Source of the DNA: Escherichia phage ES19
Sequence record: MN508616.2
Length of the DNA stretch: 64,000 nucleotides
Direction: 5' to 3' (one strand)
In this document: piece by piece, positions 1-64,000 of the stretch
Layout: the number at the start of each line of letters is the position of its first letter
Numbering within the stretch: position 1 is the stretch's first letter
Program-made: the position numbers and the translations under genes
The notes under the pieces: generated by a model
Seen by the model: the letters and a program-made list of their open reading frames with translations, nothing else
What the model was told of the DNA's origin: nothing
The model's database searches: none

Positions 1-1041
1 TTACTATCAATAGCACCTAACTGATAAGCACGTTTAATAGCATCTCGGAATGGTTGATGCTTAAATAAAGGACCCCAGAATGTAGTGCAGTTAGTATCTT
101 TTGCACGCCAAGATTTTTCTTCGCGAATCATCTCGCCGGTTTCTTCGTCAAGAAATTCACGAGCATACCAACCATTCTTAGGTTTTACTACAAATCCTAA
201 TTCTAGAGCCATATCTAACAATCCAGAATAAGGATCGATACCACCGTCAAATTTAACATCAATAAAGAATTTACTTTTTTCTTTAACGGTACGAGATTTT
301 TCTATATTTAGAACAAATTGATACCCCTGAAGATCAGAACCATCTTTAATCTGGCGCTTACCGATAATGAATACAGTATCAGCCGAATACATTACGCCTG
401 TACCACCTGTCATCACGGTTTTACTAAACATTTCAATTGTTTCAATTGTATGGTTAACCGCAACACATGGAATGTTTTTAATACTAAAATAAGGAGTAAC
501 AATACGGAATAATGACTTCAGTGATTTAGCACGAGTCATATCTGCCACAGATTTTTCATTCAAGGCATCTTCCGTTTCTTTCTTAGAAGCCATATTACCA
601 ATTGAGTCGATGAATACAATAACTTTTTCACCGCGCTCAATAGCTTCAAGCTGATTCACCATATCAATTTTCAGCTGTTCAACTGACTGAATTGGTGTAT
701 GAATTACTCGTTCCGGGTCAACTCCCATGGATCGCAAATAAGCTGGAGTAATACCAAATTCGCTATCATAGAATAGACATACCGCGTCAGGATATTTGTT
801 CAAATACGCCGCAACCATAGTCAAAGACATATTTGATTTAAAGTGTTTAGAAGGACCTGCAAAAATGGTTAAACCAGACTGCATACCACCATCAATCGCA
901 CCAGAAATAGCGATATTAAGCATTGGGATTTTTGTACGGATTACATCCTTTTCATTAAAGAATTTAGATGTAGTCAGTTCAGCAGTCATTTTAGAAGTGG
1001 AAGCTTTAATCAAACGGGATTTTAAATCTGCAATAGACATT
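1..1041 (-). CDS. uvsX: UvsX RecA-like recombinase, C-terminal end cut by window edge
   Basis: Minus-strand translation from ATG at 1041 gives MSIADLKSRLIKAST...GPSKHFKSN (P-loop)...FIDVKFDGGIDPYSGLLDMALELGF; frame stays open to position 1. Confidence 0.9.
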
Positions 1042-1117
1042 CATTTTTTCCATAGGCATCATTATATTTTCCTCACTGGTTAAAGATAGAGTAATTATAA
1101 CACAATAAATTTAGGCA

Positions 1118-1966
1118 TTAATCAACTGCTATTGGATGAATAGCATTAAACTTATGAAATGCTTCTGATTTTTCTTTACGTGAAACGCACATGCGAAGAA
1201 CCTTTAATGGCTCGTCTTCTTCACCCAACGATTTTCGTTTTTCAATATTAGAAGTTTTCCAACGAGCTTGCTCTGGAAACTCTCTATTGATTTGCTCAAG
1301 CGCTCTATTATGTTTAGAATTACTACGAATTGAACTGCACCCGCCAGGAGCTTGTGCTTTTCCAGATACAACCAGATATTTGAACAAGGCCAAATGCGGA
1401 TAACCTTGATTAATTAAATTGAGAAATGCATACATATCTTCGCATAAATCAATTTTTCCATACCCAATTTGTTCTGTCGTAAGTTTTCCAAGGTCATACC
1501 ATGTATTCGTGAATCCATATGAATTTTCACGATAATTACCCCAAGATGAAGTAATTTTAAAAATTGGTAGACGAGCATGGCCATGATAATATCCGCAATC
1601 CATGGCATCCTCAACATATTGAATCAATTCATAGAACTGTTCACGAGTTAATTGATTAATTTTATCTACACATCGGCGATCATCTCTTTTTCGCATTGAA
1701 CTCATACGAATAGTAGTATCATCGTCAATCATCCAGATTCGTTGACCTGCATACATATCAGTAATTGCTTTACGAGTACCGGCAATTCCGTTTACATCAT
1801 CAGGAATAGTTATAATTTTAGCTCTAGACCCATAGGCATCATAATAAGCTTTTTCTTCGTGTTCACGCACTACAATATGGGGTTCATAATCAGTCGGAAA
1901 CATATCAAGGGCAGAAACTGCCCCTACGCGCTGATAGCTTGGAATTACGAATTGAATCATTTCCAC
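1118..1966 (-). CDS. DNA-modification glycosyltransferase at the beta-gt locus (not T4 beta-gt-like; possibly T2/T6-type beta-glucosyl-HMC-alpha-glucosyltransferase)
   Basis: 282-aa ORF between uvsX and gene 42 where T4 has the 351-aa beta-gt; sequence does not resemble T4 beta-gt as I recall it; function inferred from synteny. Confidence 0.5.
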   Translation of the reverse strand: MEMIQFVIPSYQRVGAVSALDMFPTDYEPHIVVREHEEKAYYDAYGSRAKIITIPDDVNGIAGTRKAITDMYAGQRIWMIDDDTTIRMSSMRKRDDRRCVDKINQLTREQFYELIQYVEDAMDCGYYHGHARLPIFKITSSWGNYRENSYGFTNTWYDLGKLTTEQIGYGKIDLCEDMYAFLNLINQGYPHLALFKYLVVSGKAQAPGGCSSIRSNSKHNRALEQINREFPEQARWKTSNIEKRKSLGEEDEPLKVLRMCVSRKEKSEAFHKFNAIHPIAVD

Positions 1967-2697
1967 TCACCGTTATAATCTTTTTTCGCAATATGAGTTT
2001 CGCCAGTTTTCAACCAATGATCAACCAAGTAAAAATGACGAGAATATACATGAAGACTTCCGACATTCCATATAATGGAACCTGCTTTATACTGACGAGT
2101 TGAATCACCTGCATTCAAATCAGATACTAATTTATCTAGTACGTATTTTTGCCACGCATAATCATTACGGAATCCGAAGACCACGTCATTTGAACGCATG
2201 CTTACTACTGCATTGACTTTCTTATCACGAATCAAGTACTGTACTGTATTCGTACACATGAAATCTGACATACCATCTTTACGGTAGTCAAACTGCATAG
2301 ATGGGCGAGTATAAATCATGATACCACGCCGAGAATCAGGATTTTGACCAAGTTCAAATAAACACATATCATACTGAGCATAGTTATCTTCTGACCAAAT
2401 AGCCCAACCATAATTCGAGTTAATTTCGCCTTTAGAAGATGCTACCTGCTGCCAAATCTTTGGTGTTTCACCTGGAATATCTTTAACAAACAAGCTCTTA
2501 GATTTATACCATTCAAGTTCACGCTGAATGTATTCATCATTAAGAGCGCCAAAAATAAACGGTTCATCTGCTACAAATGATGCGCCAATAATTTCAATAG
2601 TTTTAACACCAGTTTTATCAACTACGAAATCTTTTTCTTTTAATGCAAGCCCCAAATGAAGACGGATTTCTTCAACTGTCATAGAGTCACTAATCAT
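1957..2697 (-). CDS. 42: dCMP hydroxymethylase gp42
   Basis: 246-aa ORF MISDSMTVEEIRLHLGLALKEKDF...; thymidylate-synthase-like fold protein matching T4 gp42 in length and sequence. Confidence 0.9.
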   Translation of the reverse strand: MISDSMTVEEIRLHLGLALKEKDFVVDKTGVKTIEIIGASFVADEPFIFGALNDEYIQRELEWYKSKSLFVKDIPGETPKIWQQVASSKGEINSNYGWAIWSEDNYAQYDMCLFELGQNPDSRRGIMIYTRPSMQFDYRKDGMSDFMCTNTVQYLIRDKKVNAVVSMRSNDVVFGFRNDYAWQKYVLDKLVSDLNAGDSTRQYKAGSIIWNVGSLHVYSRHFYLVDHWLKTGETHIAKKDYNGEWK

Positions 2698-2850
2698 TTA
2701 AACCTCAATTGATACATTCATATTTAACTTGTAACAGTAATAAACCCCAACCTAAAATAATAGTTGGAATCATAAGAGGAACCGTTACACTATAGTATAT
2801 ACTTATTATAATCATCAAGATTAAAAGCAATGCTGTTATAATTTTGCTTT

Positions 2851-3102
2851 TCATTCCTTCTCTCTGATGATAATTACCTGATTTGGCTGCGCAGACTTTT
2901 TAGTTTCACCCGCAATTGACCAAATAAATGTAATAAACCAACCAATAATTGACCAGTTAAACAGTAAAGATGTGAAAAAGATTCCTACTGTCGATTTTGA
3001 CCCACGCATCAAAGCAATAAACCATGGAAGCATGTATATAATAATAGCCAACACACCTGAAACTAAAACCATAAAAATTGAACCTGCTACTAAAGTTTCC
3101 AT
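2851..3102 (-). CDS. imm: Imm superinfection immunity membrane protein
   Basis: 83-aa ORF with two hydrophobic helices (IFMVLVSGVLAIIIYMLPWFIALM; WSIIGWFITFIWSIAG); position next to gene 42. Confidence 0.8.
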   Translation of the reverse strand: METLVAGSIFMVLVSGVLAIIIYMLPWFIALMRGSKSTVGIFFTSLLFNWSIIGWFITFIWSIAGETKKSAQPNQVIIIREKE

Positions 3103-3109
3103 ATTTTCC

Positions 3110-3490
3110 TCACTTAGTCAAATTTTTTACACATGAATTATAAGAATTCACTACATACTCCATCGGAGCATTTTTACCAGTACGCCATTGGTAATTATTG
3201 GCCCAATTAGCCCAAAGCTCGGCGCAGTAGTTTTCAATTTTTTCTTCGCGTGTAATTACATCCGAATTACGATATGCTTGAGCAGATTCATCTGGACGAA
3301 TAGCTTCGTCAAAATTCGCCTGCATTTGTTCGACTGTTTGCTTTGGAGCTTCTTTATAACACTTGACATTAGGATTATAAAATTTGCTTGAACAGTTTAC
3401 AATTTTTCCTGCATCAGACTGATTTACTACCGGTCCTTGAGCTACACAACCAGTAAGACCTAATGCAATAACCAAAATAGCGATTTTCAT
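3110..3490 (-). CDS. hypothetical secreted/lipoprotein-like protein
   Basis: 126-aa ORF with N-terminal signal peptide MKIAILVIALGLTGC (lipobox-like LTGC); no recognised domain. Confidence 0.55.
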   Translation of the reverse strand: MKIAILVIALGLTGCVAQGPVVNQSDAGKIVNCSSKFYNPNVKCYKEAPKQTVEQMQANFDEAIRPDESAQAYRNSDVITREEKIENYCAELWANWANNYQWRTGKNAPMEYVVNSYNSCVKNLTK

Positions 3491-3500
3491 AATAATTTCC

Positions 3501-3737
3501 TCAAATGCAAGTAGTAATTACTCCAGTAGTGCTTATGCAGGTATTACCCATTTGCACACCTAAAGATCCATTTGTATTCACATGAAGATTATCATCAATT
3601 TTAACTGATATTTTACCATTAGTGTGAATAACAGTGCTAGATTCAATCACAGGTTGAGTATCATTTTCAACACTAACAAATGGAACTGCTGCTAATGCAA
3701 CTAAACAAACTGCTAAGCATCCCATAACAATTTTCAT
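3501..3737 (-). CDS. hypothetical small secreted protein
   Basis: Start placed at internal ATG (MKIVMGCLAVCLVALAAV signal peptide) preceded by GGAGAATAAA; upstream part of the tracked ORF is an early promoter repeat. Confidence 0.5.
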   Translation of the reverse strand: MKIVMGCLAVCLVALAAVPFVSVENDTQPVIESSTVIHTNGKISVKIDDNLHVNTNGSLGVQMGNTCISTTGVITTCI

Positions 3738-3774
3738 TTTATTCTCCAAATCCGTATCAGTAGTTGATAGTTGT

Positions 3775-3804
3775 ATAGTACCATGGAAGAACATTCTTGT
3801 AAAC
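3775..3804 (-). promoter_or_regulatory. T4-type early promoter (-35 GTTTAC, -10 TACTAT)
   Basis: Minus strand: AT-rich UP region, GTTTAC, 18-bp spacer, TACTAT, then RBS/ATG at 3737; member of a repeated promoter family. Confidence 0.6.
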
Positions 3805-3886
3805 AGTTTTGTGAAAATTTTTTAGGGAATTCTAAATGTCCAGAATCATCTGTTTTTCATAAGTATAGATTTATATTACTTGTATG

Positions 3887-3908
3887 AAAAAGGGACCCGG
3901 AGGTCCCT
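3887..3908 (-). terminator. intrinsic terminator downstream of gene 43
   Basis: Minus-strand hairpin GGGACCTCCGGGTCCC followed by TTTTT immediately after the gp43 stop. Confidence 0.6.
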
Positions 3909-3920
3909 AGATTTATTCTA

Positions 3921-6617
3921 TCAGCCAAACAGGAAGTCTAACGAAGCTTTTTCTTCATAGTCCATACCAGCCGATTCACACATGCCCGCAAGCGGTTTAA
4001 CAAACGATTTTTGGAACAAAGTTGAGTGGTCAATCCAAGATAGTACGTCAGAACGAATTTCTTTTGGAAGTTCTGTACCCGATGGCCAAGCAATGCACTT
4101 GTCACCAAATGGATTTCCTTCACGTAATGGAAGAACCATTACTTTATTTCCATCCAAAATTGGAGCTACACCCAGACCACTAACAGCTCGACGATAAGTT
4201 AGCACACCGCGAATATGGAACGGGCATTTAAATCCTGGCCAACCTTTATCATCATATTTCGCTATATCGTTCGCAGTTTTTACTTCAGCAATAACTTTAT
4301 AGTCGAGTTGACGATATTCTTTCTCGAAGTTCTTGTAATATTCTTGGACAGACTCTTCACCTTCCTGAAGAATACGACGAATACTTTCTTCGAGAGCTTC
4401 TTGTACTGCTTTTGGTGTTGAACTCTGCTGAGTTTCCATACCCATGATTTTTAGATGCGGTTCAGCAAATCGTTTATCTTCCATATCATAAACGTTCAGA
4501 GCATAACGCTTTTTCGCTTTCCAAAATCCACCAATACCCTTTGAACCAAGTGGAGGGCAAGAAATAGCTTCACGGTCCATATGCATCAGATGCTCGCGGT
4601 TATTCATATAATCACATAACTCACGATATGCAACATCAATCATAGGTTCCATCTTTTTCTTACCGAACTGATTCATAAATTCAACCAAATCGTTCTGCTC
4701 TTTGAATCGGTCAAGACCAACTTTTTCAATAACTTTATCTACACAAACATATACCGAATCAGTATCACCTGCTGCGATGAAATCTTCGCCATTAGTTCCA
4801 CATACTTTATTCAGATACTCATTAATTTTACGAGCAATCCACTGAATACCAACTTGGCCGAAAATTGTGATAGCAGTAGCATTTCGCAAATCATAGTAAC
4901 GGAAATGAATATTACCAAGAGCACCATAAAGACTGTTAATAAGAATTTTACGGTTCAGCTGATTTGTATTAGCAAGTGTAGCAGCTTTTTCACATTCCTC
5001 AATCAGACTATTGAGAACAGATTCAGTATAATTCGACAGTTCATTTAAGAAATCATCACTGAACTTAACATATCGTTCAACTTCTGGTTTAGTTGAACAA
5101 GACCCTGCGCCTTTCATAATAATCTTTTTAATAGCTTCGGCATTCATTTCTTCAGCGAACATTTTCTTTTTCCAGTCTTTACGCTGGAAAAATACTTTAG
5201 CGATTTCCTTTGGAATGATACCTTCTTGATGCTTATCATACATCCATCCATTCGGAGAACAAGAATATTCATCACTCGGTTTAGGAGCTGTTCCTGCAAT
5301 ATATTCATGAATTGGATGAACTTTAAACTGACCACGAATAGTCTCAGGACTAATGTTAACCTGACGAATAATGCTCGGATACAGAGACGTCAAGTCAAAA
5401 CTCATAATATATCGACGAGCAATTGGTTTAGGTTCAAATACGAATGCACCCGGAAAACTCTGTTTAACGTGCGAACCCTGTTGAGGAATAACCTTATGTT
5501 CACCTTTCAATGAGTTAAAAATAATAGCATCCCAAGTTTTAATAGGACTCATTACACCAGAAAAAGGCATTTTAGCATAATAAGACATACTTAAAACTAG
5601 ATCGATAAACCCGCGAATTTTATCAATTGCTTGAACTGATTCTACGTCAATGATGTTATAACTAATGTATCGTTGATGATTAGTCTCACGAAGTTTATTA
5701 ATAGGACCATCATACGGTAATTTACCTTTTTTGGTTTCATGTTGAGCAACTGATTCCAAAGAGAATGACGGCAAATTAGTAAAAGCGAATTTCTTGTACA
5801 AATCTAAATAATCAAGAATAGATACGCCATCAATAGAATAAATTTCTTTGCTACCGTACATATTTTGAATTAGTTTAGATTTTACTCGACCGATTGGAGA
5901 GAAGCGTTTCATACTACGTTCACCGAGAACCATTTTAACACGATTCATGATATACGGAACGTCAAATCCCTCAATATTCCAACCAGTAAAAATAGCAGGT
6001 CGTTTCTGTTCCCAGAGATTGATATATTCCATGAGCATATCACGCTCATTATCAAATGGCATATAAATTACTCGGTCAAGAATTTCTTGAGGAACTTCAT
6101 CACCACCTTCACAGTCAAGCTTAGCAGCTAACTTTGCATCCCATTTTGATACTGAACCGTACATTGAATTCAAAAGGTCGAAAACATAAAAACGATCATC
6201 AATTGAATCATAATGAGTGATAGCATCAATTTCATATTCAGCTTTCATTGGATCAGGAAATTTATCACCAGTAACCTCAATGTCACAGTTAGCTACACGA
6301 ACAAATTTTCGGTCATAAACAATTTCTGAACCATACGTATCACTGATATAAGCGAGTTTAAAATCGTTCATACCGAGAGCTTCGAGACCGATGTCTTCCA
6401 TTCGCTTCATCCAATCTCGAGCATCTTTCATTGATGGAAATTTTTGAGGAGCGCAATTTTTACCATAGATGTCTTTGTACTTTGACTCTTCCTTACAATG
6501 CCTAAACATAGTCGGAAGATATTCTACTTCACGAGTACGTTCCTTTCCGTTTTCATCAATATAACGTTCAACAATGTTATTTCCGACTGTTTCGATAGAG
6601 ATATAAAATTCTTTCAT
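3921..6617 (-). CDS. 43: DNA polymerase gp43 (family B, with 3'-5' exonuclease)
   Basis: 898-aa ORF MKEFYISIETVGNNIVERYIDENGKER...; polymerase motif IAAGDTDSVY; length equals T4 gp43. Confidence 0.95.
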   Translation of the reverse strand: MKEFYISIETVGNNIVERYIDENGKERTREVEYLPTMFRHCKEESKYKDIYGKNCAPQKFPSMKDARDWMKRMEDIGLEALGMNDFKLAYISDTYGSEIVYDRKFVRVANCDIEVTGDKFPDPMKAEYEIDAITHYDSIDDRFYVFDLLNSMYGSVSKWDAKLAAKLDCEGGDEVPQEILDRVIYMPFDNERDMLMEYINLWEQKRPAIFTGWNIEGFDVPYIMNRVKMVLGERSMKRFSPIGRVKSKLIQNMYGSKEIYSIDGVSILDYLDLYKKFAFTNLPSFSLESVAQHETKKGKLPYDGPINKLRETNHQRYISYNIIDVESVQAIDKIRGFIDLVLSMSYYAKMPFSGVMSPIKTWDAIIFNSLKGEHKVIPQQGSHVKQSFPGAFVFEPKPIARRYIMSFDLTSLYPSIIRQVNISPETIRGQFKVHPIHEYIAGTAPKPSDEYSCSPNGWMYDKHQEGIIPKEIAKVFFQRKDWKKKMFAEEMNAEAIKKIIMKGAGSCSTKPEVERYVKFSDDFLNELSNYTESVLNSLIEECEKAATLANTNQLNRKILINSLYGALGNIHFRYYDLRNATAITIFGQVGIQWIARKINEYLNKVCGTNGEDFIAAGDTDSVYVCVDKVIEKVGLDRFKEQNDLVEFMNQFGKKKMEPMIDVAYRELCDYMNNREHLMHMDREAISCPPLGSKGIGGFWKAKKRYALNVYDMEDKRFAEPHLKIMGMETQQSSTPKAVQEALEESIRRILQEGEESVQEYYKNFEKEYRQLDYKVIAEVKTANDIAKYDDKGWPGFKCPFHIRGVLTYRRAVSGLGVAPILDGNKVMVLPLREGNPFGDKCIAWPSGTELPKEIRSDVLSWIDHSTLFQKSFVKPLAGMCESAGMDYEEKASLDFLFG

Positions 6618-6635
6618 AGATATTCCTTAGTTTAT

Positions 6636-6654
6636 AGCCCGAGTTATTAGGCTC
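6636..6654 (-). promoter_or_regulatory. gene 43 translational operator hairpin (gp43 autoregulation site)
   Basis: Minus-strand GAGCCTAATAACTCGGGCT hairpin just 5' of the gene 43 Shine-Dalgarno (AAGGAATATCTATG), matching the known T4 operator arrangement. Confidence 0.55.
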
Positions 6655-6675
6655 TTGATATATTATACTCCAATT

Positions 6676-6693
6676 AAGGGGCCGAAGCCCCTT
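6676..6693 (-). other. intercistronic RNA hairpin with UUCG tetraloop
   Basis: Minus-strand AAGGGGC-UUCG-GCCCCTT; no U-run follows, so more likely a stability/processing element than a terminator. Confidence 0.5.
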
Positions 6694-6695
6694 GC

Positions 6696-6917
6696 TTAAA
6701 TTAGTACTATTTGTCGGGTGAAAATTGTCAATCCATCTGCATTAATTGACTTAACGACTGCAGTAAAGTGTTTTTGTTCTGGGTGAACTAATTTTTGAAA
6801 TTCTACCTGAAATTTTAGTTGAAGGTTTTCTGGTAAATCGAAAAGTGTTTCTGTTGCAGAAAGATTATATTTTTCTTTAAGAGACGCCATGTATTCTTGC
6901 GGAGTTATAGCAGTCAT
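6696..6917 (-). CDS. hypothetical small protein between regA and gene 43
   Basis: ORF MTAITPQEYMASLKEKYNLSATE... (73 aa from the ATG one base after the regA stop, TAAtATG); no recognised domain. Confidence 0.4.
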   Translation of the reverse strand: MTAITPQEYMASLKEKYNLSATETLFDLPENLQLKFQVEFQKLVHPEQKHFTAVVKSINADGLTIFTRQIVLI

Positions 6918-6918
6918 A

Positions 6919-7287
6919 TTAATTACCAATCGTATATTTAGGAACGAGTTTCCATTCATGTTTTTGTTTAAAAGAAATAACTCGGAAGTTATTAGTTAAA
7001 TCTTTCATAAAAGTTCTTTGACCAGGAACGATTTCAATCAGTCCCCAATCTTCTAATAGCCATGCAATCGAATCACGACGAACTTCATCTTCTTCTGTCA
7101 TTTCAACTTGGCGACCATCCATACGAAGCATTTCTTTAAAATGAACGATATAGTATAGTCCTTTTTTCTGAAGAATATGACAGGACTGATACAGAACTTT
7201 ATCTTTATTATTAGCAATTCCCATACGAGTCAAAGTTTCTTTTACTTTCAGAAAATCTTCAGGTTTTTTAAGAGTAATTTCAATCAT
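6919..7287 (-). CDS. regA: RegA translational repressor
   Basis: 122-aa ORF MIEITLKKPEDFLKVKETLTRMGIANNKDKVLYQSCHILQKKGLYYIVHFKEM...; matches T4 RegA. Confidence 0.9.
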   Translation of the reverse strand: MIEITLKKPEDFLKVKETLTRMGIANNKDKVLYQSCHILQKKGLYYIVHFKEMLRMDGRQVEMTEEDEVRRDSIAWLLEDWGLIEIVPGQRTFMKDLTNNFRVISFKQKHEWKLVPKYTIGN

Positions 7288-7288
7288 T

Positions 7289-7852
7289 TTACCATTCCAA
7301 TGCTAGTTTTTTGAGTTGTTTCTGTTCTTTTACGTTCTTAGTCACTTCTTTCAAAAAATCATCCGTGACTAAACCTTTTAGTTCTTTTAATACTAAAGGA
7401 AGTTTTCCATTTTTAGTAAGAATTGATTTATAGTTAATTGCATCATTTGTATTAACTTGATACCGCTTAGCAAGTAACTTAATAATCAATACTTCAGTAG
7501 AATCTTCGACCAGTTTTGCCCATTTACCATATCTTTTACCCCGAGGAACAGCAGCCATCAGATAATTAAAATGGGCTTCATCGCTTAAACCTGATCCAAT
7601 TAAATTCATCGCATATACAGCTGGCATGCATTCAGGAAATTGTGATAATGCATTCTCAACCATGTATTTTGAATAATCTTTTTGAGCAATAGAGCATTTA
7701 GTTTTATTATTAATAGCTCCAATTATTTCAAAAAACTCATTTTCAGCTTTTTCTTTAAAAGAATCAGCAGCGGATTGGACAGCTGTCCAATCTTTAGAAT
7801 ACCAAGCAACTTGATGCTCGTTTAATTGAATATCATCTTCAAATAAGCTCAT
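7289..7852 (-). CDS. 62: clamp-loader small subunit gp62
   Basis: Start placed at [25 protein letters not shown] (187 aa), overlapping the gp44 stop; tracked ORF extends 7 codons upstream. Confidence 0.85.
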
Positions 7853-7853
7853 A

Positions 7854-8813
7854 TCACTTCCACTGCATTTCACATGCTAATTGAATGAAAAGATATGCTA
7901 AATGTAATTCCGTATTAGCCGCAATTCCGTGATACTGGTTATTTTCACCAACAATTTCATACATACGAATAATACTTTGTGGAGTTACGCGTGTATAGAT
8001 TTCTTCGGCAAGTTTACCTACGAACCACGAATAATCAGCTGCATATTTTGGTGCTAAAGCTCTGAGCTGTTTAACATCTTTATTTTTGAGAGATTCAAGA
8101 ACATCATCAATAGCACCACGATCGTTAGTAACCAGTGATAAAATACCAGCATCCAAAACACCTTTAGACGAATAACTATCGAGCTCGCCAATAGTTTTAC
8201 GAAAATCAGGAAAATTCTTTTTAACCAAAGCTGCTACAACTTTCATATCAGCTATAGCAATTCCTTCATGCTTACAGATTTCAGTCAATCGACGAATCAT
8301 CTGCTTCATCATTTCAATTTTATCTTCATCGGTCGGTTGACCGAATGTAATAACTCGGCAGCGTGACTGAAGCGGTTTAATAATACCATCAATATTGTTA
8401 GCAGTAATAATAATACTACAGTTTGAACTATAAGCTTCCATAAATGAACGAAGATGTCGCTGAGACTCTGCTAGCCCTGAACGGTCAAATTCATCAATAA
8501 CGATTACTTTTTGACGACCATCAAATGAAGCTGCACTGGCAAAATTAGTCAAAGGACCGCGAACGAAATCAATTTTACAGTCTGATCCATTTACAAACAT
8601 CATATCAGCATTTACATCATGACACAATGCTTTTGCTACAGTTGTTTTACCTGTTCCTGGAGAAGGAGAATGAAGAATAATATGTGGAATCTTACCTTTA
8701 CTTGTAATAGATTTAAAGGTTTCTTTATCAAAGGCGGGAAGAATACATTCATCGATAGTAGATGGACGATATTTCTGTTCAAGAATGTGTTCTTTTTCAT
8801 TTACGGTAATCAT
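7854..8813 (-). CDS. 44: clamp-loader ATPase gp44 (AAA+)
   Basis: Start placed at [22 protein letters not shown] (319 aa) behind GAGGAAATT; Walker A GTGKTT, Walker [12 protein letters not shown] motif. Confidence 0.9.
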
Positions 8814-8846
8814 AATTTCCTCATTCAAGTTTTAGTGTAAATTATA

Positions 8847-8864
8847 AAGGGCCGAAGCCCTTTA
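8847..8864 (-). other. intercistronic RNA hairpin with UUCG tetraloop (between 45 and 44)
   Basis: Minus-strand AAAGGGC-UUCG-GCCCTTT overlapping the gp45 stop region. Confidence 0.5.
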
Positions 8865-9551
8865 TTAAAAATCGTGGGTAGAATCAGCTTCAAGAGCTAC
8901 CACATAATTCGCGTGTTCACCTTCAAATTTAGCAGCACCTTGTTTACCTTTTGCCCAGAGCAGAAGTTTATAATTTCCTGGTTGCATTTTCATATTTGCC
9001 ATATTGATAATGAAATTAAATGTATTTTCACCATCATAATCACCAAGAGTCAAAGAATATTTAACACGGGTCAGAGCAGAATCTTCTACTTTATTAAAAC
9101 CGTTAATTACGATTTTACCTTCTTTTACCGTGATAGCAATTGTATCAATTTGCAGACCACGAGATACACGCAACAGTTGTTGAAGGTCTTCAGCTTTAAT
9201 TTCAGTAACAACAGATGCTACCGGGAATGGAATTGGTTTATTAGGAGCAACTACTGTACTCGGATCGGCTGCTGGCCAAAAAATTGTTGAACGAGCATCA
9301 GCAATTTTAATATTTCCATCTTCTGACTGGGAAATTTCTGCGTCATCATTAACTAGAGACAGAATACCGAGAAAACCGTTCAAATCGTAAATTGCTACAT
9401 CAAAATCAATAACGTCAGAAATATTTGCTTCCGCATAAGTTGTACCATTAACTGCGCGAGTCATAATAAATTGACCGGATTTAAGCATAATACCGGAGTT
9501 AATAGTAGCGAAATTTTTAAGCAGAGCAGTAGTATCTTTAGACAGTTTCAT
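8865..9551 (-). CDS. 45: sliding clamp gp45
   Basis: 228-aa ORF MKLSKDTTALLKNFATINSGIMLKSGQFIMTRAVNGTTYAEANISD...; length and sequence match T4 gp45. Confidence 0.95.
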   Translation of the reverse strand: MKLSKDTTALLKNFATINSGIMLKSGQFIMTRAVNGTTYAEANISDVIDFDVAIYDLNGFLGILSLVNDDAEISQSEDGNIKIADARSTIFWPAADPSTVVAPNKPIPFPVASVVTEIKAEDLQQLLRVSRGLQIDTIAITVKEGKIVINGFNKVEDSALTRVKYSLTLGDYDGENTFNFIINMANMKMQPGNYKLLLWAKGKQGAAKFEGEHANYVVALEADSTHDF

Positions 9552-9606
9552 GTAATTTCCTTCAATTCAAATGAGATTTAATTTTATAACTAATTAAATA
9601 AAGCAA

Positions 9607-9996
9607 TTAACGATTAAAATCAGCTGCGATTGTTTCGGCAACAATTTGAGCAGCAACAATTAGACGTTCATCTGCATTACCGCAATATTCATCTTCAAGG
9701 CGTTCACCGCATGAAGTCATAATAAATTTAGCACCGGCGTTTAGGGATTCTGTAGTATGTTTGCGCATTAGTTCAATCCATTTATTACTTACTTCACGAT
9801 CGATAGCTTCATAATACGCATGACGAGCAGGTGCAGATTTAATTTTGTTCTGAATAACTTCCATTGCGTTATCAGAAAGAGACAAAACCCATGCTCGACG
9901 AATTTTATTTTGGTTTTGTGAATTTGATTCAGAACGCACGTGTTTTGGCTGAATATCTTTTACATCAACAGTATAATTCACAGTAATTTTAGTCAT
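9607..9996 (-). CDS. rpbA: RNA-polymerase-binding protein RpbA (assignment by position and size)
   Basis: 129-aa ORF immediately upstream of gene 45 on the early strand, as in T4. Confidence 0.6.
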
Positions 9997-10005
9997 AATA
10001 CACCT

Positions 10006-10194
10006 TTAGTCATAATAATCAGTAACAGTCCAAGCTTCATTTCTATTGGACATTATTTTTGTATATTCTGCTTTAAATGCATTCCTAAGCATAGATTCAG
10101 TAACTATATGCTCTTCATTAGAAAAATTATTTCTCAGAATATATCGTTTTATTTCAGGAATAGTTAATAGATGCTGTCCAGTTGAATATTCCAT
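10006..10194 (-). CDS. hypothetical small protein
   Basis: 62-aa ORF in the 46-rpbA interval; early-strand polarity. Confidence 0.45.
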   Translation of the reverse strand: MEYSTGQHLLTIPEIKRYILRNNFSNEEHIVTESMLRNAFKAEYTKIMSNRNEAWTVTDYYD

Positions 10195-10249
10195 GTTTTT
10201 CCTCCATAGAGATTATACTCTAATAAATTAAAGCATAATCTCTTATAAA

Positions 10250-11932
10250 TTAAACCATTACAGTAAATCGACCGACTTTCTTCATTTGAAGATGCTGACC
10301 ATATTCTTGCGGGTCATGGTCTTTATGCGAAATTATAAAAACATTAGTGTTTTTCATTGAATTTATAATATTAGCTACACCTTTAATACCTTCGGCATCA
10401 AATGACCCATCAAACACTTCATCGAGTATTAACGTACTAATACTAACACCAGATACAATAGAAGCAATATCACGCCAAGTAAATAAAAGAGCAATATCAA
10501 TTCGTGCTTTTTCACCTTCACTAAATGAAGCATAACTAAAATCTTCACGACCACGGGATTTAATTATCTCATTAAATTCTTCATCTAATGTAAACACATA
10601 ATCCGCTTCCATTATTTTAAGATAATGGTTAATCTGCTTATTAAATAATGGAATGTACTTTTTAATAATAGCACCTTTAATACCAGAATCTTTGAGCATA
10701 TCAGTCAAAATTCCTCGGTGGTATTTTTCCATTACTAAATTAGTTTTTGTCTTAACAATTTTATCAAGTTCTTCTTGAAGCAGTGCTATTTCATCAGCAT
10801 GGTCAATAAACTCAGAAGATGCTTTTTCTATAGCTGCTTTAACTTTTTTAGCTTTATCTACCGTCGTGATTAGAGATTGCTTTTTATTGCGAATATCATT
10901 TGCCAACGACTGCTGAGTTTTAATATTATCTCGGTATTCATCAACAAGAACTTTTAAATTATCACGGTGTGTTGAAAGCTGTTCAAACGAATGCGTACAT
11001 TCAGAAACTTTATCTTTAATTTTAGAAACAACTTTATCACCGGAACTTAATTGTGACAAGCAGGTTGGACATAATCCACCTTCGTGATACATATTAATGA
11101 CTTTATTATACGAGTCAATTTTTGATTTAATTAAAACTGCTTCTTGACCGATTTTATTAAATGCATCAGTCGGGTCTTCATCCAAAACAATATTAACTAA
11201 TCTTTCGTTAGCTTCTTCTATTTCCGATTTTAGCATTCTAGCTTCTTTTGCCAAATCATCATACATATTTTGTAGACGTGTAAGGTTGTCACCCGTTAAT
11301 TTTTTCTGGCGTTCAACGTTATCATTATATATTTTAATTTGTTGGATAATACTATCTTTTTTAACATCAAGCACTTGGTTTTGTGAATTTAATTCACGTA
11401 TTAGTGCTTTATTAAGCTTATCCATTTCAGCTAATGTTCCTACCTCAAGCAGGTCTTCCACAAGCTTTCTTCGCGCAGGGGTCGACAAACCCATGAAAGG
11501 GGTATACCCTGCTGTACCAAGGACAACAATCTGCTTGAAACTGGCATATGACATTCCGATAAGCTGTTCAAATTCTGCTTGGAAATCTTTACTGCTGGCA
11601 GATTCATTAAGACGTGTACCGTTAACGGTGATTTCGAAAACGTTTGGTTTTTGTCCTCTTTTGATATAGTACTTTTTCTCATCATATTCCATCCACAGTT
11701 CAACTAAAAGTTCTTTCTTATTTGTGCTGTTTATTAATTGGCCTTTCTTTACATCACGAAATGGCTTGCCAAAAAGCCCAAATGTGATGGCTTCTAACAT
11801 AGTAGACTTACCACCGCCATTTCGTCCAGTAATAAGAGTTTTTTGAACCTTATCTAATTGAATGTCAATAGGATTTCCACCTACTGACATTATATTTTGA
11901 TACCTAACTCGGTTTAGTTTAAAATTCTTCAC
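10250..11932 (-). CDS. 46: recombination/repair nuclease subunit gp46 (Rad50/SbcC-like ATPase)
   Basis: 560-aa ORF; Walker A GRNGGGKST near the N terminus, long coiled-coil middle, CPTC zinc hook, C-terminal signature/D-loop region. Confidence 0.9.
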   Translation of the reverse strand: MKNFKLNRVRYQNIMSVGGNPIDIQLDKVQKTLITGRNGGGKSTMLEAITFGLFGKPFRDVKKGQLINSTNKKELLVELWMEYDEKKYYIKRGQKPNVFEITVNGTRLNESASSKDFQAEFEQLIGMSYASFKQIVVLGTAGYTPFMGLSTPARRKLVEDLLEVGTLAEMDKLNKALIRELNSQNQVLDVKKDSIIQQIKIYNDNVERQKKLTGDNLTRLQNMYDDLAKEARMLKSEIEEANERLVNIVLDEDPTDAFNKIGQEAVLIKSKIDSYNKVINMYHEGGLCPTCLSQLSSGDKVVSKIKDKVSECTHSFEQLSTHRDNLKVLVDEYRDNIKTQQSLANDIRNKKQSLITTVDKAKKVKAAIEKASSEFIDHADEIALLQEELDKIVKTKTNLVMEKYHRGILTDMLKDSGIKGAIIKKYIPLFNKQINHYLKIMEADYVFTLDEEFNEIIKSRGREDFSYASFSEGEKARIDIALLFTWRDIASIVSGVSISTLILDEVFDGSFDAEGIKGVANIINSMKNTNVFIISHKDHDPQEYGQHLQMKKVGRFTVMV

Positions 11933-12192
11933 AAAAGATTCCTTTTAATGTATCTTTTAGACCATTCTATCATATCATCATAATCTAAAAAGTATTCATC
12001 AAATTCAGCCATGCAAACAACGCCTTGTGCTGTTTTTGATGTAATATAAATTATTCCAACATATCTAGAATCTTCTTCGGTATAATCAATGTTTGCTATG
12101 AATTCATCATTAATGTCAAATGTCGAAAACTTCACAGTATGCATCCTTAATACAAGATACGGCCATATCTCGCAATGATTTAGGTGTGTCAT
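11929..12192 (-). CDS. hypothetical small protein (start uncertain)
   Basis: 87-aa ORF; overlaps the next ORF, so the true start may be the internal ATG at 12141. Confidence 0.4.
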   Translation of the reverse strand: MTHLNHCEIWPYLVLRMHTVKFSTFDINDEFIANIDYTEEDSRYVGIIYITSKTAQGVVCMAEFDEYFLDYDDMIEWSKRYIKRNLL

Positions 12193-12379
12193 TATCTAAA
12201 ATGTTGAAGTTAAAAGATACAGCCCAGTCAGTGCAGACCGTGACCTTTTTAATACAATTATCTTCAACCTCTAGCGGTTCAAACCAATATTCAATAATTT
12301 CTTTATGCCCAATATCATCTTTTACTTCGCATTCAAAATGCTGACTCATCATAACATTTTTAAATTCATCAAAAGTCAT
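12116..12379 (-). CDS. hypothetical small protein
   Basis: 87-aa ORF MTFDEFKNVMMSQHFECEVKDDIGHKEII...; start overlaps the gene 47 stop. Confidence 0.45.
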   Translation of the reverse strand: MTFDEFKNVMMSQHFECEVKDDIGHKEIIEYWFEPLEVEDNCIKKVTVCTDWAVSFNFNILDNDTPKSLRDMAVSCIKDAYCEVFDI

Positions 12380-13395
12380 TGTGTTGCCTCTACATATAAC
12401 TGATTTGCATATTGAATAAGTGCTTCACGGTCAGAATCAGTGATGTCTGGAATTGCATTAATGTATTCTTCCATCAACGTCTGAAGAGATTGAACTTCAA
12501 CTTCTTCACTGTCATCTGACTCGACAGAGTTATCAATCTTTGACACAACTCGTAATGAATGCACAACTTTTTCTAGTTCAGATTCGAACTTCGTTAGATT
12601 TTTGTCTACTTCAGTTACTATAACACGTACTGATAGATTTGTAAAATCTTTATAGTCAATTTTTCCTTTAAATGGATAATGAATTCTACGATGCCAGGTA
12701 GTGTTGTTTGGAATAAATTCCATTCGTTCTGTTTCTGTATCAAACATCCAGAACCCACGAGGGTCATTCTCGTCACCTGCAGTTAGTGTCCATGGTGTCC
12801 CAATATATCTGACGTTAGCAGCCTCAGAGATAGTATGGAAGTGACCAGACCACACCTCTTTATAAGTCTTAAGGAAATCAGGTTCAAGACCGTGAGATTT
12901 CATTCCTTTATAAAAATAAAATCCATTCAGTTCCCAGTGACCAACACAAAAAGAAGCAGATGAAGTTTTAATATGTTCAAGAATTTCACCAGTATTTTCT
13001 TCGCACATCCAAGGAATTAAATCAATCAAACATCCGTCAAAATCTACTGTAGTAGGCTTATCATATACTTTAACATTAGGATATTTAGCCAAAAGCTCAG
13101 TAGAAGCATTTGGATGCATTACATTTTTGTAGTGAAGATCGTGATTTCCTACAATAGTATGTAATGTGATTCCAGCACCATCAAGTATTTGAACTATTTC
13201 ACGGGCAAACTCCATAGTTTTATGCGTGATCGCTTTTCGCACATCAAAAATATCACCGTATTGAATCCATACCGTAATTCCATTTTTCTTAGAATATTCT
13301 ATCGCTTGCTTAATTCCATCAATTTGAATACCGCGAATCCACTCATCATCAGCTTTAACGCCTAAATGCCAATCACCTAAATTTAAAATTTTCAT
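12376..13395 (-). CDS. 47: recombination/repair nuclease subunit gp47 (Mre11/SbcD-like)
   Basis: 339-aa ORF MKILNLGDWHLGVKADDEW...; calcineurin-like phosphoesterase motifs (GDWHLG, GDIFD, GNHD). Confidence 0.9.
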   Translation of the reverse strand: MKILNLGDWHLGVKADDEWIRGIQIDGIKQAIEYSKKNGITVWIQYGDIFDVRKAITHKTMEFAREIVQILDGAGITLHTIVGNHDLHYKNVMHPNASTELLAKYPNVKVYDKPTTVDFDGCLIDLIPWMCEENTGEILEHIKTSSASFCVGHWELNGFYFYKGMKSHGLEPDFLKTYKEVWSGHFHTISEAANVRYIGTPWTLTAGDENDPRGFWMFDTETERMEFIPNNTTWHRRIHYPFKGKIDYKDFTNLSVRVIVTEVDKNLTKFESELEKVVHSLRVVSKIDNSVESDDSEEVEVQSLQTLMEEYINAIPDITDSDREALIQYANQLYVEATQ

Positions 13396-13556
13396 ATATC
13401 AAGAACCGTCATTGAAATGCAAAATAAAATTATTGAAATAAACCCATCTGGTGTGCTAAAGAAACCAATCCAGCATGCTCTAGTGAATAGATAAAATGCA
13501 AGAAAAAGTATCACATATCCAAGAAATATCATTATATCAAACTCCGTATAAAGCTA

Positions 13557-13574
13557 AAGGGCCGAAGCCCTTTA
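13557..13574 (-). other. intercistronic RNA hairpin with UUCG tetraloop
   Basis: Minus-strand AAAGGGC-UUCG-GCCCTTT overlapping the a-gt stop; identical to the hairpin at 8847. Confidence 0.5.
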
Positions 13575-14774
13575 TTTTGTAATAATGTCAAACTGTTCTT
13601 TAAAGCAGAAGCTTGAATCTTGATGCTGATACAAAAATTCATATGCTTTTTCTCGCTCACGGTCATAAAGAGCTCGGTCAGATGACAGTTCTTTAATACG
13701 TTCAAACGTTGATTCCATATCATTTTCATCAAACCAAATGATACCGCTATCATGCGAGGTCAAAGGAGTATTATCAACACGGAATTTTAAATTTTCGCCA
13801 GTAGATTTCCAAAATACCGGAATTGTTCCACATGCACCAAGCTCGAGATGAGTATATTCTAAAGAACGTTGTAGATATTTTTTGTCCAACTTACTCAGCT
13901 GATAACCAAAACCGGATTTACTCATGCGTTCAAGCATTTCGCTATTTACATAACGGTCAAGAATTTGCGTTGGCAAATTAGGAGCAATTTTAATTTGGTC
14001 TACTTGATGAAGACGATAATACTCGTATGGAATTCCCTTTTCTTTAATAGGAATGAACGCTGGAGAACGTTCCAGACCTTCCATAATAGTACTTAGTCCT
14101 GCAGGTTTAAGATGTTTTTCATGAAAATCAAACATCTGGTAAAAACCTTTCCATGTAGTAGTACGACCAATCCAACGGTTGATATTCATGTTAATTTCAG
14201 AAACATCTTTCCAGTAGGTTGATCGAACCTTCGCAATATCCATAGGAGGCTGAAAGTTATATACGGTCGGTGCTTCTTCAATATCATCAAACAGAGAAAC
14301 GGTTTCTGGATACCATTCTTTCATCAGAACTTTATTAAAATCACCATTATCAGAATGGCTAAAAATAACATCAGCTCGACGAACAGTTTCTTCTAATCCC
14401 AAATTTCGGCGCAAAGAAAGAGAAGAATGGTCATGTTGATAAACTACAACACGAACAGAAGGTTTAATGTTATCAATAATTTTTTTATAGTTATTAATAG
14501 TGTCTTCTTCAACCGAAGTAGCAGGAACTGAATTGATAATTAGAATATCACAATCATTTACCAGCTTAAGTGTTTTATCATATTCTTTTGCCAATAAAAC
14601 CGGAATTGAAAATGATTTATAATCATGCGCGCAATTACGAGTAAATGATTTATCTTTAGCATAAACCAAAGTTACTTCATGACCATTCTTAATAAACCAA
14701 TCACGTTGCTCAAGAGAAAATTTAGTTACACCACAACCTTCAAGACCTCGAGCCATAAAAATACATACTTTCAT
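13572..14774 (-). CDS. a-gt: alpha-glucosyltransferase (HMC-DNA alpha-glucosylation)
   Basis: 400-aa ORF MKVCIFMARGLEGCGVTKFSLEQRDWFIKNGHEVTLVYAKD...; length and sequence match T4 alpha-gt. Confidence 0.9.
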   Translation of the reverse strand: MKVCIFMARGLEGCGVTKFSLEQRDWFIKNGHEVTLVYAKDKSFTRNCAHDYKSFSIPVLLAKEYDKTLKLVNDCDILIINSVPATSVEEDTINNYKKIIDNIKPSVRVVVYQHDHSSLSLRRNLGLEETVRRADVIFSHSDNGDFNKVLMKEWYPETVSLFDDIEEAPTVYNFQPPMDIAKVRSTYWKDVSEINMNINRWIGRTTTWKGFYQMFDFHEKHLKPAGLSTIMEGLERSPAFIPIKEKGIPYEYYRLHQVDQIKIAPNLPTQILDRYVNSEMLERMSKSGFGYQLSKLDKKYLQRSLEYTHLELGACGTIPVFWKSTGENLKFRVDNTPLTSHDSGIIWFDENDMESTFERIKELSSDRALYDREREKAYEFLYQHQDSSFCFKEQFDIITK

Positions 14775-14824
14775 TTAATATCCTCTTTATTTTGGTTTAT
14801 TTTACCAAAAAATTTATAAAGCAA

Positions 14825-14844
14825 TATAGGAGCCGAAGCTCCTA
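14825..14844 (-). other. intercistronic RNA hairpin with UUCG tetraloop
   Basis: Minus-strand ATAGGAGC-UUCG-GCTCCTAT. Confidence 0.45.
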
Positions 14845-15018
14845 TCCACATAATACGCCATACAGAGGCTCGTTAGAACTTTTAAATTTTATGCGCTTAT
14901 ATTTTATAGTTCCTTCTGCTTTAGCTTTATCATGAGACGCTTTAAAGAGTCTCATCATTTCCTCTTTAGAGGAACGAATTTTATTATAATCTATTTCAGA
15001 AGTCTGGGTGTTCATCTT

Positions 15019-15225
15019 TCATAACTGCCACCATTTTTTGACTTGATAAGAATCAACCCACACTTTCATATTAGGGTCTGCTCTTACAATAGGAGGATTA
15101 ACTTCTTTAATTGAACTATCATGGTATTCTTTTTCAGAAATTTTCACACAAAGATGACCATTCAGAGATTCAGTAAATCCTGCATTAATTTTAAGACGCT
15201 TGAATTTTACGTGTGTAAGCATCAA
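15019..15225 (-). CDS. hypothetical small protein
   Basis: 68-aa ORF between gene 55 and a-gt. Confidence 0.4.
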   Translation of the reverse strand: MMLTHVKFKRLKINAGFTESLNGHLCVKISEKEYHDSSIKEVNPPIVRADPNMKVWVDSYQVKKWWQL

Positions 15226-15508
15226 TCATATCCTCAATCTGCGATCTAGTAGTCTTCCAAAGAATACTAATGAGTTCATCGTTATATGGCTGTTTTAGAA
15301 TATCCCGACTTTTCTTGATAGCATATTCGTATTGAGCAAAATTATTATTTTCAGCTGCGATCTGAGCGTGCTTATAAAGACGATTCAGTTCGCGTTTGTT
15401 TTTAGACAATAACTTATTTGCTTTTCTTTCTGCTTCAAGACGGTTCTTTTCTTCAATAGAAGAAATAAGCTTTTCCACTTCATCATTAATTTCGGGTTTA
15501 TCAGTCAT
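15191..15508 (-). CDS. hypothetical small protein
   Basis: 105-aa ORF, charged/helical; start preceded by the stop of the upstream ORF. Confidence 0.45.
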   Translation of the reverse strand: MTDKPEINDEVEKLISSIEEKNRLEAERKANKLLSKNKRELNRLYKHAQIAAENNNFAQYEYAIKKSRDILKQPYNDELISILWKTTRSQIEDMIDAYTRKIQAS

Positions 15509-15509
15509 A

Positions 15510-15728
15510 TTATTTCTCTAATATAAAATAAAAATCATCATCTGTTAAATGATACCGATAGTTTAATTCTACACCATTAGATTTAAAAGCGGTATCATAC
15601 GGATTTTCTGGGTCAATATCAATGTCAAGAGCTAAAACTTCCCTGAGATACATTTTAAGTAAATAGGGAATAGCTTCAACTTCAGGTATTTCTTCCAAGA
15701 ATCCGGAGAGGTTAATCGTTAGCCTCAT
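15510..15728 (-). CDS. hypothetical small protein
   Basis: 72-aa ORF packed against gene 55. Confidence 0.45.
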
Positions 15729-16269
15729 ATAAAAAATCCAAACTAGGAGAATCGTCTACAACACTTTTCTTTTCAGCCCCCGGTGTTCTATAGGTTGATT
15801 CTTCGTAATGCGTCATTTTATCGTAGATGTCTTGAATAAAAGTTTCATCTACTAACGCAACCATATCGTCGTCACGACTGTCATAGACATTGTGAACGAA
15901 GTAACTATATTTCTTTGCAACTTCCTTACGTTCTTTTTTAATACGTTGGACGAATGCATTAAAACAAGCTTGAGTTATATATGCATGTGGGTTTTTATAT
16001 TTCGTTTCATCAAAATTATGAAGCCCCTTAATAGAAGCTTCTATACCATCTGCAATCATTTCTTGTTTCCAAGACTGGGTGTATCCTGAAAAGTTGAAAC
16101 GTTTAGATAAGCCTTCTGCAATAAGCATAATGGCTAATCCGATAGTATCATTCTGACGAACTACTTTATTTGGGTCTTTATTATTTGCTAATTCTGTTTT
16201 CCAATCAATAATAGCTTGTAAAAGCTCTTTATTGTTTACGTAATTATATTTAGGCTTAGTTTCTGACAT
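15712..16269 (-). CDS. 55: late-transcription sigma factor gp55
   Basis: Start placed at [33 protein letters not shown] (185 aa); matches T4 gp55. Confidence 0.9.
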
Positions 16270-16347
16270 TTTCACCTCTTAGCTCAATTCATAGATCTAT
16301 TATATCATAATATTTGAAGATCTATCTTAAAGCATAGAGGATATCAG

Positions 16348-16617
16348 TTATCTAAGTAAACAATATGCTTGGAATACTTTCTCCATCATCTTTTTAAATT
16401 CATGAATATCTATATAATGACTAGTTAAATCAGCATGATATAAAAAGTCTAAAAACTTTTCATGTGTGCTAACGTATTCACTTTCATTTAATTCAGAAAC
16501 ATGACTTTCCCAATATCCAACACCAGTCTTATTTGGGAAAAATGAAATTTTCATGTATTGGTCAACATAGAAAATGCCATAATTTTCAATAGTAATAGAA
16601 ATATTAATAAATTTCAT
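16348..16617 (-). CDS. hypothetical small protein
   Basis: 89-aa ORF on the early strand. Confidence 0.4.
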   Translation of the reverse strand: MKFINISITIENYGIFYVDQYMKISFFPNKTGVGYWESHVSELNESEYVSTHEKFLDFLYHADLTSHYIDIHEFKKMMEKVFQAYCLLR

Positions 16618-16829
16618 ACATTCATCAACTTAGCAGCTTCAAGAGCTGCATCTAGTGAATCAAATTGGTCAACATATTCAATCAATTCGCCGTAATTGGC
16701 ATATAACCACCATTGGCTAAATTCATACTCAAGGATGAATCCGTTTCCTTCAATTTGAGTTAAACCAATGCCATTTGTATTTACTTCATATCCAGCAAGA
16801 CGCAAATCGTTAATAAGAGCTTCGTTCAT
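16614..16829 (-). CDS. hypothetical small protein
   Basis: 71-aa ORF; stop/start overlap with neighbours. Confidence 0.4.
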   Translation of the reverse strand: MNEALINDLRLAGYEVNTNGIGLTQIEGNGFILEYEFSQWWLYANYGELIEYVDQFDSLDAALEAAKLMNV

Positions 16830-16831
16830 AA

Positions 16832-17101
16832 TTATACCTTAGTAATTTTCAGGTCTGCAAATTTTTTCTTGCGTTGATTTTTCATGCGACGAATAGTTTT
16901 ATCGGAAATTTCATGCTTTTGATAAGCTTTAGATTCTACACCAAAAGCTTTAACATCAAATTCTGACAAGATATATTGAACCAACAATTCACGGACAGTA
17001 TTGCGTCCAATCTTCTGATCATTCTGTTTCATCATCTGATGAAGCTCTTTTTCCCATTTATCCAAAATTTGAGGAGTTACAATATCGCCTTTTTCTAGCA
17101 A
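16832..17101 (-). CDS. hypothetical small protein
   Basis: 89-aa ORF, basic C terminus. Confidence 0.4.
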   Translation of the reverse strand: MLEKGDIVTPQILDKWEKELHQMMKQNDQKIGRNTVRELLVQYILSEFDVKAFGVESKAYQKHEISDKTIRRMKNQRKKKFADLKITKV

Positions 17102-17191
17102 AGAAACTACTTTATCATATGCGTAAGAATTAATGACGTTTTTAATCTAAATAGTCATACATTATCCTCAATTACGTTAAAATTTTATTAT

Positions 17192-17214
17192 CCAAAAAAG
17201 GGCCGAAGCCCTTA
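17192..17214 (-). terminator. intrinsic terminator (UUCG hairpin plus U-run)
   Basis: Minus-strand AAGGGC-UUCG-GCCCTT followed by TTTTTTGG, directly after the ORF ending at 17212. Confidence 0.55.
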
Positions 17215-17412
17215 GCTAAACTTTTTGGCACCCTTCCAGCCTTCGTACATCATTGCGACTGACAATGACAAAGCTCCTTCACATGCTGCATACTTATTAT
17301 TCCAGAACCAATTTAGAAAAACTTCATCCTCAATACCATTGTGTTTCATGTTCTGGAAAAATTTGGCGCGTTCTTCAGCAATTCGCTGCGATAATTTAGA
17401 TTCAGGATTCAT
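17212..17412 (-). CDS. hypothetical small protein
   Basis: 66-aa ORF. Confidence 0.4.
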   Translation of the reverse strand: MNPESKLSQRIAEERAKFFQNMKHNGIEDEVFLNWFWNNKYAACEGALSLSVAMMYEGWKGAKKFS

Positions 17413-17544
17413 TTAAATTTCCCAATTACCATTTTCATCAATAAATTTAATCCAGTCATTTACTGACCACTTAGTTGTATCGCCTTTTGGAGTAGCATTT
17501 AAAGTATATAGCCCTTGCTTAAAAAGCATTCGTTTGATATTCAT
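17413..17544 (-). CDS. hypothetical small protein (start at internal ATG)
   Basis: ATG at 17544 preceded by GAGGAAAAT; the longer tracked ORF would overlap the upstream gene. Confidence 0.4.
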   Translation of the reverse strand: MNIKRMLFKQGLYTLNATPKGDTTKWSVNDWIKFIDENGNWEI

Positions 17545-17551
17545 ATTTTCC

Positions 17552-17845
17552 TCAGCTGTAACGATAACACTCGTTTGATTTGCGTTTAGCAACTCGTTGA
17601 GAAGTATTATAATCAAAATCATCGTCAATGTAAACTGATTTTTTCAACTTTCTTACTTCACCACGTAATTGACGATTCAATTCATTCTTAACCTCTGAAT
17701 CAACACCTCGCATACGTCGCCATTTATCTGAGCGAAAAATGTTTTCAACCATATCTTTATGACTTACACCATCAGGAGCTTTACGCTTTCCGAAATAGTC
17801 ATAATCACGCACTTTTAAGTCTTTACGACGATACGTTTTACCCAT
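17552..17845 (-). CDS. hypothetical basic protein
   Basis: MGKTYRRKDLKVRDYDYFGKRKAPDG...; start chosen at an internal ATG to limit overlap. Confidence 0.4.
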   Translation of the reverse strand: MGKTYRRKDLKVRDYDYFGKRKAPDGVSHKDMVENIFRSDKWRRMRGVDSEVKNELNRQLRGEVRKLKKSVYIDDDFDYNTSQRVAKRKSNECYRYS

Positions 17846-18020
17846 GGAGTTTAATTTCCTTAGCAACTGAACTAAATGCAGCACGATCGCAAATCATGCG
17901 TTTATGTAACTTGAGTATAATATAGCAAACTTCAAAACTATTTACATGAGTAACACGAACAGCATTACCATTAATGAGATAATACTGTCCCTTTTTAATT
18001 TCTTTATCAACCATAACCAT
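17838..18020 (-). CDS. hypothetical small protein
   Basis: 60-aa ORF MVMVDKEIKKGQYYLING... immediately downstream of an early promoter. Confidence 0.45.
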   Translation of the reverse strand: MVMVDKEIKKGQYYLINGNAVRVTHVNSFEVCYIILKLHKRMICDRAAFSSVAKEIKLHG

Positions 18021-18050
18021 ATCAATTCCTCAAAGGTAATTCATATGTTA

Positions 18051-18080
18051 ATAATACCACGGTTTGAACTTGTTGTAAAC
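18051..18080 (-). promoter_or_regulatory. T4-type early promoter (-35 GTTTAC, -10 TATTAT)
   Basis: Minus strand AAAATATTTTTCACAAAGTTGTTTAC...TGGTATTAT upstream of the ATG at 18020. Confidence 0.55.
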
Positions 18081-18155
18081 AACTTTGTGAAAAATATTTT
18101 AGGGAATGATAAGAAAGGAACGATAGCTTAGAATGGTAATATACAGAATGTAAGA

Positions 18156-18175
18156 AAGAAAGGCCCAGAGGGCCC
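18156..18175 (-). terminator. putative intrinsic terminator after nrdH
   Basis: GC-rich 5-bp hairpin (GGCCC/GGGCC) followed on the minus strand by a U-rich run. Confidence 0.35.
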
Positions 18176-18178
18176 GTC

Positions 18179-18487
18179 TTAGTCTTCTATGATATCTCTA
18201 TCATATCCAAGTGAAATGAGAGTTTCTTTGAAGTGTTTAATGTTCTTTTGTCTAGAATCATTAATGAAAATGACTGGATAACGAATGTTAAGAGATGTGA
18301 ATCCAGCGCGTTTAGCAAGAGATACAATCAGTGGACGATCATACTCAATCTTACCATTATTTGTAAGAACTTTATAGAAAGTAAAAGGAGCATTGAGCTC
18401 CTTTAGAAGTTTTGTAACTGATTGACATCCAGGACAACGACCAACTTCATCTGGAATTCCATAGACTTCAATCTTATTTTGTTTCAC
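18179..18487 (-). CDS. nrdH: glutaredoxin-like protein NrdH
   Basis: 102-aa ORF with CPGC redox motif; position next to nrdG/nrdD. Confidence 0.75.
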   Translation of the reverse strand: MKQNKIEVYGIPDEVGRCPGCQSVTKLLKELNAPFTFYKVLTNNGKIEYDRPLIVSLAKRAGFTSLNIRYPVIFINDSRQKNIKHFKETLISLGYDRDIIED

Positions 18488-18489
18488 AA

Positions 18490-18702
18490 CTATTCCTTAC
18501 TAAGAGCAGCATTCAACTTATTAGTAATTTTATCCAAACGCTCATTAAACTCACTAGAAGATAAGCCCTTTTCTGGAGAAATCAAACTAATTACGAAAAA
18601 TATAACAATAAAAGGAATAAGGAAAATAGCTCCAACTGCCATAAACAGAAAGAATGTTACAGTTGTAAGAAAATCAGCTAAACCTTTACGAAATTTATAC
18701 AT
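18490..18702 (-). CDS. hypothetical small membrane protein
   Basis: 70-aa ORF with one hydrophobic helix (VTFFLFMAVGAIFLIPFIVIFFVISLI). Confidence 0.45.
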   Translation of the reverse strand: MYKFRKGLADFLTTVTFFLFMAVGAIFLIPFIVIFFVISLISPEKGLSSSEFNERLDKITNKLNAALSKE

Positions 18703-18817
18703 ATTTTACCCTTAATTAATTAACCAAGCATTGATAAGCACTAAACTATATTGGGAATAAAATTCTGGACCAAAATGAAAAATCATATCATTTATAGTAT
18801 CCATAATATAATTCAAT

Positions 18818-19288
18818 TTAATCATGTTTCCACACCCCATCGGTATTTGACCAAAGCCGCTGATTATCTGATCCTCGCCACAGCTTTTTAGTCGGAAGAT
18901 TTTTCTCATACTTCCCATCAATAATAACATCAACATATTTAAGCATTTCTAGTTGTTTAATATCTTCAAATTTATATCCTGTCCACAACCAAATGCTTTT
19001 ATTGGGATAAAGATTTTTTACTGTTTGAACAATGCAATGAATAACATCTCGATTATCAGGATAGAGAGGGTCACCTCCGGTTATAGTCAATCCTTCTATA
19101 TAATCATTATTCAAACATTCAATTAATTGCTCTAGTGTTTCACCAGTGAATGGAATACCATTTCTAGCATTCCATGTTGATTTATTATAACACCCTTCAC
19201 ATTTATGCAAACAACCTGTAACGAAAAGAACGACCCTACAACCAGGGCCATTCACAAAATCGCAAGGATAAAATCTATCATAATTCAT
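18818..19288 (-). CDS. nrdG: anaerobic ribonucleotide reductase activase NrdG (radical SAM)
   Basis: 156-aa ORF with CLHKCEGC radical-SAM cluster motif; overlaps the nrdD stop. Confidence 0.9.
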   Translation of the reverse strand: MNYDRFYPCDFVNGPGCRVVLFVTGCLHKCEGCYNKSTWNARNGIPFTGETLEQLIECLNNDYIEGLTITGGDPLYPDNRDVIHCIVQTVKNLYPNKSIWLWTGYKFEDIKQLEMLKYVDVIIDGKYEKNLPTKKLWRGSDNQRLWSNTDGVWKHD

Positions 19289-21102
19289 TGATGCTTAACC
19301 CTATGCATGATTTCTTTATTTTTACCGAGATTAAATCCGCGTTCGTTCGGATTTCCCAAATAACCACATGTTCTTCTTATTGTGTTCATCTTTTTAGGAT
19401 CAGTTTCTCCACAAATAGAACAAACAAATCCGTTTTCAGTAGGAGTCATTTCATGGGTGCTTCCGCATGTAAAACACTTATCTACTGGCATATTAACACC
19501 AAAATAATCTAAATGCTGTGCAGCATAATCCCACACGGCCTCAAGACCTTTTAAGTTATTTTTCATATCAGGAAGTTCAACATAAGAAATGTGACCACCT
19601 GTCGCAATGAAATGATATGGCGCTTCACGAGAAATCTTTTCAAACGGAGTAATATTTTCTTCTACTGAAACATGGAAACTGTTAGTATACCAGCCTTTAT
19701 CAGTAACATCCTTTACACTTCCATATTTTTCGGTATCAAGTTTACAGAAGCGATAACATAAGTTTTCAGCAGGAGTAGAATACAAACTAAAAGCAAATCC
19801 GGTTCTTTCAGTCCATTGTTTAAGATGAGTATTCATTTTAGTTAAAATTTCTTGTCCAATATCACGACCGACAAGAATATTCAATTCGTGAATACCAATG
19901 TATCCTAGAGACACTGAACTTCTACCGTTTTTAAATAACTCAATTATGTCGTCATCAGGTTTAAGACGAACCCCGAATGCACCTTCTTGGTAAAGAATAG
20001 GAGCAACAGTCGCTTTAACTCCTTTTAAGGAACTAATTCTACACATCAAAGCTTCAAAACATAAATCCATTCGCTCATTGAACAATTCAGTAAATTTCTG
20101 TTCATTGAACTGTGTTCCAATATAAGAATCTAATGCGATACGAGGAAGATTCAGTGTTACAACACCAAGATTATTACGTCCATCAAGAATTTCATTGCCA
20201 GTCGAATCTTTCCATACGCTCAAGAAACTACGGCAACCCATCGGAGAAACAGGAACAGATGAACCAGTGATAGCTTTATTGTTCTTAGCTGAAATAATAT
20301 CAGGATACATCCTTTTGCTTGCGCACTCTAGAGCAAGCTGTTTAATATCATAGTTCGGATCATCTTTATAAAGATTAACACCTTCTTCAACAAACATAAC
20401 AAGCTTAGGGAAAATAGGAGTTATCCCATCACGACCAAGACCTTTAATACGATTTTTCAGAATTGCTTTCTGAATCATTCGTTCAGTCCAGTCAGTTCCC
20501 GTACCAAATGTAATTGTTACAAAAGGCGTTTGTCCGTTTGAACTAAAGAGAGTGTTTACTTCATATTCATAAGCTTGAAATGCATCGTATACGTCTTTTT
20601 CTGTTTTAGATTGAGCATAATTCAACGCATCAGCGATTTGCCATTTTTCTGCATCCTCAATATGTTTTGCATAGGTGCGTTTAACATAAGGAGAAAGTAC
20701 TTTATCTACATTCGCAAAAGTCGTTCCGCCGTATTGATGGGAAGCAACTTGCGCAGTAATTTGCGCCATAATTGCAGTAGCAACGCCAATTGATTTAGGA
20801 GTTTCAATCTGTGCATTACCAAGCTTAAATCCGTTTTCAAGCATTCCTTTTAAATCTACTAAACAACAATTAGTAAATGGAAGAGCAGGGGAATAATCAA
20901 TATCATGGAAATGAATAATTCCGCTTTCATGCGCTTTCATAATAAAAGACGGGACCATATTTTTGGCAATGTGTTTAGACACAATACCAGCCATAAGGTC
21001 CCGTTGAGTTGGAAAAACACGAGAATCTTTATTAGCATTCTCGTTTAAAAGGTCTTTATTAGTTTTATGAATCAATCCTTCAATTTCTTTTTCAATTGTC
21101 AT
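19285..21102 (-). CDS. nrdD: anaerobic ribonucleotide reductase NrdD (uninterrupted)
   Basis: 605-aa continuous ORF; C-terminal CxxC zinc ribbon (CFTCGSTHEM...CSICGE) and glycyl-radical motif RTCGYLG. Confidence 0.95.
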   Translation of the reverse strand: MTIEKEIEGLIHKTNKDLLNENANKDSRVFPTQRDLMAGIVSKHIAKNMVPSFIMKAHESGIIHFHDIDYSPALPFTNCCLVDLKGMLENGFKLGNAQIETPKSIGVATAIMAQITAQVASHQYGGTTFANVDKVLSPYVKRTYAKHIEDAEKWQIADALNYAQSKTEKDVYDAFQAYEYEVNTLFSSNGQTPFVTITFGTGTDWTERMIQKAILKNRIKGLGRDGITPIFPKLVMFVEEGVNLYKDDPNYDIKQLALECASKRMYPDIISAKNNKAITGSSVPVSPMGCRSFLSVWKDSTGNEILDGRNNLGVVTLNLPRIALDSYIGTQFNEQKFTELFNERMDLCFEALMCRISSLKGVKATVAPILYQEGAFGVRLKPDDDIIELFKNGRSSVSLGYIGIHELNILVGRDIGQEILTKMNTHLKQWTERTGFAFSLYSTPAENLCYRFCKLDTEKYGSVKDVTDKGWYTNSFHVSVEENITPFEKISREAPYHFIATGGHISYVELPDMKNNLKGLEAVWDYAAQHLDYFGVNMPVDKCFTCGSTHEMTPTENGFVCSICGETDPKKMNTIRRTCGYLGNPNERGFNLGKNKEIMHRVKHQ

Positions 21103-21572
21103 TTTAAACTCTTTCTAAGCTGCTTCTTAAATGAAGCTATTAATTGTGTTTTAGTGTCAGATTCATTATATTCAAATCCTCTTTGAAGCATCTCGGCCAT
21201 CATTTCCTCTTTTCCTAAACGAGAAAATTCCTTTGATTTATCTCCAACAAAGTTAGGGTGAATATTATTTTGGGTGTAATCGGATTTTAAATAAGTAAGT
21301 AAATTTTCTAACCATTCAAGATAATCAACACCTTGCCCCTTTAATCCAGAACGATTAAATTTATGCTTCATTTGACCTTCTGCGGCATTGCAGAGATTAC
21401 AAAGCAATCCACGTACCTTTCCTGCTTTTGGTCCATTTAATTCATGGTCATGATCAAGATGATTAGCTTGAACATCAGGATTTAGTTCTCGTTGGCAAAT
21501 TAAACATTTACCGTTTTGTGCATCATAAAATTTCTGTTTTTCTTCTTTATATAATTTGCCAGTCAATAACAT
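21099..21572 (-). CDS. 49: endonuclease VII (Holliday-junction resolvase) gp49
   Basis: 157-aa ORF MLLTGKLYKEEKQKFYDAQNGKCLICQREL...HDHELNGPKAGKVRGLLCNLCN; matches T4 endo VII. Confidence 0.85.
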   Translation of the reverse strand: MLLTGKLYKEEKQKFYDAQNGKCLICQRELNPDVQANHLDHDHELNGPKAGKVRGLLCNLCNAAEGQMKHKFNRSGLKGQGVDYLEWLENLLTYLKSDYTQNNIHPNFVGDKSKEFSRLGKEEMMAEMLQRGFEYNESDTKTQLIASFKKQLRKSLK

Positions 21573-21613
21573 AATAAACCCTTACCTTAAATAGATAAGG
21601 GTATTTATTATTT

Positions 21614-22117
21614 TCAAGTATTGTAAAACATTTGATGCAATCGCTTATATTGCCGAATCTTTTGGTCAGAAAAAGAAATTTGAGTTTCAAGCCATTCAAT
21701 ATATTCTGCCGCAGCTTGCATCAAATTTCCTTCATAGCCATCGTTATTTTCTTGTGCAGCTAATTTAGCTAATGCATATGAAATACGTTCACCTTGAAAA
21801 CCGGCTTTAGGCTTCTGAACAACTTGATTAGTTCGCTCTACAACTTCTTCAATTTCGCCATTTTCTACTGATTCAGTATTCCACAAGCACCAATACGTAA
21901 TTGGCTTATCGTAGATGTTAATAATCTTTCCATCAGAAAGTTCAATTTCAATAATTCCAGTATCAGGCTCTATATCATCTTCACATTCTTTTGCAAGTTC
22001 ACGAACTTTAAAGACAGTACCTGCACTAAGTTCCGGCCAGTAATTACACAGCCCTGTATCAGCACGATTAATTCTAAACCACTTATCTACTGTAATCATG
22101 TCCCATCTCCATATCAA
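21614..22117 (-). CDS. hypothetical protein (pin-like position)
   Basis: 167-aa ORF downstream of gene 49; no recognised motif. Confidence 0.4.
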   Translation of the reverse strand: MIWRWDMITVDKWFRINRADTGLCNYWPELSAGTVFKVRELAKECEDDIEPDTGIIEIELSDGKIINIYDKPITYWCLWNTESVENGEIEEVVERTNQVVQKPKAGFQGERISYALAKLAAQENNDGYEGNLMQAAAEYIEWLETQISFSDQKIRQYKRLHQMFYNT

Positions 22118-22222
22118 TTAAGTCATTTATCGTTGGTTCATTATATATTGTTTCTTCATCAGTGTAAACCGGTTCTTCCGGCTCTGGCTCTACAGTTTCC
22201 CATCTAGCCGCCCACCAAGGTT

Positions 22223-22543
22223 TTATAGCGTAATCCATTCTCGTACTGTCTGAGTTACTACACGTTCATGGGGCTCGACTAGTTCAACAGTCGGAACTGC
22301 ATAATACCAGTCAGAATGATAAGAACCTGACCGAGATTCATTTACAGCCACATGTACATTATGTTTTGGACTAAAGTAAACACACTGACGATATTGACAT
22401 TTACCATCTTGCACCCAGTCTTCCATTTCGACAGGTTTAAGATAATCGGAAAAATCGAAATCATAGTTTTCCGAAAATGCATCATGGTCTTCAATGATTT
22501 CGCTCAGAACTGCATCAACATCTAATTTATTTTCAATAGTCAT
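22223..22543 (-). CDS. hypothetical acidic protein
   Basis: 106-aa ORF. Confidence 0.4.
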   Translation of the reverse strand: MTIENKLDVDAVLSEIIEDHDAFSENYDFDFSDYLKPVEMEDWVQDGKCQYRQCVYFSPKHNVHVAVNESRSGSYHSDWYYAVPTVELVEPHERVVTQTVREWITL

Positions 22544-22726
22544 TTTTCACCAATTAATTTCGCAATTTATTAAGTTCTTCATAATCAATCCAGGATTCTA
22601 ATCCTGATGGCAAATCAGATTCAATTTCCCAAAGAAGCTCTTCAATTTTCTGAAGACGATCTAGTTCTTCGGCTGGAATAGTAACCATTGACGGAGCTCG
22701 TGATACATTAATATCGTAAATCATAT

Positions 22727-22942
22727 TTACCCCAATTTAACCATACAATCGCCGTATTTCCACTTAGAAATAGACTTTTCACCATTAGAATAATAAACTT
22801 CGAGTTTAGCACGATTATTTTTAATTTGAATAACCTTGGCTGTCATCAAAGTTCCATACCCATAATAAACTGCAACTTCATCACCTACATATACCGCGCT
22901 TCCGCGGTAATCATGAATATAGTCAGTTCCTTCGAGCATCAT
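22727..22942 (-). CDS. hypothetical small protein
   Basis: 71-aa ORF overlapping the nrdC stop by 4 nt. Confidence 0.4.
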   Translation of the reverse strand: MMLEGTDYIHDYRGSAVYVGDEVAVYYGYGTLMTAKVIQIKNNRAKLEVYYSNGEKSISKWKYGDCMVKLG

Positions 22943-23202
22943 TTAAAATATTCTCGCAGTTGGTCAAATCCACCAATATGACTTCCATCAGGAGCAAATA
23001 CCTGAGGCATTGTCAAGCCGATTTGAGTATCACGACCTAGTTTAGTCAGAAGCTCAGCGATTTTCTCATCATCAAAAACACCTTTTTCCGGCATAATGTT
23101 GATAAATTCAAACGGCTGTTTCTTCACAGTCAAAAGACGTTTTGCATTATCGCAATACACGCATTTATGAATGTTGCTATCATAACCATATACTTTAAAC
23201 AT
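22939..23202 (-). CDS. nrdC: thioredoxin/glutaredoxin NrdC
   Basis: 87-aa ORF MFKVYGYDSNIHKCVYCDNAKRLL... with CVYC active site. Confidence 0.85.
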   Translation of the reverse strand: MFKVYGYDSNIHKCVYCDNAKRLLTVKKQPFEFINIMPEKGVFDDEKIAELLTKLGRDTQIGLTMPQVFAPDGSHIGGFDQLREYFK

Positions 23203-23203
23203 A

Positions 23204-23446
23204 TTATTCCTTAATTCCTAGTACTTGTTTAAAAGTCTCGTCGTAATCAAGACTTTGGCCCGTTTGTTCTTTATGTTTGTATATAATATCACTTACTTCT
23301 GATAGCATATTTTTATATGAACGAGTTAAAGCAGATTTAAGCACGCTGTATCTATCAGGAAATTTACCGTGTTCATTATAATAAGCTATTGCTAATTCAC
23401 GGACTGCCTTTTCAGCAGCCTCCATATATTCTTTACGATTGGTCAT
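23204..23446 (-). CDS. hypothetical small protein
   Basis: 80-aa ORF. Confidence 0.4.
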
Positions 23447-23448
23447 TT

Positions 23449-23838
23449 TTAATCCAAAATATTATTAGGCATTGGTTGAACACTCACAAGTTCTTTAAAG
23501 AACTCAGTAGAGTCAGGCAATTTAACCATTTCCGGAGCATGCTTACTGAATTTATGTTTACATTGACGGCATTTATATTCAAGCTCTGGTTTACGCCAGT
23601 TAATCAACTGAACTTGTTCAGTACCGCATTCAGGGCAATTAGGAACGTTTTTAGAAGCTCTTTCACGTCGTTCAACCATAGCCATAATAGCATCCCATGC
23701 TGGAGGTTTAAAATCTAAATCGTCGCAGCCGTGAATCTTTCCACGCATTTCCATATCATCTTCCTCACCAGCCATAATAATTTTAATTAAACTGGAATTA
23801 CTTGAAGCTGCAATGTCTTCTAATAAACGCTTTTTCAT
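23449..23838 (-). CDS. hypothetical zinc-ribbon protein
   Basis: 129-aa ORF with CPECG...CRQCKH four-Cys ribbon. Confidence 0.45.
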
Positions 23839-24764
23839 TTCAATACCTCAATAGCATTACGTAAACCATTTGCTTTTGCATTAAGAGCTTTTAACAATTT
23901 GGTGTGTTCTGCAATTTGGGCTTCAACTTCAATCAAACGGGCATTGAGATATTCACGTTCTTCACTCAGATTATCAACCTTTTCTACTTTAGGCTCTTTT
24001 ACAACTGTCTTATATGTATTAGGGTTCTTCAGTTTAATTAGAATGCGTGAACTGTATAACATTGAACCATTATCTTCGGTTTCGTCATACATTTCCACTA
24101 CGTCCATAATTTTTAACATCATGCGGAGTTTATAAGACAACGAACGAATAGTTTTGTTGTGCTTATTAATTTCTTTAGCTGTCATGGTGCCAAGATTACG
24201 TGAGTAATAATAAGGAACCTGGATATTAATTAATACTGATGAACCACCTGGCTTGTGTGTTACTTCATCAGCAATAACCCAGTCCTTAACATGAACTGTA
24301 TTTGTACGGTTATCGCCCGCGGTAAATAGTTTGCGAGCATGCTTAAAAAGCATATTCACTTGGTCATTGAATTGACAAGCAAATTTATCAGCAAATTTAG
24401 TTTCAGGAATGGTAGAAAACCAATCAGCCAAATGAGTCTTTTTAACATCATTAACAATAGTAAATTCAACCAAATCGGTTATAGATGTCTCAGATTTAAT
24501 GAAGCTCGGCTTCATAAAGTTTTTAATGTTCTCATGAGCTACAGTAGAAGATAACATACGAGAACGTTTAAACCATTCAAGCAAATTGCCTAACGAATGA
24601 GAATAAGCGTTTTGAGTATCTTTACAGATATGATTTTCCTGACCAACATATTGAAGGAAATCACGAAGAATATTATTGATTACTGCTCTGTGTCCTATCT
24701 GATAATTACGATGTTTAGTAATAAGACTGTCAAAATAATCAATATAATGTTTACGAGTTTTCAT
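23835..24764 (-). CDS. hypothetical protein, coiled-coil paralog family member A
   Basis: 309-aa ORF; C-terminal heptad coiled coil ([42 protein letters not shown]); internal FKHARKLFTAG motif shared with neighbours. Confidence 0.5.
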   Translation of the reverse strand: MKTRKHYIDYFDSLITKHRNYQIGHRAVINNILRDFLQYVGQENHICKDTQNAYSHSLGNLLEWFKRSRMLSSTVAHENIKNFMKPSFIKSETSITDLVEFTIVNDVKKTHLADWFSTIPETKFADKFACQFNDQVNMLFKHARKLFTAGDNRTNTVHVKDWVIADEVTHKPGGSSVLINIQVPYYYSRNLGTMTAKEINKHNKTIRSLSYKLRMMLKIMDVVEMYDETEDNGSMLYSSRILIKLKNPNTYKTVVKEPKVEKVDNLSEEREYLNARLIEVEAQIAEHTKLLKALNAKANGLRNAIEVLK

Positions 24765-24816
24765 GTTCTTCTCACTTGGTTAATGGTTTATACTCCAAGC
24801 CATCCTTGGCTTTAAA

Positions 24817-25818
24817 TTACTTAATTAACTGTAAAGCTTGTTCAAGACGATCAAGACGATTAACGGATTCTTCCCAAATCTTTTTAGCCTGCTCATATTC
24901 TTTCTGCGCTTTATTAGAAATTTCTAGAACTTCTTTATAAGCTTTTTCTAGTGCAATAACTTCTGGACGAATTTCTACTGGTTCAGGCGAATCGTCAAGA
25001 CATTCCATTAGTTCCTCAAGGGTAGTTTCTTCTTTAGGAGTATTCACAATTTCATCACATTTTTGTTGGTAAATTTCTTTATCAGTCGGTGAGTACGCAC
25101 ACTTTACTTCACGGAGACTAACTACAATTTTATATCCTTCCCAACCGCATATATTCTTAAAAGGATAAGTATGAATATTTTCTACTGTTTCCATACAAAG
25201 TAATGCGGTCTCTAACTGACGAGTTATATCGCTAGCAATTGAGAAAAATTTATTAATGTTCTTTTGATTAGCTTCTGGTGTAAAAAATTCATAATTCACA
25301 AAAATAGCTGCTTTATTTTTATCAAGCTCATATTCTTTTATGATAATCATATCAGAAGCCCAAGGATGGATTTGACGATAATCACCATAGCATAATTTAG
25401 AAGCTGATTTTAGAATTTGCTTCTTGAAAAGTCTAAAATTACTAATCCAACGACGAGTAAAAATATTCTCAGGGTCTTCTTTATTATTAAGATGATAAGA
25501 ATTAACATCACCGAACCAACTGTATCCTACTACATCTTTAGTTCGTTTAATTTCTTTCCCAAATTTACCAAGAATATCTTGATTAACTAAATATGAAAGA
25601 AGACGAGAACCTTTAAAAGTTTCCTTAATATCATCTTTATATTCGCGACTAGAAATTTTATGAACTTCATGAATAAATTTGCTTGAAGAAACAATACTTG
25701 CATCAATATTATTGAGCCATTGATTGATAATGGAAATAACACTATTCTGACTAAACACAGGTTTAACTTTATCATCAATAACGCTATTGAATGATTTGAT
25801 ATATTCGTTACGAGTCAT
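24817..25818 (-). CDS. hypothetical protein, coiled-coil paralog family member B
   Basis: Start at MTRNEYIKSF behind GAGGAGATTAAT and an early promoter; RLFKKQILKSASKL motif; C-terminal coiled coil. Confidence 0.5.
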   Translation of the reverse strand: MTRNEYIKSFNSVIDDKVKPVFSQNSVISIINQWLNNIDASIVSSSKFIHEVHKISSREYKDDIKETFKGSRLLSYLVNQDILGKFGKEIKRTKDVVGYSWFGDVNSYHLNNKEDPENIFTRRWISNFRLFKKQILKSASKLCYGDYRQIHPWASDMIIIKEYELDKNKAAIFVNYEFFTPEANQKNINKFFSIASDITRQLETALLCMETVENIHTYPFKNICGWEGYKIVVSLREVKCAYSPTDKEIYQQKCDEIVNTPKEETTLEELMECLDDSPEPVEIRPEVIALEKAYKEVLEISNKAQKEYEQAKKIWEESVNRLDRLEQALQLIK

Positions 25819-25846
25819 ATTAATCTCCTCAGTAGAAAGTAAGAAC

Positions 25847-25876
25847 ATTATACCACATCCTTGTGGCAAAGTAAAC
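25847..25876 (-). promoter_or_regulatory. T4-type early promoter (-35 GTTTAC, -10 TATAAT)
   Basis: Minus strand GTTTACTTTGCCACAAGGATGTGGTATAAT upstream of the ATG at 25818. Confidence 0.55.
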
Positions 25877-26898
25877 TAGTTTAGTGCATTTAGTGCGTTG
25901 TTCAGTTTAGAACGTTGCTTCGTAAGATTTTTGACTTTTTCTTGAGCTTTTTCTAGCATCTTTTCAGCTTCTAACACTTCATTAGTTGCTTTAACGAGTT
26001 CATCATCTACTGCCTTGATAGACTTCTCAATCGCATCCGCGTGCCATTTTTCAACAGGTTTAAGACTCGGATTTTCAACAGGAAGAAAATTCACTTTATT
26101 GAATTTCCATGTATCTTTATTACCTGAACTATACATCCAAAATTTAGGATCGTTTGATGAGTAATTGGATAAATTTAAGATATCTTGCACTTCCTGCTTT
26201 TTCTCTTGCGGGACTTCGTCCTTTCTCAAAAAATCGTATTTAAATGAAACGATCATATCAAGTTCATACGTTGTTGTATGTTCCCAATTTCGCTCAAAAT
26301 GAGGTAAAATCTTAGACTGAACCGCGGCAACTACATCCATATACTTAAATGCTTCTGTCAACTGTGATTTAAGGCATTCACAAATTGAAAGAGAATTTTT
26401 TGTATTAGGTTTAAAGCTAATTCGTGCAGTTCTGTTATTTTCTTTTAATGGTCTTACTTCCATCTGAAGAGTATAACCATCAAATTTCAGATTCTTTAAG
26501 TTAATATCAGAACCTTTTAATCGACTAGCAGTAGACAAAATTTGCTTTAATTGTTTACGGAATAGAGCAATAAATCTCCATTCAATACGATAATGATTTG
26601 GATTGAAAAATCCAGATGATAAATCGACCTTACTCTGACCAACACCTTGAACAAATAGAGGATTTTTATAATCAATAGTTTTACAGAAATCGGTGAGCTG
26701 TTCACGAGCAGTCATTTGAGTAATATACCCAGCTTCATTAAAATTACGCACCCATTCACTGCTGTTCAGATGTTTAAAGGCGTGAATGGAACAATTAACT
26801 TTACCAAGGTCTAAATTATTTTCACACAAAAATGTCATAGCATCACGAGTATAGCTGGCATTACGAACCATATCTTCAATTTGAGAACGAGTTTTCAT
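25876..26898 (-). CDS. hypothetical protein, coiled-coil paralog family member C
   Basis: 340-aa ORF; ALFRKQLKQILSTASRL motif homologous to member B; C-terminal coiled coil. Confidence 0.5.
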   Translation of the reverse strand: MKTRSQIEDMVRNASYTRDAMTFLCENNLDLGKVNCSIHAFKHLNSSEWVRNFNEAGYITQMTAREQLTDFCKTIDYKNPLFVQGVGQSKVDLSSGFFNPNHYRIEWRFIALFRKQLKQILSTASRLKGSDINLKNLKFDGYTLQMEVRPLKENNRTARISFKPNTKNSLSICECLKSQLTEAFKYMDVVAAVQSKILPHFERNWEHTTTYELDMIVSFKYDFLRKDEVPQEKKQEVQDILNLSNYSSNDPKFWMYSSGNKDTWKFNKVNFLPVENPSLKPVEKWHADAIEKSIKAVDDELVKATNEVLEAEKMLEKAQEKVKNLTKQRSKLNNALNALN

Positions 26899-26906
26899 AG
26901 TGTTCC

Positions 26907-27809
26907 TTAAGATTTAAGTAAATCAACAATTTTAATTAATTTTTCACGCTCAGATTTAGCTTTACTACTCAATCCAGATAGTCTGAAAATTTCATCGTCA
27001 TATTGTTGAATAGAAATATTCAGCTCTTCAATTTGCTTATTAAAATAATCAATTTGTTCAGAATGTTTTTCGTTACTACGAACTGGTACAGGTTTTGTAG
27101 GCAATTTAGTTGAACTGGATTCATCCGGGCGATAAATTAAAATACAACTTGAACCAATCGGACATTTAGCACCAGATGAATATTCTAATGTTCCGGCTTC
27201 TTTTAAAACTTCAAAAGCTAAACAGAGATGATGCCCCATATTAACATAATCTGTAGAGTGAGCTCTGATATAATAATCATCGCCACGAATACTAAATTTA
27301 AAGCATTTAAGGTCTTCTGTATTATTAGTTTTAAAAATCATCTGTTTATCTAAACCTTTAGCTAATCGAGCGCCTAATGCTAATAATCGTCGTTGATTTT
27401 CCCACAAATCTGCGATCATTTGGTCAAATGATAATTTCGGCATTAGTCGACCATAAAGGTCATATCCTTTATTATAATTGCGAAGGATTTCACTCGCATT
27501 AATACGAGACAACGCTCCAATTTTATTAAGGGCTTTCATGATGCGATTAGATAAACCCATTCCAGACCCATTTGTTCGTTGTAAATGTTTTTCTAATCCA
27601 AATCCAATATCAACTTTAAATTTATCTAAAATTTCAGCATGAACATCTCTGTCAATAACATTCAAATCCAAAGTTGGGTTAAATCTATGAAAAAATTTAT
27701 CTGGCTCTCCACGACGAAGTACAGTCCATTCATTTAATTTTTTATTAACTAAAGATTTAATTACTGCATTGACATTATTAATTACTACTGACATATTTTT
27801 CTCACTCAA
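26907..27809 (-). CDS. hypothetical protein, coiled-coil paralog family member D
   Basis: 300-aa ORF; QRRLLALGARLAKGL motif; C-terminal coiled coil (IEELNISIQQYDDEIFRLSGLSSKAKSEREKLIKIVDLLKS). Confidence 0.45.
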   Translation of the reverse strand: MSEKNMSVVINNVNAVIKSLVNKKLNEWTVLRRGEPDKFFHRFNPTLDLNVIDRDVHAEILDKFKVDIGFGLEKHLQRTNGSGMGLSNRIMKALNKIGALSRINASEILRNYNKGYDLYGRLMPKLSFDQMIADLWENQRRLLALGARLAKGLDKQMIFKTNNTEDLKCFKFSIRGDDYYIRAHSTDYVNMGHHLCLAFEVLKEAGTLEYSSGAKCPIGSSCILIYRPDESSSTKLPTKPVPVRSNEKHSEQIDYFNKQIEELNISIQQYDDEIFRLSGLSSKAKSEREKLIKIVDLLKS

Positions 27810-28210
27810 TTTTCAATTTTACTAAATACACAGAATATGATGGAAAAGACTATATAAGCACCGCATACAGATTGAACTAATACCATTCCAAAGAACCAAA
27901 CAATATTATCAAACAATGTCTGTTTTACGTCGAAAGGACGTAAACTTACAGTAATATTATCGCCTTTTTCTATTGATGAATACATCTCTGGTGAAATATA
28001 TTCACTAAATCTATAACCGTCTTTGAGTTCATATACGGCAATAAACGATAAACTAGACCCCTTTCCTTGAGTTCCTGTAAGGGTATTAACTACAGTAACA
28101 TCATAATCTTTATAATGCATATAATCATTAATTGCATAATAACCATATGCAACTACTACACATAAACAACATATCAATAAATTCAATCTTTTAATTATCA
28201 ACTGTTTCAT
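27806..28210 (-). CDS. hypothetical two-helix membrane protein
   Basis: 134-aa ORF with N- and C-terminal hydrophobic segments. Confidence 0.45.
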   Translation of the reverse strand: MKQLIIKRLNLLICCLCVVVAYGYYAINDYMHYKDYDVTVVNTLTGTQGKGSSLSFIAVYELKDGYRFSEYISPEMYSSIEKGDNITVSLRPFDVKQTLFDNIVWFFGMVLVQSVCGAYIVFSIIFCVFSKIEN

Positions 28211-28265
28211 AATAATCTCAATTAAAAGGGCTTAGAACCATTATACCATCCTTGGTATAAAGCGG

Positions 28266-28793
28266 TTATGCGAGTACCGTCTTTAACCGTTCTTCAAATT
28301 TCCGAAGAGTGTTCTGGCGTTCAGCTCTTTGCTTTTTATAAGTTTCAATACGCTCTGAAATGAGAGTGTATCGTTCATTTACTGATTCTTTCATAAAATC
28401 AGGAATTTCACGAGAAGCTTTAATCTCGTCAAATTTATCAATAACTGCTTGCTCTTCAGCAATTAAGTTATCATACATCAAAATATCTTTCTTGATGAAC
28501 TCAATATCTTCTTGAGTTACACGAGATAATTTAGATGCTTTATCCTTTTTGTACTGTTCGTTAGTATCACGAGACCAGTGTAATGTACGATTTTTATTCG
28601 TATTCTTGTAAATTTCTACAATACCAATCTCATCGATAATAACGATCCAATTCCAACGAGATTTGTAAATTTGTCCTCCGTCAACCGTGATTTCACCTCC
28701 GATTGAGATGTCATTAAAGAACTTGCTTTGTGCTTCAGATTTAAATTTACCATCATTGTAGTTTACCAAGTTGAAAATATCTTTAGCATTCAT
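28266..28793 (-). CDS. hypothetical protein
   Basis: Start at MNAKDIFNLVNY behind GGAGGAACAAAA and an early promoter; C-terminal charged helix. Confidence 0.45.
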   Translation of the reverse strand: MNAKDIFNLVNYNDGKFKSEAQSKFFNDISIGGEITVDGGQIYKSRWNWIVIIDEIGIVEIYKNTNKNRTLHWSRDTNEQYKKDKASKLSRVTQEDIEFIKKDILMYDNLIAEEQAVIDKFDEIKASREIPDFMKESVNERYTLISERIETYKKQRAERQNTLRKFEERLKTVLA

Positions 28794-28820
28794 TTTTGTT
28801 CCTCCGTAGTTGATAGTTGT

Positions 28821-28850
28821 ATAGTACCACAGAGGAATGGTCTTGTAAAC
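28821..28850 (-). promoter_or_regulatory. T4-type early promoter (-35 GTTTAC, -10 TACTAT)
   Basis: Same repeat family as 3775..3804; minus-strand GTTTACAAGACCATTCCTCTGTGGTACTAT. Confidence 0.55.
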
Positions 28851-28852
28851 CA

Positions 28853-29155
28853 CTAAAAGAAACTTCTTTCACAATTTTTTCCACTGAACCAAGCGCTCAC
28901 TGCTTTCTTAGTCTCAGGAGCAGTGTTATCCATAAACCATTCAAAAGCAGCCTTTTTATGATTCTGGAGGGCTTCTCGGGCTTTAATCTGCTCACGGTCT
29001 ATTAACACTAACATATGAGCCTTTCTTGTCACCAAGGGCTTCTTATGATTCTTGGAGTATTCCCAGTCATTTGTCCAACGCATTGTCGTTGCGAACTGAT
29101 GAACCGCGTCTTTAATTTTAGTTTCGTAAATTTCACGAGCCTTTGAGTATAACAT
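28853..29155 (-). CDS. hypothetical protein
   Basis: Start at MLYSKAREIY behind GGAGGTAGTG; 100 aa. Confidence 0.4.
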   Translation of the reverse strand: MLYSKAREIYETKIKDAVHQFATTMRWTNDWEYSKNHKKPLVTRKAHMLVLIDREQIKAREALQNHKKAAFEWFMDNTAPETKKAVSAWFSGKNCERSFF

Positions 29156-29256
29156 CACTACCTCCATTTACCAGTTTAATTCTAATCATCTTTTTGATGG
29201 CAGTCCATATAATCTATTTCTGAACTGCCTTTTTGTCATAGAAGGCCTCTTATGAA

Positions 29257-30225
29257 TTATTTCAGAAGAGTAACCTCAGCGATTTCTTCCCAACCGTTTT
29301 TGTCGGTCATAATAAAGTCAGCAAGATAAAGTGCAGTACGCAGTGAAACATTGCGTAAACGATTAACATTGACTTTCATCCATGATAATGCTTTATAAGT
29401 TTCTTCATCAGAAAGACCGCGTTTTTGCATCATGTCAGTTGAAAGAATAACATCTTCAACCCTGACCATAATTTCTTCATTAGTGTGAACACCCAAATCT
29501 AAATAAACCGAGCGGGAAACTAATGCTTGTAAATGTGGAGCAAGTTTAGTACCACGGTCTAATTCGCGGTCAATGTCAACGTTTGTGATAAAAACAATCG
29601 TTCCTTTAAATTCAAACTCACGCTCAATGCCTTTTTCTTCTAAGTAAGAAGATGCAGTGCTCCAGCAGACTTTGCGGGTCTCTCCGGTGTCCAGAGCAGC
29701 TTTCAGAAGATTAAGAATGTCCATATCAGAGAAAACATCCACATCATCAATCAAAAGTACAGAATTCTCTTCACGATTATTCCAAAGCTGCTCATAAAGA
29801 CCAATACCAGAGATTTTACCATTAATGCTTTTATATTCAATGTATCCAATATCATTTGCTTTATTTAAAGCTTTATCTAAAGAATACGTTTTACCAATAC
29901 CCGCCGCACCAGAGATAATTAATGAACGAATGTTTCCGTTAATAATACCATTCGTCATCATTCCCATAACATTAAATCTTTTATTAATGCGGGTTTTCAT
30001 ATCTTCATACGATTCTTTAACTTCTTCAACTTTTACACCATCATATGAAATGTCTGATTTGTAAACCCAAACACCGCGACGCTTACCGTCAATTTCAACA
30101 AAAACTTTACCATCTCCTTGTGCATCTACCGGAGCATTATCTGGGAACCATTCACCTAAGAGCTCAAAAGTTCCAGAGATTTCTTTACCGAAGTAGATAC
30201 CCTTATTGATAGTTACAGTTTTCAT
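29257..30225 (-). CDS. P-loop NTPase (AAA-like ATPase) of unknown function
   Basis: Walker A GAAGIGKTY, Walker B VLLIDDVDVF; start at MKTVTINKG behind GGAGAATAAA and an early promoter. Confidence 0.55.
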   Translation of the reverse strand: MKTVTINKGIYFGKEISGTFELLGEWFPDNAPVDAQGDGKVFVEIDGKRRGVWVYKSDISYDGVKVEEVKESYEDMKTRINKRFNVMGMMTNGIINGNIRSLIISGAAGIGKTYSLDKALNKANDIGYIEYKSINGKISGIGLYEQLWNNREENSVLLIDDVDVFSDMDILNLLKAALDTGETRKVCWSTASSYLEEKGIEREFEFKGTIVFITNVDIDRELDRGTKLAPHLQALVSRSVYLDLGVHTNEEIMVRVEDVILSTDMMQKRGLSDEETYKALSWMKVNVNRLRNVSLRTALYLADFIMTDKNGWEEIAEVTLLK

Positions 30226-30259
30226 TTTATTCTCCAAATCCGTATCAGTTGATAGTTGT

Positions 30260-30289
30260 ATAGTACCATAAAGCTTTATGTTTGTAAAC
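30260..30289 (-). promoter_or_regulatory. T4-type early promoter (-35 GTTTAC, -10 TACTAT)
   Basis: Minus strand GTTTACAAACATAAAGCTTTATGGTACTAT upstream of the ATPase gene. Confidence 0.55.
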
Positions 30290-30312
30290 CGTTTTGTGAA
30301 AAATTTTTGAAA

Positions 30313-30340
30313 TAAAAAAAAAGGGAGCCCGAAGGCTCCC
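30313..30340 (-). terminator. intrinsic terminator (UUCG hairpin plus U-run)
   Basis: Minus strand GGGAGCC-UUCG-GGCTCCC followed by TTTTTTTTT, directly after the nucleotidyltransferase-like gene. Confidence 0.6.
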
Positions 30341-30342
30341 TA

Positions 30343-31356
30343 TCATTTATAATAACTTCGGTGGTTTTCAAGATAGACCTTCTCAAGGAAGTCATCCCAG
30401 AAACCCATGTCTACTTTTTGCTGCATACCGTTCTTAGAAGCTTCAGTAGATGCTGCTTCTACTTGATCGACCACATCTTCCAAAAACTCTTGAACAGTTT
30501 TAAATGGATGTTTACCCAACTTCACGTCGAGAATAAATGGAGCGTCTTGAAGTGGATAGACTAAGTCACCAGTTTTGTAAATTTCCAATAGTTGGAGTCC
30601 ACCACGGCAAGCATGACTCAGAGCTTTCCAGTCAATGCCCTCATTCGCTTCAGCCTTACGAGCACGTTCGCCGTATTCAGCATCAAGTTTATTCAAAGAT
30701 TGCTTAAGCTCAATAAGAGAAAGTGTTGTTTGATATTTACGACCCAACACAGTGTAGAACGTTTGTGGGCCTGTTTTCTCATGATTATGGAATACCCATT
30801 CACAGAATTCGTTCTCTGGAAGACGATGCTTAATATCTTCAACTTTAGTTCGACGCTGCTTAATGGAACCGTCTTCTTGGTAATCAACCCATTGCTCAGG
30901 GATTTGATTAACTACTTTCAATACATCACGTAATGCGGCCAAACGAGAACCCTTAACACCGTATTTAGAAGCTTGCTTGCGAACATATCCTAAATAGGAT
31001 TTCATGTTAGTCGTATAAAAACGAGAACGATTATCTTGGATAAACTTCCATACATCAGGCAAATCAGATTTAACCACTAGTTCAGGCGGAGTGTGAAGCA
31101 TATCCAATGCTACAGTTTCACCATCTGCCGCTAATTTAAAGAAATACTTAAGACTGTATAGTTCATGGTCAATATCATCTTTAGTGTTTTTAGATGATGT
31201 GTTGTTAGTGTTTTTGCTCATATGCTCTTTAACATTTCCGATAAGAATATCGCGAGCAGGAGGAACAAAAATTTCTTTAAAATCTACATCAGATTCTGGA
31301 GTAGAAGTTCCATAAAGATGACTACCAAAATAGCTTTTCATTACTGTTTTCATCAT
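30343..31356 (-). CDS. polymerase-beta-superfamily nucleotidyltransferase-like protein
   Basis: 337-aa ORF with N-terminal GSHLYGTSTPESDVDF (GS-x10-DxD nucleotidyltransferase signature) and a later DIDHE acidic motif; large C-terminal helical domain. Confidence 0.5.
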   Translation of the reverse strand: MMKTVMKSYFGSHLYGTSTPESDVDFKEIFVPPARDILIGNVKEHMSKNTNNTSSKNTKDDIDHELYSLKYFFKLAADGETVALDMLHTPPELVVKSDLPDVWKFIQDNRSRFYTTNMKSYLGYVRKQASKYGVKGSRLAALRDVLKVVNQIPEQWVDYQEDGSIKQRRTKVEDIKHRLPENEFCEWVFHNHEKTGPQTFYTVLGRKYQTTLSLIELKQSLNKLDAEYGERARKAEANEGIDWKALSHACRGGLQLLEIYKTGDLVYPLQDAPFILDVKLGKHPFKTVQEFLEDVVDQVEAASTEASKNGMQQKVDMGFWDDFLEKVYLENHRSYYK

Positions 31357-31814
31357 TCAGCCTTATATTCAATAACAGGACATACTTTAGCTTTACGCGC
31401 TTTTAAAAATTCGACGATAATAGATTTCTTGGGTTGAATAGGAGGTAAACCTTTATACGCCCTATCAATATTTTCTACATGTAAAGCATAATCCTTTTTC
31501 CATTTATAATCTTTATATTTTTCATGCAGTTGTGCAGGAATAACAAATGAACCAATAATAAGTAAAATAAGCAAAATGGCAAGTATAAATGCTGATGGAA
31601 TAAGAGTCCATAAACTACCAAAAATAAGCCATTTCTGTATGATTTCTGCGCAGATAATAGTTAGACCTGCGAGTATAGTACATCCGAAAAAAGAAACGAA
31701 AAATGTAGGGATAACAATAGACCAAAAGTATGCACACAGTGTCTTAGGTCGTTTCCATTCGTCGTTAAACAGTTTGAATAATTTATAGTGCCAAGAGTTT
31801 TCATTAATAATCAT
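31353..31814 (-). CDS. hypothetical membrane protein
   Basis: 153-aa ORF with two long hydrophobic helices; translationally coupled to the downstream NTase gene (4-nt overlap). Confidence 0.45.
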   Translation of the reverse strand: MIINENSWHYKLFKLFNDEWKRPKTLCAYFWSIVIPTFFVSFFGCTILAGLTIICAEIIQKWLIFGSLWTLIPSAFILAILLILLIIGSFVIPAQLHEKYKDYKWKKDYALHVENIDRAYKGLPPIQPKKSIIVEFLKARKAKVCPVIEYKAE

Positions 31815-31816
31815 AA

Positions 31817-32338
31817 TTATCCTTTCATTGAAGGTGTAACAGTTGTTAAATACTTAATCATAGCTTCAGCTTCTGATTTTGATAATGAAATTTCTCCATT
31901 GTTTTGACGAATAGAAATAAAATCCGGATGACGGTCACCACCAGCTTTTAAAACACACATATAAGTATCAGTTTCATCTTCAATATCTGAAATGATTGAA
32001 GCAGTTCCACATGAATGTGGTTTTTGATAAATCAATACAGCTTTTCTTCCACCGTTTGACTGTTCATAAACTTTTAACACATCAAACAAATCGCTTCTTT
32101 TATCAATAGCTAAGATGTTGTTTTCATCTTCAATATTAAATCCTTCGGATACTTCATAAAGTGTCACCCATAAATCACCAATATCAATAACAGCGTTCAC
32201 TTTTCCATGACTTTCAAGAGCATTACAAATTTTCTTAATTTCATCATAACTCATTTTAATAATATCATCTCCTTGAATAAGGAAGATGTCATTTTTAAAT
32301 TCAACACGAATTAAACCACTTCCACTTGAAATAAACAT
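31817..32338 (-). CDS. hypothetical protein, tandem paralog pair member
   Basis: 173-aa ORF; C terminus SEAEAMIKYLTTVTPSMKG parallels DEAIALKTYLDSVIPTMISK of the next ORF. Confidence 0.45.
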   Translation of the reverse strand: MFISSGSGLIRVEFKNDIFLIQGDDIIKMSYDEIKKICNALESHGKVNAVIDIGDLWVTLYEVSEGFNIEDENNILAIDKRSDLFDVLKVYEQSNGGRKAVLIYQKPHSCGTASIISDIEDETDTYMCVLKAGGDRHPDFISIRQNNGEISLSKSEAEAMIKYLTTVTPSMKG

Positions 32339-32344
32339 ATTTCC

Positions 32345-32902
32345 TCACTTTGAAATCATAGTTGGAATGACAGAATCGAGATAAGTCTTTAGCGCAATAG
32401 CTTCGTCTTTGGTAAATGTGACAATATACGATCGAAAATCATCAATTTGACGAATAGTTAAGACATCACCATCTTCATAGCATTTTGATACGTTTAAAAC
32501 AGTTTCATCATTCTGATTGCAAGCGTTAGTAATAATAGCATTGCAATTTTTGAGCCATTTTAAACTATGTTTTCTTTCATTAGAATAATAAAAATATTTA
32601 ATCTTATCTATAAAACTATCCCAATGGATAACTGATAAACACATTGACTCACTTTTAATATTAAATCCTGGGCATGAAGAATAAAAATGAATTTTGTGCT
32701 CATCATTGATGCTTACTATTTTATCAGTATAAGGATATTCAATTTGGGTTAAATGAATGATTTCACTAGGCGTAAAATATAGCATATCGTCTTCTTGTGT
32801 CAAACGATACATATTATTTACTTTTTCTATAGCTAATTCACCAAAAAGCGGACTAACTTCTAATACTAATCGTTTCATATTGATTCTCTTCGACTCACCC
32901 AC
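32345..32902 (-). CDS. hypothetical protein, tandem paralog pair member
   Basis: 185-aa ORF; shared C-terminal motif with the 31817..32338 product. Confidence 0.45.
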   Translation of the reverse strand: MGESKRINMKRLVLEVSPLFGELAIEKVNNMYRLTQEDDMLYFTPSEIIHLTQIEYPYTDKIVSINDEHKIHFYSSCPGFNIKSESMCLSVIHWDSFIDKIKYFYYSNERKHSLKWLKNCNAIITNACNQNDETVLNVSKCYEDGDVLTIRQIDDFRSYIVTFTKDEAIALKTYLDSVIPTMISK

Positions 32903-33232
32903 AATTACATACTCCTTTGAATAATATCAATAATGTTGTTCACCAGATTATAAGTAAACATTGGATAATTATATTGAATCATCACATACACAACAAACAA
33001 AACTTTCATTCTCTTCTCCTTGGCAGTTGACAAGATTACTATATCATAACCTTGCCAACTTGTAAACCATTAAATGACGTTTTCAATAAAATTCTGAAGC
33101 TTTGTGTGAGCATCAACCATGATTTTCATTTCTTCCTTTGCGAAAGCTGTACCTCTTTCCCTAGCAGAATACTCATAGTCAGAAACTGCATTAGCATATT
33201 CTTCAATTAGCTTCATTAAAAACATCTGCTTT

Positions 33233-33427
33233 TCAGTTTTCATTATTCCACCTAATCATTTCAAGATATTGAACTAACTTAGCTTTGGATTTATCCAAAT
33301 CCTTTTTAGCTGCTTCTATACCATCGTATGAGTATCCTTCACAATGCTCAACTGCTAATTGATATGAATCTATTTCAACATCACGTGCTAATTTAATAAT
33401 TTTTTCAAACTGTTCACGTGTTAGCAT
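33233..33427 (-). CDS. hypothetical small protein
   Basis: 64-aa ORF. Confidence 0.4.
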   Translation of the reverse strand: MLTREQFEKIIKLARDVEIDSYQLAVEHCEGYSYDGIEAAKKDLDKSKAKLVQYLEMIRWNNEN

Positions 33428-33429
33428 AC

Positions 33430-33669
33430 TTAAACTCTCGTATTATGATCGATAATTTCATCAAGAAACATATCTAAAGCTTCTACAGCATTATCAACTT
33501 TAGCTTCAAATTTTTCAATACCTTTATTTGCAATGCCTGCCGAAAACCAAGCAAAGTCACTAAGTTCCTCATCTGCTTTGCGAATTAAAGCTACCAATTC
33601 TTTAATTTTATCTGCTTGTTCAATTCTAGTCATTATTCCACCACATATGAAAGAGAGAATATTGCACAC
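33430..33669 (-). CDS. hypothetical small protein
   Basis: 79-aa ORF. Confidence 0.4.
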
Positions 33670-33821
33670 GCCATATGAGTTGCAGCTTCATCACACATAT
33701 CATAACGTTTCTTAAGAAGTTCTACAAGTTCTTCACTAGTAACTTCATCCATGTCGACGAAAAAATCACCATTAATGATGACGTAGATATTTCCTTCTTG
33801 ATTGAGTGCTTCAATTTTCAT
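33633..33821 (-). CDS. hypothetical small acidic protein
   Basis: Start at [10 protein letters not shown] behind AAAGAGGAGAACATC and an early promoter. Confidence 0.4.
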
Positions 33822-33849
33822 GATGTTCTCCTCTTTATCCGATGGTTGT

Positions 33850-33879
33850 ATAGTATCACAGCTCAAATTGAAAGTAAAC
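33850..33879 (-). promoter_or_regulatory. T4-type early promoter (-35 GTTTAC, -10 TACTAT)
   Basis: Minus strand GTTTACTTTCAATTTGAGCTGTGATACTAT. Confidence 0.5.
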
Positions 33880-33889
33880 TGGTAAAATG

Positions 33890-33912
33890 AAAAAAGTCTC
33901 CCGAAGGAGACT
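33890..33912 (-). terminator. intrinsic terminator (UUCG hairpin plus U-run)
   Basis: Minus strand AGTCTCC-UUCG-GGAGACT followed by TTTTT, after the ORF ending at 33917. Confidence 0.55.
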
Positions 33913-33916
33913 AATG

Positions 33917-34303
33917 TTATTCGAGGGAAAGAAGATATTTGCTCTGGTAAAACATCCCAGTAATATCATCTATCGTGCTTTGAATGGCTGGAGGCATTTC
34001 TTTATAAATGCTGTTAGATTGGTCTAGTATGTGATCAATCATTCTAATTGTGTCGGTAGGAAGTTTACTGGCATCTGGAATAGAAGGCGTGTATTTTCTA
34101 CCAGAATACCCCAAATATTGCTCACCAAATTTATCAATCAAATCTGGCAACTCAGAGAAAATAAAATCGTATGCTTTGTGTCTAGCATAACTTTTAGTTT
34201 CAAAATGCGCAGAATGAAAATAAGCTTGTGCAGCCATTAATAAACCTAAGTATTCATCTGCCTTTGAAGGTTTTCCACTTTGTGAAAAGTCGCTGAATTT
34301 CAT
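33917..34303 (-). CDS. hypothetical protein downstream of rI
   Basis: 128-aa ORF overlapping the rI stop. Confidence 0.45.
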
Positions 34304-34593
34304 TCAGTCTCCAATTTAATGTTCATAATTCTAGCGTATGATTGTGCCATCTCCGCGCCTCGCTCTATACATTCAAAATCGGAAGAGCACGGGTCATTTT
34401 TATAAGTCGTTCGCATAAAACTATAGAACTGTTCAGATGATTCTACGCTTTTGTTTTCAAAAAGCATATAAACGTGTCTAATACCAGATTCCATAAATTT
34501 ATCAAAATGAGGATCGACATTCGCTTCAATTGGTGGAGATAAAGCAAACGCTAATCCTAGCATGGCAAATAGTGCCGTTGCTTTTAAGGCCAT
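34300..34593 (-). CDS. rI: lysis-inhibition regulator RI (periplasmic antiholin)
   Basis: 97-aa ORF MALKATALFAMLGLAFALSPPIEANVDPHFDKFMESGIRHV... with N-terminal signal-anchor; matches T4 RI. Confidence 0.85.
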   Translation of the reverse strand: MALKATALFAMLGLAFALSPPIEANVDPHFDKFMESGIRHVYMLFENKSVESSEQFYSFMRTTYKNDPCSSDFECIERGAEMAQSYARIMNIKLETE

Positions 34594-34605
34594 AAAGGCC
34601 TCCTA

Positions 34606-34818
34606 TCATTTTTGTCCTGTATTTACTTTATGCCGATGCACGGCCTTAACTTTATCAAGGTATTTTTCAAAATTTCGCAATCTAGTATAGTCTGCCGGAG
34701 ATTGGTTGAGTGATACTTCTCGACGCAAAGCTGAAATGATATTTCCAACTTCCCTACGAATTTCATCTAATTGAAGAACAGTAAGATTGCGAAGTTGCTT
34801 TTCAGTTAATTGTAGCAT
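34606..34818 (-). CDS. hypothetical small protein
   Basis: 70-aa ORF between tk and rI. Confidence 0.4.
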
Positions 34819-34860
34819 ATATACCCCTTTAGTTAGATAAACCTATTTATAACTTTTGCA

Positions 34861-35442
34861 CTAACCGAGCTTTTTAGTTAATTCATTCCAATGTTTTCTA
34901 CACAAAGAAACATAAATTTCATCACCAATACAGATTTGATTACCTTCTTTAACTGGTGTTCCATCTTCCATTAATCGAGCTGTCATAATAGCTTTTTTAC
35001 CACAATGACAAACTGCCTTTAGTTCAATAAGTTTATCTGCAATCGCCAAAAGTTCTTTAGAACCTTCAAATAATTTTCCAGCGAAATCAGTCCTTAGCCC
35101 ATAAGCCATAACAGGAACATTATATGTATCAACAATTCGACTTAATTGATGCACCTGTTCAGTTTTTAAAAACTGAGCTTCATCTACAAATACACAATGA
35201 ATATCTTTTTGTGCTTCAGCCCATTTATAGAACTCAAAAATATCCATATCATCCGTAATAATATTCGCTTCCTGCTTAATTCCAATGCGAGAAACGACTT
35301 CACAGACAGAATCGCGAGTATCAATAGCAGGCTTAAGAACTAATACACCCATTCCGCGTTCTTTATAATTATGTGCAGCAGTCAAAAGAGAAGCAGATTT
35401 TCCAGCATTCATTGCTGCGTAAGTAAAAATTAAACTCGCCAT
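34861..35442 (-). CDS. tk: thymidine kinase
   Basis: 193-aa ORF; P-loop MNAGKSASLL, VFVDEAQF, C-terminal Zn-binding CHCGKKA...C..C motifs. Confidence 0.9.
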   Translation of the reverse strand: MASLIFTYAAMNAGKSASLLTAAHNYKERGMGVLVLKPAIDTRDSVCEVVSRIGIKQEANIITDDMDIFEFYKWAEAQKDIHCVFVDEAQFLKTEQVHQLSRIVDTYNVPVMAYGLRTDFAGKLFEGSKELLAIADKLIELKAVCHCGKKAIMTARLMEDGTPVKEGNQICIGDEIYVSLCRKHWNELTKKLG

Positions 35443-35451
35443 ATCACCTTC

Positions 35452-35637
35452 TTAAAGCATATTCACATAAGCTATTAATTCGTTTTCTTTCTTATCAAAC
35501 CGATCAGCAAATTCTTCTTGCTGTTCGGGAGATAGCGGGCCGTATTCATCATAAAAGGTGTTTGCTTCTGTATGCTCATCTAGAAGTTCATGGATAAGCT
35601 CAAACAATTTATCTTTTTGTTCTTTACTCAGACTCAT
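35452..35637 (-). CDS. hypothetical small acidic protein
   Basis: 61-aa ORF. Confidence 0.4.
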   Translation of the reverse strand: MSLSKEQKDKLFELIHELLDEHTEANTFYDEYGPLSPEQQEEFADRFDKKENELIAYVNML

Positions 35638-35803
35638 ATATTAATTTCCAGGAGTTTTAAAATAATTCGCTTTTGCTTAAATATTTCCATAGTTAAATGA
35701 CCAGTATCTTTTTGACCGATTCCAATGGCAAAACCTTTATTGACAGCGAGTTCAATTAAATTATCAAGCTCACGTAACACTTCATACTGTAACTCAAAAC
35801 TAT

Positions 35804-36016
35804 TCATTTCGGTTTACCTTCTTTAACGAAATCTGGATAAGGATAAAATCCCGAATAAAATCCTTCACCTTTATGATTGATGCATCCTTTATTAGAACAA
35901 TAGCACCAATAATCGAAATCACAAGCCATTTCATCGTTGCATAAAGCAAAAACAACTGGCCATTTACACTTTTCACAATGGGCATTTTTAAGAATACTAG
36001 TTTGGCTCATAACCAT
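35804..36016 (-). CDS. hypothetical Cys-rich small protein (possible Zn-binding)
   Basis: 70-aa ORF with CEKCKW...C...C..WCYCSNKGC pattern. Confidence 0.4.
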   Translation of the reverse strand: MVMSQTSILKNAHCEKCKWPVVFALCNDEMACDFDYWCYCSNKGCINHKGEGFYSGFYPYPDFVKEGKPK

Positions 36017-36234
36017 GTAACCTTTAAGCAGTATTCTTCTACATGCTGTTTACGACCTTTCTTATCAATAAAGGTATATTCAACGAATGTTCCAATGTAG
36101 TCTTTATCTACATCATGCGGACTATTAATTGGACATTTAGTACGGCAAATGCGTTCCCATTGACGAATAATTACTGCCTTATTCTTTGGGTCATATGGAT
36201 GTGGATAATGTATATTCATAATAACGGTTCCCAA
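36007..36234 (-). CDS. hypothetical small protein
   Basis: 75-aa ORF. Confidence 0.4.
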   Translation of the reverse strand: MGTVIMNIHYPHPYDPKNKAVIIRQWERICRTKCPINSPHDVDKDYIGTFVEYTFIDKKGRKQHVEEYCLKVTWL

Positions 36235-36683
36235 TCAACAATCACAATTTCTAATTTAGAGGAATATGTATCTAAAATCCCCTCAATAATATCCCAGTTC
36301 CCTTTACCTATGCCTGCACCAATCCTAGGCATATAGATTGTAGGTTTAATCAGTTTATTTTCACCAAACTCATTTAATTCTAACATACAATTCATTAAAG
36401 CGGAATACTCAAAATTTGGCCCTGGTTGAAATTGAGTATAAAGGTTGAAGCAATACGCTTTATGAGTCCTAAAGTATTTTTCATAGACTGAGTAAGAACC
36501 GAGTTTAGTTACATCACCCCATTCAGTCTGTAATTTATCAGCTTCCAAAATTTTAGGGAAAGCTTTGGTTAATTGACCCGCTACGCCTGAACCCATAGTA
36601 TGAAAACAATTGCATCCATGCGCAATATTTTTACCTTCAGCGAAAAGGGTGACAATATCGCCCTTGATATATTTTACAATCAT
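36216..36683 (-). CDS. macro-domain-like (ADP-ribose-binding/processing) protein
   Basis: 155-aa ORF with Gly-rich motifs HTMGSGVAGQ and RIGAGIGKG resembling macro-domain ligand-binding loops; assignment from motif reading only. Confidence 0.4.
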   Translation of the reverse strand: MIVKYIKGDIVTLFAEGKNIAHGCNCFHTMGSGVAGQLTKAFPKILEADKLQTEWGDVTKLGSYSVYEKYFRTHKAYCFNLYTQFQPGPNFEYSALMNCMLELNEFGENKLIKPTIYMPRIGAGIGKGNWDIIEGILDTYSSKLEIVIVDWEPLL

Positions 36684-37021
36684 CTAGTACTCAATCCTCG
36701 ATTATAAGAATCTACCAAACGGTCAACCATTGAATGACAAGCGGCTTTATCTTTCTCCTCCGCAACTGAACATTCTAAGGTATTCCACTTTTTAGCATAT
36801 CGTTTTAATAATGTATCGTTTTTGTATCTGCTTGATTTATCTCTTTCTCCGTCTTTATATGCATATATTAATTTCTGCGCAAATTCAGCTTGGCATGCTT
36901 TATTTTTCCCACAATAATCCGCGGCAGTACGGTTTACATACTCTCTAATTTCAGTATATGATGTATCTGCTAACGCAGAAAATGAAATTAATCCTATACA
37001 TAAAACCAAAATTTTAGTCAT
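36680..37021 (-). CDS. hypothetical secreted protein
   Basis: 113-aa ORF with signal peptide MTKILVLCIGLISFSALA and four Cys. Confidence 0.45.
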   Translation of the reverse strand: MTKILVLCIGLISFSALADTSYTEIREYVNRTAADYCGKNKACQAEFAQKLIYAYKDGERDKSSRYKNDTLLKRYAKKWNTLECSVAEEKDKAACHSMVDRLVDSYNRGLSTR

Positions 37022-37559
37022 TTACTATTTCCAAAAGTTTATTATTTTTAAGGTAATTAGCCTTTTCTAGGACTTCAGAAGCATATTTAGAACCAGCTTT
37101 AACATTCCATCCCGAATTATAAGAGGATATTGCTTTTCTTATATCGCCCTTATGTATATTTAACCAATAAGAAAGTTCAATGTACGCCCAGGAAGCTGAA
37201 TTGGATCGTTTATTCAACATTCTTTTTATTTCAGCATCGGTCATATTATAACCAAGTTCCTTAACTCTTGCTCGCATAGTAGGCAAATAATTTTGGAACA
37301 TTCCATAAGCGTGATGCTTTGGTTTAGATTTTAAATTAACTCCGCCAGAGCTTTCTTGCCATAAAATGGCTGCCATTATATGGCCTAATCCGCTCTTGTG
37401 GATGTTTTTGTGTGTTTTATATTTTCCATCCTTAGAAAATTGTTCCCCGAATTGATACGCGTAACGCATGTTATCGAGTTGGACATTACTGAAAGTATGC
37501 TCGGAGCTATGTGCCATCATTGAAATGGCCAATAGACCAGCGAGTAGTGCTTTTCTCAT
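37014..37559 (-). CDS. secreted lytic-transglycosylase-like (SLT-fold) protein
   Basis: 181-aa ORF with signal peptide MRKALLAGLLAISMMAHS; ILWQESSGG...AYGMFQ...YNSG motifs resembling the SLT catalytic region. Confidence 0.5.
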   Translation of the reverse strand: MRKALLAGLLAISMMAHSSEHTFSNVQLDNMRYAYQFGEQFSKDGKYKTHKNIHKSGLGHIMAAILWQESSGGVNLKSKPKHHAYGMFQNYLPTMRARVKELGYNMTDAEIKRMLNKRSNSASWAYIELSYWLNIHKGDIRKAISSYNSGWNVKAGSKYASEVLEKANYLKNNKLLEIVND

Positions 37560-37566
37560 GCTTACC

Positions 37567-38028
37567 TCATTGAGTTTTAATTACTGCTTTAGAAGCCTTT
37601 CCTGGTAAACGACGACTGTTGATAATTGCCATCCTGCATTGAAGTGACGGGTTTTTGAACTTCTCATTAGGCTTACAAACCGTAAATCCAAGCCAAAGAT
37701 TTCCATCTGTGATTTCTAAACGTCCAGGACGATATTCAACCCCATCAATAAAATCCTCGTCAATGTCAGGACGCGGAGGCATACTCAGGAATTCATTAAC
37801 TTCTAAAACATGGTCTTTTATTTTATGGAATAATTCAAAAACATATGTCTCATCAATCTCCCGTTGAATTGCACGATCAAGAAGATGTTGAGAATATTTT
37901 AGATGAAACGATGAGACTCCTGCTGCTTTTGATGCCTCACGAATCTCATTGTTAATTTGACGAAACTCCGACTCAAAATGACGACGAAGCTTATTTCGAC
38001 GGATAAAAACTTCTGTATTGATAGTCAT
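37567..38028 (-). CDS. regB: RegB site-specific endoribonuclease
   Basis: 153-aa ORF MTINTEVFIRRNKLRRHFESEFRQINNEI...; length and sequence match T4 RegB; own early promoter. Confidence 0.85.
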   Translation of the reverse strand: MTINTEVFIRRNKLRRHFESEFRQINNEIREASKAAGVSSFHLKYSQHLLDRAIQREIDETYVFELFHKIKDHVLEVNEFLSMPPRPDIDEDFIDGVEYRPGRLEITDGNLWLGFTVCKPNEKFKNPSLQCRMAIINSRRLPGKASKAVIKTQ

Positions 38029-38056
38029 GTTGTTCTCCTCTTAACTGATAGAAAAA

Positions 38057-38085
38057 TTATACCACAGTCAAGAGGAAAAGTAAAC
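38057..38085 (-). promoter_or_regulatory. T4-type early promoter for regB (-35 GTTTAC, -10 TATAAT)
   Basis: Minus strand GTTTACTTTTCCTCTTGACTGTGGTATAAT followed by GAGGAGAACAAC ATG. Confidence 0.6.
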
Positions 38086-38087
38086 AG

Positions 38088-38366
38088 TTATTCTTTAAAT
38101 CTAATCAATTTATTCATAGACTTTGAAACTTCTGCACGAACCTCATGTAGATTTTTGAGCTGTTCAAGACGCTGCGTATAGTAAGCAATTTCATCTTCTT
38201 CGAGACAGTCCTGTGAATCTTCTTTAAGATACCGTGCATAGTCCTGGAAAGCGTTACGGACTACTTCCTGGAAGTCATCAAGACTTTGAATTTTCTTAGG
38301 AGCAGCAGACACACGACGAGGGGCAGTATAATACTCATAACCAAACCCTGCGCTTAATTGAGCCAT
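38088..38366 (-). CDS. hypothetical protein
   Basis: Start at [13 protein letters not shown] using the TAATG overlap with the upstream ORF. Confidence 0.4.
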
Positions 38367-38632
38367 TAGTATTTTTCCTCTGGTTGGAACACAGCACGAC
38401 AAGCCCACATACTGGCTTCTTTGAGTTTCGTTTTAGCAATAGCTAACTGATCGAGGCTTTCAGCATAATTCTTCGCGAGTTCAAAGTCTTCGCAATTATC
38501 TAGTGCTTCCCAGAATTCATCATATAAAGCATCAAAGATAAGTCCTAAACGAACTTCAGCGTCTTTAATAGCATTTACTTTACCGATTTTTTCGTCGGTA
38601 TGTGGCTTATAACCTTTAATATCTTCAATCAT
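38366..38632 (-). CDS. hypothetical protein
   Basis: Start at [11 protein letters not shown] (internal ATG). Confidence 0.4.
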
Positions 38633-38846
38633 ATTTGACTTCCTCACCAGTACATAAATCGTATTCAACTAAACGAATAGGTTCATGAATGCCATATCCC
38701 TGAACAGAAATTTCTGTCGTAGGATAAATTCCACTAATATCACCCATATTCCACGCTTCATTAAATTGCTGTTCGCCTGAATTACTAAACCATTCTGCGA
38801 AAGCATTTAACACATCTTTAGAACCTTCAATAATTATCTTTGCCAT
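38625..38846 (-). CDS. hypothetical small protein
   Basis: 73-aa ORF. Confidence 0.4.
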   Translation of the reverse strand: MAKIIIEGSKDVLNAFAEWFSNSGEQQFNEAWNMGDISGIYPTTEISVQGYGIHEPIRLVEYDLCTGEEVKYD

Positions 38847-38855
38847 TACAAGCTC

Positions 38856-39050
38856 TCAGTAAAGGTACGAGATTTTAACTGTAGGCTGTGGCTCAATTTC
38901 AATTTCACGGGCATGCAAACCGTAGAAAATTTCTGGGTCTACAAAAGAGTCCACTTTAAAGGTTTTAGAGACAATAATTCGTGCTTGAATACCATCTTCA
39001 AAATAAATAGTACCTTTATGTGTGCCTTCAAGAATTTGATATGCTTTCAT
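38856..39050 (-). CDS. hypothetical small protein
   Basis: 64-aa ORF. Confidence 0.4.
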
Positions 39051-39056
39051 ATAACC

Positions 39057-39386
39057 TCAATTAGAAAATAATTTTATCCAAGATTGTTCTTTAATTAAAA
39101 ATGGCTCAGAATCATATGCCATTAAACTTTGAGTAATTAATCCTTTAAATGGTCCATCAATAAATTCCATGGTAAAATATGGAATTTTATTCATTAATCT
39201 TGCATTAGGAGCAGTGCACAAAACTCTGCATCCTTTGAATACACCTTTTTGTAATTTGTATTGCTTGGGATAAAATTCGCTCAAGACGTTGTTATTTGCC
39301 AAAATTTCAAAATGATTCACCAATTTATTTTTAATAGTTTTTGGCGAAAAATAAAGATATTCGAAAAGTTGCGTATCTGTCATCAT
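39057..39386 (-). CDS. hypothetical protein
   Basis: Start at MMTDTQLFEY overlapping the upstream stop (TGATG). Confidence 0.4.
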   Translation of the reverse strand: MMTDTQLFEYLYFSPKTIKNKLVNHFEILANNNVLSEFYPKQYKLQKGVFKGCRVLCTAPNARLMNKIPYFTMEFIDGPFKGLITQSLMAYDSEPFLIKEQSWIKLFSN

Positions 39387-39922
39387 TGCATTCCAATTAC
39401 GAAAAACTGCGGACGAGTAATACCGCCAATGCAGCATTTACTATTGCAGCAGTGTTGCACAGTTTCAATATGAATATCGTAAATCTTATCCATATCAGGA
39501 GATTTGACAGGCTCATCAATTATATACAAAATTCGCGAAAGCGATAAACCTCTGAACTTGCTTCCTTTATTACCAATAAAACTGCGTACAGAATCAGTAA
39601 ATAAACGAAAACGTATATCATCATTAGAATAACGTGAAAATTCCTTTTTAATGTTATTTGCAGAAATTTTAGCGTAAGCTGAAGTATTAGAAAGAACAAT
39701 AACTGTTCCGCCATCATACAACCAATTAGCAGCAAAGTTAGTCACAGCAATTGATTTACCAGATTGACGTCCACCGTCTAGTCGAAGTGTGCAATACTGT
39801 TTAAGCAAGTCTTCAAATGGCAGGATATATTCGTTTTTACAAATTTCTTCTACTCTAGCATCAGAATGGTGTGTAAAAGCATTCATCAGGGATAGATAAG
39901 GACCAGTTAAAAATGTTCTCAT
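39383..39922 (-). CDS. hypothetical P-loop protein
   Basis: Start at MRTFLTGPY behind GAGAGAATAAA; Walker-A-like DGGRQSGKS. Confidence 0.45.
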   Translation of the reverse strand: MRTFLTGPYLSLMNAFTHHSDARVEEICKNEYILPFEDLLKQYCTLRLDGGRQSGKSIAVTNFAANWLYDGGTVIVLSNTSAYAKISANNIKKEFSRYSNDDIRFRLFTDSVRSFIGNKGSKFRGLSLSRILYIIDEPVKSPDMDKIYDIHIETVQHCCNSKCCIGGITRPQFFVIGMQ

Positions 39923-40067
39923 TTTATTCTCTCTAAATTTGGGCCATTCCATGGCGCATGAATTGTCCATTTCTGTATTTACCCATTACCGCACTTGGGC
40001 TCGACCTTATTACAGGTTGGTGGGAATCCCTCACAGAATCATGAGGTCCAGGTTATTCCCATGTTAT

Positions 40068-40484
40068 TTAAATGTAAATATTTTTGCCGTAATACTTATA
40101 CCAGTGTGGCTTCATTAAAATTTTTTCATCGAGTCGTTGTTGACTCAACTTAATAGCTGATTTGCATGGATTATAATCATTTTTCCATTCTACTGGAATA
40201 TCGCTGATGTCAGGAACTTCAGTATCTTTTATACTGAACCCGCGTTTTAAGCATTCCGTTATAATGTCCGATTGACGCTTTCGCAAAAATTCTAACTTAT
40301 CGTAAAAGAAAGTAACATGACCAGAACCTAAAATAAATTTAGAAGATATTTTAAAATCTTTAACGCGCTTACCGTTTGCCACATGCTTACGAACTATACC
40401 AAAAACACGCGGCAATTCACGGTATTCTGCGATTAAATGTTGATCAGCAAGTTCAGATACTAAAGTCAAATTAATACGAGTCAT
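40068..40484 (-). CDS. denV: endonuclease V (pyrimidine-dimer DNA glycosylase)
   Basis: 138-aa [32 protein letters not shown]...; matches T4 DenV. Confidence 0.9.
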
Positions 40485-40543
40485 TTTATCCCTCCAAGTA
40501 ACTGTGAATATACTATCACAATTCTAGGAGAAAGTAAATAGCT

Positions 40544-41074
<531 letters not shown>

Positions 41075-41530
41075 TTAAAAGAGGCTGTTCATTATTCGGT
41101 AAAGTGAAGGACCCATCACATATTGCCACTGAGTACGAGGAATAAGAGCAAAAGCATCCATCTCTGGAATCATAACGCCATCTTTATTTTCAAAATAAGA
41201 CTCGCAATGGCAATTTCTAAACATCTCATGCTCTACTGGAATCGTATAATAAAATAACTGTAAGTCTTTATTACTAGAATATTTAAATACACCTAAGTCT
41301 TCTAGAAGGTCTGGATTATAATCGATAAAACCAGTCTCTTCTGAGCATTCTCTTTTTGCAGCTTCCAGTGCATTCAAATCAGAACTTTCTACACGCCCCT
41401 TTGGAATATCCCAGCGATGTGCAATCATTCCAGGTTTACGAGAACCGGTAACTCGTCCCATAAATAAATCTTTATCTTCTGTCATAAAGATAATACCAGC
41501 TGATAATGTTTTCATTTTAATTTCCTGCAT
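41075..41530 (-). CDS. nudE: Nudix hydrolase NudE
   Basis: 151-aa ORF with Nudix box GRVESSDLNALEAAKRECSEETGF. Confidence 0.8.
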   Translation of the reverse strand: MQEIKMKTLSAGIIFMTEDKDLFMGRVTGSRKPGMIAHRWDIPKGRVESSDLNALEAAKRECSEETGFIDYNPDLLEDLGVFKYSSNKDLQLFYYTIPVEHEMFRNCHCESYFENKDGVMIPEMDAFALIPRTQWQYVMGPSLYRIMNSLF

Positions 41531-42000
41531 TCAGTGATAAAATTATTTAATTTTTGAGCATATTTCTTTTCATCAAAAATCTTTTGTTGTCTGCGTAAAC
41601 GCCATGGCATTTCAATGAACATACGCCATATTCCTGATAATACTGCTGCTGTAAAAATATTAACAAGTATAGTTAAAAGAACCCAATCTCCTATTCTGTC
41701 CATTGGATTTTTTATAAAAAAGTAAAATACGAACGATGATATAGGAAGACTAATGATATACCACAGAAGAACCTTCTTATCTGTGAACCAATCAGCATTC
41801 GTTAACTTAGCGCGACCGTTTTGAATACATACGAACTTATCATCTGTTACAGTAAATGGCTTAGCTGCTTGATATCCCATTCTAAACTCCCTAATCAACA
41901 AATTTTTCATATCTTCGGAACAACCATTCCAGTCAACTCTATCAACTGAAATGCCATCATCCCCATCATCTAAATCATACCAGCGAGTTTTTAAAATCAT
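41512..42000 (-). CDS. hypothetical membrane protein, tandem paralog 1
   Basis: 162-aa ORF; two helices then basic tail ending FITECRKLK. Confidence 0.45.
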   Translation of the reverse strand: MILKTRWYDLDDGDDGISVDRVDWNGCSEDMKNLLIREFRMGYQAAKPFTVTDDKFVCIQNGRAKLTNADWFTDKKVLLWYIISLPISSFVFYFFIKNPMDRIGDWVLLTILVNIFTAAVLSGIWRMFIEMPWRLRRQQKIFDEKKYAQKLNNFITECRKLK

Positions 42001-42359
42001 TTAATTTTCCTACAATCACTCACAAACTCTTTCATTGACTCATTTTCAATATAAGACATGTAGCTATTATATTCTTTTAATTGTATTTTGTAATCTTTTT
42101 TTCTTTGCCAATTTATTTTAAAATTATCATAATGAAAATATAAAATGATACCAAAGAATGAAAACAATGAAATAATTTTAGTATAACAAAGCTCACTCCA
42201 AACTTCTGTTATATTTACTGTGCCGTCGATGTTTAAAATAAGACAGTCAATTAACAATCCAAAAAGACTACCTGCAAGAGCTGCAGCCAACGCCACAGCA
42301 AAAATTAAAAATGACTCAGAAAACGAATATTTGACTTTATTTAGTTTTGGCTTTTGCAT
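41997..42359 (-). CDS. hypothetical membrane protein, tandem paralog 2
   Basis: 120-aa ORF; two helices then tail ending FVSDCRKIK. Confidence 0.45.
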   Translation of the reverse strand: MQKPKLNKVKYSFSESFLIFAVALAAALAGSLFGLLIDCLILNIDGTVNITEVWSELCYTKIISLFSFFGIILYFHYDNFKINWQRKKDYKIQLKEYNSYMSYIENESMKEFVSDCRKIK

Positions 42360-42754
42360 CGTGATTCCTTAACAAATTTCATAATTTCATCAAATTCATA
42401 CGCAGCAAGTTTAAGCTGATGTTCCTTTTTAATCTTTTTACACTGTGCTTTCCAATCACGTACGCGTTTACGATAATGCCTTCCTTGATACCAGTATCCT
42501 ACCCAATTTACGGGTACTAATAAAAGTGGAACTATTAATGGAAGAATTAGCATTAACACAAGTATTTCGCCAGAATCAATATCAGTCATAACATCTAAAA
42601 CACCTCCAATAATCAATAGAATTACAAATGATATGAGTATAACAGGACCTATTAACACATCAGTAGAAATTATCTGACGCTTTAATTCATACTTCAACGG
42701 TTTACTTGGAAGGTATAGTGATGGCTTTGACATATTCTCTACATTCCTTAACAA
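42341..42754 (-). CDS. hypothetical membrane protein, tandem paralog 3
   Basis: 137-aa ORF; two helices then tail ending FVKESRCKSQN. Confidence 0.45.
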   Translation of the reverse strand: MLRNVENMSKPSLYLPSKPLKYELKRQIISTDVLIGPVILISFVILLIIGGVLDVMTDIDSGEILVLMLILPLIVPLLLVPVNWVGYWYQGRHYRKRVRDWKAQCKKIKKEHQLKLAAYEFDEIMKFVKESRCKSQN

Positions 42755-43310
42755 ATTTTTCTAGTAATAAATCACTTTCAAAATTGGGATTTTCTACAAA
42801 TTTATCAAAAAGATCATCAACAATAGTTAAGATATTCTTTTTACTAAGAATACGTTTATTTTCATGCTTCGTTTCAGAATCAACTATAAGAGTAAAGAAA
42901 TATTTCTTGCCCTGAAATTTTACAGTAGTATCAATATAAAATAAATTTGACTTTTGTAAATTACGTTTAAACCATGCGTCACTTAAACTATAAACACCGA
43001 GATAATCAAAATCGTCGTTTAAATAACAAACCGTCCATTCAGGAGAAATGAAATCAGTAAATTCAACATCAAAATCACACGTCAATGAATGAATTGATTC
43101 AATACTGTTAATGAGTATTCCAGGACGTATTAAAGACTTTTTACCTCTAGAAAATCTTCCGGAAAGGCTTTCATCAGTTTCATATGAAGACCCCCAATAG
43201 TAATTACGTCCTTCTGCCATGCGTTTAAGAGCATTTAGTAATTGGTCTGGAACATCAACCTGTCTTTGAAACTCTTCAAACATTGAATTGAAATCACTTT
43301 GCATTTTCAT
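42702..43310 (-). CDS. hypothetical protein
   Basis: 202-aa ORF; start may be slightly downstream to reduce overlap. Confidence 0.4.
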   Translation of the reverse strand: MKMQSDFNSMFEEFQRQVDVPDQLLNALKRMAEGRNYYWGSSYETDESLSGRFSRGKKSLIRPGILINSIESIHSLTCDFDVEFTDFISPEWTVCYLNDDFDYLGVYSLSDAWFKRNLQKSNLFYIDTTVKFQGKKYFFTLIVDSETKHENKRILSKKNILTIVDDLFDKFVENPNFESDLLLEKFVKECREYVKAITIPSK

Positions 43311-43330
43311 TCCTATTTACTCCAAGTAAT

Positions 43331-43347
43331 AGGGGCCCGAAGCCCCT
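43331..43347 (-). other. intercistronic RNA hairpin with UUCG tetraloop
   Basis: Minus-strand AGGGGC-UUCG-GGCCCCT between two ORFs. Confidence 0.45.
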
Positions 43348-43352
43348 TATCA

Positions 43353-43946
43353 TTATTTCAGAGAATTAATATATTCCTGAACATCGGCAGAGGTAGTTTC
43401 AACCCCAGAAATATTACCATTAAAGGTTTCAACTCGAGCAAGAGTATCTTCAATATCAACCTTAGTCAGTGCTGCAATTTCAACTACATCATCAGCAGTA
43501 CTAATTCCAAGGGCATTCGCTGCACGAGTTTCACGGATATATTCCAATTTAACCGCAAGTTCTTGACGAGCATCATCTAACTCAACTACTTTCTTGGCGA
43601 TTTCAATTCGCATTTCAGCATAACCGTCAGCCTTAGTAGTCAACTGCTCAGCTGTTCGACGATATAGTAAACCGAGTTTAGCATGCATTGTTACATCTTG
43701 GCCTTCGGAAAGAAGTTTACGAATTTCACGCTCTTTTGATTCGGCCTGTCGATTCTTTTCGATAACAAGTTCACGAATACGTTTTTCTTCGTTAATAGAT
43801 TTAACAGAAGCAGTTTTTAGATCTTTAATTTTATCAAGTAGTTTTGCTGCTGCAGCAGTATACTGTTCTTCGACAGATAGATTTTTAGCCATAGCAGAAC
43901 CAAGTTTAGTGCGAATAAACTCAACAATTTTCTTCAGTGTGTTCAT
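43353..43946 (-). CDS. hypothetical coiled-coil protein (PspA/IM30-like architecture possible)
   Basis: 197-aa almost entirely helical, heptad-rich ORF; the similarity to PspA is only architectural. Confidence 0.4.
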
Positions 43947-44047
43947 AGTATTTCCTTAGGTTAATTGAGATTTAAAATCCGTAGGAGTATAATACTCTAT
44001 CGTCAAATTATAGGCTCATAATATCTCAATCATGAGCCTGCGTAAAC

Positions 44048-44311
44048 TTATTTCATATTATTGAAATATTCTTCTGCGATTTCGTCGTTATCATGGTAAA
44101 CTTTAGAAGACAGTTTAACATAACCTTCTGCTGTGAACATATTAATCACAACTTTTACAGTATACCACTGACCGTCTTCATTACCCATTACTGCGTAAGT
44201 TTCAAACATCGGATGATCAGGACCGATAACTTTAATATCATTCACTGTACGACCGAAATCTTCTGAAACGCATTTCATAAAGAAGTTGAACAGTTCGCCG
44301 TAATTATCCAT
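44048..44311 (-). CDS. hypothetical protein
   Basis: Start at MDNYGELFNFFMK behind GGAGAATGAA and an early promoter. Confidence 0.45.
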   Translation of the reverse strand: MDNYGELFNFFMKCVSEDFGRTVNDIKVIGPDHPMFETYAVMGNEDGQWYTVKVVINMFTAEGYVKLSSKVYHDNDEIAEEYFNNMK

Positions 44312-44354
44312 TTCATTCTCCAAGTTGTTTTCTGTATCAGTAGTTGATAGTTGT

Positions 44355-44384
44355 ATAGTACCATGGAAGAACAGAGATGTAAAC
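44355..44384 (-). promoter_or_regulatory. T4-type early promoter (-35 GTTTAC, -10 TACTAT)
   Basis: Near-identical copy of the 3775..3804 promoter. Confidence 0.55.
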
Positions 44385-44540
44385 AGTTTTGTGAAAAAAT
44401 TTTTAGGGAATTCTAGGGCAGGGATGGGCAATTAAAGGATAGGATAATATATTATAAAGGGTATAAACTAAATGATGCCTAGAGAGGTCCAGAAAGGCCT
44501 AGATACCAAAAAGCCCTATCATTTAGATAGGGATTTAAAA

Positions 44541-45104
44541 TTATTTACCTAGTTTACTTATTATAGCTTCTGCAGCAGCTTTTAGCTTAGATGCAGTGTT
44601 AATACGATTTTTAATTTCAGTATACGCATCGCCAAGAACATCAAGGCTATCAGAATAAACACTTACACTATTGCGTTCGCTATTTGAAATAGAACCTTTA
44701 GTTTTGCGGTCAAAATCGGTGTACACGTCTTGAAGATCGCGGGCTGCCTTCTTTGCATCATCCAATGCATCAAGAGCTTTATTCAAAGCATTAACGTATT
44801 TTTTAGTGTCGAACATATTCTTAGAAATTTTAACAGGTGCGCGTTCAGGAGTAGCTAACACAGATTTAGGAACCTGAGCGCCAGATGCCAATTTCTTAGA
44901 AATTTTGAAAAATGCTTTATTGAATTTATTTTCTTGACTCATTGTAAAAGAACTATTATCGATGTTGTACATTTCAATAGCTTTAGCTTTCCACTTAAGA
45001 AAATCGCCGCGGTCTTTTGGGTCCAATTGGAAGAATACTTTAGTAAGATCTGCTTCAGATGGTAATTTTGCTGCTTCGGTTAAAAATTCGGCATAGGTTT
45101 TCAT
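44541..45104 (-). CDS. internal protein candidate (IPIII-like) with capsid-targeting sequence
   Basis: N terminus MKTYAEFLTEA matches the T-even capsid-targeting sequence with an LxE prohead-protease site; basic, Ala/Lys-rich body. Confidence 0.6.
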   Translation of the reverse strand: MKTYAEFLTEAAKLPSEADLTKVFFQLDPKDRGDFLKWKAKAIEMYNIDNSSFTMSQENKFNKAFFKISKKLASGAQVPKSVLATPERAPVKISKNMFDTKKYVNALNKALDALDDAKKAARDLQDVYTDFDRKTKGSISNSERNSVSVYSDSLDVLGDAYTEIKNRINTASKLKAAAEAIISKLGK

Positions 45105-45194
45105 TTAAAATCCTTGAAATAATTTATCGGTTGGTTATTAATTATTTATTACTTTGTTACTATCCGTAACAGCGTTATCCGAGTGATTCAAACT

Positions 45195-45222
45195 AAAAAG
45201 CCCCAACCTTTCGGTCGGGGCT
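45195..45222 (-). terminator. intrinsic terminator
   Basis: Minus-strand GCCCCGACC-GAAA-GGTTGGGGC followed by TTTTT, after the IP gene ending at 45230. Confidence 0.6.
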
Positions 45223-45229
45223 AAGAATG

Positions 45230-45703
45230 TCATTTGATTTGTTTAGCAGACCAAATGCGGTCTTTAATAATTTTTTGGATGTCTTCAACATACTCAAGAG
45301 AGTGAACATGTGGATTATCTTTGAAACTATAAGCACGGGCTAACTTTTGGCCTTCGGTTTTGATTACTAAAAGCTCTTTAAGGATAGCTTCATATTTAGC
45401 GATAATTCCTTTAACGATATTTTTTTCTTGTGCCGCTTTAGGATCTGCTTTAGGAGCAGGTTTACCCGAAGCCTTTGCAAAAGCAGCGCCAGTAGCAACT
45501 AAACTTTTCCAGGCCATACTAACTGCATTTCCCGTAAATCCTTCCGCTTTCATGTCGCGTGCAAACTGGAATCGTGATTCATCAGAAGCATCTTTATAGG
45601 AATATTTACCCGCGGCAATGGCAGCTTTTGCAACAGCTTGAATTTCGGTGCTAGATGCTTCATTTAACACCGCTTCATTTAAAAATTGAGTATATGATTT
45701 CAT
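45230..45703 (-). CDS. internal protein candidate with capsid-targeting sequence
   Basis: Start at MKSYTQFLNEA (157 aa); late promoter TATAAATA upstream; the first 59 codons of the tracked ORF run across the terminator and promoter. Confidence 0.55.
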   Translation of the reverse strand: MKSYTQFLNEAVLNEASSTEIQAVAKAAIAAGKYSYKDASDESRFQFARDMKAEGFTGNAVSMAWKSLVATGAAFAKASGKPAPKADPKAAQEKNIVKGIIAKYEAILKELLVIKTEGQKLARAYSFKDNPHVHSLEYVEDIQKIIKDRIWSAKQIK

Positions 45704-45742
45704 CTTATTTCCTGTTTTAATTTGTAGATTTAATATACTAAT

Positions 45743-45750
45743 ATTTATAC
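45743..45750 (-). promoter_or_regulatory. late promoter (TATAAATA)
   Basis: Minus-strand TTGGTATAAATATT about 40 nt upstream of the IP start at 45703. Confidence 0.5.
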
Positions 45751-45751
45751 C

Positions 45752-45779
45752 AAAAAGCCCCAACCTTTCGGTCGGGGCT
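45752..45779 (-). terminator. intrinsic terminator (exact repeat of 45195..45222)
   Basis: Identical hairpin plus U-run at the 3' end of the non-coding region. Confidence 0.6.
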
Positions 45780-45830
45780 AAGCCTTGCGGCAACCTTGTC
45801 GGGGTTCCACCTGCTAAGGCAAGTGTTTGT

Positions 45831-45922
45831 ACGAAACGCCGGGATTCGAACCCGGTTATTAAGTAGTTGACGCTACTCAATATTTTTAAAAGGCCATATC
45901 TCGACCATATCCGAACGTTCCG
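45831..45922 (-). ncRNA. tRNA-like element (acceptor stem plus canonical T-arm, aberrant body)
   Basis: Minus strand: 7-bp acceptor CGGAACG/CGTTTCG and T-arm CCGGG-TTCGAAT-CCCGG; no regular D or anticodon arm; lies in a 300-nt ORF-free interval. Confidence 0.3.
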
Positions 45923-46086
45923 TCAAAAACGCTACTCGGCTTACGGCAAAGATATTTCCTCGAATCGATAATTCGGTGCGCCGTTTCTGCTGTGATAGTA
46001 AAGAGCCAGAACACAGTAAAACTGTGGGAGGAAACTATACTCCAGGGAACATCAGTCCGACGACTTACCGGTAGCGACCCGGTTTC

Positions 46087-46437
46087 TTAATATTCTTTTA
46101 AAGAATCAATATATTCACGGCGTTTACGCCACAAATCAATTGCTTCATACGCGGATTCAGCATTTCGAATTAGCCGGCATTTATGTAAAGACTTATGATT
46201 TTGATATTGTGTAGATAACGGAATTGTATCTAAAAGGTCTTTACGATCAAAATATTCGTAACCATCTAAACCAAATGAACGATTTTTGAGAAATTGCCAA
46301 TGACCATATTCGTTTTCGACATAAACATAATCTGCATGCTGATAAAGCAAATTAATTACACGTTCAGAAATAACAGTATCATTATGATTAAAATAGAATG
46401 TTAAATCATGAACTACTAAATAAACATTACCTTTCAT
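46087..46437 (-). CDS. hypothetical protein
   Basis: 116-aa ORF immediately downstream of tRNA-Arg; start preceded by GTGAGGAAAAT. Confidence 0.5.
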   Translation of the reverse strand: MKGNVYLVVHDLTFYFNHNDTVISERVINLLYQHADYVYVENEYGHWQFLKNRSFGLDGYEYFDRKDLLDTIPLSTQYQNHKSLHKCRLIRNAESAYEAIDLWRKRREYIDSLKEY

Positions 46438-46455
46438 ATTTTCCTCACTTATAAT

Positions 46456-46531
46456 TGGTCGAGGCAGTAGGGATCGAACCTACGACCTAGGACTTAGAAG
46501 GTCCTTGCTCTTCCTTCTGAGCTATGCCCCG
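46456..46531 (-). tRNA. tRNA-Arg (anticodon TCT)
   Basis: Hand-folded cloverleaf: acceptor CGGGGCA/TGCCTCG, anticodon loop CTTCTAA, T-loop GGTTCGATC; CCA encoded. Confidence 0.8.
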
Positions 46532-46535
46532 TAAT

Positions 46536-46611
46536 TGGGGTGACCGATGGGAGTCGAACCCATGACTACGAGAATCACAATCTCGAGTTCTACCAACTGA
46601 ACTACGGCCAC
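46536..46611 (-). tRNA. tRNA-His (anticodon GTG)
   Basis: Acceptor GTGGCCG/CGGTCAC, anticodon stem CGAGA/TCTCG with loop TTGTGAT, T-loop GGGTTCGACTCCC, discriminator C, CCA encoded. Confidence 0.75.
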
Positions 46612-46725
46612 ATTAATACCTACTCCAACAATCAAGATGTCTTCACACGAAATTAAGAGAAGAGTGATCAGTTCAACCCCTATAATCGCGTCAAGTAGAT
46701 ATTAATGTGACAGTTGTCACAAATT

Positions 46726-46800
46726 TGGCGGACGTGATAGGATTCGAACCTATAACCAATCGCTTAACAGGCGATCGCTCTGCCATTGAGCTACACATCC
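46726..46800 (-). tRNA. tRNA-Asn (anticodon GTT)
   Basis: Acceptor GGATGTG/CACGTCC, anticodon stem ATCGC/GCGAT with loop CTGTTAA, T-loop AGGTTCGAATCCT; CCA encoded. Confidence 0.75.
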
Positions 46801-46805
46801 AAATT

Positions 46806-46891
46806 GGTGGGGAGTGGTGGAGTCGAACCACCCGAGTCGCAATGACAATGGATTTACAGTCCACACCGCTACCTCTACGGGATAACTCCCC
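46806..46891 (-). tRNA. tRNA-Tyr (anticodon GTA), long variable arm
   Basis: Acceptor GGGGAGT/ACTCCCC, anticodon loop CTGTAAA, long variable arm, T-loop GGTTCGACTCC; CCA encoded. Confidence 0.75.
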
Positions 46892-46900
46892 AAATTAATT

Positions 46901-46975
46901 TGGTGGCCCTGGGTGGAATTGAACCACCATCTGGCGATTATGAGTCGCTTGCTTGAACCTTCCAGCTACAGGGCC
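46901..46975 (-). tRNA. tRNA with CAT anticodon (Ile by analogy with T4 tRNA-Ile, otherwise Met)
   Basis: Acceptor GGCCCTG/CAGGGCC, anticodon stem AGCGA/TCGCC region with loop CTCATAA, T-loop GGTTCAATTCC; CCA encoded. Confidence 0.7.
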
Positions 46976-46976
46976 T

Positions 46977-47052
46977 TGGTGCTGATTGACGGAATCGAAC
47001 CGCCGACCTTCTCATTACAAGTGAGTTGCTCTACCTACTGAGCTAAATCAGC
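46977..47052 (-). tRNA. tRNA-Thr (anticodon TGT)
   Basis: Acceptor GCTGATT/AATCAGC, anticodon loop CTTGTAA, T-loop GGTTCGATTCC; CCA encoded. Confidence 0.8.
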
Positions 47053-47057
47053 AAAAC

Positions 47058-47147
47058 TGGCGGAGGCGATAGGATTTGAACCTATGAGTCGCCGGAGCGA
47101 CTGCCGGTTTTCAAGACCGGTGCATTAAACCACTCTGCCACGCCTCC
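47058..47147 (-). tRNA. tRNA-Ser (anticodon TGA), long variable arm
   Basis: Acceptor GGAGGCG/CGCCTCC, anticodon stem CCGGT/ACCGG with loop CTTGAAA, long variable arm, T-loop GGTTCAAATCC; CCA encoded. Confidence 0.8.
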
Positions 47148-47149
47148 AG

Positions 47150-47223
47150 TCTCCGTGGCAGGATTTGAACCTACGACATTCTGCTCCCAAAGCAGACGCT
47201 CTACCAAACTGAGCTACACGGAG
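47150..47223 (-). tRNA. tRNA-Pro (anticodon TGG)
   Basis: Acceptor CTCCGTG/CACGGAG, anticodon stem TCTGC/GCAGA with loop TTTGGGA, T-loop GGTTCAAATCC; CCA not encoded. Confidence 0.8.
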
Positions 47224-47233
47224 TAAATTAAAT

Positions 47234-47307
<74 letters not shown>

Positions 47308-47312
47308 AAATT

Positions 47313-47399
47313 TGGTGCGAGAAGTGGGACTCGAACCCACAAGGAAATCATTCCGCAGCATTTTAAGTGCTGTGCCTTTACCAATTTGGCCATTCTCGC
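47313..47399 (-). tRNA. tRNA-Leu (anticodon TAA), long variable arm
   Basis: Acceptor GCGAGAA/TTCTCGC, anticodon stem CAGCA/TGCTG with loop CTTAAAA, long variable arm, T-loop GGTTCGAGTCC; CCA encoded. Confidence 0.8.
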
Positions 47400-47400
47400 G

Positions 47401-47473
47401 CTGGGAATAAAGGACTCGAACCTTTGCATCCTGGAATCAAAATCCAGTGCCTTACCAACTTGGCTAATTCCCA
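47401..47473 (-). tRNA. tRNA-Gln (anticodon TTG)
   Basis: Acceptor TGGGAAT/ATTCCCA, anticodon stem CTGGA/TCCAG with loop TTTTGAT, T-loop GGTTCGAGTCC; abuts tRNA-Leu with a 1-nt spacer; CCA not encoded. Confidence 0.8.
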
Positions 47474-47570
47474 ATTATTAACAAAGGCTCTTAAGCAAGA
47501 ACCCTTGATGATAGAGGGTATTAATCAGTGCGATATGAGTTAATAATAACAAATAATTCTTAAAGCATAT

Positions 47571-47858
47571 TTACCATTTATAATAATACATATTTACGAT
47601 GCATTCAAGACCCAAAGGATTCTTGAAAATATCATATTCAAGAGGACCTTTTTCTGTTTCAATAAAGAAATCAAAATTTACTGTATTAAATTTACGTTCT
47701 TCCTTCACTAATTTAACTTGAGAAGATGAACGGTCAATGTAAACCTTTTCAACTTCAAAACATGTTAAAATGCCATAATCATCAATCAAAGCTTTAGCCG
47801 CGTCTTGATCATATTTATATCCATTTTCAATGGATGATACTTTCGCATAAAGAATCAT
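47571..47858 (-). CDS. hypothetical protein
   Basis: 95-aa ORF upstream of the tRNA cluster. Confidence 0.4.
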   Translation of the reverse strand: MILYAKVSSIENGYKYDQDAAKALIDDYGILTCFEVEKVYIDRSSSQVKLVKEERKFNTVNFDFFIETEKGPLEYDIFKNPLGLECIVNMYYYKW

Positions 47859-47860
47859 TA

Positions 47861-48259
47861 TCAGCCTTCATCAACAATAGTGTGAGTATTAGCATTTACG
47901 ATTTGCCACCAATCAAAGCGATTAGAATCCATCGGTTTGTTTTCATTTTCTTTGATAATGTCACGGAGTTCATCTTCAGAGAATGCTTTAGCAATTAAAT
48001 CGGTATACCCACCACGGGGATAATAATTATCACCTGCAAACAAAAGGAAATTTACCTTCCCGGAAGCAACATATGCTTCCTTAGGATACTTGTTTCCTGC
48101 GTGGTCAACCACTTCAATATAACGGTAAGGAATATCGGTTCTTTCAGCCCATTGCCATGCCGCCGCAGGGGAATCGAAAGCATCTACACCTAAACGATTA
48201 TCTTCATCTTTAGACGGATTATTTTCGTAATCCGCATATACATAATATTCAACGTTCAT
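47861..48259 (-). CDS. hypothetical protein
   Basis: 132-aa ORF. Confidence 0.45.
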   Translation of the reverse strand: MNVEYYVYADYENNPSKDEDNRLGVDAFDSPAAAWQWAERTDIPYRYIEVVDHAGNKYPKEAYVASGKVNFLLFAGDNYYPRGGYTDLIAKAFSEDELRDIIKENENKPMDSNRFDWWQIVNANTHTIVDEG

Positions 48260-48444
48260 TATTCACCTTTAGAAATTTTATCCATAACAATAGCAATTAA
48301 ACCAATTAAAAATGCTACTACAAGTGAAAACACATTTTCTGCTGTAGTCAATAATCCACATATAAATCCAACAAACATTGAAAAACTAAAAGCGGAAGCA
48401 GAAATTGCAATAGCAACATTTCGAATTAATTCACAACGTTTCAT
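48259..48444 (-). CDS. hypothetical small membrane protein
   Basis: 61-aa ORF MKRCELIRNVAIAISASAFSFSMFVGFICGLL...; own early promoter. Confidence 0.45.
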   Translation of the reverse strand: MKRCELIRNVAIAISASAFSFSMFVGFICGLLTTAENVFSLVVAFLIGLIAIVMDKISKGE

Positions 48445-48472
48445 TTTATTCTCCTCAGTAGTAGATAGGGTA

Positions 48473-48503
48473 ATAGTATCACTACCCTATCTAAAAGTAA
48501 ACT
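48473..48503 (-). promoter_or_regulatory. T4-type early promoter with palindrome-flanked -10
   Basis: Minus strand GTTTAC...GATAGGGTAGTGATACTATTACCCTATC; -10 TACTAT sits inside an inverted repeat. Confidence 0.55.
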
Positions 48504-48736
48504 TATTTTTTACGAAAAATTGATTTATTTTCTGCTGCCCATTTTTCAATAACTGCAGCAGGACCAGTAACAACAATTTTATCACCGTAATCTTCTGCGG
48601 CGAGTTGACCGAAATTATCTAATGCATCACGAAGAACTCCATGAGGCATTTCACCCATTTTATCTTTCTTGCCAGTGTAAATAAACTCAACTTTTACATC
48701 AGCAGTTTCAGCAATAAATTCTTGGTAAGTTTTCAT
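48503..48736 (-). CDS. internal protein candidate (IPI-like) with capsid-targeting sequence
   Basis: Start at MKTYQEFIAETADV (77 aa), a textbook T-even capsid-targeting N terminus; own early promoter. Confidence 0.6.
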   Translation of the reverse strand: MKTYQEFIAETADVKVEFIYTGKKDKMGEMPHGVLRDALDNFGQLAAEDYGDKIVVTGPAAVIEKWAAENKSIFRKK

Positions 48737-48770
48737 TTTGATTTCCATTTGGTTTTGTTTTGATAGGGTA

Positions 48771-48800
48771 ATAGTATCACAACTAAAACCCTATGTAAAC
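48771..48800 (-). promoter_or_regulatory. T4-type early promoter with palindrome-flanked -10
   Basis: Minus strand GTTTACATAGGGTTTTAGTTGTGATACTATTACCCTATC. Confidence 0.55.
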
Positions 48801-48812
48801 AACTTTGTGAAA

Positions 48813-49070
48813 TTATTTTAAATCTTCTAATCGTTTCTTCATCTTAGAACCATTTTTAGCAATTTCTCCTGCATCGGAGCATAATGCTAAAAGTGCTTTA
48901 ACTTTAGTTTGGTCTCCTTTAAAAGATGAAGGATCGACCGCAGCAGCAAGTTCTTTAATACGAGAGAAAAGACGCTCAGCTTCAGCTAAAGCCATTCCAA
49001 GCTTTACTTCCATACCGTGGGAAGATTCAGTGATAGTAGTTTTTGTAGCAAACTCTTTGAAAGTTTTCAT
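48813..49070 (-). CDS. hypothetical small protein, possible internal protein
   Basis: 85-aa ORF starting MKTFKEFATKT (capsid-targeting-like but lacks the Glu at position 10); own early promoter. Confidence 0.4.
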   Translation of the reverse strand: MKTFKEFATKTTITESSHGMEVKLGMALAEAERLFSRIKELAAAVDPSSFKGDQTKVKALLALCSDAGEIAKNGSKMKKRLEDLK

Positions 49071-49101
49071 TTTTATTTTCCTAATTAATTTTGATGAGGT
49101 A

Positions 49102-49131
49102 ATAGTATCACTACCTCATCAGTATGTAAAC
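49102..49131 (-). promoter_or_regulatory. T4-type early promoter with palindrome-flanked -10
   Basis: Minus strand GTTTACATACTGATGAGGTAGTGATACTATTACCTCATC; palindrome arms differ from 48473 but stay complementary. Confidence 0.55.
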
Positions 49132-49143
49132 AACTTTGTGAAA

Positions 49144-49828
<685 letters not shown>

Positions 49829-49829
<1 letters not shown>

Positions 49830-50554
49830 TATAGTACCTTTAGTGTATTTTTAATTTTAGAAAAAAGTTCTTCAAGAGAACCATCGTTTGTAATTACTAA
49901 ATCGCCATCACGAATTGGCAATCCAGCTTCTGTAATATGTGTATCATTGGATTTTTGACCAGGACGAACTACATGAATTACTGTAGCACCCATCGCCCTA
50001 GCCGCATCCATTTCATGATCTTGACGGGTATCAGGAACGATATAATAATCATAACCTGAGTTAAATTTATCAAGATAATCTAAAGCAAATAATTTTACCC
50101 AGTACATGCGGTCGAAGTTATTAACAATCAAATCCGTACCTAGGGCTTGCATCAGACGACGGACTGACCATTGATCTTCAATATTATTTATAACGTCAGT
50201 AATTTTGTTAAATGCTACGAAATTAACTGATTCTTTTCCTTCGTCATCAAAAACAAACACACCTTTAATTGGGCTTTTACCATTAAGATAGCAAAATGCT
50301 TGTTCCATAATCATAATTACTTCTAATTTAGTCAAATTCAAATTAGTCTCACGATCATAGTCAATTCCTTCAAACTCTCTACGAGTTAAGCAAGGATAGT
50401 CAGTGTTTGCTGCAAATACACCCCATGCATAAGCCAATGCATCTTTAATAGGACCAGCAAGTTGATATTTAACTGCAGAATAATTATTCATGATAAAATC
50501 TGCAGTAGTATCTTTTCCACTACGCTTTACACCACTTAAAAAGATTAGTTTCAT
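49829..50554 (-). CDS. 1: deoxynucleoside monophosphate kinase gp1
   Basis: 241-aa ORF with P-loop GVKRSGKDT; length matches T4 gp1. Confidence 0.85.
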
Positions 50555-50603
50555 GTGTTTCTCCTCAAATTTAGTTAAGATTATAACACATGAAACTGAA
50601 GCA

Positions 50604-51134
50604 TTAAACTTCTGCTATAATTTTGCCATCTTTTTCTACTTGAAAATACGTATAAGGAATCGTTGCTGTGCATACTAAAGCTGGGTCTGAATCTTCCGTG
50701 TAGCTAAATTCTACTTCAGACAGGTCAGAAACCCAAGGCTTATAAAAATTTATTGACATCACGATTTCAGTTTTACTATTATCTAAAATGTAAAGCGTAA
50801 TGTATTCAGGACCTGTTTTTTGGGCAGTATTTTCGCCTGTAAGATAGTTACTAGTTCCTAGCATCCATTCATACATTCCTATCCACGACTTAAGCTCTTC
50901 GTCAACTATAAATCTCACGATGAGTGGATCGTATTCAAATGTAACTCCTGGACGTTGTGCTCTGCCTAGTCCAAACGGCCCAGTCACGGTATCAGTAACA
51001 GGTATCCTAATTCCTGGAATAGGAACTGACTGAGCATTTAAAGTAAAAGCAGATGTAGTATTACTATGTGGTATTGATACTACAAAGTTAGTTGTATTTG
51101 CTTGGTTAAAAATTTGTTGCAGAGCTTGCGACAT
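50604..51134 (-). CDS. 3: tail completion/sheath stabiliser gp3
   Basis: Start placed at MSQALQQIFNQANTTNFVVS (176 aa); the tracked ORF extends 27 codons upstream, so the start is uncertain. Confidence 0.7.
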   Translation of the reverse strand: MSQALQQIFNQANTTNFVVSIPHSNTTSAFTLNAQSVPIPGIRIPVTDTVTGPFGLGRAQRPGVTFEYDPLIVRFIVDEELKSWIGMYEWMLGTSNYLTGENTAQKTGPEYITLYILDNSKTEIVMSINFYKPWVSDLSEVEFSYTEDSDPALVCTATIPYTYFQVEKDGKIIAEV

Positions 51135-51240
51135 ATATTCCTCATAATGCTTTATAACTGTTGGTGGTATAATGGGTCTAAGTCCCTTCCATTCAATTCC
51201 ATTTAGAACAAACAACAGAAAAGAATGGAAGATAATAGAA

Positions 51241-52065
51241 TTAAATATTTGACCAGACTTTGTTTGCAGAGAAACGTTTTCCTTTTGAAACGAACTGCTG
51301 AAGTGGCATCAATACAACGTTCGCCCAGTCTTTCGGGGCGATTTCAACAAGGCTACCCATAATATTACCAGGTATATATGCCTTAATCATTTGGTCTGCA
51401 CCCCTAAATCCTTTCACTTGACTCCAATCAATTTTTAATTTCGTTTTATTAGTAATAGTAGGTGTATTTGAATATTGCTTTAAAAGCTCTTCTAGGAATT
51501 GCTGGCGAGCTTTAGGTGGAATATAGTGCAAGTTCAATCCGTACATTAAATTATGCTTACCTAAACCAAGGTAAATTATCAAAGGAAATTTATCCCAGTA
51601 AGGAAGAGTTTCCTTGTGTTTAGCATCATAAGCAAAAGCATATATTCGTCCCGGCTGCGGGCGAACAACTTTATGTCCTTTTACTTGCTTAATAGTTTCA
51701 GCAAACCACTTTCTGGTTTTATTATTAATTGCTGCGCCTTCATTACGAATTTTATCACGCAATGTTTGCCTGAATGAATTTATCATAAGCAGTTGTCTTT
51801 CTTGCTTATTGAGTTTATTCATTGGTTTTGATTCAAGCTTTTGAATCTTTTCAGCTGTTTTAATTCCTGAAGCATATTTTGACATTGCCGAAGTAAACGT
51901 AGAGTATTTGATTCCTCTTTCTTCAGCAAATTGCTTTCCTGTCATTCCTTTTGCTTTGGCCTTTTTATATTCAAGACCTATCTGAATCCATTTCTTTTCG
52001 TTTAATGATTGCTTAACCTTTGGAACTTGGGGAGTGCTTTCATTAATTATTTGAAAAATAGCCAT
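51241..52065 (-). CDS. 2: DNA end-protector protein gp2
   Basis: 274-aa ORF; length and position between genes 3 and 4 match T4 gp2. Confidence 0.8.
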
Positions 52066-52517
52066 TATGCCCCCTTAAAGCCAAGAGCTCGTAATCCATC
52101 TTCTGTCAGAATTCTAAATTTTATTCCACGCTTTTCAGCTAAAGCTTGAGCTGCTTTCCATTTGTCGGTATTAACAGAATATGTATAAATTTCATTCATA
52201 AATCTTTTCTTCGCTGCGGTTGTTAGATGTGCTGGTTTAACTGGTGGTTGTGTTTCTTTTTTAGGTTTTATTTCAATAAAAAATTCTTGTCCAGAAGAAT
52301 CTTTCATCCAAATATCCATGAAGTATCTACGTTTTTTCCCTTCTGCATTACAAAAATAAGGAATTACTGCTGTTTCACTACCCCATGCAATAATTTCTGG
52401 ATTTTTATCTAACCATTCAAAAAAGAATTTTTCCCAATTTGATCTATACGTAATTTTTTTAGGGTCACCTCTATACTTTGATATATTTTTAGGAACCCAT
52501 TTTCCAGAATATGCCAT
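52065..52517 (-). CDS. 4: head completion protein gp4
   Basis: 150-aa ORF; 1-nt overlap with gene 2; late promoter upstream. Confidence 0.8.
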
Positions 52518-52528
52518 TGGATTCTCCT

Positions 52529-52536
52529 TATAAATA
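52529..52536 (+). promoter_or_regulatory. late promoter (TATAAATA) for the gene 53 operon
   Basis: Plus-strand TATAAATA about 30 nt upstream of the gene 53 ATG. Confidence 0.6.
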
Positions 52537-52543
52537 GATAATA

Positions 52544-52551
52544 TATTTATA
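52544..52551 (-). promoter_or_regulatory. late promoter (TATAAATA) for genes 4-2-3
   Basis: Minus-strand TATAAATA about 27 nt upstream of the gene 4 ATG; divergent from the gene 53 promoter. Confidence 0.6.
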
Positions 52552-52564
52552 AACAGGAGGGCCC

Positions 52565-53155
52565 ATGCTCTTTACATTTTTTGATCCGATTGAATATGCG
52601 GCCAAAACGGTGAATAAAAACGCGCCGACTATTCCTATGACAGATATTTTTAGAAACTATAAAGACTATTTTAAACGCGCTCTTGCGGGATACCGATTAC
52701 GTACTTATTATATCAAAGGTTCACCACGCCCGGAAGAATTAGCAAATACTATATATGGAAATCCACAGTTGTATTGGGTTTTATTGATGTGTAATGATAA
52801 TTATGACCCATATTATGGATGGATTACTTCACAAGAAGCAGCTTATCAAGCATCTATACAAAAATACAAAAATGTAGGTGGAGACCAAATAGTATATCAT
52901 GTGAATGAGAACGGTGAAAAATTTTATAATTTAATATCATACGATGATAATCCATATGTTTGGTATGATAAAGGTGATAAAGCTAGAAAATATCCTCAAT
53001 ATGAAGGAGCACTTGCTGCTGTTAATACGTATGAAGATGCTGTTCTTGAAAATGAAAAACTTCGTCAAATAAAAATAATAGCAAAATCAGACATTAATTC
53101 ATTTATGAACGACCTTATACGTATAATGGAGAAATCTTATGGAAATGATAAGTAA
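52565..53155 (+). CDS. 53: baseplate wedge protein gp53
   Basis: 196-aa ORF at the head of the plus-strand late block. Confidence 0.85.
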   Translation: MLFTFFDPIEYAAKTVNKNAPTIPMTDIFRNYKDYFKRALAGYRLRTYYIKGSPRPEELANTIYGNPQLYWVLLMCNDNYDPYYGWITSQEAAYQASIQKYKNVGGDQIVYHVNENGEKFYNLISYDDNPYVWYDKGDKARKYPQYEGALAAVNTYEDAVLENEKLRQIKIIAKSDINSFMNDLIRIMEKSYGNDK

Positions 53156-54866
53156 TAACCTTAATTGGTTTGTTGGTGTTGTTGAAGATAGAATGGACCC
53201 ATTAAAATTAGGTCGTGTTCGTGTTCGTGTGGTTGGTCTGCATCCACCTCAAAGAGCACAAGGCGATGTAATGGGTATTCCAACTGAAAAATTACCATGG
53301 ATGTCAGTTATTCAACCTATAACTTCTGCAGCAATGTCTGGAATTGGAGGTTCTGTTACTGGACCGGTAGAAGGAACTAGAGTTTATGGTCATTTTTTAG
53401 ACAAATGGAAAACTAACGGAATTGTCCTTGGCACGTATGGTGGAATAGTTCGCGAAAAACCGAATAGACTTGAAGGATTTTCTGACCCAACTGGGCAATA
53501 TCCTAGACGTTTAGGAAATGATACTAATGTATTAAACCAAGGCGGAGAAGTAGGATATGATTCGTCTTCTAACATTATCCAAGATAGTAACTTAGACACT
53601 GCAATAAATCCCGATGATAGACCACTATCAGAGATTCCAACCGATGATAATCCAAATATGTCAATGGCTGAAATGCTTCGCCGTGATGAAGGATTAAGAT
53701 TAAAAGTTTATTGGGATACCGAAGGATATCCGACAATTGGTATTGGTCATCTTATCATGAAGCAGCCAGTTCGTGATATGGCTCAAATTAATAAAGTTTT
53801 ATCAAAACAAGTTGGTCGTGAAATTACTGGAAACCCAGGTTCTATTACGATGGAAGAGGCGACGACTTTATTTGAACGTGATTTGGCTGATATGCAACGG
53901 GACATTAAATCACATTCTAAAGTAGGACCAGTCTGGCAAGCTGTCAACCGTTCTCGTCAAATGGCGTTAGAAAATATGGCATTTCAGATGGGTGTTGGTG
54001 GTGTAGCTAAATTTAACACAATGTTAACTGCTATGTTAGCAGGAGATTGGGAAAAAGCGTATAAAGCTGGTCGTGATTCATTATGGTATCAACAAACAAA
54101 AGGCCGTGCATCCCGTGTTACCATGATTATTCTTACGGGAAATTTAGAATCATATGGCGTTGAAGTGAAAACCCCAGCTAGGTCTCTATCAGCAATGGCT
54201 GCTACTGTAGCTAAATCTTCTGACCCTGCTGACCCTCCTATTCCAAATGACTCGAGAATTTTATTCAAAGAACCAGTTTCTTCATATAAAGGTGAATATC
54301 CTTATGTGCATACAATGGAAACTGAAAGTGGACATATTCAGGAATTTGATGATACCCCTGGGCAAGAACGATACAGATTAGTTCATCCAACTGGAACTTA
54401 TGAAGAAGTATCACCGTCAGGAAGAAGAACAAGAAAAACTGTTGATAATTTGTATGATATAACCAACGCTGATGGTAATTTTTTGGTAGCCGGTGATAAA
54501 AAGACTAACGTCGGTGGATCAGAAATTTATTACAACATGGATAATCGTCTTCACCAGATAGATGGAAGCAATACAATATTTGTACGTGGCGACGAAACGA
54601 AAACTGTTGAAGGCAATGGAACTATCCTAGTTAAAGGTAATGTTACTATTGTAGTTGAAGGTAATGCTGACATTACAGTTAAAGGAGATGCTACCACTTT
54701 AGTTGAAGGAAATCAAACTAACACAGTAAATGGAAATCTTTCTTGGAAAGTTGCTGGGACAGTTGATTGGGACGTTGGTGGTGATTGGACAGAAAAAATG
54801 GCATCTATGAGTTCTATTTCATCTGGTCAATACACAATTGATGGATCGAGGATTGACATTGGCTAA
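53139..54866 (+). CDS. 5: baseplate hub/tail lysozyme gp5
   Basis: 575-aa ORF; lysozyme domain MAEMLRRDEGLRLKVYWDTEGYPTIGIGHLI parallels endolysin e; C-terminal VxGxxxV beta-helix repeats. Confidence 0.95.
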   Translation: MEMISNNLNWFVGVVEDRMDPLKLGRVRVRVVGLHPPQRAQGDVMGIPTEKLPWMSVIQPITSAAMSGIGGSVTGPVEGTRVYGHFLDKWKTNGIVLGTYGGIVREKPNRLEGFSDPTGQYPRRLGNDTNVLNQGGEVGYDSSSNIIQDSNLDTAINPDDRPLSEIPTDDNPNMSMAEMLRRDEGLRLKVYWDTEGYPTIGIGHLIMKQPVRDMAQINKVLSKQVGREITGNPGSITMEEATTLFERDLADMQRDIKSHSKVGPVWQAVNRSRQMALENMAFQMGVGGVAKFNTMLTAMLAGDWEKAYKAGRDSLWYQQTKGRASRVTMIILTGNLESYGVEVKTPARSLSAMAATVAKSSDPADPPIPNDSRILFKEPVSSYKGEYPYVHTMETESGHIQEFDDTPGQERYRLVHPTGTYEEVSPSGRRTRKTVDNLYDITNADGNFLVAGDKKTNVGGSEIYYNMDNRLHQIDGSNTIFVRGDETKTVEGNGTILVKGNVTIVVEGNADITVKGDATTLVEGNQTNTVNGNLSWKVAGTVDWDVGGDWTEKMASMSSISSGQYTIDGSRIDIG

Positions 54867-54900
54867 TATACTTCCAATGAGCGCTGATTTAGGAGAATCC

Positions 54901-55395
54901 ATGGAAGGTTCTTCTATCGACGTCACCTTTACCGCTCAATTAGAAACAGGTGAAACGTTAGTATCTATAAATATAACTAGTTACGAAGAAACTCCTGGGG
55001 TTTTAGTAGAAGAAAATCGCTTATACGGAACATATGAATCTGTGTTTGGATTTGGAAATGACGCGTTGAAATATCGTTTAGGCGATGAATTTAAAACTGC
55101 TGCTTCATGGGAAGAACTTCCTACTGATTCTGATACTCAGTTGTATTTATGGAAAGCTCCTCAAAACCTCCAGAAGACATTCACTTACGAAGTAACATTA
55201 ATATATGACTACCAAGAACAAAGTGAATCTGGAGGTTCTGGCAGTAATTCTAGGTCATCTTCTGATACTACTGAACCGACAGATCCTCCTGCTCCAGTAA
55301 GAAAAACTCTCGTTAAAAATTATACTAAAACTATAGTTGGAAATTGGAGTCGTTGGGCTAATAAATTAAGAAGCTATGTGTATGAGAGGTCATAG
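54901..55395 (+). CDS. baseplate-associated protein gp5.1
   Basis: Start placed at [10 protein letters not shown] behind GGAGAATCC; the tracked ORF starts earlier, inside gene 5. Confidence 0.55.
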
Positions 55396-55689
55396 ATGTC
55401 AGGATTAAGTTATGATAAGTGTGTTACTGCCGGCCATGAAGCATGGCCTCCAACAGTTGTGAATGCTACACAAAGTAAAGTATTCACTGGAGGAATTGCT
55501 GTTCTCGTAGCAGGTGATCCAATTACAGAACATACAGAAATTAAAAAGCCATATGAAACACATGGCGGAGTGACACAACCTAGAACTTCTAAGGTATATG
55601 TCACTGGAAAGAAAGCGGTTCAAATGGCTGATCCAATATCATGCGGTGATACTGTGGCTCAGGCATCATCTAAAGTATTCATTAAATAG
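55396..55689 (+). CDS. 5.4: PAAR-repeat spike-tip protein gp5.4
   Basis: 97-aa ORF; size and position match T4 gp5.4. Confidence 0.75.
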
Positions 55690-55697
55690 GATTTAAA

Positions 55698-57680
55698 ATG
55701 GCAAATACCCCTGTAAATTATCAATTAACAAGAACAGCAAATGCTATTCCCGAGATATTCGTCGGGGGTACATTTGCTGAAATAAAACAAAACCTCATTG
55801 AATGGCTTAATGGCCAAAATGAATTTTTGGATTATGATTTTGAAGGCTCAAGATTAAACGTTCTGTGCGACCTTTTGGCTTATAATACGCTGTACATTCA
55901 ACAGTTTGGTAATGCTGCTGTGTATGAAAGCTTTATGCGTACTGCTAACTTACGAAGTTCAGTTGTTCAAGCTGCACAAGATAACGGATATTTACCTACT
56001 TCAAAATCCGCTGCGCAGACCGAAATTATGTTAACATGCACCGACGCATTGAATAGGAATTACATTACTATTCCTCGCGGAACTCGCTTTTTAGCATATG
56101 CAAAAGATACTTCTGTTAATCCATATAACTTCGTTTCTACCGAAGACGTTATTGCTATTCGTGATAAAAATAACCAATATTTTCCGCGTTTAAAATTGGC
56201 CCAGGGACGTATAGTAAGAACTGAAATCATTTATGATAAATTAACACCTATTATCATTTATGATAAAAATATTGATAGAAACCAGGTTAAATTATACGTT
56301 GATGGAGCAGAATGGATTAACTGGACAAGAAAGTCAATGGTTCATGCTGGTTCTACATCGACAATTTACTACATGCGTGAAACTATTGATGGAAATACTG
56401 AATTCTATTTTGGTGAAGGTGAAATTTCTGTTAATGCTTCTGAAGGAGCTTTGACCGCTAATTATATCGGAGGTCTTAAACCTACTCAGAACTCTACGAT
56501 TGTTATTGAGTACATCAGTACTAATGGCGCTGACGCGAACGGAGCAGTCGGATTTTCATACGCAGATACATTAACAAATATAACTGTCATCAATATTAAT
56601 GAAAATCCAAACGATGACCCAGATTTTGTTGGGGCAGATGGCGGCGGTGATCCAGAAGATATTGAGCGTATCCGCGAATTGGGTACTATTAAACGCGAAA
56701 CCCAGCAACGCTGCGTAACTGCGACTGACTATGATACATTCGTTTCAGAGAGATTTGGTTCTATTATTCAAGCAGTTCAGACTTTCACTGATTCTACTAA
56801 ACCTGGTTATGCATTTATTGCTGCTAAACCTAAATCAGGTCTGTATTTAACTACTGTACAGCGTGAAGATATTAAAAATTATCTCAAAGACTATAATTTA
56901 GCTCCTATTACGCCATCAATTATTTCTCCTAATTATCTTTTTATTAAGACTAATTTAAAAGTCACATATGCTTTAAATAAGCTGCAAGAATCCGAACAGT
57001 GGCTCGAAGGTCAAATAATTGATAAAATTGATCGTTATTATACCGAAGACGTAGAAATTTTTAATTCATCTTTCGCTAAATCTAAGATGTTGACATATGT
57101 AGATGATGCAGATCATTCTATCATTGGCTCATCAGCGACAATTCAAATTGTTCGTGAAGTACAAAACTTCTATAAAACGCCTGAAGCAGGTATTAAATAC
57201 AATAATCAAATAAAAGATCGTTCTATGGAATCTAATACGTTTTCATTTAATTCTGGACGAAAGGTTGTAAATCCTGATACTGGTTTAGAAGAAGATGTAT
57301 TATATGACGTTCGCATAGTATCAACAGACCGAGATTCTAAAGGAATTGGTAAAGTTATTATTGGTCCATTTGCTTCTGGCGATGTTACAGAAAATGAAAA
57401 CATTCAGCCATATACAGGCAACGATTTTAACAAATTAGCAAATTCTGATGGACGCGACAAATACTATGTTATCGGTGAAATAAATTATCCAGCTGATGTG
57501 ATTTATTGGAATATCGCTAAAATTAATTTAACATCTGAAAAATTTGAAGTTCAGACCATCGAATTATATTCTGACCCAACCGATGATGTTATCTTTACTC
57601 GCGACGGTTCACTGATTGTATTTGAAAATGACTTACGTCCACAATACTTAACTATCGATTTGGAGCCTATATCACAATGA
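55698..57680 (+). CDS. 6: baseplate wedge protein gp6
   Basis: 660-aa ORF; length matches T4 gp6. Confidence 0.9.
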   Translation: MANTPVNYQLTRTANAIPEIFVGGTFAEIKQNLIEWLNGQNEFLDYDFEGSRLNVLCDLLAYNTLYIQQFGNAAVYESFMRTANLRSSVVQAAQDNGYLPTSKSAAQTEIMLTCTDALNRNYITIPRGTRFLAYAKDTSVNPYNFVSTEDVIAIRDKNNQYFPRLKLAQGRIVRTEIIYDKLTPIIIYDKNIDRNQVKLYVDGAEWINWTRKSMVHAGSTSTIYYMRETIDGNTEFYFGEGEISVNASEGALTANYIGGLKPTQNSTIVIEYISTNGADANGAVGFSYADTLTNITVININENPNDDPDFVGADGGGDPEDIERIRELGTIKRETQQRCVTATDYDTFVSERFGSIIQAVQTFTDSTKPGYAFIAAKPKSGLYLTTVQREDIKNYLKDYNLAPITPSIISPNYLFIKTNLKVTYALNKLQESEQWLEGQIIDKIDRYYTEDVEIFNSSFAKSKMLTYVDDADHSIIGSSATIQIVREVQNFYKTPEAGIKYNNQIKDRSMESNTFSFNSGRKVVNPDTGLEEDVLYDVRIVSTDRDSKGIGKVIIGPFASGDVTENENIQPYTGNDFNKLANSDGRDKYYVIGEINYPADVIYWNIAKINLTSEKFEVQTIELYSDPTDDVIFTRDGSLIVFENDLRPQYLTIDLEPISQ

Positions 57681-60600
57681 CAGTAAAAGCACCTTCAGTC
57701 ACTAGTCTCAGAATTTCCAAGTTATCCGCAAATCAGGTGCAAGTACGCTGGGATGACGTTGGTGCTAATTTCTACTATTTTGTAGAAATCGCTGAGACAA
57801 AAACGAACTCGGGGGAAAATCTCCCGAGTAATCAATACAGATGGATTAACTTAGGATATACTGCAAATAACAGCTTCTTTTTTGATGATGCTGACCCATT
57901 GACATCATACATTATCAGAGTAGCTACAGCTGCGCAAGATTTTGAGCAGTCTGATTGGATTTATACCGAAGAGTTTGAAACTTTTGCTACAAATGCTTAT
58001 ACATTTCAAAACATGATTGAAATGCAATTAGCCAATAAATTCATTCAGGAAAAATTTACTCTTAATAATTCTGATTATGTTAATTTTAACAATGACACTA
58101 TAATGGCTGCATTGATGAATGAATCATTTCAATTCAGCCCATCGTATGTTGATGTTTCATCAATAAGTAATTTTATTATTGGTGAAAATGAGTATCATGA
58201 AATACAAGGTTCTATTCAGCAAGTATGTAAGGATATTAACCGAGTTTATTTGATGGAATCAGAAGGAATTCTATATCTTTTTGAGCGCTATCAACCTGTA
58301 GTTAAAGTATCCAATGATAAAGGACAAACCTGGAAAGCCGTAAAGCTCTTCAATGACCGTGTAGGATATCCTTTATCTAAGACAGTATATTACCAATCTG
58401 CGAACACAACATACGTTCTAGGATACGACAAGATTTTCTATGGCCGTAAATCGACTGACGTTAGATGGTCAGCAGATGATGTCAGATTCAGTTCGCAGGA
58501 TATAACATTTGCTAAACTTGGCGACCAGTTACATTTAGGATTTGATGTAGAAATCTTTGGTACTTATGCGACTTTACCAGCGAATGTATATCGTATAGCT
58601 GAAGCCATTACTTGTACGGATGATTATATCTATGTTGTTGCCAGAGATAAAGTTAGATATATAAAAACGAGCAATGCACCTATAGATTCTGATCCATTAT
58701 TTCCAACATATTCGGAAAGGCTATTTGAACCTGATACAATGACTATAACTGGAAATCCTAAAGCAGTATGCTATAAAATGGATTCTATTGGTGATAAAGT
58801 TTTTGCTCTTATTATCGGTGAAGTTGAAACATTAAATGCTAATCCTAGAACGTCAAAAATAATTGATTCTACTGATAAAGGAATATATGTTTTAAATCAT
58901 GACACAAAAACGTGGAAAAGAGTTTTTGGCAACACTGAAGAAGAAAGAAGACGTATTCAACCTGGGTATGCGAATATGTCAACTGATGGTAAATTAGTTT
59001 CTCTATCTTCGAGTAATTTTAAATTTTTAAATGATAACGTTGTTAATGACCCTGAAACTGTAGCAAAATATCAGTTAATCGGTGCCGTTAAATATGAATT
59101 TCCTCGTGAATGGTTAGCTGATAAGCATTATCATATGATGGCATTTATAGCAGATGAAAAGTCTGATTGGGAAACTTTTACGCCTCAGCCAATGAAATAC
59201 TATGCAGAACCATTCTTTAACTGGTCTAAAAAGTCTAATACACGGTGCTGGATAAACAACTCTAATAGAGCTGTAGTAGTTTATGCTGATTTAAAATACA
59301 CTAAAGTTATAGAAAATATTCCGGAAACATCACCAGATAGATTAGTTCATGAATACTGGGATGATGGTGATTGTACGATAGTAATGCCAAATGTTAAATT
59401 CACGGGATTTAAAAAATATGCGTCTGGGATGCTTTTTTATAAATCTTCTGGTGAAATAATTTCTTATTATGATTTTAACTATCGTGTGAGAGATACAGTA
59501 GAAATTATTTGGAAGCCGACTGGAGTATTTTTAAAAGCATTTTTACAAAACCAAGAGCATGAGACTCCTTGGTCGCCAGAAGAAGAGCATGGATTAGCTG
59601 ACCCTGATTTAAGACCATTAATTGGCACAATGATGCCTGATTCTTATTTGTTGCAGGATTCGAATTTTGAGGCATTTTGTGAAGCATATATTCAATATCT
59701 TTCTGACGGATACGGAACTCAGTATAATAATTTACGAAATTTAATTCGTAATCAGTATCCACGAGAAGAGCATGCGTGGGAATATTTGTGGTCAGAGATA
59801 TATAAAAGAAACATTTATTTAAATGCTGACAAACGTGATGCTGTTGCAAGATTTTTTGAATCACGTAGTTATGATTTTTATTCTACTAAAGGAATTGAAG
59901 CATCATACAAATTTCTTTTTAAAGTTCTTTATAATGAAGAAGTTGAAATTGAAATTGAATCTGGGGCTGGTACTGAATATGACATAATCGTTCAATCTGA
60001 TTCTTTGACTGAAGATTTAGTAGGACAAACGATTTATACAGCCACAGGAAGATGTAATGTTACTTATATAGAAAGAAGTTATTCTAATGGTAAATTGCAA
60101 TGGACCGTAACTATTCATAATCTTTTGGGAAGATTAATTGCTGGTCAAGAAGTTAAAGCAGAAAGACTCCCTAGTTTTGAAGGCGAAATTATTCGTGGAG
60201 TTAAAGGAAAGGATTTGCTTCAAAACAATATAGACTATATTAATAGAAGTAGATCATACTATGTAATGAAAATTAAATCCAATTTACCTTCTTCCCGCTG
60301 GAAATCTGACGTTATTCGTTTTGTTCATCCAGTAGGATTTGGATTTATAGCAATTACCCTTTTAACGATGTTTATTAATGTTGGTTTAACTCTTAAACAT
60401 ACAGAGACTATAATTAATAAATACAAAAACTATAAATGGGATTCTGGATTGCCTACTGAATATGCTGATAGAGTAGCTAAATTAACTCCAACCGGTGAAA
60501 TTGAGTATGATTCAGTAACAGGCGAAGCAATTTATGAGCCTGGCCCAATGGCTGGTGTAGAATATCCTCTTCCTGATGACTATAATGCTGAAAATAATAA

Positions 60601-60775
60601 TTCAATATTTCAAGGTCAATTGCCGTCTGAACGACGTAAATTAATGAGTCCCCTATTTGATGCTTCTGGAACAACATTTGCGCAATTTAGGGATTTAGTT
60701 AATAAACGTCTAAAAGATAATATAGGAAATCCAAGAGACCCTGAAAATCCAACACAGGTTAAAATAGATGAATGA
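57677..60775 (+). CDS. 7: baseplate wedge protein gp7
   Basis: 1032-aa ORF; length matches T4 gp7. Confidence 0.9.
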   Translation: MTVKAPSVTSLRISKLSANQVQVRWDDVGANFYYFVEIAETKTNSGENLPSNQYRWINLGYTANNSFFFDDADPLTSYIIRVATAAQDFEQSDWIYTEEFETFATNAYTFQNMIEMQLANKFIQEKFTLNNSDYVNFNNDTIMAALMNESFQFSPSYVDVSSISNFIIGENEYHEIQGSIQQVCKDINRVYLMESEGILYLFERYQPVVKVSNDKGQTWKAVKLFNDRVGYPLSKTVYYQSANTTYVLGYDKIFYGRKSTDVRWSADDVRFSSQDITFAKLGDQLHLGFDVEIFGTYATLPANVYRIAEAITCTDDYIYVVARDKVRYIKTSNAPIDSDPLFPTYSERLFEPDTMTITGNPKAVCYKMDSIGDKVFALIIGEVETLNANPRTSKIIDSTDKGIYVLNHDTKTWKRVFGNTEEERRRIQPGYANMSTDGKLVSLSSSNFKFLNDNVVNDPETVAKYQLIGAVKYEFPREWLADKHYHMMAFIADEKSDWETFTPQPMKYYAEPFFNWSKKSNTRCWINNSNRAVVVYADLKYTKVIENIPETSPDRLVHEYWDDGDCTIVMPNVKFTGFKKYASGMLFYKSSGEIISYYDFNYRVRDTVEIIWKPTGVFLKAFLQNQEHETPWSPEEEHGLADPDLRPLIGTMMPDSYLLQDSNFEAFCEAYIQYLSDGYGTQYNNLRNLIRNQYPREEHAWEYLWSEIYKRNIYLNADKRDAVARFFESRSYDFYSTKGIEASYKFLFKVLYNEEVEIEIESGAGTEYDIIVQSDSLTEDLVGQTIYTATGRCNVTYIERSYSNGKLQWTVTIHNLLGRLIAGQEVKAERLPSFEGEIIRGVKGKDLLQNNIDYINRSRSYYVMKIKSNLPSSRWKSDVIRFVHPVGFGFIAITLLTMFINVGLTLKHTETIINKYKNYKWDSGLPTEYADRVAKLTPTGEIEYDSVTGEAIYEPGPMAGVEYPLPDDYNAENNNSIFQGQLPSERRKLMSPLFDASGTTFAQFRDLVNKRLKDNIGNPRDPENPTQVKIDE

Positions 60776-61772
60776 TTCAAGTGTTATCTATCGTGCGATA
60801 GTTACTTCAAAATTTAGAACAGAAAAAATGCTGAATTTTTATAATTCAATTGGAAGTGGTCCGGATAAAAACACTATCTTTATCACATTTGGAAGATCAG
60901 AACCGTGGTCATCAAATGAAAATGAGGTGGGCTTTGCCCCACCTTATCCAACCGATTCTGTATTAGGCGTAACTGACATGTGGACGCATATGATGGGAAC
61001 AGTAAAAGTTCTTCCATCAATGCTTGATGCTGTTATTCCTCGCAGAGATTGGGGAGATACTAGATATCCGGATCCATACACATTTAGAATTAACGATATT
61101 GTAGTGTGTAACTCAGCTCCTTACAACGCTACTGAATCAGGCGCAGGCTGGTTAGTATATCGTTGTTTAGATGTTCCTGATACCGGAATGTGTTCAATAG
61201 CATCTTTAACTAATAAGGATGAATGCCTCAAATTAGGCGGAAAATGGACTCCTTCTGTTAGGTCAATGACTCCTCCTGAAGGTCGAGGAGATGCGGAAGG
61301 AACAATCGAACCTGGAGACGGATATGTTTGGGAATATCTTTTTGAGATTCCGCCCGATGTATCTATAAATAGATGCACAAATGAATATATCGTAGTTCCT
61401 TGGCCTGAGGAATTAAAAGAAGACCCAACTAGATGGGGGTATGAAGATAATCTCACTTGGCAACAAGATGATTTTGGATTAATTTACCGGGTTAAGGCAA
61501 ATACTATCCGTTTTAAAGCATATTTAGATTCAGTTTACTTTCCTGATGCTGCATTGCCAGGAAATAAAGGATTTAGACAAATATCAATAATCACAAATCC
61601 TCTTGAAGCTAAAGCTCATCCAAATGACCCAAATGTTAAAGCTGAAAAGGATTATTATGATCCAGAAGATTTAATGAGGCATTCGGGCGAAATGATTTAT
61701 ATGGAAAATAGGCCACCTATTATCATGGCAATGGATCAGACAGAAGAAATCAATATTCTGTTTACATTTTAA
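60768..61772 (+). CDS. 8: baseplate wedge protein gp8
   Basis: 334-aa ORF; length matches T4 gp8. Confidence 0.9.
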   Translation: MNDSSVIYRAIVTSKFRTEKMLNFYNSIGSGPDKNTIFITFGRSEPWSSNENEVGFAPPYPTDSVLGVTDMWTHMMGTVKVLPSMLDAVIPRRDWGDTRYPDPYTFRINDIVVCNSAPYNATESGAGWLVYRCLDVPDTGMCSIASLTNKDECLKLGGKWTPSVRSMTPPEGRGDAEGTIEPGDGYVWEYLFEIPPDVSINRCTNEYIVVPWPEELKEDPTRWGYEDNLTWQQDDFGLIYRVKANTIRFKAYLDSVYFPDAALPGNKGFRQISIITNPLEAKAHPNDPNVKAEKDYYDPEDLMRHSGEMIYMENRPPIIMAMDQTEEINILFTF

Positions 61773-61777
61773 ATTAA

Positions 61778-61803
61778 GGGAGCCCATGGGCTCCCTTTTT
61801 CTT
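61778..61803 (+). terminator. intrinsic terminator after gene 8
   Basis: Plus-strand GGGAGCCCATGGGCTCCC hairpin followed by TTTTTCTTT. Confidence 0.65.
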
Positions 61804-61811
61804 TATAAATA
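61804..61811 (+). promoter_or_regulatory. late promoter (TATAAATA) for gene 9
   Basis: Plus-strand TATAAATA about 25 nt upstream of the gene 9 ATG. Confidence 0.6.
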
Positions 61812-61835
61812 CTATAAACTCATAAGGAAACCGCT

Positions 61836-62702
61836 ATGTTCATTCAAGAACCAAAGAAATTGATTGATACCGGCGAAATTGGTAACGCTTCTACTGGTGA
61901 TATCTTATTCGACGGTGGTAATAAAATTAATAGTGATTTTAACGCAATTTATAATGCGTTTGGCGATCAGCGTAAAATGGCAGTAGCAAATGGCACTGGA
62001 GCAGATGGTCAAATTATCCATGCTACTGGATATTATCAAAAGCACTCTATCGCGGAGTACGCAACTCCAGTGAAAGTTGGCACTAGACATGATATTGATA
62101 CCTCTACTGTAGGTGTTAAAGTTATTATTGAAAGAGGAGAACTTGGCGATTGTGTTGAATTCATTAACTCTAATGGATCAATATCAGTTACTAATCCTTT
62201 AACGATTCAGGCTATTGATTCAATTAAAGGTGTTTCGGGTAATTTGGTAGTAACTAGCCCATATAGTAAAGTTACTTTACGTTGTATTTCATCTGATAAT
62301 TCTACGTCAGTTTGGAATTATTCTATTGAAAGTATGTTTGGCCAAAAGGAATCACCGGCCGAAGGTACATGGAATATTTCTACATCTGGGTCAGTTGACA
62401 TTCCATTGTTTCATCGTACTGAATATAACATGGCTAAATTGTTAGTTACATGCCAATCAGTAGATGGAAGAAAAATTAAAACGGCAGAAATAAATATTCT
62501 TGTAGATACTGTTAATTCAGCGGTCATTTCTTCTGAATATGCTGTCATGCGGGTTGGAAATGAAACAGAAGAAGACGAAATCGCTAATATTGCATTTAGT
62601 ATTAAAGAAAATTATGTAACGGCAACTATAAGTTCTTCAACTGTCGGTATGAGAGCAGCAGTTAAAGTTATCGCTACGCAGAAAATCGGGGTGGCTCAAT
62701 AA
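61836..62702 (+). CDS. 9: baseplate protein gp9 (long-tail-fibre socket)
   Basis: 288-aa ORF MFIQEPKKLIDTGEIGNASTGDILFDGGNKINSDFNAIYNAFG...; matches T4 gp9. Confidence 0.9.
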   Translation: MFIQEPKKLIDTGEIGNASTGDILFDGGNKINSDFNAIYNAFGDQRKMAVANGTGADGQIIHATGYYQKHSIAEYATPVKVGTRHDIDTSTVGVKVIIERGELGDCVEFINSNGSISVTNPLTIQAIDSIKGVSGNLVVTSPYSKVTLRCISSDNSTSVWNYSIESMFGQKESPAEGTWNISTSGSVDIPLFHRTEYNMAKLLVTCQSVDGRKIKTAEINILVDTVNSAVISSEYAVMRVGNETEEDEIANIAFSIKENYVTATISSSTVGMRAAVKVIATQKIGVAQ

Positions 62703-64000
62703 TGAAACAAAATATTAATATCGGTAATGTTGTTGATGATGGTACCGGTGACTACCTGCGTAAAGGTGGTATAAAAATAAATGAAAACTTTGATGAACTT
62801 TATTATGAACTTGGCGATGGAGATGTTCCATATTCAGCCGGTGCCTGGAAAACTTATAATGCTTCATCCGGTCAAACATTAAAAGCTAAGTGGGGAAAAT
62901 CATACGCTATTAATACCTCTTCTGGAAGAGTAACTTTACAACTTCCTAAAGGAACTGTTAATGATTATAATAAAGTAATTAGAGCTAGGGATGTATTTGC
63001 AACATGGAACATTAATCCAGTTACTTTAGTAGCTGCTTCTGGGGATACAATTAAAGGGTCGTCATCGTCAGTTGAAATTAATATTCAATTTAGTGATTTA
63101 GAGCTCGTTTATTGTGCTCCAGGACGTTGGGAATATGTCAAAAACAAACAAATTGACAAAATTATTAGTTCAGATATTAGTAATGTAGCACGTAAAGAAT
63201 TTTTAGTCGAAGTTCAAGGACAAACAGACTTTTTAGATGTTTTCCGCGGAACTAGCTATAATGTTAATAACATCCGAGTAAAACACCGCGGTAACGAATT
63301 ATATTACGGCGATGTATTTAGTGAAAACAGTGACTTTGGCTCTCCTGGGGAAAATGAAGGAGAATTAATTCCTCTTGATGGATTTAATATTAGGTTAAGA
63401 CAGCCTTGTAATATTGGCGACACTGTTCAAATTGAAACGTTTATGGATGGTGTATCACAATGGAGAAGTTCATATACAAGACGCCAAATAAAAGTGTTAG
63501 ATTCAAAACTAACATCAAAGACTTCTTTAGAAGGAAGCATTTATGTTACTGATTTATCGGCGATGAAATCAATTCCATTTTCAGCTTTTGGATTAATTCC
63601 TGGCGAACCCATTAATCCTAATTCTCTTGAGGTTCGTTTTAATGGAATTTTACAGCAACAGGCTGGAACAGCTGGGTATCCTCTGTTTTTGTGCGAAGGC
63701 GCTAATTCAGATACGCAAGAAGGATGTATATCTCTTGGTGGCGAATGGAAAGAATCAAATACAGATTATTCTATAGAATATGAAGATGGAAAACCTACCA
63801 GTCTTTTATTTGATAGAAAATTTGAATCAGGCGATATAATCGTTATAACGTGGTTCAATAATGATTTAGGAACTCTTTTAGAAAAAGATGACATCATTGA
63901 ATTGACTGATGACCGTTATGTTAGCAAAGGATCGTCTACCGAAGTTACTGGCGATGTAGCCTTAACAGATTTTGATAAAATTGGCTGGCCAAATGTTGAA
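62702..64000 (+). CDS. 10: baseplate protein gp10, N-terminal part (runs off the window end)
   Basis: ATG overlaps the gp9 stop (TAATG); frame MKQNINIGNVVDDGTGDYLRKGG... is absent from the ORF track, consistent with no stop before 64000. Confidence 0.85.
   Translation, partial: MKQNINIGNVVDDGTGDYLRKGGIKINENFDELYYELGDGDVPYSAGAWKTYNASSGQTLKAKWGKSYAINTSSGRVTLQLPKGTVNDYNKVIRARDVFATWNINPVTLVAASGDTIKGSSSSVEINIQFSDLELVYCAPGRWEYVKNKQIDKIISSDISNVARKEFLVEVQGQTDFLDVFRGTSYNVNNIRVKHRGNELYYGDVFSENSDFGSPGENEGELIPLDGFNIRLRQPCNIGDTVQIETFMDGVSQWRSSYTRRQIKVLDSKLTSKTSLEGSIYVTDLSAMKSIPFSAFGLIPGEPINPNSLEVRFNGILQQQAGTAGYPLFLCEGANSDTQEGCISLGGEWKESNTDYSIEYEDGKPTSLLFDRKFESGDIIVITWFNNDLGTLLEKDDIIELTDDRYVSKGSSTEVTGDVALTDFDKIGWPNVE

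Follow-up and report, generated by a model that had tools for sequence, protein, structure and literature searches.

A beta-glucosyl-HMC-alpha-glucosyltransferase gene between uvsX and gene 42 of Escherichia phage ES19, with T6/QOTSP-like virion DNA expected

The gene that lies between uvsX and gene 42 in Escherichia phage ES19 (1118..1960, minus strand, of the 64,000-nucleotide stretch of record MN508616.2 analyzed here and called the window) is, with a probability that we put at about 0.93, the Tequatrovirus beta-glucosyl-HMC-alpha-glucosyltransferase (ba-gt), in a phage whose DNA is expected to be T6/QOTSP-like. The T2/T6-style diglucosyl pattern suggested in a first-pass annotation of the window is borne out by the assignment of the protein to PHROG 842, its distance of three residues from the T2 protein, a GT-A model with a DxD motif, the effect of a gene deletion in T6, and the DNA chemistry of phages QOTSP and NR1. 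The enzyme itself is long known and stands here in its commonest genomic arrangement, which was resurveyed in 2024 to 2026. The original cloning of ba-gt is reportedly that of Winkler and Rueger (1993, Nucleic Acids Res).

Read from a GTG codon, the minus-strand open reading frame (1966 to 1118) encodes 282 amino acids. The frame given in the first-pass annotation is real, but its GTG start at 1966 was dropped and its length corrected to 280 amino acids, since the ATG at 1960 shares bases with the TGA stop codon of gene 42 (ATGA, within aaATGAtt; the DNA reads ...GGTGAGTGGAAATGATTCAA...) and the corresponding ATG is the annotated start in five relatives (Yersinia phage fPS-65, T2, QOTSP, NR1, and EL). 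The limits that follow from this start are given in Table 1. The gene order uvsX, ba-gt, gene 42 was confirmed as first described; uvsX, the downstream neighbor, starts at 1040 and is separated from ba-gt by merely 77 bp (1041 to 1117), and the region of fPS-65 that carries an annotated uvsX is 99.2% identical to the window. The G+C content is nothing unusual. Scans of positions 900 to 2900 stayed at chance level both for promoters (13 found, 9.3 ± 2.8 expected) and for terminators (1 found, 1.0 expected).

Table 1. Features in and around the ba-gt locus and at the partner gene (positions in the window)
Feature	Position	Strand	Remarks
uvsX, RecA-like recombinase	1..1040	-	Truncated by the window start; T4 uvsX homology, fPS-65 annotation
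Cassette without DNA homology to T4	1029..1974		Replaces the T4 segA + beta-gt segment (~1.94 kb in T4); blastn
ba-gt (ggt, TAGT), beta-glucosyl-HMC-alpha-glucosyltransferase	1118..1960	-	280 aa; open reading frame, ATGA overlap, PHROG 842, PF20691
DDD (D79-D80-D81), DxD motif of the predicted GT-A fold	1718..1726	-	Invariant in the alignment; after strand E74-77 in the AF2 model
Codon R11 (CGC), N-terminal IPSYQR motif	1928..1930	-	Intact in the window; His in T2
Gene 42, dCMP hydroxymethylase	1957..2697	-	Open reading frame; 96% DNA identity with the T4 gene 42 region; annotated in relatives
a-gt, DNA alpha-glucosyltransferase	13572..14774	-	400 aa; Pfam AGT PF11440, E 1.8e-237; would make the alpha-glucosyl-hmC acceptor

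Two further features of the locus were recorded. A terminator-like hairpin (1926..1906, minus strand), with a 9-bp stem followed by a T-rich tail, falls inside codons 12 to 19 of ba-gt; the fPS-65 record labels this site "terminator." We attach no meaning to the hairpin, since it is within a coding sequence. Between gene 42 and imm lies a hydrophobic 49-aa open reading frame (2705 to 2854, minus strand), which is annotated in QOTSP, NR1, and EL; the T4 RefSeq record is without it and shows a 153-bp gap. Over its first 4 kb, the window matches Escherichia phage ES21 (Tequatrovirus; MN508617, an unannotated record) at 100% identity and the other 29 records listed, all of them T4-like phages of Escherichia, Shigella, or Yersinia, at 97.7 to 99.2%; records matching this part at 95% identity or more number 443 in all.

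The protein matched PHROG 842 ("beta-glucosyl-HMC-alpha-glucosyltransferase") over nearly its whole length (E 2.4e-89; residues 2 to 277 on positions 3 to 269 of the 270-position profile) and Pfam PF20691 (TAGT, "TET-associated glycosyltransferase") at 38.3 bits, against a curated gathering cutoff of 27.5; a Pfam RNA_binding match (E 0.28, under cutoff) was disregarded. The proteins of RB3 and fPS-65 are 100% identical to that of the window, those of QOTSP and NR1 differ from it by 2 residues (both have R11 and P251), and that of EL differs by 6. The comparison with T2 and T6 glucosyltransferases proposed at first pass returned 98.9% identity for T2 (3 differences: R11H, I101V, and P251S in T2) and 98.2 to 98.6% for the T6 records (4 to 5 differences, the 5 of MH550421 including an amber codon). 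The T2 and T6 genes (ggt, g-gt) share with ba-gt of the window the length of 280 amino acids, the uvsX/42 locus, a start codon that overlaps the stop of gene 42, and an alpha-glucosyltransferase (alpha-gt) partner, with no difference of substance; at the three T2 sites, the window has R11 (H in T2), I101 (V), and P251 (S).

The two public T6 genome records each carry a different lesion in this gene, and both lesions are absent from ba-gt of the window. In MH550421, codon 10 is TAG (amber) and the coding sequence is annotated from M20 (261 aa); in NC_054907/AP018814, one Asp of the DDD motif is missing (WMIDDTTIR; 279 aa), and the protein of NC_054907 (YP_010067197.1) is used in publications as the exemplar of TAGT. 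These lesions may be stock mutations or sequencing errors.

A tblastn search of 50,697 phage records with ba-gt matched 688, of which 471 reached at least 95% identity, and roughly 200 of the 688 were Klebsiella/Enterobacter-type homologs at 60 to 80%. T4-type beta-glucosyltransferase (beta-gt) at 90% identity or more was found in 29 phage records only, versus about 470 with the ba-gt of the window type, and a 2026 survey counted alpha-GT together with beta-GT in 6 of 753 phages, alpha-GT with TAGT being the majority arrangement (PMC13216743). The arrangement in the window is thus the common state in Tequatrovirus and T4 is the exception, so that what looks like a difference from T4 appears because T4 is the outlier. 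TAGTs of T4-like phages of Klebsiella, Enterobacter, and Serratia (Slopekvirus, Karamvirus, and others) belong to the same family, adjoin gene 42, and are 49 to 65% identical to the protein of the window, with which they have all invariant motifs in common. Some of these phages carry a beta-gt homolog beside, or in place of, alpha-gt.

One record (PV654520.1; 142 kb), titled Pseudomonas phage vB_PSGBLB0006, encodes a protein 100% identical to ba-gt of the window and is probably a Tequatrovirus contaminant or carries a mislabelled host. In Escherichia phage vB-Eco-KMB26 (OR539218), the gene 42/uvsX interval contains a TAGT that is 97% identical to that of the window, as well as a beta-gt homolog of 358 aa that is 55% identical to T4 beta-gt; its alpha-gt is 100% identical to that of the window, which makes three glucosyltransferases in this phage. 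The same 55%-identical beta-gt homolog occurs in CHD16UKE1 and PM136.

A search of 5.8 billion proteins with ba-gt returned 11 clusters only, all phage-like and assigned to PF20691 wherever annotated. Nine sequences from these clusters, down to 28 to 32% identity, made up the family alignment, in which I6-P7-S8-Y9, R11, D79-D80-D81, D175, and G206-G207, among others, are invariant; ba-gt of the window keeps every such residue. In its AF2 model, the DDD motif comes directly after strand 74-77, at the canonical DxD position, where pLDDT is about 90; three loops (residues 130 to 140, 191 to 211, and 241 to 249) are of low confidence. The predicted fold is GT-A, GT2-like, with a DxD motif that we take to bind the metal and the UDP-sugar, as in GT-A enzymes generally. 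GT2-like GT-A enzymes are inverting; from this likeness an inverting mechanism is presumed for ba-gt, which would fit a beta linkage formed from UDP-alpha-glucose, and we infer its catalytic residues. The published model of the T6 TAGT is likewise GT-A, sister to GT2 (PMC13216743). Searching PDB sequences with ba-gt gave chance matches only (E > 1) and no solved relative, and neither a solved structure nor in vitro kinetics came to light for any TAGT. GT2 GT-A enzymes (e.g., BcsA cellulose synthase, K4CP chondroitin polymerase, and TarP/TarS) are only 9 to 16% identical to ba-gt, which, unlike them, is soluble and single-domain, has about 70 extra C-terminal residues, and would act on a DNA-linked glucose.

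The partner alpha-gt is intact and occupies the T4 position, after gene 47, and its PF11440 match (residues 14 to 368) covers all 355 profile positions (1 to 355). Identity is 91.5% to T4, 99.5% to T2, 100% to QOTSP, and 99.8% (1 residue) to NR1, in keeping with two alleles about 91.5% identical to one another: a T2-type allele (window, T2, QOTSP, and NR1) and a T4/T6-type allele (T4, T6, and EL). The first-pass description of this gene as T4-like holds at the family level (91.5%, PF11440) and fails at that of the allele, which is T2-type rather than T4/T6-type. The substitutions between alleles gather at residues 47 to 52, 89 to 118, and 254 to 276, a patchiness that suggests mosaic exchange or selection on a surface.

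With these genes, the pathway would run as follows. Gene 42 would make hm-dCMP, to be built in at replication; alpha-gt would place alpha-glucose on about 70 to 75% of hmC; and ba-gt, with UDP-glucose and the DDD motif, would add a second glucose, beta-1,6 onto the first, to give gentiobiosyl-hmC. Any hmC out of the reach of alpha-gt would stay bare, as the phage is without a T4-type beta-gt. The virion DNA is expected to hold about two-thirds gentiobiosyl-hmC and one-quarter to one-third bare hmC, with mono-alpha-glucosyl-hmC scarce and beta-glucosyl-hmC absent; we infer these shares from relatives of the phage. The activity of ba-gt itself, alpha-glucosyl-hmC DNA plus UDP-Glc to gentiobiosyl-hmC, is likewise predicted from near-identical genes in the literature, where gentiobiosyl-hmC is the product of ba-gt (PMC6024577, PMC11078745) and where deletion of ba-gt from T6 abolished gentiobiosyl-hmC and left alpha-glucosyl-hmC only (PMC11078745). 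By HPLC/MS, the DNA of QOTSP, NR1, and Solly, which match the window at about 98% identity in the corresponding region, contained about one-third 5-hmdC and two-thirds gentiobiosyl-hmdC over a low background of alpha-glucosyl-hmdC, with no beta-glucosyl-hmdC, and the authors named the TAGT gene, which is syntenic with T4 beta-gt, as the source of the second glucose (PMC13390438). T6/QOTSP-like rather than T2-like DNA is expected here because the invariant residues of ba-gt are intact and alpha-gt equals that of QOTSP.

Near-identity alone is no guarantee of a T6-like proportion, since the T2 enzyme differs at 3 residues and T2 DNA is reported to be 70% alpha-glucosylated and only 5% gentiobiosylated (PMC11078745, PMC6024577). 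A ba-gt that is present but weakly active, leaving mostly mono-alpha-glucosyl-hmC (about 70%) and a few percent gentiobiosyl-hmC, would thus resemble T2 also in its partner, the T2-type alpha-gt allele (99.5%). We nonetheless consider this outcome improbable. The window retains the family-invariant R11 where T2 has H11, the T2 N-terminus is confined to T2 records and SV76, and QOTSP and NR1, with R11 and P251, a ba-gt 2 residues away, and an alpha-gt 100% or 99.8% identical, reach about two-thirds gentiobiosyl-hmC (PMC13390438).

The T2 allele deserves comment in its own right. At position 11, T2 has His where Arg is invariant across the nine-sequence alignment, and the exact T2 N-terminal 40-mer was found in seven T2 records and SV76 only, among 686 matching records. 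The low gentiobiosyl content of T2 more likely stems from ba-gt (R11H or P251S) than from alpha-gt, because QOTSP and NR1 share the T2-type alpha-gt and are highly gentiobiosylated. Tentatively, and at somewhat less than even odds, R11H, perhaps together with P251S, and not the alpha-gt allele, may be the cause of the difference between T2 (5%) and T6 (72%) in gentiobiosyl-hmC, with the allele of the window (R11, intact DDD) in the high-activity class; as part of the same reading, the otherwise invariant IPSYQR, which holds R11, would be a nucleotide-binding motif of ba-gt. If true, this would account for a 60-year-old difference between T2 and T6.

A T6-like ba-gt remains our reading of the window, and it has also to be set against the enzyme that occupies the same slot in T4. 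There, beta-gt (b-gt; PF09198; GT-B, CAZy GT63) is likewise UDP-glucose dependent, forms a beta linkage, and modifies hmC-containing phage DNA. It is, however, a 351-aa GT-B protein that acts on bare hmC, whereas ba-gt of the window is a 280-aa predicted GT-A protein whose acceptor would be alpha-glucosyl-hmC. That the two proteins are unlike, as claimed at first pass, was upheld: BLASTP of the 280-aa against the 351-aa sequence gave chance fragments only (best E 3.4), and PF09198, which T4 beta-gt matches at E 9.4e-98, found no match in the protein of the window. Nor were the two Rossmann domains of the GT-B fold seen in ba-gt. The two things that the first-pass annotation had named as speaking against it, similarity to T4 beta-gt and lack of a glycosyltransferase fold, were accordingly not what we found, the model being GT-A with the DDD motif. 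In tblastn searches of the whole 64-kb window, T4 beta-gt had no match at E ≤ 10, and ba-gt and alpha-gt showed no second copy beyond the two genes.

At the DNA level, blastn homology to T4 stops at 1028, within uvsX (85.6%), and restarts at 1975, at the 3' end of gene 42 (96.1%); from this break and resumption, the intervening cassette (Table 1) is read as a clean replacement of the T4 segA and beta-gt segment. In T4, the homing endonuclease gene segA lies between uvsX and beta-gt; the interval in the window is without it, and tblastn of T4 segA against the whole 64-kb window gave chance fragments only (E 1.4 and 6.7).

This syntenic position between uvsX and gene 42, and the loose labels "b-gt" or "beta glucosyl transferase" in many database records, could be taken to mean that the protein stands in for T4 beta-gt, glucosylating bare hmC directly so that all hmC would be glucosylated. 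We judge that very unlikely, given the lack of sequence similarity, the GT-A rather than GT-B fold, and the 25 to 33% bare 5hmC, with beta-glucosyl-hmC undetected, that relatives with the same gene keep (PMC13390438; 10.64898/2026.02.25.707755). Transfer of another sugar (e.g., arabinose, as in Mosigvirus/RB69-type phages) or to a non-DNA acceptor can be all but dismissed: TAGT homologs in phages without alpha-gt or beta-gt do imply further specificities (PMC13216743), but the divergent members of the family do not exceed 65% identity with the TAGT of the window, which is 97 to 100% identical to the enzymes of phages with proven gentiobiose DNA (PMC13390438, PMC11078745).

As the gentiobiosylating enzyme of a phage without T4-type beta-gt, ba-gt would bear on host defense. 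The first-pass expectation that the DNA would resist a different set of restriction systems has backing in print from relatives, through results with Brig1, BapA, and Brig3 (PMC11078745; bioRxiv 10.64898/2026.02.25.707755). Brig1 did not degrade T6 DNA in vitro, but it degraded DNA of T6 lacking ba-gt, and the deletion phage was more sensitive in vivo (PMC11078745). The hydrolase BapA cannot strip gentiobiosyl-hmC; T6 DNA frees no glucose and DNA of the T6 g-gt deletion does (10.64898/2026.02.25.707755). In the same work, bare hmC exposes T2, T6, and Bas35-45 to restriction by Brig3, a 5hmC glycosylase.

Annotators and users in phage therapy can expect this phage to carry mostly gentiobiosyl-hmC in its virion DNA, with some bare hmC and no beta-glucosyl-hmC. 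On the pattern of the papers on T2, T6, and the BASEL phages, the phage is predicted to be sensitive to 5hmC glycosylases such as Brig3 and to GmrSD/BrxU-type enzymes. It would also be Brig1 sensitive in vivo, although its mature DNA would resist Brig1, and it is predicted to resist glucose stripping by BapA.

Follow-up and report, generated by a model that had tools for sequence, protein, structure and literature searches.

The region at 29257..31814 of the window (the whole stretch of 64,000 nucleotides that was analysed) contains the orthologues of T4 nrdC.11 and nrdC.10 together with a small RB32-type membrane gene that is absent from T4. Its three consecutive open reading frames, all on the minus strand, were correctly recognised in the original prediction, which described them as one promoter-driven module. 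They are assigned here to two transcription units, with nrdC.11 encoding an RlaP-family nucleotidyltransferase (NTase) that would act in RNA repair and nrdC.10 encoding a separate AAA+ ATPase. Near certainty attaches to the orthology, the family assignment, the preserved active-site residues, the AAA+ fold and the division into transcription units; the explanation as a whole (two units, RNA repair by NrdC.11, a separate NrdC.10 ATPase) is considered probable, a grade that reflects the mechanism. The order on the coding strand is membrane gene, NTase, terminator (30341..30322), promoter (30288..30260) and ATPase. The features are as follows:

29257..30225, minus strand: nrdC.10 orthologue, phage-specific AAA+ ATPase, 322 aa from the ATG at 30225
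29731..29760, minus strand: Walker B motif VLLIDDVDVF of the nrdC.10 orthologue
29887..29910, minus strand: Walker A motif GAAGIGKT of the nrdC.10 orthologue
30260..30289, minus strand: T4-early-type promoter of nrdC.10 (GTTTACA, 17 nt, TG-TACTAT)
30313..30341, minus strand: intrinsic terminator of the nrdC.11 unit (stem-loop 30341..30322, then a U-run)
30343..31356, minus strand: nrdC.11 orthologue, RlaP-family (PF10127) Pol-beta nucleotidyltransferase, assigned by T4 identity, Pfam, phrog_388 and the structural model
31353..31814, minus strand: small membrane protein gene (153 aa; phrog_944 'membrane protein', E 4.6e-50)
31817..32338 and 32345..32902, minus strand: two tandem y05I/MobD.1-like genes, each with Pfam T4_y05I_N and T4_y05I_C
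33038..33066, minus strand: promoter-like site (GTTTACA, 17 nt, TG-TATAGT; 10/12 matches, with TG)

The source is a T4-like coliphage. Phage ES21 is 100% identical across the region, and at least 80% of the region is covered in 419 phage records. The comparison with T4 nrdC.10 and nrdC.11 that had been suggested identified both genes as orthologues: the ATPase is 99% identical to T4 NrdC.10 (NP_049708, phrog_1250) across 316 aligned residues, and the NTase is 98% identical to T4 NrdC.11 (NP_049709) over 336 residues, with just six substitutions. Both T4 genes are early transcripts with protein detected, and T4 nrdC.11-mobD.3 is dispensable under laboratory conditions.

The mechanical reading frame of nrdC.10 reaches upstream of the ATG to a TTG at 30237. 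Its product, predicted to be a P-loop protein, is more specifically an AAA+ ATPase. The Walker A and Walker B motifs lie where they had been placed, and are joined by an N-terminal beta domain, a sensor-1 FITN, an SRS arginine motif and a helical lid, so that the features that mark AAA+ proteins (Walker A/B, sensor 1, arginine finger, alpha/beta base plus helical lid) are all present. NrdC.10 is probably oligomeric. Comparison with specific AAA+ clades (clamp loader/RFC, DnaA/ORC, MoxR, sigma-54 activators) gave no clearly best match, a sequence search of solved structures gave no meaningful match, and no specific structural relative was found. Cellular homologues amounted to seven matches in a genome set of 185,579 species, every one of them from a MAG or phage-like contig. 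The AAA+ family of NrdC.10 is widespread and restricted to phages, and the protein is separate from the NrdC.11 transferase rather than its dedicated partner.

That NrdC.10 is an accessory factor (loader or remodeller) of phage DNA replication or recombination, unrelated to the transferase, is possible but doubtful. Consistent with such a role are the AAA+ fold with its SRS motif, which we take to resemble the 'SRC' arginine-finger box of RFC/RarA, weak PHROG matches to clamp loaders, and the UvsY-like and RecA/UvsX-like genes that also occur close to NrdC.10 homologues. Of 80 viral loci, 52 have a UvsW-like helicase gene roughly 2 kb downstream on the strand of the ATPase gene. But T-even phages lack this arrangement, which is essentially limited to a single clade of related contigs, and it was discarded as a functional clue. 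A DNA-binding domain, moreover, was not identified in NrdC.10.

The nrdC.11 orthologue comprises 337 aa from the first ATG (31356) or 336 aa from the T4-annotated start (31353). It had been predicted to be a Pol-beta-type NTase with a large C-terminal helical domain, and the profile and structure-prediction checks agree with this, the C-terminal region being mainly helical. The GS/DxD motif GSHLYGTSTPESDVDF is encoded at 31279..31326, as predicted, and the third carboxylate, D62, at 31168..31170. None of the residues G10, S11, D22, D24 and D62 varies among 40 homologues (34-56% identity), and the protein thus has the G-S motif and the three conserved acidic residues of the Pol-beta core. Residues 7-135 match Pfam RlaP (PF10127) with 44.2 bits (gathering score 23), the same family is carried by 120 of 120 close homologues among the matches listed, and phrog_388 'nucleotidyltransferase' is matched with E 8e-137. 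The predicted structure (pLDDT 92.7) has an NTase domain that includes the D62 strand, helical regions, a long terminal helix (316-335) and an extra predicted beta insertion (154-208). A fold search with the model returned Pol-beta-fold NTases from the PDB, all weak globally (TM 0.2-0.37, E >1e-3), the best being kanamycin nucleotidyltransferase, the Hailong defence enzyme HalB and an MNT antitoxin; these weak matches reflect the shared Pol-beta core. Sequence searches of solved structures with NrdC.11 and with a 40-sequence NrdC.11 profile gave no meaningful match. NrdC.11 exceeds the RlaP model (249 positions) by about 90 residues and has its C-terminal half outside the Pfam match; because of this length and the beta insertion its substrate choice may differ.

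On balance, NrdC.11 is taken to act on RNA in a repair role, a reading favoured by a modest margin of belief and drawn by analogy from the biochemistry of bacterial RlaPs and from published predictions. Two bacterial RlaPs add one or two NMPs to the 3'-OH of RNA and none to DNA or protein; cleaved-tRNA mimics are preferred, and aminoacylation is partly regained for tRNA missing one nucleotide (10.64898/2025.12.29.696909). This NMP addition, with Mn2+ preferred, is known solely from the two Pseudomonas enzymes PfRlaP and PaRlaP. An RNA-repair role of phage RlaPs was predicted earlier (PMC7824862). By the proposed mechanism, NrdC.11 would add one or two NMPs, independently of a template, to the 3'-OH of broken RNA; the substrate would be a tRNA from which a RloC-type anticodon nuclease has removed a nucleotide, and sealing of the extended tRNA by the phage Pnkp and Rnl1 could then restore a functional molecule. 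Rnl1 is a 5'-phosphate ligase, of the class that requires a 3'-OH end as left by RlaP. The ES21 genome encodes both Rnl1 (99% identity) and Pnkp (93% identity), about 83 kb away. Of 78 viral RlaP loci, 77 showed no Rnl1 or Pnkp homologue within 6 kb, and Rnl1 was present in the remaining one. The family was named after gene adjacency to RNA ligase; its absence here does not count against the membership of NrdC.11, since this adjacency holds for some RlaPs only.

A different target of the NTase is unlikely, whether a nucleotide or oligonucleotide signal or decoy, a protein AMPylated in the manner of MNT, or a small molecule modified as by aminoglycoside nucleotidyltransferases. Such targets are suggested by the three best structural matches, HalB being an oligodeoxyadenylate maker, by the divergence of the phage cluster from the assayed bacterial RlaPs (the beta subdomain and the C-terminal half beyond the Pfam model), and by the missing RNA ligase in the neighbourhood. 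Against them stand the global weakness of those structural matches, the placement in PF10127 by sequence above threshold, the action of both assayed RlaPs on RNA alone, and the absence of any Pfam or NCBIfam match to CD-NTase models or to models of other defence or signalling proteins. The nucleotide signalling that the original prediction considered is not indicated by anything found, and the family evidence points instead to RNA 3'-end repair. Its suggestion of counter-defence survives solely as the undoing of host tRNA nucleases; a PADLOC search for defence families gave no match for any of the three proteins.

The terminator and the promoter-like site are both present where they had been predicted. 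The terminator hairpin (30341..30322) has 8 bp, 6 of them G-C, closed by a UUCG loop and followed by 9 U; folded in context it has -16.8 kcal/mol (z = -3.46). The site at 30288..30260 is sigma-70-like, with TTTACA, 17 nt, TACTAT and an extended TG. A promoter scan alone performs at chance level (31 sites against 27.6 expected) and gives this site no support; it is credible because it is conserved, because its core is repeated and because the T4 orthologues are early. Terminator and promoter are both kept in T4 and in L096, a relative of 76% identity whose terminator stem carries compensatory changes, and the 23-nt promoter core has four copies in the window against none expected. As both elements are located after nrdC.11 and ahead of nrdC.10, transcription from this promoter can reach only nrdC.10 and the genes after it. 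The claim that the promoter lies upstream of all three genes and is shared by them was therefore mistaken, as the first two genes precede it. The first unit would start at an early-type promoter at about 33066 and run through a mobD.2-like ORF, the two y05I-like genes, the membrane gene and nrdC.11 to the terminator; the site at 33066..33038 is probably its start. The second would start at the early-type promoter at 30288 and comprise nrdC.10 and the downstream genes.

The first of the three genes does encode a membrane protein, as predicted: in addition to the phrog_944 match, it has two long hydrophobic stretches at residues about 25-60 and 62-98. It corresponds to RB32 ORF096c and is labelled RB32ORF096c in LR746311, where the tandem y05I-like genes, predicted to share the transcription unit of the membrane gene and nrdC.11, are labelled RB32ORF097c and mobD.1. 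In T4, mobD occupies its position. The predicted 4-nt overlap of the membrane stop with the NTase start (ATGA) holds with the first ATG at 31356; it shrinks to 1 nt (TGATG) if translation begins at 31353, the start annotated in T4.

The three genes lack the single upstream promoter and the freedom from internal terminators of an operon, and their neighbourhoods vary among phages. The spacing between them varies between 0 and 2.3 kb, with unrelated ORFs lying in the gaps, and in other phages ORFs are inserted exactly between the NTase and the ATPase, at the terminator/promoter site. An RlaP gene was found within 6 kb in 3 of 80 ATPase-anchored viral loci (77 without), and an ATPase nearby in 37 of 78 RlaP-anchored viral loci (41 without). 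The two are not neighbours outside T-even and Acinetobacter-type phages, and on one contig they lie about 40 kb apart. The order membrane-NTase-ATPase is seen in 36 of the 78 RlaP-anchored loci, which makes some cooperation conceivable, although these loci are related, collinear genomes and not independent observations. NadR/Nudix-like and NAMPT-like genes, recognised by eye only, lie near NrdC.11 in distant phages (10-13 loci) and were set aside as lineage synteny; these neighbourhoods showed no ligase gene.

One functional system of membrane component, transferase and ATPase, for example in host takeover or counter-defence, is very improbable: a membrane homologue in the same order at 36 of the 37 RlaP loci that have an ATPase, abutting membrane and NTase ORFs in 13 loci, a stop/start overlap suggestive of translational coupling and the early transcription of both T4 orthologues speak for it, but the co-occurring loci are not independent, the conserved terminator and promoter set the ATPase apart, the gaps vary, each partner is frequently missing near the other, PADLOC recognises none of the three proteins, and T4 keeps nrdC.10 and nrdC.11 without the membrane gene. 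The three-gene module is given up on the same grounds. It would be still more surprising if the T-even RlaP, with its extra beta subdomain, were a specialised third T4 tRNA-repair enzyme beside Pnkp and Rnl1, restoring the RloC-excised wobble nucleotide with the membrane protein and the AAA+ ATPase, which co-occur with it in a constant order, assisting or regulating it; if true, the block would be a counter-defence unit that had so far been overlooked in the best-studied of all phages.

With genes 98-99% identical to catalogued T4 genes, the finding is an ordinary one. The domain assignments of both T4 genes were published in 2006 (PMC1524935), and a 2025 preprint (10.64898/2025.12.29.696909) has already described the RlaP family and counted T4 NrdC.11 among its members. 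The experimental question, an idea proposed by others, is whether T4 NrdC.11 extends the classic Pnkp/Rnl1 tRNA repair to nucleases that remove nucleotides. The NrdC.10 family is a reasonable, unremarkable target for study.

Among the known systems, the bacterial enzymes PfRlaP and PaRlaP share with NrdC.11 the GS and three-aspartate Pol-beta core and, judged from the predicted model of NrdC.11, probably the sequence of NTase domain, helical domain and terminal helix. In the crystal structure of PfRlaP, the N-terminal NTase is followed by a C-terminal helical domain, and the terminal helix packs onto the NTase domain. NrdC.11 is longer and has the predicted beta insertion, and T4 NrdC.11 was assigned to similarity cluster 5 of PF10127 whereas the two Pseudomonas enzymes belong to cluster 1a (10.64898/2025.12.29.696909). 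Bacterial RlaP genes lie within RtcB-RtcA operons; the phage gene has no ligase neighbour. Compared with T4, the promoter, the Shine-Dalgarno sequence and the start context of nrdC.10 are all the same, and the last few C-terminal residues of its product differ from the T4 reference, the ending EVTLLK in the window being that of most homologues. The nrdC.11 gene keeps its Pfam family and its position relative to nrdC.10, but the upstream place that the homing endonuclease mobD takes in T4 is filled here by the membrane gene together with an additional y05I paralogue. The terminator/promoter pair belongs to the PeSL (promoter-early stem-loop) type of cassette, which is known to mediate gene shuffling in T4-type phages and to be a hot spot of recombination in their hyperplastic regions (PMC4122927, PMC2839356). 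For the nrdC.11/nrdC.10 copy, recombination is deduced from genome comparison. As in PeSL cassettes, a terminator hairpin directly precedes an early-type promoter within a hyperplastic region, the promoter core recurs elsewhere in the window, and the indels of relatives fall at the cassette.

Over 29000..32400 the sequence shows 100% identity to Escherichia phage ES21 and matches 700 T4-like phage records, with coverage of at least 80% in 419 of them. The genes, already known from T4, are all encoded on the minus strand. The transferase shares 98% identity with T4 NrdC.11 and the ATPase 99% with T4 NrdC.10, which settles the orthology that the original prediction had left as a question; the motifs that it quoted were found in their places.

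Genes and signals of the region, in the direction of transcription
32902..32345, minus strand, first y05I/MobD.1-like gene (Pfam T4_y05I_N and T4_y05I_C)
32338..31817, minus strand, second y05I/MobD.1-like gene, in tandem with the first (Pfam T4_y05I_N and T4_y05I_C)
31814..31353, minus strand, membrane ORF, 153 aa
31356 or 31353..30343, minus strand, nucleotidyltransferase ORF, 336/337 aa
30341..30322 plus U-run, minus strand, hairpin terminator
30288..30260, minus strand, promoter-like site
between promoter-like site and ATPase ORF, minus strand, Shine-Dalgarno GGAG
30225..29257, minus strand, ATPase ORF, 322 aa (the mechanical ORF call starts at TTG, 30237)

The membrane ORF corresponds to RB32 ORF096c (phrog_944); its predicted membrane character is borne out by two hydrophobic segments (roughly residues 25-60 and 62-98), and its stop/start overlap with the transferase ORF is real. 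T4 has a single y05I/MobD.1 copy, the second copy and the membrane ORF being replaced by the HNH homing endonuclease mobD. Pfam describes the family of the two paralogues as 'putative transcription factor'. In GenBank, many NrdC.10/NrdC.11 homologues are labelled 'thioredoxin' and many small mobD.x ORFs 'molybdopterin-guanine dinucleotide biosynthesis protein MobD'; these labels look like errors that have spread from T4 nomenclature (nrdC.x, mobD.x).

The original prediction placed the membrane, transferase and ATPase genes under one shared early promoter. Both signals that it named are genuine. A promoter scan gave 31 sites against 27.6 expected by chance and on its own therefore carries no weight. 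The site at 30288..30260 fits the T4-early pattern (GTTTACA, 17-nt spacer, TG-extended -10), is kept both in T4 and in a relative at 76% identity, and has a 23-nt core present in four copies in the window against 0 expected. These copies (ATGGTACTATACAACTATCAAC-like, at most one mismatch) lie at 3763..3785, 28809..28831, 30248..30270 and 44343..44365, all on the minus strand; they are probably dispersed promoter copies of the PeSL type (promoter-early stem-loop, a terminator hairpin followed by an early promoter), and could act as recombination sites. The terminator consists of an 8-bp stem with 6 G-C pairs, capped by a UUCG loop and followed by 9 U; it folds in context at -16.8 kcal/mol (z = -3.46), and in the more distant relative just mentioned its stem is preserved by compensatory changes (GGGAGCC...GGCTCCC to AAAGGCC...GGCCTTT). 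The layout was misread: terminator and then promoter both lie between the transferase and ATPase genes, 3' of the first two genes, so the promoter cannot serve the membrane and transferase genes. The unit that includes these two most likely starts at a promoter-like site at 33066..33038 (10/12 matches, with TG). The finding is real but ordinary, and its interpretation as an operon is wrong.

The ATPase is a known orphan. It passes no Pfam or NCBIfam model; its family, phrog_1250, occurs widely among T4-like viral contigs, at identities as low as ~30%, and is nearly absent from cellular genomes (7 matches in 185,579 species, all in MAG or phage-like contigs). The 27 aligned homologues (54-79% identity) have in common Walker A, Walker B (DD), sensor 1 (FITN), an SRS motif in which R238 is invariant, and the conserved segment LRNVSLRT. 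In the model (pLDDT 89.7) a beta domain of ~60 residues at the N-terminus is combined with an AAA+ base and a helical lid. The alignment to the T4 NrdC.10 reference ends at residue 316/325 (29257..29275 encodes the C-terminus) and the ending found here (…EVTLLK) is the form common to most homologues; the end of the T4 reference is therefore variant or frameshifted. T4 nrdC.10 is classed as early for both RNA and protein (PMC9697503 supplement). In one large, possibly aquatic, clade of T4-like viral contigs, to which the arrangement is essentially restricted, the NrdC.10 homologue lies immediately 5' of a UvsW-like helicase gene on the same strand (52/80 loci by clustering; contigs L012-L083, e.g. 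L018 5947..8898), with UvsY-like, RecA/UvsX-like and nrdB genes nearby.

Among 80 ATPase-anchored viral loci, an RlaP gene lies within 6 kb in only the 3 closest, and a profile search gives the same. The ATPase is downstream in 37 of 78 RlaP-anchored loci (gaps of 0-2.3 kb), 36 of which also have the membrane homologue upstream. Loci with both genes are T-even-like, a few being judged Acinetobacter-type from named protein hits; one contig (L007 and L142) carries both genes ~40 kb apart. Two phages each have a pair of small ORFs inserted in the gap from nrdC.11 to nrdC.10.

Inserts between nrdC.11 and nrdC.10
4227..4819, Shigella phage vB_SsoM_113 (L002)
4351..4835, phage BW-1 (L003)

The vB_SsoM_113 insert starts directly after the shared promoter, Shine-Dalgarno and first codons ('MKT', as in nrdC.10); after it comes a second promoter with the same Shine-Dalgarno and start. 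The BW-1 record labels its inserted ORFs 'RNA polymerase ADP-ribosylase'. The vB_SsoM_113 pattern is what has been described for PeSL cassettes, through which modules are shuffled in the hyperplastic regions of T4-type phages (PMC4122927; PMC2839356). Some weak cooperation between the genes is possible; we conclude that the shared gene order reflects synteny inherited by neighbouring, separate modules and is not evidence for one system.

The family and predicted role of the transferase are already published. A COG3541 nucleotidyltransferase domain in nrdC.11 and an AAA motif in nrdC.10 were reported in 2006 in a T4-like genome comparison (PMC1524935). The protein matches Pfam RlaP (PF10127) over residues 7-135 with 44.2 bits (curated threshold 23), and an exhaustive search (E up to 1e-3) gave 3,416 homologous cluster representatives. 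In an alignment of 40 of these (34-56% identity) G10, S11, D22, D24 and D62 are invariant, as are R230, K243, H247 and R250 in the C-terminal region. The AlphaFold model is confident (pLDDT 92.7) and is built of an NTase domain and helical regions, with a beta insertion and, at the end, a long helix. Its PDB matches, weak globally, are all Pol-beta-fold nucleotidyltransferases (the uncharacterised NTase-like protein 3c18, kanamycin NTase, Hailong HalB and MNT), in agreement with the predicted fold. The insertion (residues 154-208; 30730..30894) is a small predicted beta-sheet between helical parts, poorly conserved among homologues and outside the Pfam match; it may be a module that the phage cluster alone uses to recognise its substrate. 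T4 nrdC.11 is classed as early by RNA and middle by protein (PMC9697503 supplement), and the block nrdC.11-mobD.3 was lost from genome-reduced T4 with viability kept (PMC9825161).

The suggested link to nucleotide signalling or a known defence or anti-defence family was not favoured by any search (Pfam, NCBIfam, PADLOC). By analogy, NrdC.11 would be a repair enzyme for tRNA cut and trimmed by an anticodon nuclease. After cleavage and loss of a nucleotide, the ends would be healed by T4-type Pnkp, the nucleotide restored to the 3'-OH by NrdC.11 and the break sealed by Rnl1. An earlier jumbo-phage comparison predicted that phage RlaPs, acting ahead of ligation, put back the nucleotides that RloC-type nucleases take out (PMC7824862). 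5'-phosphate ligases such as Rnl1 need a 3'-OH end, so the end-compatibility problem raised for RtcB (10.64898/2025.12.29.696909) would be absent here. Genes for Rnl1 (99% identity to T4) and Pnkp (93%) are present in the ES21 genome, ~83 kb from the nrdC.11/nrdC.10 locus. Ligase genes are not neighbours of RlaP genes, Rnl1 lying within 6 kb in only 1 of 78 viral RlaP loci. In that locus (L151) an Rnl1-type homologue (970..2166, E 6.6e-37) is found within ~3 kb upstream of the RlaP gene (5319..6308), on the same strand. Two Pseudomonas RlaPs, characterised in a December 2025 preprint, add 1 or 2 NMPs to the 3'-OH ends of RNA, whereas DNA and protein receive none. They show a preference for Mn2+ and, in a cleaved-tRNA mimic, for the 5' half, and allow tRNA lacking one anticodon-loop nucleotide to regain aminoacylation in part; the preprint places T4 NrdC.11 in the family (cluster 5) and gives its function as unknown (10.64898/2025.12.29.696909). 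Compared with these bacterial enzymes, the proteins of the phage RlaP cluster are divergent and longer.

What the first reader, a model, noticed from the sequence alone, without database searches (positions are those of the whole stretch)
36216..36683. Possible macro-domain protein
A 155-aa early protein has Gly-rich loops (HTMGSGVAGQ, RIGAGIGKG) suggestive of a macro domain. T-even phages encode ADP-ribosyltransferases (Alt, ModA, ModB), and a macro domain could reverse or read ADP-ribosylation or degrade nucleotide signals.
Basis: inference. Interest (0 to 1): 0.45.

Follow-up and report, generated by a model that had tools for sequence, protein, structure and literature searches.

The report
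T4 Tk.4/AdfM anti-DarT2 macrodomain

Summary

The protein is 154/155 identical to T4 Tk.4 and sits in the same regB–vs.1–vs–tk.4–tk.3 gene order. A 2025 preprint named tk.4 adfM. It was the only T4 gene needed against DarTG2, and a clean knockout sensitised T4. So the finding is already known.

What this work adds concerns the active site.
- Tk.4 does not have a DarG-type active site. The catalytic Lys of TARG1, DarG and PhiKZ "AdfM" gp104 is an invariant Gln (Q84, 119/119 homologues).
- Its partner Asn25 (118/119) and the Gly122/Gly124 loop are conserved.
- This matches the Gln-type hydrolase SCO6735, where Q85A abolishes activity and the enzyme cleaves thymidine-linked ADP-ribose on DNA.
- Tk.4 lacks SCO6735's longer mobile loop.

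The clade occurs in about 5% of phage genomes, and the relatives examined have no DarT neighbour. Hydrolysis by Tk.4 itself has not been shown. Interest is low to moderate.

The parts
36216..36683 (-). tk.4 / adfM coding sequence: 155 aa plus TGA, a single macro domain spanning the whole protein
36573..36620 (-). Loop 1, residues 22-37 (H-G-C-N-C-F-H-T-M-G-S-G-V-A-G-Q). It holds Asn25 (equivalent to SCO6735 Asn27 and PhiKZ gp104 Asn23), Gly23 (equivalent to SCO6735 Val25, whose backbone carbonyl positions the proposed catalytic water) and the G-x-G motif.
   Evidence: Conservation in 119 homologues: H22 114, G23 118, C24 113, N25 118, C26 118, G33 119, A35 119. Roles of the equivalent residues come from PMC9411070 and PMC13309987.
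36432..36446 (-). N-L-Y-T-Q motif, residues 80-84, at the end of strand beta 75-82. Gln84 occupies the position of the catalytic Lys of TARG1 (K84), DarG (K80) and PhiKZ gp104 (K77).
   Evidence: Profile alignment to TARG1. MAFFT alignments. Q84 is 119/119. SCO6735, Bt_1257 and ALC1 also have Gln here. Strand register comes from the model.
36294..36329 (-). Loop 2, the diphosphate-binding loop, residues 119-130 (P-R-I-G-A-G-I-G-K-G-N-W). Gly122 and Gly124 are equivalent to SCO6735 Gly126 and Gly128. Gly126 sits where TARG1 has the catalytic Asp125.
   Evidence: P119, I121, G122 and G124 are invariant in 119/119. G128E reduces SCO6735 activity.
36680..36683 (-). ATGA overlap of the vs stop codon with the tk.4 start codon, suggesting translational coupling. 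A GAGG lies about 13 nt upstream.
   Evidence: Sequence read directly. Same arrangement in T4.
36216..36219 (-). ATGA overlap of the tk.4 stop codon with the tk.3 start codon
   Evidence: Sequence read directly. tk.3 is DUF7202.
38056..38084 (-). Tentative sigma-70-like promoter (TTTACT-17-TGnTATAAT) upstream of regB. It could drive the regB-vs.1-vs-tk.4 run.
   Evidence: Best minus-strand consensus match (10/12, extended -10). The number of sites in the region is not above the shuffled expectation, so this is only a hint.

Best explanation
The ORF is the orthologue of bacteriophage T4 tk.4 (adfM, 'anti-DarT factor macrodomain'). It is a stand-alone, single-domain macro-domain protein of the ALC1-like class, made early in infection. 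It protects the phage against the host DarTG2 toxin-antitoxin defence. In that system DarT2 ADP-ribosylates the N3 of thymidine in single-stranded DNA and blocks phage DNA replication.

Most likely mechanism (inferred, not shown): Tk.4 binds the ADP-ribose moiety through its two Gly-rich loops and hydrolyses the thymine-ribose N-glycosidic bond, releasing ADP-ribose and restoring the base.

The active site is not DarG- or TARG1-like. The catalytic Lys is replaced by an invariant Gln84, held by an invariant Asn25. This is the arrangement shown by mutagenesis to be essential in the Gln-type hydrolase SCO6735. There, Gln positions the distal ribose and a backbone-bound water is proposed to start catalysis.

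Shown here: the ORF, the fold, orthology to T4 Tk.4, the residue pattern, and the distribution. Taken from the literature: the DarTG2 phenotype of T4 delta-tk.4, and the SCO6735 biochemistry. Inferred: that Tk.4 itself hydrolyses dT-ADPr, and that it uses the SCO6735-type mechanism.

The confidence of 0.72 is for the whole chain. Macro domain and Tk.4 orthology are above 0.98, the anti-DarTG2 role is about 0.85, and hydrolysis by a Gln-type site is about 0.65.
For: - Identity: 154/155 aa to T4 Tk.4 with the same neighbours. The DNA is 100% identical to Tequatrovirus ES21.
- Function: in the T4 transposon screen tk.4 was the single significant hit on a DarTG2 host, and a clean knockout sensitised T4 (bioRxiv 10.1101/2025.11.20.689424).
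- Mechanism precedent: SCO6735 has Gln85 at the Lys position. Q85A is dead, N27S nearly dead and G128E reduced. It cleaves dT-ADPr but not dG-ADPr and rescues E. coli from DarT (PMC9411070). Tk.4 has the equivalents Q84 (119/119), N25 (118/119) and G122/G124 (119/119).
- Hydrolase rather than reader: the non-catalytic reader ALC1 also has Gln, but has Asp at the Asn25 position and Ala at the Gly124 position.
- Consistency check: the DarTG2-sensitive control phage T5 encodes no macro domain (best E 0.044), whereas the window has exactly one (E 2.6e-64).
Against: - No enzymatic assay of Tk.4 exists in the papers I could read. The preprint itself says only that removal of ADP-ribose 'seems likely'.
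- Tk.4 lacks the catalytic Lys that is indispensable in DarG and TARG1.
- It also lacks two features the authors regard as characteristic of the SCO6735 subclass: the 5-aa-longer Lys-bearing mobile loop, and Val/Ile25 (Tk.4 has Gly23).
- The Lys-to-Gln equivalence rests on sequence alignments and strand register, not on a 3D superposition I could inspect. Two pairwise alignments put this loop in other registers. The single-sequence phmmer alignment to Bt_1257 is shifted by 6. The low-confidence stretch of the hhalign alignment to gp104 is shifted by 2.
- The genetic evidence is a preprint, from one DarTG2 system, at 30 C in minimal medium.
- The T5 absence is a single data point.
Confidence: 0.72

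Rival explanations
1. Non-catalytic or dual antagonist. Tk.4 would neutralise DarT2 mainly by binding the toxin (interaction-inhibition), or by binding ADP-ribosylated DNA, rather than by hydrolysis.
For: DarG, TARG1 and especially SCO6735 inhibit DarT even as catalytically dead mutants (PMC9411070). Tk.4 lacks the canonical catalytic Lys. ALC1, another Gln-type macrodomain, is a pure reader (established knowledge).
Against: Strict conservation of Q84, N25, G122 and G124 across 119 diverse homologues from many phage groups and hosts. That is what an active site predicts, not a toxin-specific interface. Tk.4 has no counterpart of DarG's C-terminal DarT-binding domain, being 155 aa against 338-372 aa. 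ALC1 differs at the Asn25 and Gly124 positions, whereas Tk.4 matches the hydrolase SCO6735 there.
Confidence: 0.1
2. Poa1p-like ADP-ribose-1''-phosphate phosphatase. This is the 'phosphatase' of PHROG 335 and of many GenBank records. It would clear a small-molecule by-product of RNA 2'-phosphate removal, or a related ADP-ribose derivative.
Against: Poa1p has Ser, not Gln, at position 84, and N-S-G instead of G-x-G in loop 2. The only phenotype known for tk.4 is specific to DarTG2. T4 Rnl1/PNKP repair does not produce a 2'-phosphate or Appr>p (established knowledge). 'Phosphatase' in PHROGs is an inherited name, not a tested function.
Confidence: 0.07
3. Tk.4 would erase or read the ADP-ribosylation or RNAylation that the phage's own Alt, ModA and ModB place on host proteins, tuning or timing those modifications.
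For: T4 encodes three ADP-ribosyltransferases (PMC8120803). SCO6735 and TARG1 also remove Glu/Asp-linked protein ADP-ribose, so a second substrate class is conceivable.
Against: Alt and Mod modify arginine. The ALC1-like enzymes tested act on Glu/Asp esters and on thymine or uracil N3, and Arg-ADPr reversal is not reported for them. The clade is abundant in phage groups well outside the T-even phages, including Felixounavirus-size, Vequintavirinae-size, Ackermannviridae-size, Pseudomonas, Campylobacter and Bacillus phages. I did not check those for Alt/Mod. No phenotype on plain E. coli K-12 was reported: the gene was depleted specifically on the DarTG2 host.
Confidence: 0.05
4. Degrader or sponge of ADP-ribose-derived immune signals (for example Thoeris gcADPR or other cADPR isomers), as the reader's 'degrade nucleotide signals'.
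Against: The closest structures and residues are those of base-linked ADP-ribose hydrolases, not signal binders. There is no supporting phenotype.
Confidence: 0.03

Closest known systems
T4 Tk.4 = AdfM (anti-DarT factor macrodomain), bioRxiv 10.1101/2025.11.20.689424
   Same: Orthologue: 154/155 aa (A12T), 155 aa in both, identical flanking genes and ATGA overlaps.
   Different: Nothing of substance. The preprint describes it as a DarG homologue and does not, in the passages I read, mention that the DarG catalytic Lys is replaced by Gln.
SCO6735 (Streptomyces coelicolor, PDB 5E3B) and Bt_1257 (PDB 2FG1/2AFC): Gln-type ALC1-like macrodomain thymidine-ADPr hydrolases
   Different: Tk.4 lacks the 5-6-residue-longer 'mobile loop' with its Lys residues: 17 against 22-23 residues across the aligned segment. 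It has Gly23 instead of Val/Ile25. It has H-G-C-N-C instead of H-V/I-C-N-D, and Y-T-Q instead of I-G-Q. It is a phage protein rather than a cellular one. Activity is untested.
DarG antitoxin macrodomain (T. aquaticus 5M31/5M3E, M. tuberculosis 5M3I; NCBIfam NF048014)
   Different: DarG has catalytic Lys80 in an F-P-T-K motif, where Tk.4 has Y-T-Q. DarG is about 340-370 aa with a C-terminal DarT-binding domain and is encoded next to darT. Tk.4 scores 30.5 bits against the 250-bit equivalog cut-off.
PhiKZ gp104, also named 'AdfM' (Cell Rep 2026, PMC13309987)
   Same: A phage stand-alone macrodomain that counters DarTG2. It was shown in vitro to remove DarT2-made ADP-ribose from ssDNA, and the conserved Asn (N23A) is important.
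   Different: Not an orthologue. BLASTP aligns only 23 residues, and hhalign gives 19% identity. gp104 is Lys-type (F-P-T-K) and 37-40% identical to DarT-linked DarG proteins. The two phage lineages acquired anti-DarT2 macrodomains independently.
Human TARG1/OARD1 (PDB 4J5S)
   Different: It uses a Lys84/Asp125 dyad with a covalent intermediate. Tk.4 has Gln84 and Gly126 at those positions.
Yeast Poa1p (PDB 6LFQ), ADP-ribose-1''-phosphate phosphatase
   Different: Ser at position 84, N-S-G in loop 2, a much longer insertion after helix 3, and a small-molecule substrate.

Membership tests
Macro domain (Pfam PF01661) | Score above Pfam's gathering cut-off over most of the model | tested here: met
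   27.7 bits against 22; profile positions 2-113 of 118.
Macro domain (Pfam PF01661) | Three-layer alpha/beta/alpha macro fold | tested here: met
ALC1-like class of macrodomains (TARG1, DarG, SCO6735, Poa1p, ALC1) | Closest structural and sequence neighbours are members of this class rather than MacroD, PARG or macroH2A types | tested here: met
T4 Tk.4 / AdfM orthologous group | Near-identical sequence in the conserved vs-tk.4-tk.3 position of a Tequatrovirus genome | tested here: met
   154/155 aa; same synteny.
T4 Tk.4 / AdfM orthologous group | Required for growth on a DarTG2-expressing host | not testable with these tools
   Reported for T4 itself in the preprint. Not tested for this phage.
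DarG antitoxin (NCBIfam NF048014 equivalog) | Score above the equivalog cut-off | tested here: not met
   30.5 bits against 250.
DarG antitoxin (NCBIfam NF048014 equivalog) | Catalytic Lys (T. aquaticus K80) after the central strand (F-P-T-K) | tested here: not met
   Gln84 in Tk.4 and in 119/119 homologues. Two DarT-linked DarGs, gp104 and TARG1 have Lys.
DarG antitoxin (NCBIfam NF048014 equivalog) | C-terminal DarT-binding domain | tested here: not met
   Tk.4 is 155 aa, all of it macro domain. The DarGs fetched are 347 and 371 aa.
DarG antitoxin (NCBIfam NF048014 equivalog) | Encoded next to darT | tested here: not met
   The neighbours are vs and tk.3. Relatives on a phage-like contig and three plasmids also lack DarT.
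SCO6735/Bt_1257 subclass (Gln-type thymidine-ADPr hydrolases) | Gln at the catalytic-Lys position, essential in SCO6735 (Q85A) | tested here: met
   Q84 is invariant. This is based on sequence alignment, not 3D superposition.
SCO6735/Bt_1257 subclass (Gln-type thymidine-ADPr hydrolases) | Asn (SCO6735 N27) that locks the Gln rotamer, and Gly126/Gly128 of the phosphate loop | tested here: met
   N25 118/119; G122 and G124 119/119.
SCO6735/Bt_1257 subclass (Gln-type thymidine-ADPr hydrolases) | Mobile loop 5 residues longer than in DarG/TARG1, described as characteristic of the subclass | tested here: not met
   The Tk.4 loop has the DarG/TARG1 length. The aligned segment is 17 residues against 22-23 in SCO6735 and Bt_1257. 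84/119 homologues have the short form.
SCO6735/Bt_1257 subclass (Gln-type thymidine-ADPr hydrolases) | Val/Ile at SCO6735 position 25 | tested here: not met
   Gly23 in 118/119. The proposed role is through the backbone carbonyl, so the chemistry is not excluded.
SCO6735/Bt_1257 subclass (Gln-type thymidine-ADPr hydrolases) | Hydrolysis of dT-ADPr on ssDNA | not testable with these tools
   Needs a biochemical assay.
Poa1p-type Appr1p phosphatase | Poa1p active-site pattern (His23, Ser30, Ser at position 84, N-S-G loop) | tested here: inconclusive
   His and Thr/Ser equivalents are present (H22, T29). Position 84 is Gln, not Ser, and loop 2 is G-A-G, not N-S-G. I could not find the Poa1p structure paper in the library.

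The most novel reading that the evidence does not exclude
Tk.4-type proteins would be a third, phage-specific lineage of thymidine-ADPr erasers. They have a Gln-type active site like SCO6735, the short loop of DarG/TARG1, and their own H-G-C-N-C / N-x-Y-T-Q signature. They are present in about 5% of sequenced phage genomes. They were acquired independently of the Lys-type DarG-like 'AdfM' of PhiKZ. Because SCO6735 also acts on uracil-ADPr in RNA and on Glu/Asp-ADPr proteins, Tk.4 could be a broad-spectrum eraser. It might also protect phage transcripts, or counter other ADP-ribosylating defences beyond DarT2.
Probability: 0.3. Interest if true: 0.45.

Novelty: already known. Interest (0 to 1): 0.22.

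Why it matters
The gene itself needs no further discovery. It is T4 tk.4/adfM, several GenBank records already annotate it as a macro domain, and it has been linked genetically to DarTG2 resistance.

The useful residue of this analysis is a correction of detail. The T4 protein has been described as a DarG homologue and shares a name with PhiKZ gp104. Yet its active site lacks the DarG/TARG1 lysine and matches the Gln-type enzyme SCO6735.

That predicts which mutants will be informative: Q84A, Q84K and N25A, with no lysine to target. It warns against transferring DarG mechanism or inhibitors to it. It also shows that phages recruited anti-DarT2 macrodomains at least twice.

The clade is common, with a tblastn hit in 2752 of 50,697 phage records. 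Its substrate range therefore bears on how widely ADP-ribosylating defences are neutralised.

Tried and rejected
- **Plus-strand reading of the coordinates.** It is full of stop codons. The gene is on the minus strand.
- **Filing it as DarG.** Rejected: NCBIfam 30.5 against 250 bits, no catalytic Lys, no C-terminal domain, no darT neighbour.
- **Treating T4 Tk.4 and PhiKZ AdfM as one family.** Rejected: only a 23-residue BLASTP patch and 19% identity by hhalign. gp104 instead groups with DarT-linked DarGs at 37-40% identity.
- **Looking for DarT next to relatives, to test an 'orphan antitoxin' origin.** None was found in one contig and three plasmid loci. Two of those loci look like phage DNA. 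The sample is too small to settle the origin.
- **Promoter and terminator scan.** Counts were at or below the shuffled expectation. Only the site upstream of regB is worth noting.
- **Searching for the Poa1p structure paper, to learn its catalytic residues.** It is not in the library. I relied on the names of the deposited mutants.
- **Alignment caveat.** The single-sequence phmmer alignment to Bt_1257 is ungapped and shifts the catalytic loop by six residues. The hhalign alignment to gp104 shifts it by two in a low-confidence stretch. I preferred the profile alignment and two MAFFT L-INS-i alignments. These agree with each other, with the strand register of the model, and with the published position of the mobile-loop insertion.
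- **Not used:** the large representative-protein search, the metagenome and genome scans, and the second structure prediction. The question was answered without them.

Full report
**Observation.** The coordinates 36216-36683 hold an ORF of 155 codons plus a TGA, but on the minus strand. The plus-strand frame is broken by many stops. The start ATG overlaps the stop of the upstream gene (ATGA, 36683-36680). The stop overlaps the start of the downstream gene (ATGA, 36219-36216). The neighbours on the same strand are regB (37567-38028), vs.1 (37014-37559, which hits the Pfam SLT domain), vs (36680-37021), then this ORF, tk.3 (36007-36219, DUF7202) and, further on, tk (34861-35442). This is the T4 early region.

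**Identity of the window and the gene.** The DNA of the ORF is 100% identical to Escherichia phage ES21, and it matches 649 phage records by megablast, nearly all Tequatrovirus and relatives. In the T4 reference AF158101 the gene in the same position is tk.4, annotated 'conserved hypothetical protein'. The two proteins are identical at 154 of 155 residues, differing only at A12T. The flanking DNA aligns colinearly through vs and tk.3. Other GenBank records already call the orthologue 'macro domain protein', 'Poa1p-like family protein', 'phosphatase' or 'ADP-ribose binding module protein'.

**Is it a macro domain?** Yes.
- Pfam Macro (PF01661) scores 27.7 bits against a gathering cut-off of 22, over profile positions 2-113 of 118.
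- PHROG 335 matches at 1.8e-65, and the PADLOC DarG model at 1.1e-9.
- Sequence searches of the PDB find only macro domains: Bt_1257, Poa1p, SCO6735, TARG1 and DarG.
- An AlphaFold2 model built on 44 homologues has mean pLDDT 94.5 and pTM 0.90.

**What is known about its function.** A bioRxiv preprint of November 2025 (10.1101/2025.11.20.689424) screened a T4 transposon library on E. coli expressing DarTG2. It found tk.4 as the single significant hit. A clean knockout sensitised T4 to DarTG2, and the authors renamed the gene adfM. They state that enzymatic removal of ADP-ribose from DNA 'seems likely', by analogy with DarG. Earlier work had shown that T4 lacking adfA and adfN stays resistant to DarTG2, and had predicted a further factor (PMC11825919).

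A separate 2026 paper gave the same name, AdfM, to PhiKZ gp104. It showed in vitro that gp104 removes DarT2-made ADP-ribose from an oligonucleotide, with N23A reducing activity (PMC13309987). I found no biochemical test of T4 Tk.4.

**The active site is not DarG-like.**
- PhiKZ gp104 is 37-40% identical to macrodomain proteins encoded next to darT on plasmids.
- Tk.4 is only remotely similar to gp104: a 23-residue BLASTP patch, and 19% identity by hhalign.
- I aligned Tk.4 and its homologues with TARG1, two DarT-linked DarGs, gp104, SCO6735, Bt_1257, the ALC1 macro domain and Poa1p. The catalytic Lys of TARG1 (K84), the DarGs and gp104 (motif F/I-P/I-T-K) falls on Gln84 of Tk.4 (motif N-x-Y-T-Q). 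The HMMER profile alignment to TARG1 gives the same pairing.
- TARG1's Asp125 falls on Gly126.
- Gln84 is invariant in all 119 homologues of suitable length, Asn25 is conserved in 118, Gly23 in 118, and Gly122 and Gly124 in 119.

One caveat applies. This equivalence comes from sequence alignments and from the strand register of the model (strand 75-82), not from an inspected superposition. Two pairwise alignments put this loop in other registers. The profile and multiple alignments agree with each other. They also agree with the published location of a loop insertion in Bt_1257 and SCO6735.

**A precedent for a Gln-type site.** SCO6735 of Streptomyces coelicolor, and its 54%-identical relative Bt_1257, are ALC1-like macrodomains that lack the Lys and Asp of TARG1 and have Gln85 instead.
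- SCO6735 removes DarT-made ADP-ribose from thymidine faster than DarG or TARG1. It does not touch guanine-linked ADP-ribose, and it rescues E. coli from DarT.
- Q85A abolishes activity, N27S nearly so, and G128E reduces it.
- The authors propose that Gln85, held by Asn27, positions the distal ribose. A water bound to the backbone carbonyl of Val25 would then start the reaction (PMC9411070).
- Tk.4 has the equivalents Gln84, Asn25 and Gly122/Gly124, and Bt_1257 is its best match among solved structures.
- Tk.4 differs in having Gly at the Val25 position, where only the backbone is invoked.
- It also lacks the five-residue-longer, Lys-bearing 'mobile loop' that the authors consider characteristic of the SCO6735 subclass. 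Its loop has the DarG/TARG1 length.
- The non-catalytic reader ALC1 also carries the Gln, but has Asp at the Asn25 position and Ala at the Gly124 position.

**Distribution and context.**
- tblastn finds a homologue in 2752 of 50,697 phage records. These include T4-like phages of many hosts and genomes of about 86-90 kb, 136 kb and 157 kb, as well as Pseudomonas, Vibrio, Acinetobacter, Campylobacter, Bacillus and Microbacterium phages.
- A relative labelled as a Bacilli MAG lies on a phage-like contig, between T4-type RNA ligase 1, a Dda-like helicase and PNKP.
- Three plasmid-borne relatives have no darT beside them.
- As a small test of the functional link, T5 is used as the DarTG2-sensitive control in both papers. 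It has no detectable macro domain in a six-frame HMM search covering all its unique sequence (best E 0.044). The 64-kb window has exactly one (E 2.6e-64). This is consistent with the link, but it is one phage.

**Explanation and rivals.** The best-supported account is that this is tk.4/adfM, an early stand-alone macrodomain that protects the phage from DarT2. It most likely does so by hydrolysing thymidine-linked ADP-ribose on single-stranded phage DNA with a Gln-type, SCO6735-like active site. The genetics are taken from the preprint. The chemistry is inference from conserved residues.

The rivals, in order, are:
- neutralisation mainly by binding DarT2 or modified DNA;
- a Poa1p-like Appr1p phosphatase, which is the inherited 'phosphatase' label;
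Those marks are Arg-linked, a linkage not reported as a substrate for the ALC1-like enzymes tested;
- degradation of ADP-ribose-derived signals.

**Verdict.** The feature is already known: it is annotated as a macro domain in public records and has been characterised genetically as AdfM. The one point that goes beyond what I found in the literature is that the T4 protein is a Gln-type enzyme, not orthologous to PhiKZ AdfM or to DarG. That sharpens the experiments needed but does not change what the gene is. Interest is low to moderate.

Noticed in passing
window 35452-36016 (minus strand): Just downstream of tk.3 the window stops being colinear with T4. In place of T4 tk.2/tk.1 it carries three ORFs: a 70-aa Cys-rich ORF (35804-36016; Pfam PF23895 phage zinc-binding domain, E 2.6e-29), a 57-aa ORF (35634-35807; PHROG 3452, function unknown) and a tk.2-like DUF7438 ORF (35452-35637). 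This is a small cassette swap in a hyperplastic region.
   Followed up: partly
window 36680-37021 (vs gene, minus strand): The vs gene has a 6-nt in-frame deletion relative to T4, in its N-terminal hydrophobic segment (alignment columns 121-126). The HIDEN-SEQ preprint reports vs as the gene most depleted in minimal medium.
   Followed up: no
window 37014-37559 (vs.1, minus strand): vs.1 is annotated 'conserved hypothetical' in T4. It has an N-terminal signal-like segment and hits the Pfam SLT lytic transglycosylase domain just above cut-off (25.1 against 21.3 bits).
   Followed up: no
literature; L003 2501-3616 and L004 2001-3044 for the DarG comparators: The name AdfM is in use for two non-orthologous phage macrodomains. 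One is T4 Tk.4, which is Gln-type and closest to Bt_1257/SCO6735. The other is PhiKZ gp104, which is Lys-type and 37-40% identical to DarT-linked DarG. This invites wrong transfer of mechanism between them.
   Followed up: yes
L011 2808-4028 and 6243-6872 (Vibrio parahaemolyticus 938-kb replicon CP099927): Here the Tk.4-like macro domain is the C-terminal part of a 406-aa protein. A NADAR-family gene (the AdfN/DarG1 type of eraser) lies about 2 kb downstream, and an NMN adenylyltransferase gene lies upstream. This may be a combined anti-ADP-ribosylation and NAD neighbourhood.
   Followed up: no
L005 (GCA_051648945.1 contig, 'Bacilli bacterium' MAG), macro gene at 1927-2397: A contig binned as bacterial looks like a T4-like phage. 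The macro gene is flanked by T4-type RNA ligase 1, a Dda-like helicase, a T4-type spanin, PNKP and a dCMP deaminase.
   Followed up: no
window 36216-36683 against PDB 2fg1: The single-sequence phmmer alignment to Bt_1257 is ungapped and puts the catalytic loop six residues out of register. Only the profile and multiple alignments recover the Gln-Gln pairing and the loop insertion. This is a warning for residue-level inference from pairwise hits at about 25% identity.
   Followed up: yes

Follow-up and report, generated by a model that had tools for sequence, protein, structure and literature searches.

A dual-coded C-terminal signature shared by the predicted membrane hairpins e.2, e.3 and e.4 of a T4-like phage

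How three adjacent genes for small membrane proteins are related to one another, and for what reason they end in nearly the same few residues, is the question raised by a segment of Escherichia phage ES19 (record MN508616.2), of which a stretch of 64,000 nucleotides, hereafter the window, was analyzed. A sequence-only reading of this DNA had described three consecutive open reading frames (ORFs) as tandem paralogous membrane proteins, coupled in translation and considered candidates for superinfection exclusion, lysis timing or membrane-targeted counter-defence. In the present study the identity of these ORFs, their similarity to each other, the selection acting on them and the structure of their junctions were examined.

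Identity and architecture of the genes

The window is part of a Tequatrovirus (T4-like) genome, and the region was 100% identical to that of phages ES21 and YUEEL01, with matches in 513 T4-like records. Judged by sequence, the three ORFs are the orthologues of T4 e.2, e.3 and e.4: the genes show the same order and the same overlaps as in T4, they have relatives of 93–100% identity, and profile matches cover the full length. T4 annotation gives the names e.2 to e.5 to the same ORFs and lists e.2, e.3 and e.4 as hypothetical membrane proteins, which appear as msp7, msp6 and msp5, respectively, in GenBank L13089. They are hence already catalogued T4 early genes and not new ones. The small membrane proteins of a T-even accessory region described earlier are real and expressed; in T4 the RNAs of e.2–e.5 are early and the proteins were detected (PMC9697503, supplements 4 and 6). 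The three consecutive ORFs were likewise recovered on the minus strand (Table 1), except that the third comprises 130 aa from its ATG and not 137 aa as first read. This ATG is the start in the T4 and phage U115 annotations and the beginning MSKP was found in 98/98 homologues, whereas the longer form would need a TTG start inside the TTT-GTT codons of the preceding gene.

Table 1. Position of genes, signatures and repeats in the window, with protein segments as predicted from hydropathy
Feature	Position	Strand	Description	Basis or remark
nudE (Nudix hydrolase)	41075..41515	(-)	downstream gene; probable start at 41515	ORF, T4/U115 annotations
e.2 (Y06M)	41512..42000	(-)	162 aa	ORF, profile match, hydropathy
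e.2 parts			cytoplasmic N-domain 1-76, TM1 77-96, loop 97-105, TM2 106-129, basic tail 130-162	hydropathy
e.2 signature	41524..41541	(-)	F154-I-T-E-C-R159, then K-L-K, stop	AGGAAA (R-K codons) = Shine-Dalgarno for nudE, ATG at 41515
e.3 (Y06N)	41997..42359	(-)	120 aa	ORF, profile match, T4 annotation
e.3 parts			N-tail 1-15, TM1 16-42, loop 43-58, TM2 59-77, basic tail 78-120	
e.3 signature	42009..42026	(-)	F112-V-S-D-C-R117, then K-I-K, stop	AGGAAA = Shine-Dalgarno for e.2, ATGA overlap
e.4 (Y06O)	42341..42733	(-)	130 aa from ATG at 42733	ORF, T4/U115 annotations, profile match
e.4 parts			N-tail 1-26, TM1 27-47, acidic loop 48-56, TM2 57-79, basic tail 80-130	
e.4 signature	42359..42376	(-)	F120-V-K-E-S-R125	AAGGAA (K-E codons) = Shine-Dalgarno for e.3; e.3 ATG in R-C codons
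e.5 (Y06P)	42702..43310	(-)	202 aa, soluble, no TM segment	ORF, hydropathy
e.5 signature	42738..42755	(-)	F186-V-K-E-C-R191	AAGGAA and AGAGAA ahead of e.4 ATG at 42733
16-nt perfect direct repeat, copy 1	42364..42379	(-)	AAATTTGTTAAGGAAT	e.4/e.3 junction
16-nt perfect direct repeat, copy 2	42743..42758	(-)		e.5/e.4 junction

Membership in the T4 families was established by full-length profile matches of e.2 to phrog_2203 (E 1.6e-77, residues 1–160), e.3 to phrog_2330 (E 1e-58, residues 1–118) and e.4 to phrog_2604 (E 4.4e-71, residues 1–130). All 51 homologues of e.2 (identity 83–98%) carry PF26896 (Phage_T4_Y06M), PF26873 (Phage_T4_Y06O) is recorded on 98/98 homologues of e.4, and e.3 of the window is 93% identical to T4 e.3. 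In contrast to T4, in which a -1 frameshift left an annotated e.2 of 102 aa, the gene is intact in the window. In IMG/VR only 4 loci matched the e.4 profile, and a 2100-aa match of the e.2 profile (P0197) was discarded as an artefact of repeats containing WFTDKELT. Directly downstream of the cluster follow nudE and the lysozyme gene e. The soluble neighbour e.5 matched phrog_2607 (E 5e-110). Searches of PDB sequences with e.2 and e.5 yielded no match, and AlphaFold2 models of e.2 (pLDDT 49, alignment of 14 sequences) and e.5 (pLDDT 40, single sequence) were too poor for use.

The two hydrophobic helices and the basic tail formerly ascribed to each protein were corroborated, with 19-residue Kyte-Doolittle means of 1.8–3.0 and K+R counts of 10, 10 and 15 in the C-tails versus 2, 0 and 0 in the loops. 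Because of this hydropathy and these counts, two helices with both ends inside are predicted: sequence marks each of e.2, e.3 and e.4 as a small inner-membrane hairpin with a loop of 9–16 residues, and both ends are placed in the cytoplasm by the positive-inside rule. An extra N-domain of 76 residues was found in e.2 alone.

Relationship of e.2, e.3 and e.4

The C-terminal motifs quoted in the sequence-only reading (FITECRKLK, FVSDCRKIK, FVKESRCKSQN) are present and can be described by the signature hydrophobic-x-x-F-[IV]-x-[ED]-[CS]-R-[KN], but it is not specific to the three proteins and ends the soluble e.5 as well. In a six-frame scan of the identical ES21 genome (166,790 bp), F[IV]x[ED][CS]R at 20 residues or fewer from the C-terminus was confined to the four consecutive genes e.2, e.3, e.4 and e.5. 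The notion of three tandem paralogues could draw on a common architecture and a non-random shared motif, but not on significant similarity over the protein bodies, and a lack of such similarity on formal alignment, named beforehand as the result that would speak against paralogy, is essentially what was found for these bodies. In pairwise BLASTP only the last 14–37 residues aligned (E 0.012–0.085 in single comparisons), hhalign, run on family alignments of little depth (Neff about 1.2), gave probabilities of 1–9% for the pairs, and the scores of HMMs across families lay mostly inside the range of shuffles of local composition, which reached the scores of the e.3 HMM on e.4 in 6–20/300 cases and those of the e.4 HMM on e.3 in 21–83/300.

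True paralogy would mean that one hairpin gene was serially duplicated, and that the bodies diverged while the termini were frozen by the constraints of overlaps and ribosome-binding sites. Several observations fit such a history besides the single architecture and topology. A weak match of e.3 to the phrog_2604 of e.4 extended over the full length (E 1.1e-3), although the composition of the TM segments may inflate this score, and both proteins start with M-x-K-P-x-L. An identical 16-mer occupies the e.5/e.4 and e.4/e.3 junctions (an exact repeat of at least 16 nt arose by chance in 9/2000 simulations of the 2.4-kb region under a first-order Markov model), and the e.3/e.2 and e.2/nudE junctions match in 15/18 nt. 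A viable natural e.4::e.2 chimera in UFV05/UFV11 was joined at an equivalent position of both genes, the start of TM1. Finally, a RB69 ORF133c-like protein of Mosigvirus (L032:3008-3313) aligned weakly over helix 2 and the tail with all three (E 0.02–0.15 in a very small database). With 101 aa and two predicted hydrophobic (TM) segments it resembles e.2–e.4, and its tail ends in LENFIKECRGK with the next start following almost at once; it is limited to Mosigvirus (150 records) and, unlike e.2–e.4, absent from the genome of the window. However, apart from the alignment results, the additional N-domain of e.2, the position of e.2 in Mosigvirus about 3 kb away from e.3, and the occurrence of the motif on proteins outside the membrane, namely e.5 and a 99-aa protein in L017, speak against serial duplication, and we regard true tandem paralogy as possible but rather doubtful. 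We infer instead that a C-terminal module is common to e.2, e.3 and e.4, and an N-terminal start cassette to e.3 and e.4, none of the three being a full-length copy of another.

Selection and the question of function

The strongest constraint was found in the tails. In the C-tails dN/dS amounted to 0.09–0.15 versus 0.37–0.75 in the TM and loop regions; in windows it fell to 0.00–0.08 in the tails and reached about 1.2 in e.4 codons 51–70, and column entropy agreed with this picture. Variability was highest in the loop of e.4 (entropy 0.99 bits, 0/9 invariant columns). For e.5 a dN/dS of 0.06 was obtained. By these sequence comparisons, the most constrained part of each of e.2, e.3 and e.4 is shown to be the predicted basic cytoplasmic tail ending in the signature. 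The near-neutral TM/loop region of e.4 could alternatively reflect diversifying selection on a function facing the periplasm.

Such a function is the core of the proposal that e.2–e.4 act in superinfection exclusion, on the envelope or in counter-defence, with the variable TM1-loop as the business end. T4 Imm is a small early inner-membrane protein conferring superinfection immunity, and e.2–e.4 are likewise small, early and predicted in the inner membrane; the local pN/pS of about 1.2 in the e.4 loop, the discrete loop alleles of e.3 and the dispensability of the genes in the laboratory would suit this role too. As to dispensability, knock-down of the e.x genes in T4 was scored "Not Fit", i.e., had no fitness effect (PMC11879866, supplement 15). 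Yet the proteins differ from Imm in that the signature stands at the end of a long and conserved cytoplasmic tail, and no similarity to exclusion families (T4 Imm, Sp) was detected in Pfam (E up to 1) or PHROGs (E up to 10). No exclusion, holin or defence family was matched in Pfam, PHROG, NCBIfam or PADLOC, and the hits in Pfam, NCBIfam and PADLOC were sub-threshold noise (DUF4282, DUF7176, Bfi1; 13–16 bits). Moreover, periplasmic loops of just 9–16 residues and purifying selection that is strongest in the cytoplasmic tails argue against a business end outside the cytoplasm. Among the top hits described for T4 transposon sequencing against a few systems (RexAB, RnlAB, CBASS, DarTG1/2) or in minimal medium, no e.x gene was given as conditionally essential, but e.2 of T4 itself is broken. 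A role of this kind appears unlikely.

Lysis timing was considered as well. The T4 holin T and antiholin RI are also small membrane proteins, but the RNAs of e.2–e.5 are made early and no match to holin or antiholin families was obtained in Pfam or PHROGs. The antiholin RI uses a periplasmic domain, and e.2–e.4 possess none of this kind. Early RNAs, short loops and a selection that bears mainly on the cytoplasmic tails speak to some degree against lysis timing and against a role facing the periplasm.

The signature at the gene junctions

The stop/start overlaps reported before were verified, with 4 nt (ATGA) between e.3 and e.2 and 19 nt between e.4 and e.3, and further ones were found between e.5 and e.4 (32 nt) and, given a nudE start at 41515, between e.2 and nudE (4 nt, ATGA). 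This start is probable in view of the U115 annotation and of its distance from the Shine-Dalgarno. A Shine-Dalgarno-like AGGAAA or AAGGAA precedes each ATG by 5–10 nt and is situated within the upstream coding sequence; in stop/start overlap and internal Shine-Dalgarno the genes thus have the layout of a putative translationally coupled operon. The purine-rich codons of the signature (AAG-GAA, GAG-GAA, AGG-AAA) constitute the Shine-Dalgarno of the next cistron. By the overlaps and by these sites in the signature, e.5, e.4, e.3, e.2 and nudE are thus linked into one row of overlapping early genes. Coupled cistrons of the ATGA type in T4 and other phages have the same stop/start overlap and a Shine-Dalgarno inside the upstream coding sequence, but differ from the e.x genes, in which the codons of the ribosome-binding site encode a peptide conserved across families and genera. 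As a RegA operator (SELEX consensus aaAAUUGUUAUGUAA; PMC3014915) the junction sequence AAAUUUGUUAAGGAA was rejected, with 11 matches in the window at up to 3 mismatches versus 12.7 expected by chance. A scan for sigma-70 promoters was not above chance either (26 sites versus 21.3 expected).

Conservation of the peptide reaches far. In e.2, F154, I155, C158 and R159 were invariant across three genera and in all distant family members, and the signature was kept through synonymous codon changes in relatives of 25–35% identity. The e.2 relatives in Gaprivervirus and Kanagawavirus have retained it, as has every distant match among 1.84 billion representatives. It is also conserved in e.5, e.4 and e.3 of Mosigvirus, where the e.3 orthologue (37% identity) retains NFIKECRK. 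Some looseness is seen in Ser for Cys in e.4 and Asp for Glu in e.3. The codons vary (Arg AGG/AGA/CGT/CGA/CGC, Cys TGT/TGC, Ile ATT/ATC/ATA), and the Shine-Dalgarno moves between codon pairs.

Could the junctions serve DNA rather than protein, as recombination linkers, short conserved boundary cassettes through which the accessory ORFs of T-even phages are gained, lost and reshuffled as modules? The perfect repeat at equivalent positions of two junctions, a signature that bounds different genes in different genera, the gene content between e.3 and e.2 varying among genera, and the existence of natural deletion chimeras would agree with it. However, the one chimera examined, that of UFV05/UFV11, was joined at a TCCTGT microhomology within the TM1 coding sequence and outside the junction cassette, and a role for DNA only would leave the conservation of the peptide unexplained, which makes linkers an improbable explanation. 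Least probable of all, and very much so, the motif would be a mere by-product of constraints on RNA, a translated initiation cassette (Shine-Dalgarno, spacer and overlapping ATG) that serves no purpose as a peptide. RK[IL]K-stop is indeed the translation of AGGAAA-WTWAA-ATGA and KE that of AAGGAA, the overlapping start always comes directly after the motif, and synonymous changes are scarce where the genes overlap (pS 0.041 in the e.5 C-terminus versus 0.173 in its body; pS 0 over the 15 final codons of e.4). But F, I/V, C and R survive codon changes that are synonymous or take two steps (AGG to CGT/CGA/CGC) while the Shine-Dalgarno relocates, F-[IV]-x-x-C is located further upstream than a Shine-Dalgarno would require, the motif follows the upstream protein family regardless of the next gene, and it is missing from other overlapping genes of the genome.

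From these comparisons of coding sequence, the signature is shown as selected at the level of the peptide and as dual-coded in addition. Its hydrophobic spacing of i, i+3, i+4 and i+7 would fit a predicted amphipathic helix. The hairpins would then be mainly membrane anchors for a shared cytoplasmic tail helix, which, early in infection and on the cytoplasmic side of the inner membrane, may dock a partner common to all of them or the proteins themselves; this docking idea was prompted by the conservation pattern only. Possibly the tails recruit e.5. An obligate hetero-complex is unlikely, since in Gaprivervirus and Kanagawavirus e.2 is present without e.3, e.4 and e.5 nearby, and the role of e.2–e.4 may be accessory and dependent on host or conditions. 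Overall, e.2, e.3 and e.4 are probably accessory early hairpins of T4 type with a common dual-coded C-terminal signature, acting as putative anchors that present a docking helix. More speculatively, and with rather low confidence, the signature may define a hitherto unrecognised module of Tevenvirinae early proteins (e.2, e.3, e.4, the ORF133c-like protein and e.5), by which several proteins with different anchoring would dock a single shared target, of host or phage, on the cytoplasmic side of the inner membrane, the peptide and the next ribosome-binding site having co-evolved within one set of nucleotides.

For the biology of these phages it is of interest that e.2–e.4 are conserved genes of over 500 T4-like genomes, early and under purifying selection, and have been without an assigned function for 30 years. 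The signature is a small and clear case of dual coding, as the codons of a selected peptide overlap with the site at which ribosomes bind for the next cistron, although no new mechanism follows from it alone. The tail with the signature, and in particular its residues F, C and R, offers a concrete handle for experiments, and a docking module for a common target, if true, would represent a new mechanism of host takeover or exclusion.

Identity and arrangement of the genes

The 2.4 kb around the three consecutive minus-strand ORFs has 100% identity with two Escherichia phages, ES21 and YUEEL01, and at ≥80% identity it matched 513 records of T4-like phages (Tequatrovirus). It is flanked by ORFs for the T4 enzymes lysozyme (e), endonuclease V (denV) and Nudix hydrolase (nudE), and the T4 reference annotation lists e.2, e.3, e.4, e.5 and e.6 at equivalent positions, every one as a hypothetical protein (msp7, msp6, msp5, msp4 and msp3, respectively, in GenBank L13089 of 1993). 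Precomputed Pfam assignments of homologues are PF26896 (Phage_T4_Y06M) for e.2, PF26873 (Phage_T4_Y06O) for e.4 and PF26876 (Phage_T4_Y06P) for e.5. The three ORFs are e.2, e.3 and e.4, and the cluster consists of known, annotated but uncharacterised T4 genes. Public records matching window 41000-43950 carry implausible product names propagated in GenBank: sulfurtransferase (e.3, e.4), DNA primase (e.2, e.3), serine decarboxylase (e.4), site-specific RNA endonuclease (e.5) and host specificity protein (e.6).

All three ORFs of the sequence-only reading are real, and two of its lengths, 162 and 120 aa, were retained; the third, 137 aa, was not, as the ATG at 42733 annotated in T4 and U115 yields 130 aa and the TTG start used before lies within TTT-GTT codons of e.5. 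Each protein is a two-helix hairpin with two strongly hydrophobic segments by hydropathy and a basic C-tail, as had been proposed (K+R counts: C-tails 10-15, e.3 and e.4 N-tails 4-5, loops of 9-16 residues 0-2), a charge distribution which places both ends in the cytoplasm. The reported stop/start overlaps were found as well (e.4/e.3 19 nt, e.3/e.2 4 nt, ATGA); in addition e.5 overlaps e.4 by 32 nt, and e.2 overlaps nudE by 4 nt, provided that nudE starts at 41515, which is also its start in U115 and has a Shine-Dalgarno AGGAAA 5 nt upstream. These genes are linked in a chain, each cistron overlapping the next. On the Mosigvirus contig L032 about 3 kb separates e.5-e.4-e.3 from e.2-nudE, which makes the layout of three in tandem particular to Tequatrovirus.

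Between e.6 and e.5, ahead of the overlapping genes from e.5 to nudE, lies a GC-rich hairpin (GGGGC…GCCCC) that L13089 gives as a putative stem-loop; it may act as a terminator or in RNA stability. Two late-promoter-like boxes TATAAATA stand immediately upstream of e; as the upstream cluster e.2-e.5 is early, this would make lysozyme the first gene past the chain to come under late control. Where T4 has e.7, a 187-aa ORF begins with MKTYAEFLTEA, which we take to resemble the N-terminal capsid-targeting sequence of T4 internal proteins.

Features of the e.2-e.5 region and related loci (coordinates without a locus handle are those of the window)
Feature	Location	Description	Full-length profile match	Shine-Dalgarno in signature
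e.2	41512-42000 (-)		phrog_2203, E 1.6e-77	AGG-AAA (R-K)
e.3	41997-42359 (-)		phrog_2330, E 1e-58	AGG-AAA (R-K)
e.4	42341-42733 (-)		phrog_2604, E 4.4e-71	AAG-GAA (K-E)
e.5	42702-43310	202 aa, soluble	phrog_2607, E 5e-110	AAG-GAA (K-E)
nudE	41075-41515	downstream gene		
Late-promoter-like boxes	41039-41075			
GC-rich hairpin	43329-43350			
187-aa ORF	44541-45104 (-)			
e.3 periplasmic loop	42194-42230	discrete allelic types among orthologues: DGTVN, RSNVSGIID		
e.4 periplasmic loop and adjoining helix	42536-42583 (codons 51-66)	discrete allelic types among orthologues: DVMTDIDSGE, DVMTANKFGV, EHNKNASREI; local pN/pS ~1.2		
T4 reference e.2	L001:2153-2461	disrupted; annotated product 102 aa		
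RB69 ORF133c-like	L032:3008-3313	101 aa, two predicted TM segments, end LENFIKECRGK		
Soluble protein, Kanagawavirus-like contig	L017:87-386	99 aa, no TM segments, end AFIKQCRRNQNVS / ELDAFIKQCRRNQNVS		
e.4::e.2 chimera, vB_EcoM-UFV11	L027:1414-1734	protein P0143; e.4 residues 1-31 plus e.2 hairpin and tail		
Mosigvirus e.3				AAG-GAA (K-E)
Gaprivervirus e.2				GAG-GAA (E-E)
Kanagawavirus e.2				AAA-GGA (K-G)

The C-terminal signature and the question of descent

A genome-wide scan bore out the shared C-terminal motif, though it is wider than the three ORFs: a fourth copy ends e.5 (…EKFVKECREYVKAITIPSK), which is without a transmembrane segment. A six-frame reading of the complete 166,790-bp genome gave five matches to F[IV]x[ED][CS]R, and four are the C-termini of e.5, e.4, e.3 and e.2. 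Mosigvirus e.5 and e.4 carry QFIMECREY and EFVKEIRCK, Mosigvirus e.3 still ends in NFIKECRK at an overall identity of just 37%, and e.2 relatives of 25-33% identity have SFIEECRK (Gaprivervirus) and SFIKGCRNGRN (Kanagawavirus). Only 15 proteins among 1.84 billion representatives matched the e.2 profile at E ≤ 0.001, and all full-length relatives inspected terminate in xFI[KTE][EGM]CR[KN]. The signature also ends a fifth two-helix protein, RB69 ORF133c-like, which is confined to Mosigvirus (150 records) and in L032 is followed by an ATG 1 nt past its stop, and the soluble 99-aa protein of L017, whose gene end overlaps the start of the next gene. Most copies have a hydrophobic residue three positions ahead of Phe; the resulting spacing i, i+3, i+4, i+7 (hydrophobic, F, I/V, C) would fit an amphipathic helix, and no structure model was confident enough to support one in the signature.

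The label of three paralogues is supported only in part, and formal alignment of the bodies does not bear it out. BLASTP among e.2, e.3 and e.4 aligned just 14-37 C-terminal residues (E 0.012, 0.085 and 0.068 in single comparisons), and hhalign of the family alignments, which are very shallow, gave probabilities of 1-9%. With HMMs that took in the most divergent orthologues obtainable and a null of 300 shuffles keeping local composition, e.3 scored 7.9-8.6 bits on e.4, equalled by 6-20 shuffles, and e.4 on e.3 remained within the null. The sole clean cross-family result, e.2 on Mosigvirus e.3 (8.9 bits, 0/300 shuffles as good), is probably driven by the C-terminus; in a related PHROG hit the last 15 residues alone aligned. 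That the genes arose by full-length duplication and then diverged to an extreme degree is doubtful; the pair for which it is most plausible is e.3 and e.4. The best hints of common descent are a full-length match of e.3 to the e.4 PHROG (E 1.1e-3), which transmembrane composition may inflate, the similar N-termini MSKPSLY (e.4) and MQKPKL (e.3), and a natural in-frame e.4::e.2 chimera in phages UFV05 and UFV11, joined by TCCTGT microhomology exactly at the TM1 start of both proteins; in UFV11 e.3 is wholly deleted.

Selection and expression

Selection, estimated from eleven Tequatrovirus sequences (nine in the case of e.2), falls chiefly on the tails: the C-tails have a dN/dS of 0.09-0.15 (e.5 body 0.06) and the TM1-loop-TM2 segments one of 0.37-0.75, with sliding windows of 0.00-0.08 in juxtamembrane tails and ~1.2 at e.4 codons 51-70. 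Column entropy (37-88 homologues) agrees, with 0.13-0.15 bits in the tails. As the tails are constrained and the membrane and loop parts relaxed, the proteins are functional in nature and it is their cytoplasm-facing part that is constrained. A role in the envelope, in exclusion or in counter-defence with the variable loop at its centre would suit the e.4 loop, which has an entropy of 0.99 bits and zero invariant columns, and is unlikely given where selection is concentrated.

The genes e.2-e.4 are expressed early and dispensable in the laboratory. T4 e.2-e.5 RNAs belong to the early class, and the four proteins were all detected: two early (e.4, e.5), one middle (e.2) and one late (e.3) (PMC9697503 supplements 4 and 6). 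CRISPRi-ART knock-down of e.2-e.5 was scored "Not Fit", i.e., without fitness effect (PMC11879866 supplement 15), and the top hits described by a T4 transposon study against RexAB, RnlAB, CBASS, DarTG1/2 or minimal medium include no e.x gene. Compared with the window, T4 e.2 is disrupted: it has lost one nucleotide from an A-run near codon 96 (a -1 frameshift) and gained one ~70 nt downstream (+1), an unannotated 53-codon remnant still coding tail and signature. Besides the chimera, truncated variants of e.3 and of e.2 were found.

Dual coding and a proposed role

The signature codons carry the next gene's ribosome-binding site, and every such Shine-Dalgarno lies 5-10 nt ahead of an ATG overlapping the stop or final codons. 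Synonymous divergence in e.5 falls from 0.173 in the body to 0.041 at the C-terminus and is zero in the last 15 codons of e.4. A perfect 16-mer, AAATTTGTTAAGGAAT, is common to the e.5/e.4 and e.4/e.3 junctions, and 9 of 2000 first-order Markov simulations produced an exact repeat of such length; that these junction cassettes are recombination linkers is improbable. Even less probable is an origin of the motif at the RNA level alone, although RK[IL]K-stop is for the most part what AGGAAA-WTWAA-ATGA translates to. F, I/V, C and R are retained across codon changes (Arg AGG, AGA, CGT, CGA, CGC; Cys TGT/TGC; Ile ATT/ATC/ATA), the Shine-Dalgarno shifts among codon pairs while the residues persist, and the signature travels with the upstream protein family regardless of the following gene. 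Judged by these codon patterns, the shared signature is both selected as a peptide and dual-coded; peptide-level and RNA-level constraint are both visible.

We tentatively propose that the hairpins serve mainly as anchors for the conserved cytoplasmic tail, whose terminal helix, early in infection and on the cytoplasmic side of the membrane, would dock a common partner or link these proteins with each other and with e.5. This docking idea is possible at best, and the rival readings are partly compatible with one another, not all mutually exclusive. The descriptive core, comprising identity, hairpins, dual-coded signature, overlapping chain, early expression, dispensability in the laboratory and tail selection, is probably sound, and the earlier observation was largely right. 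The only non-routine elements are the C-terminal signature shared across families and the fact that it overlaps the ribosome-binding site of the following gene; they make the cluster experimentally approachable.
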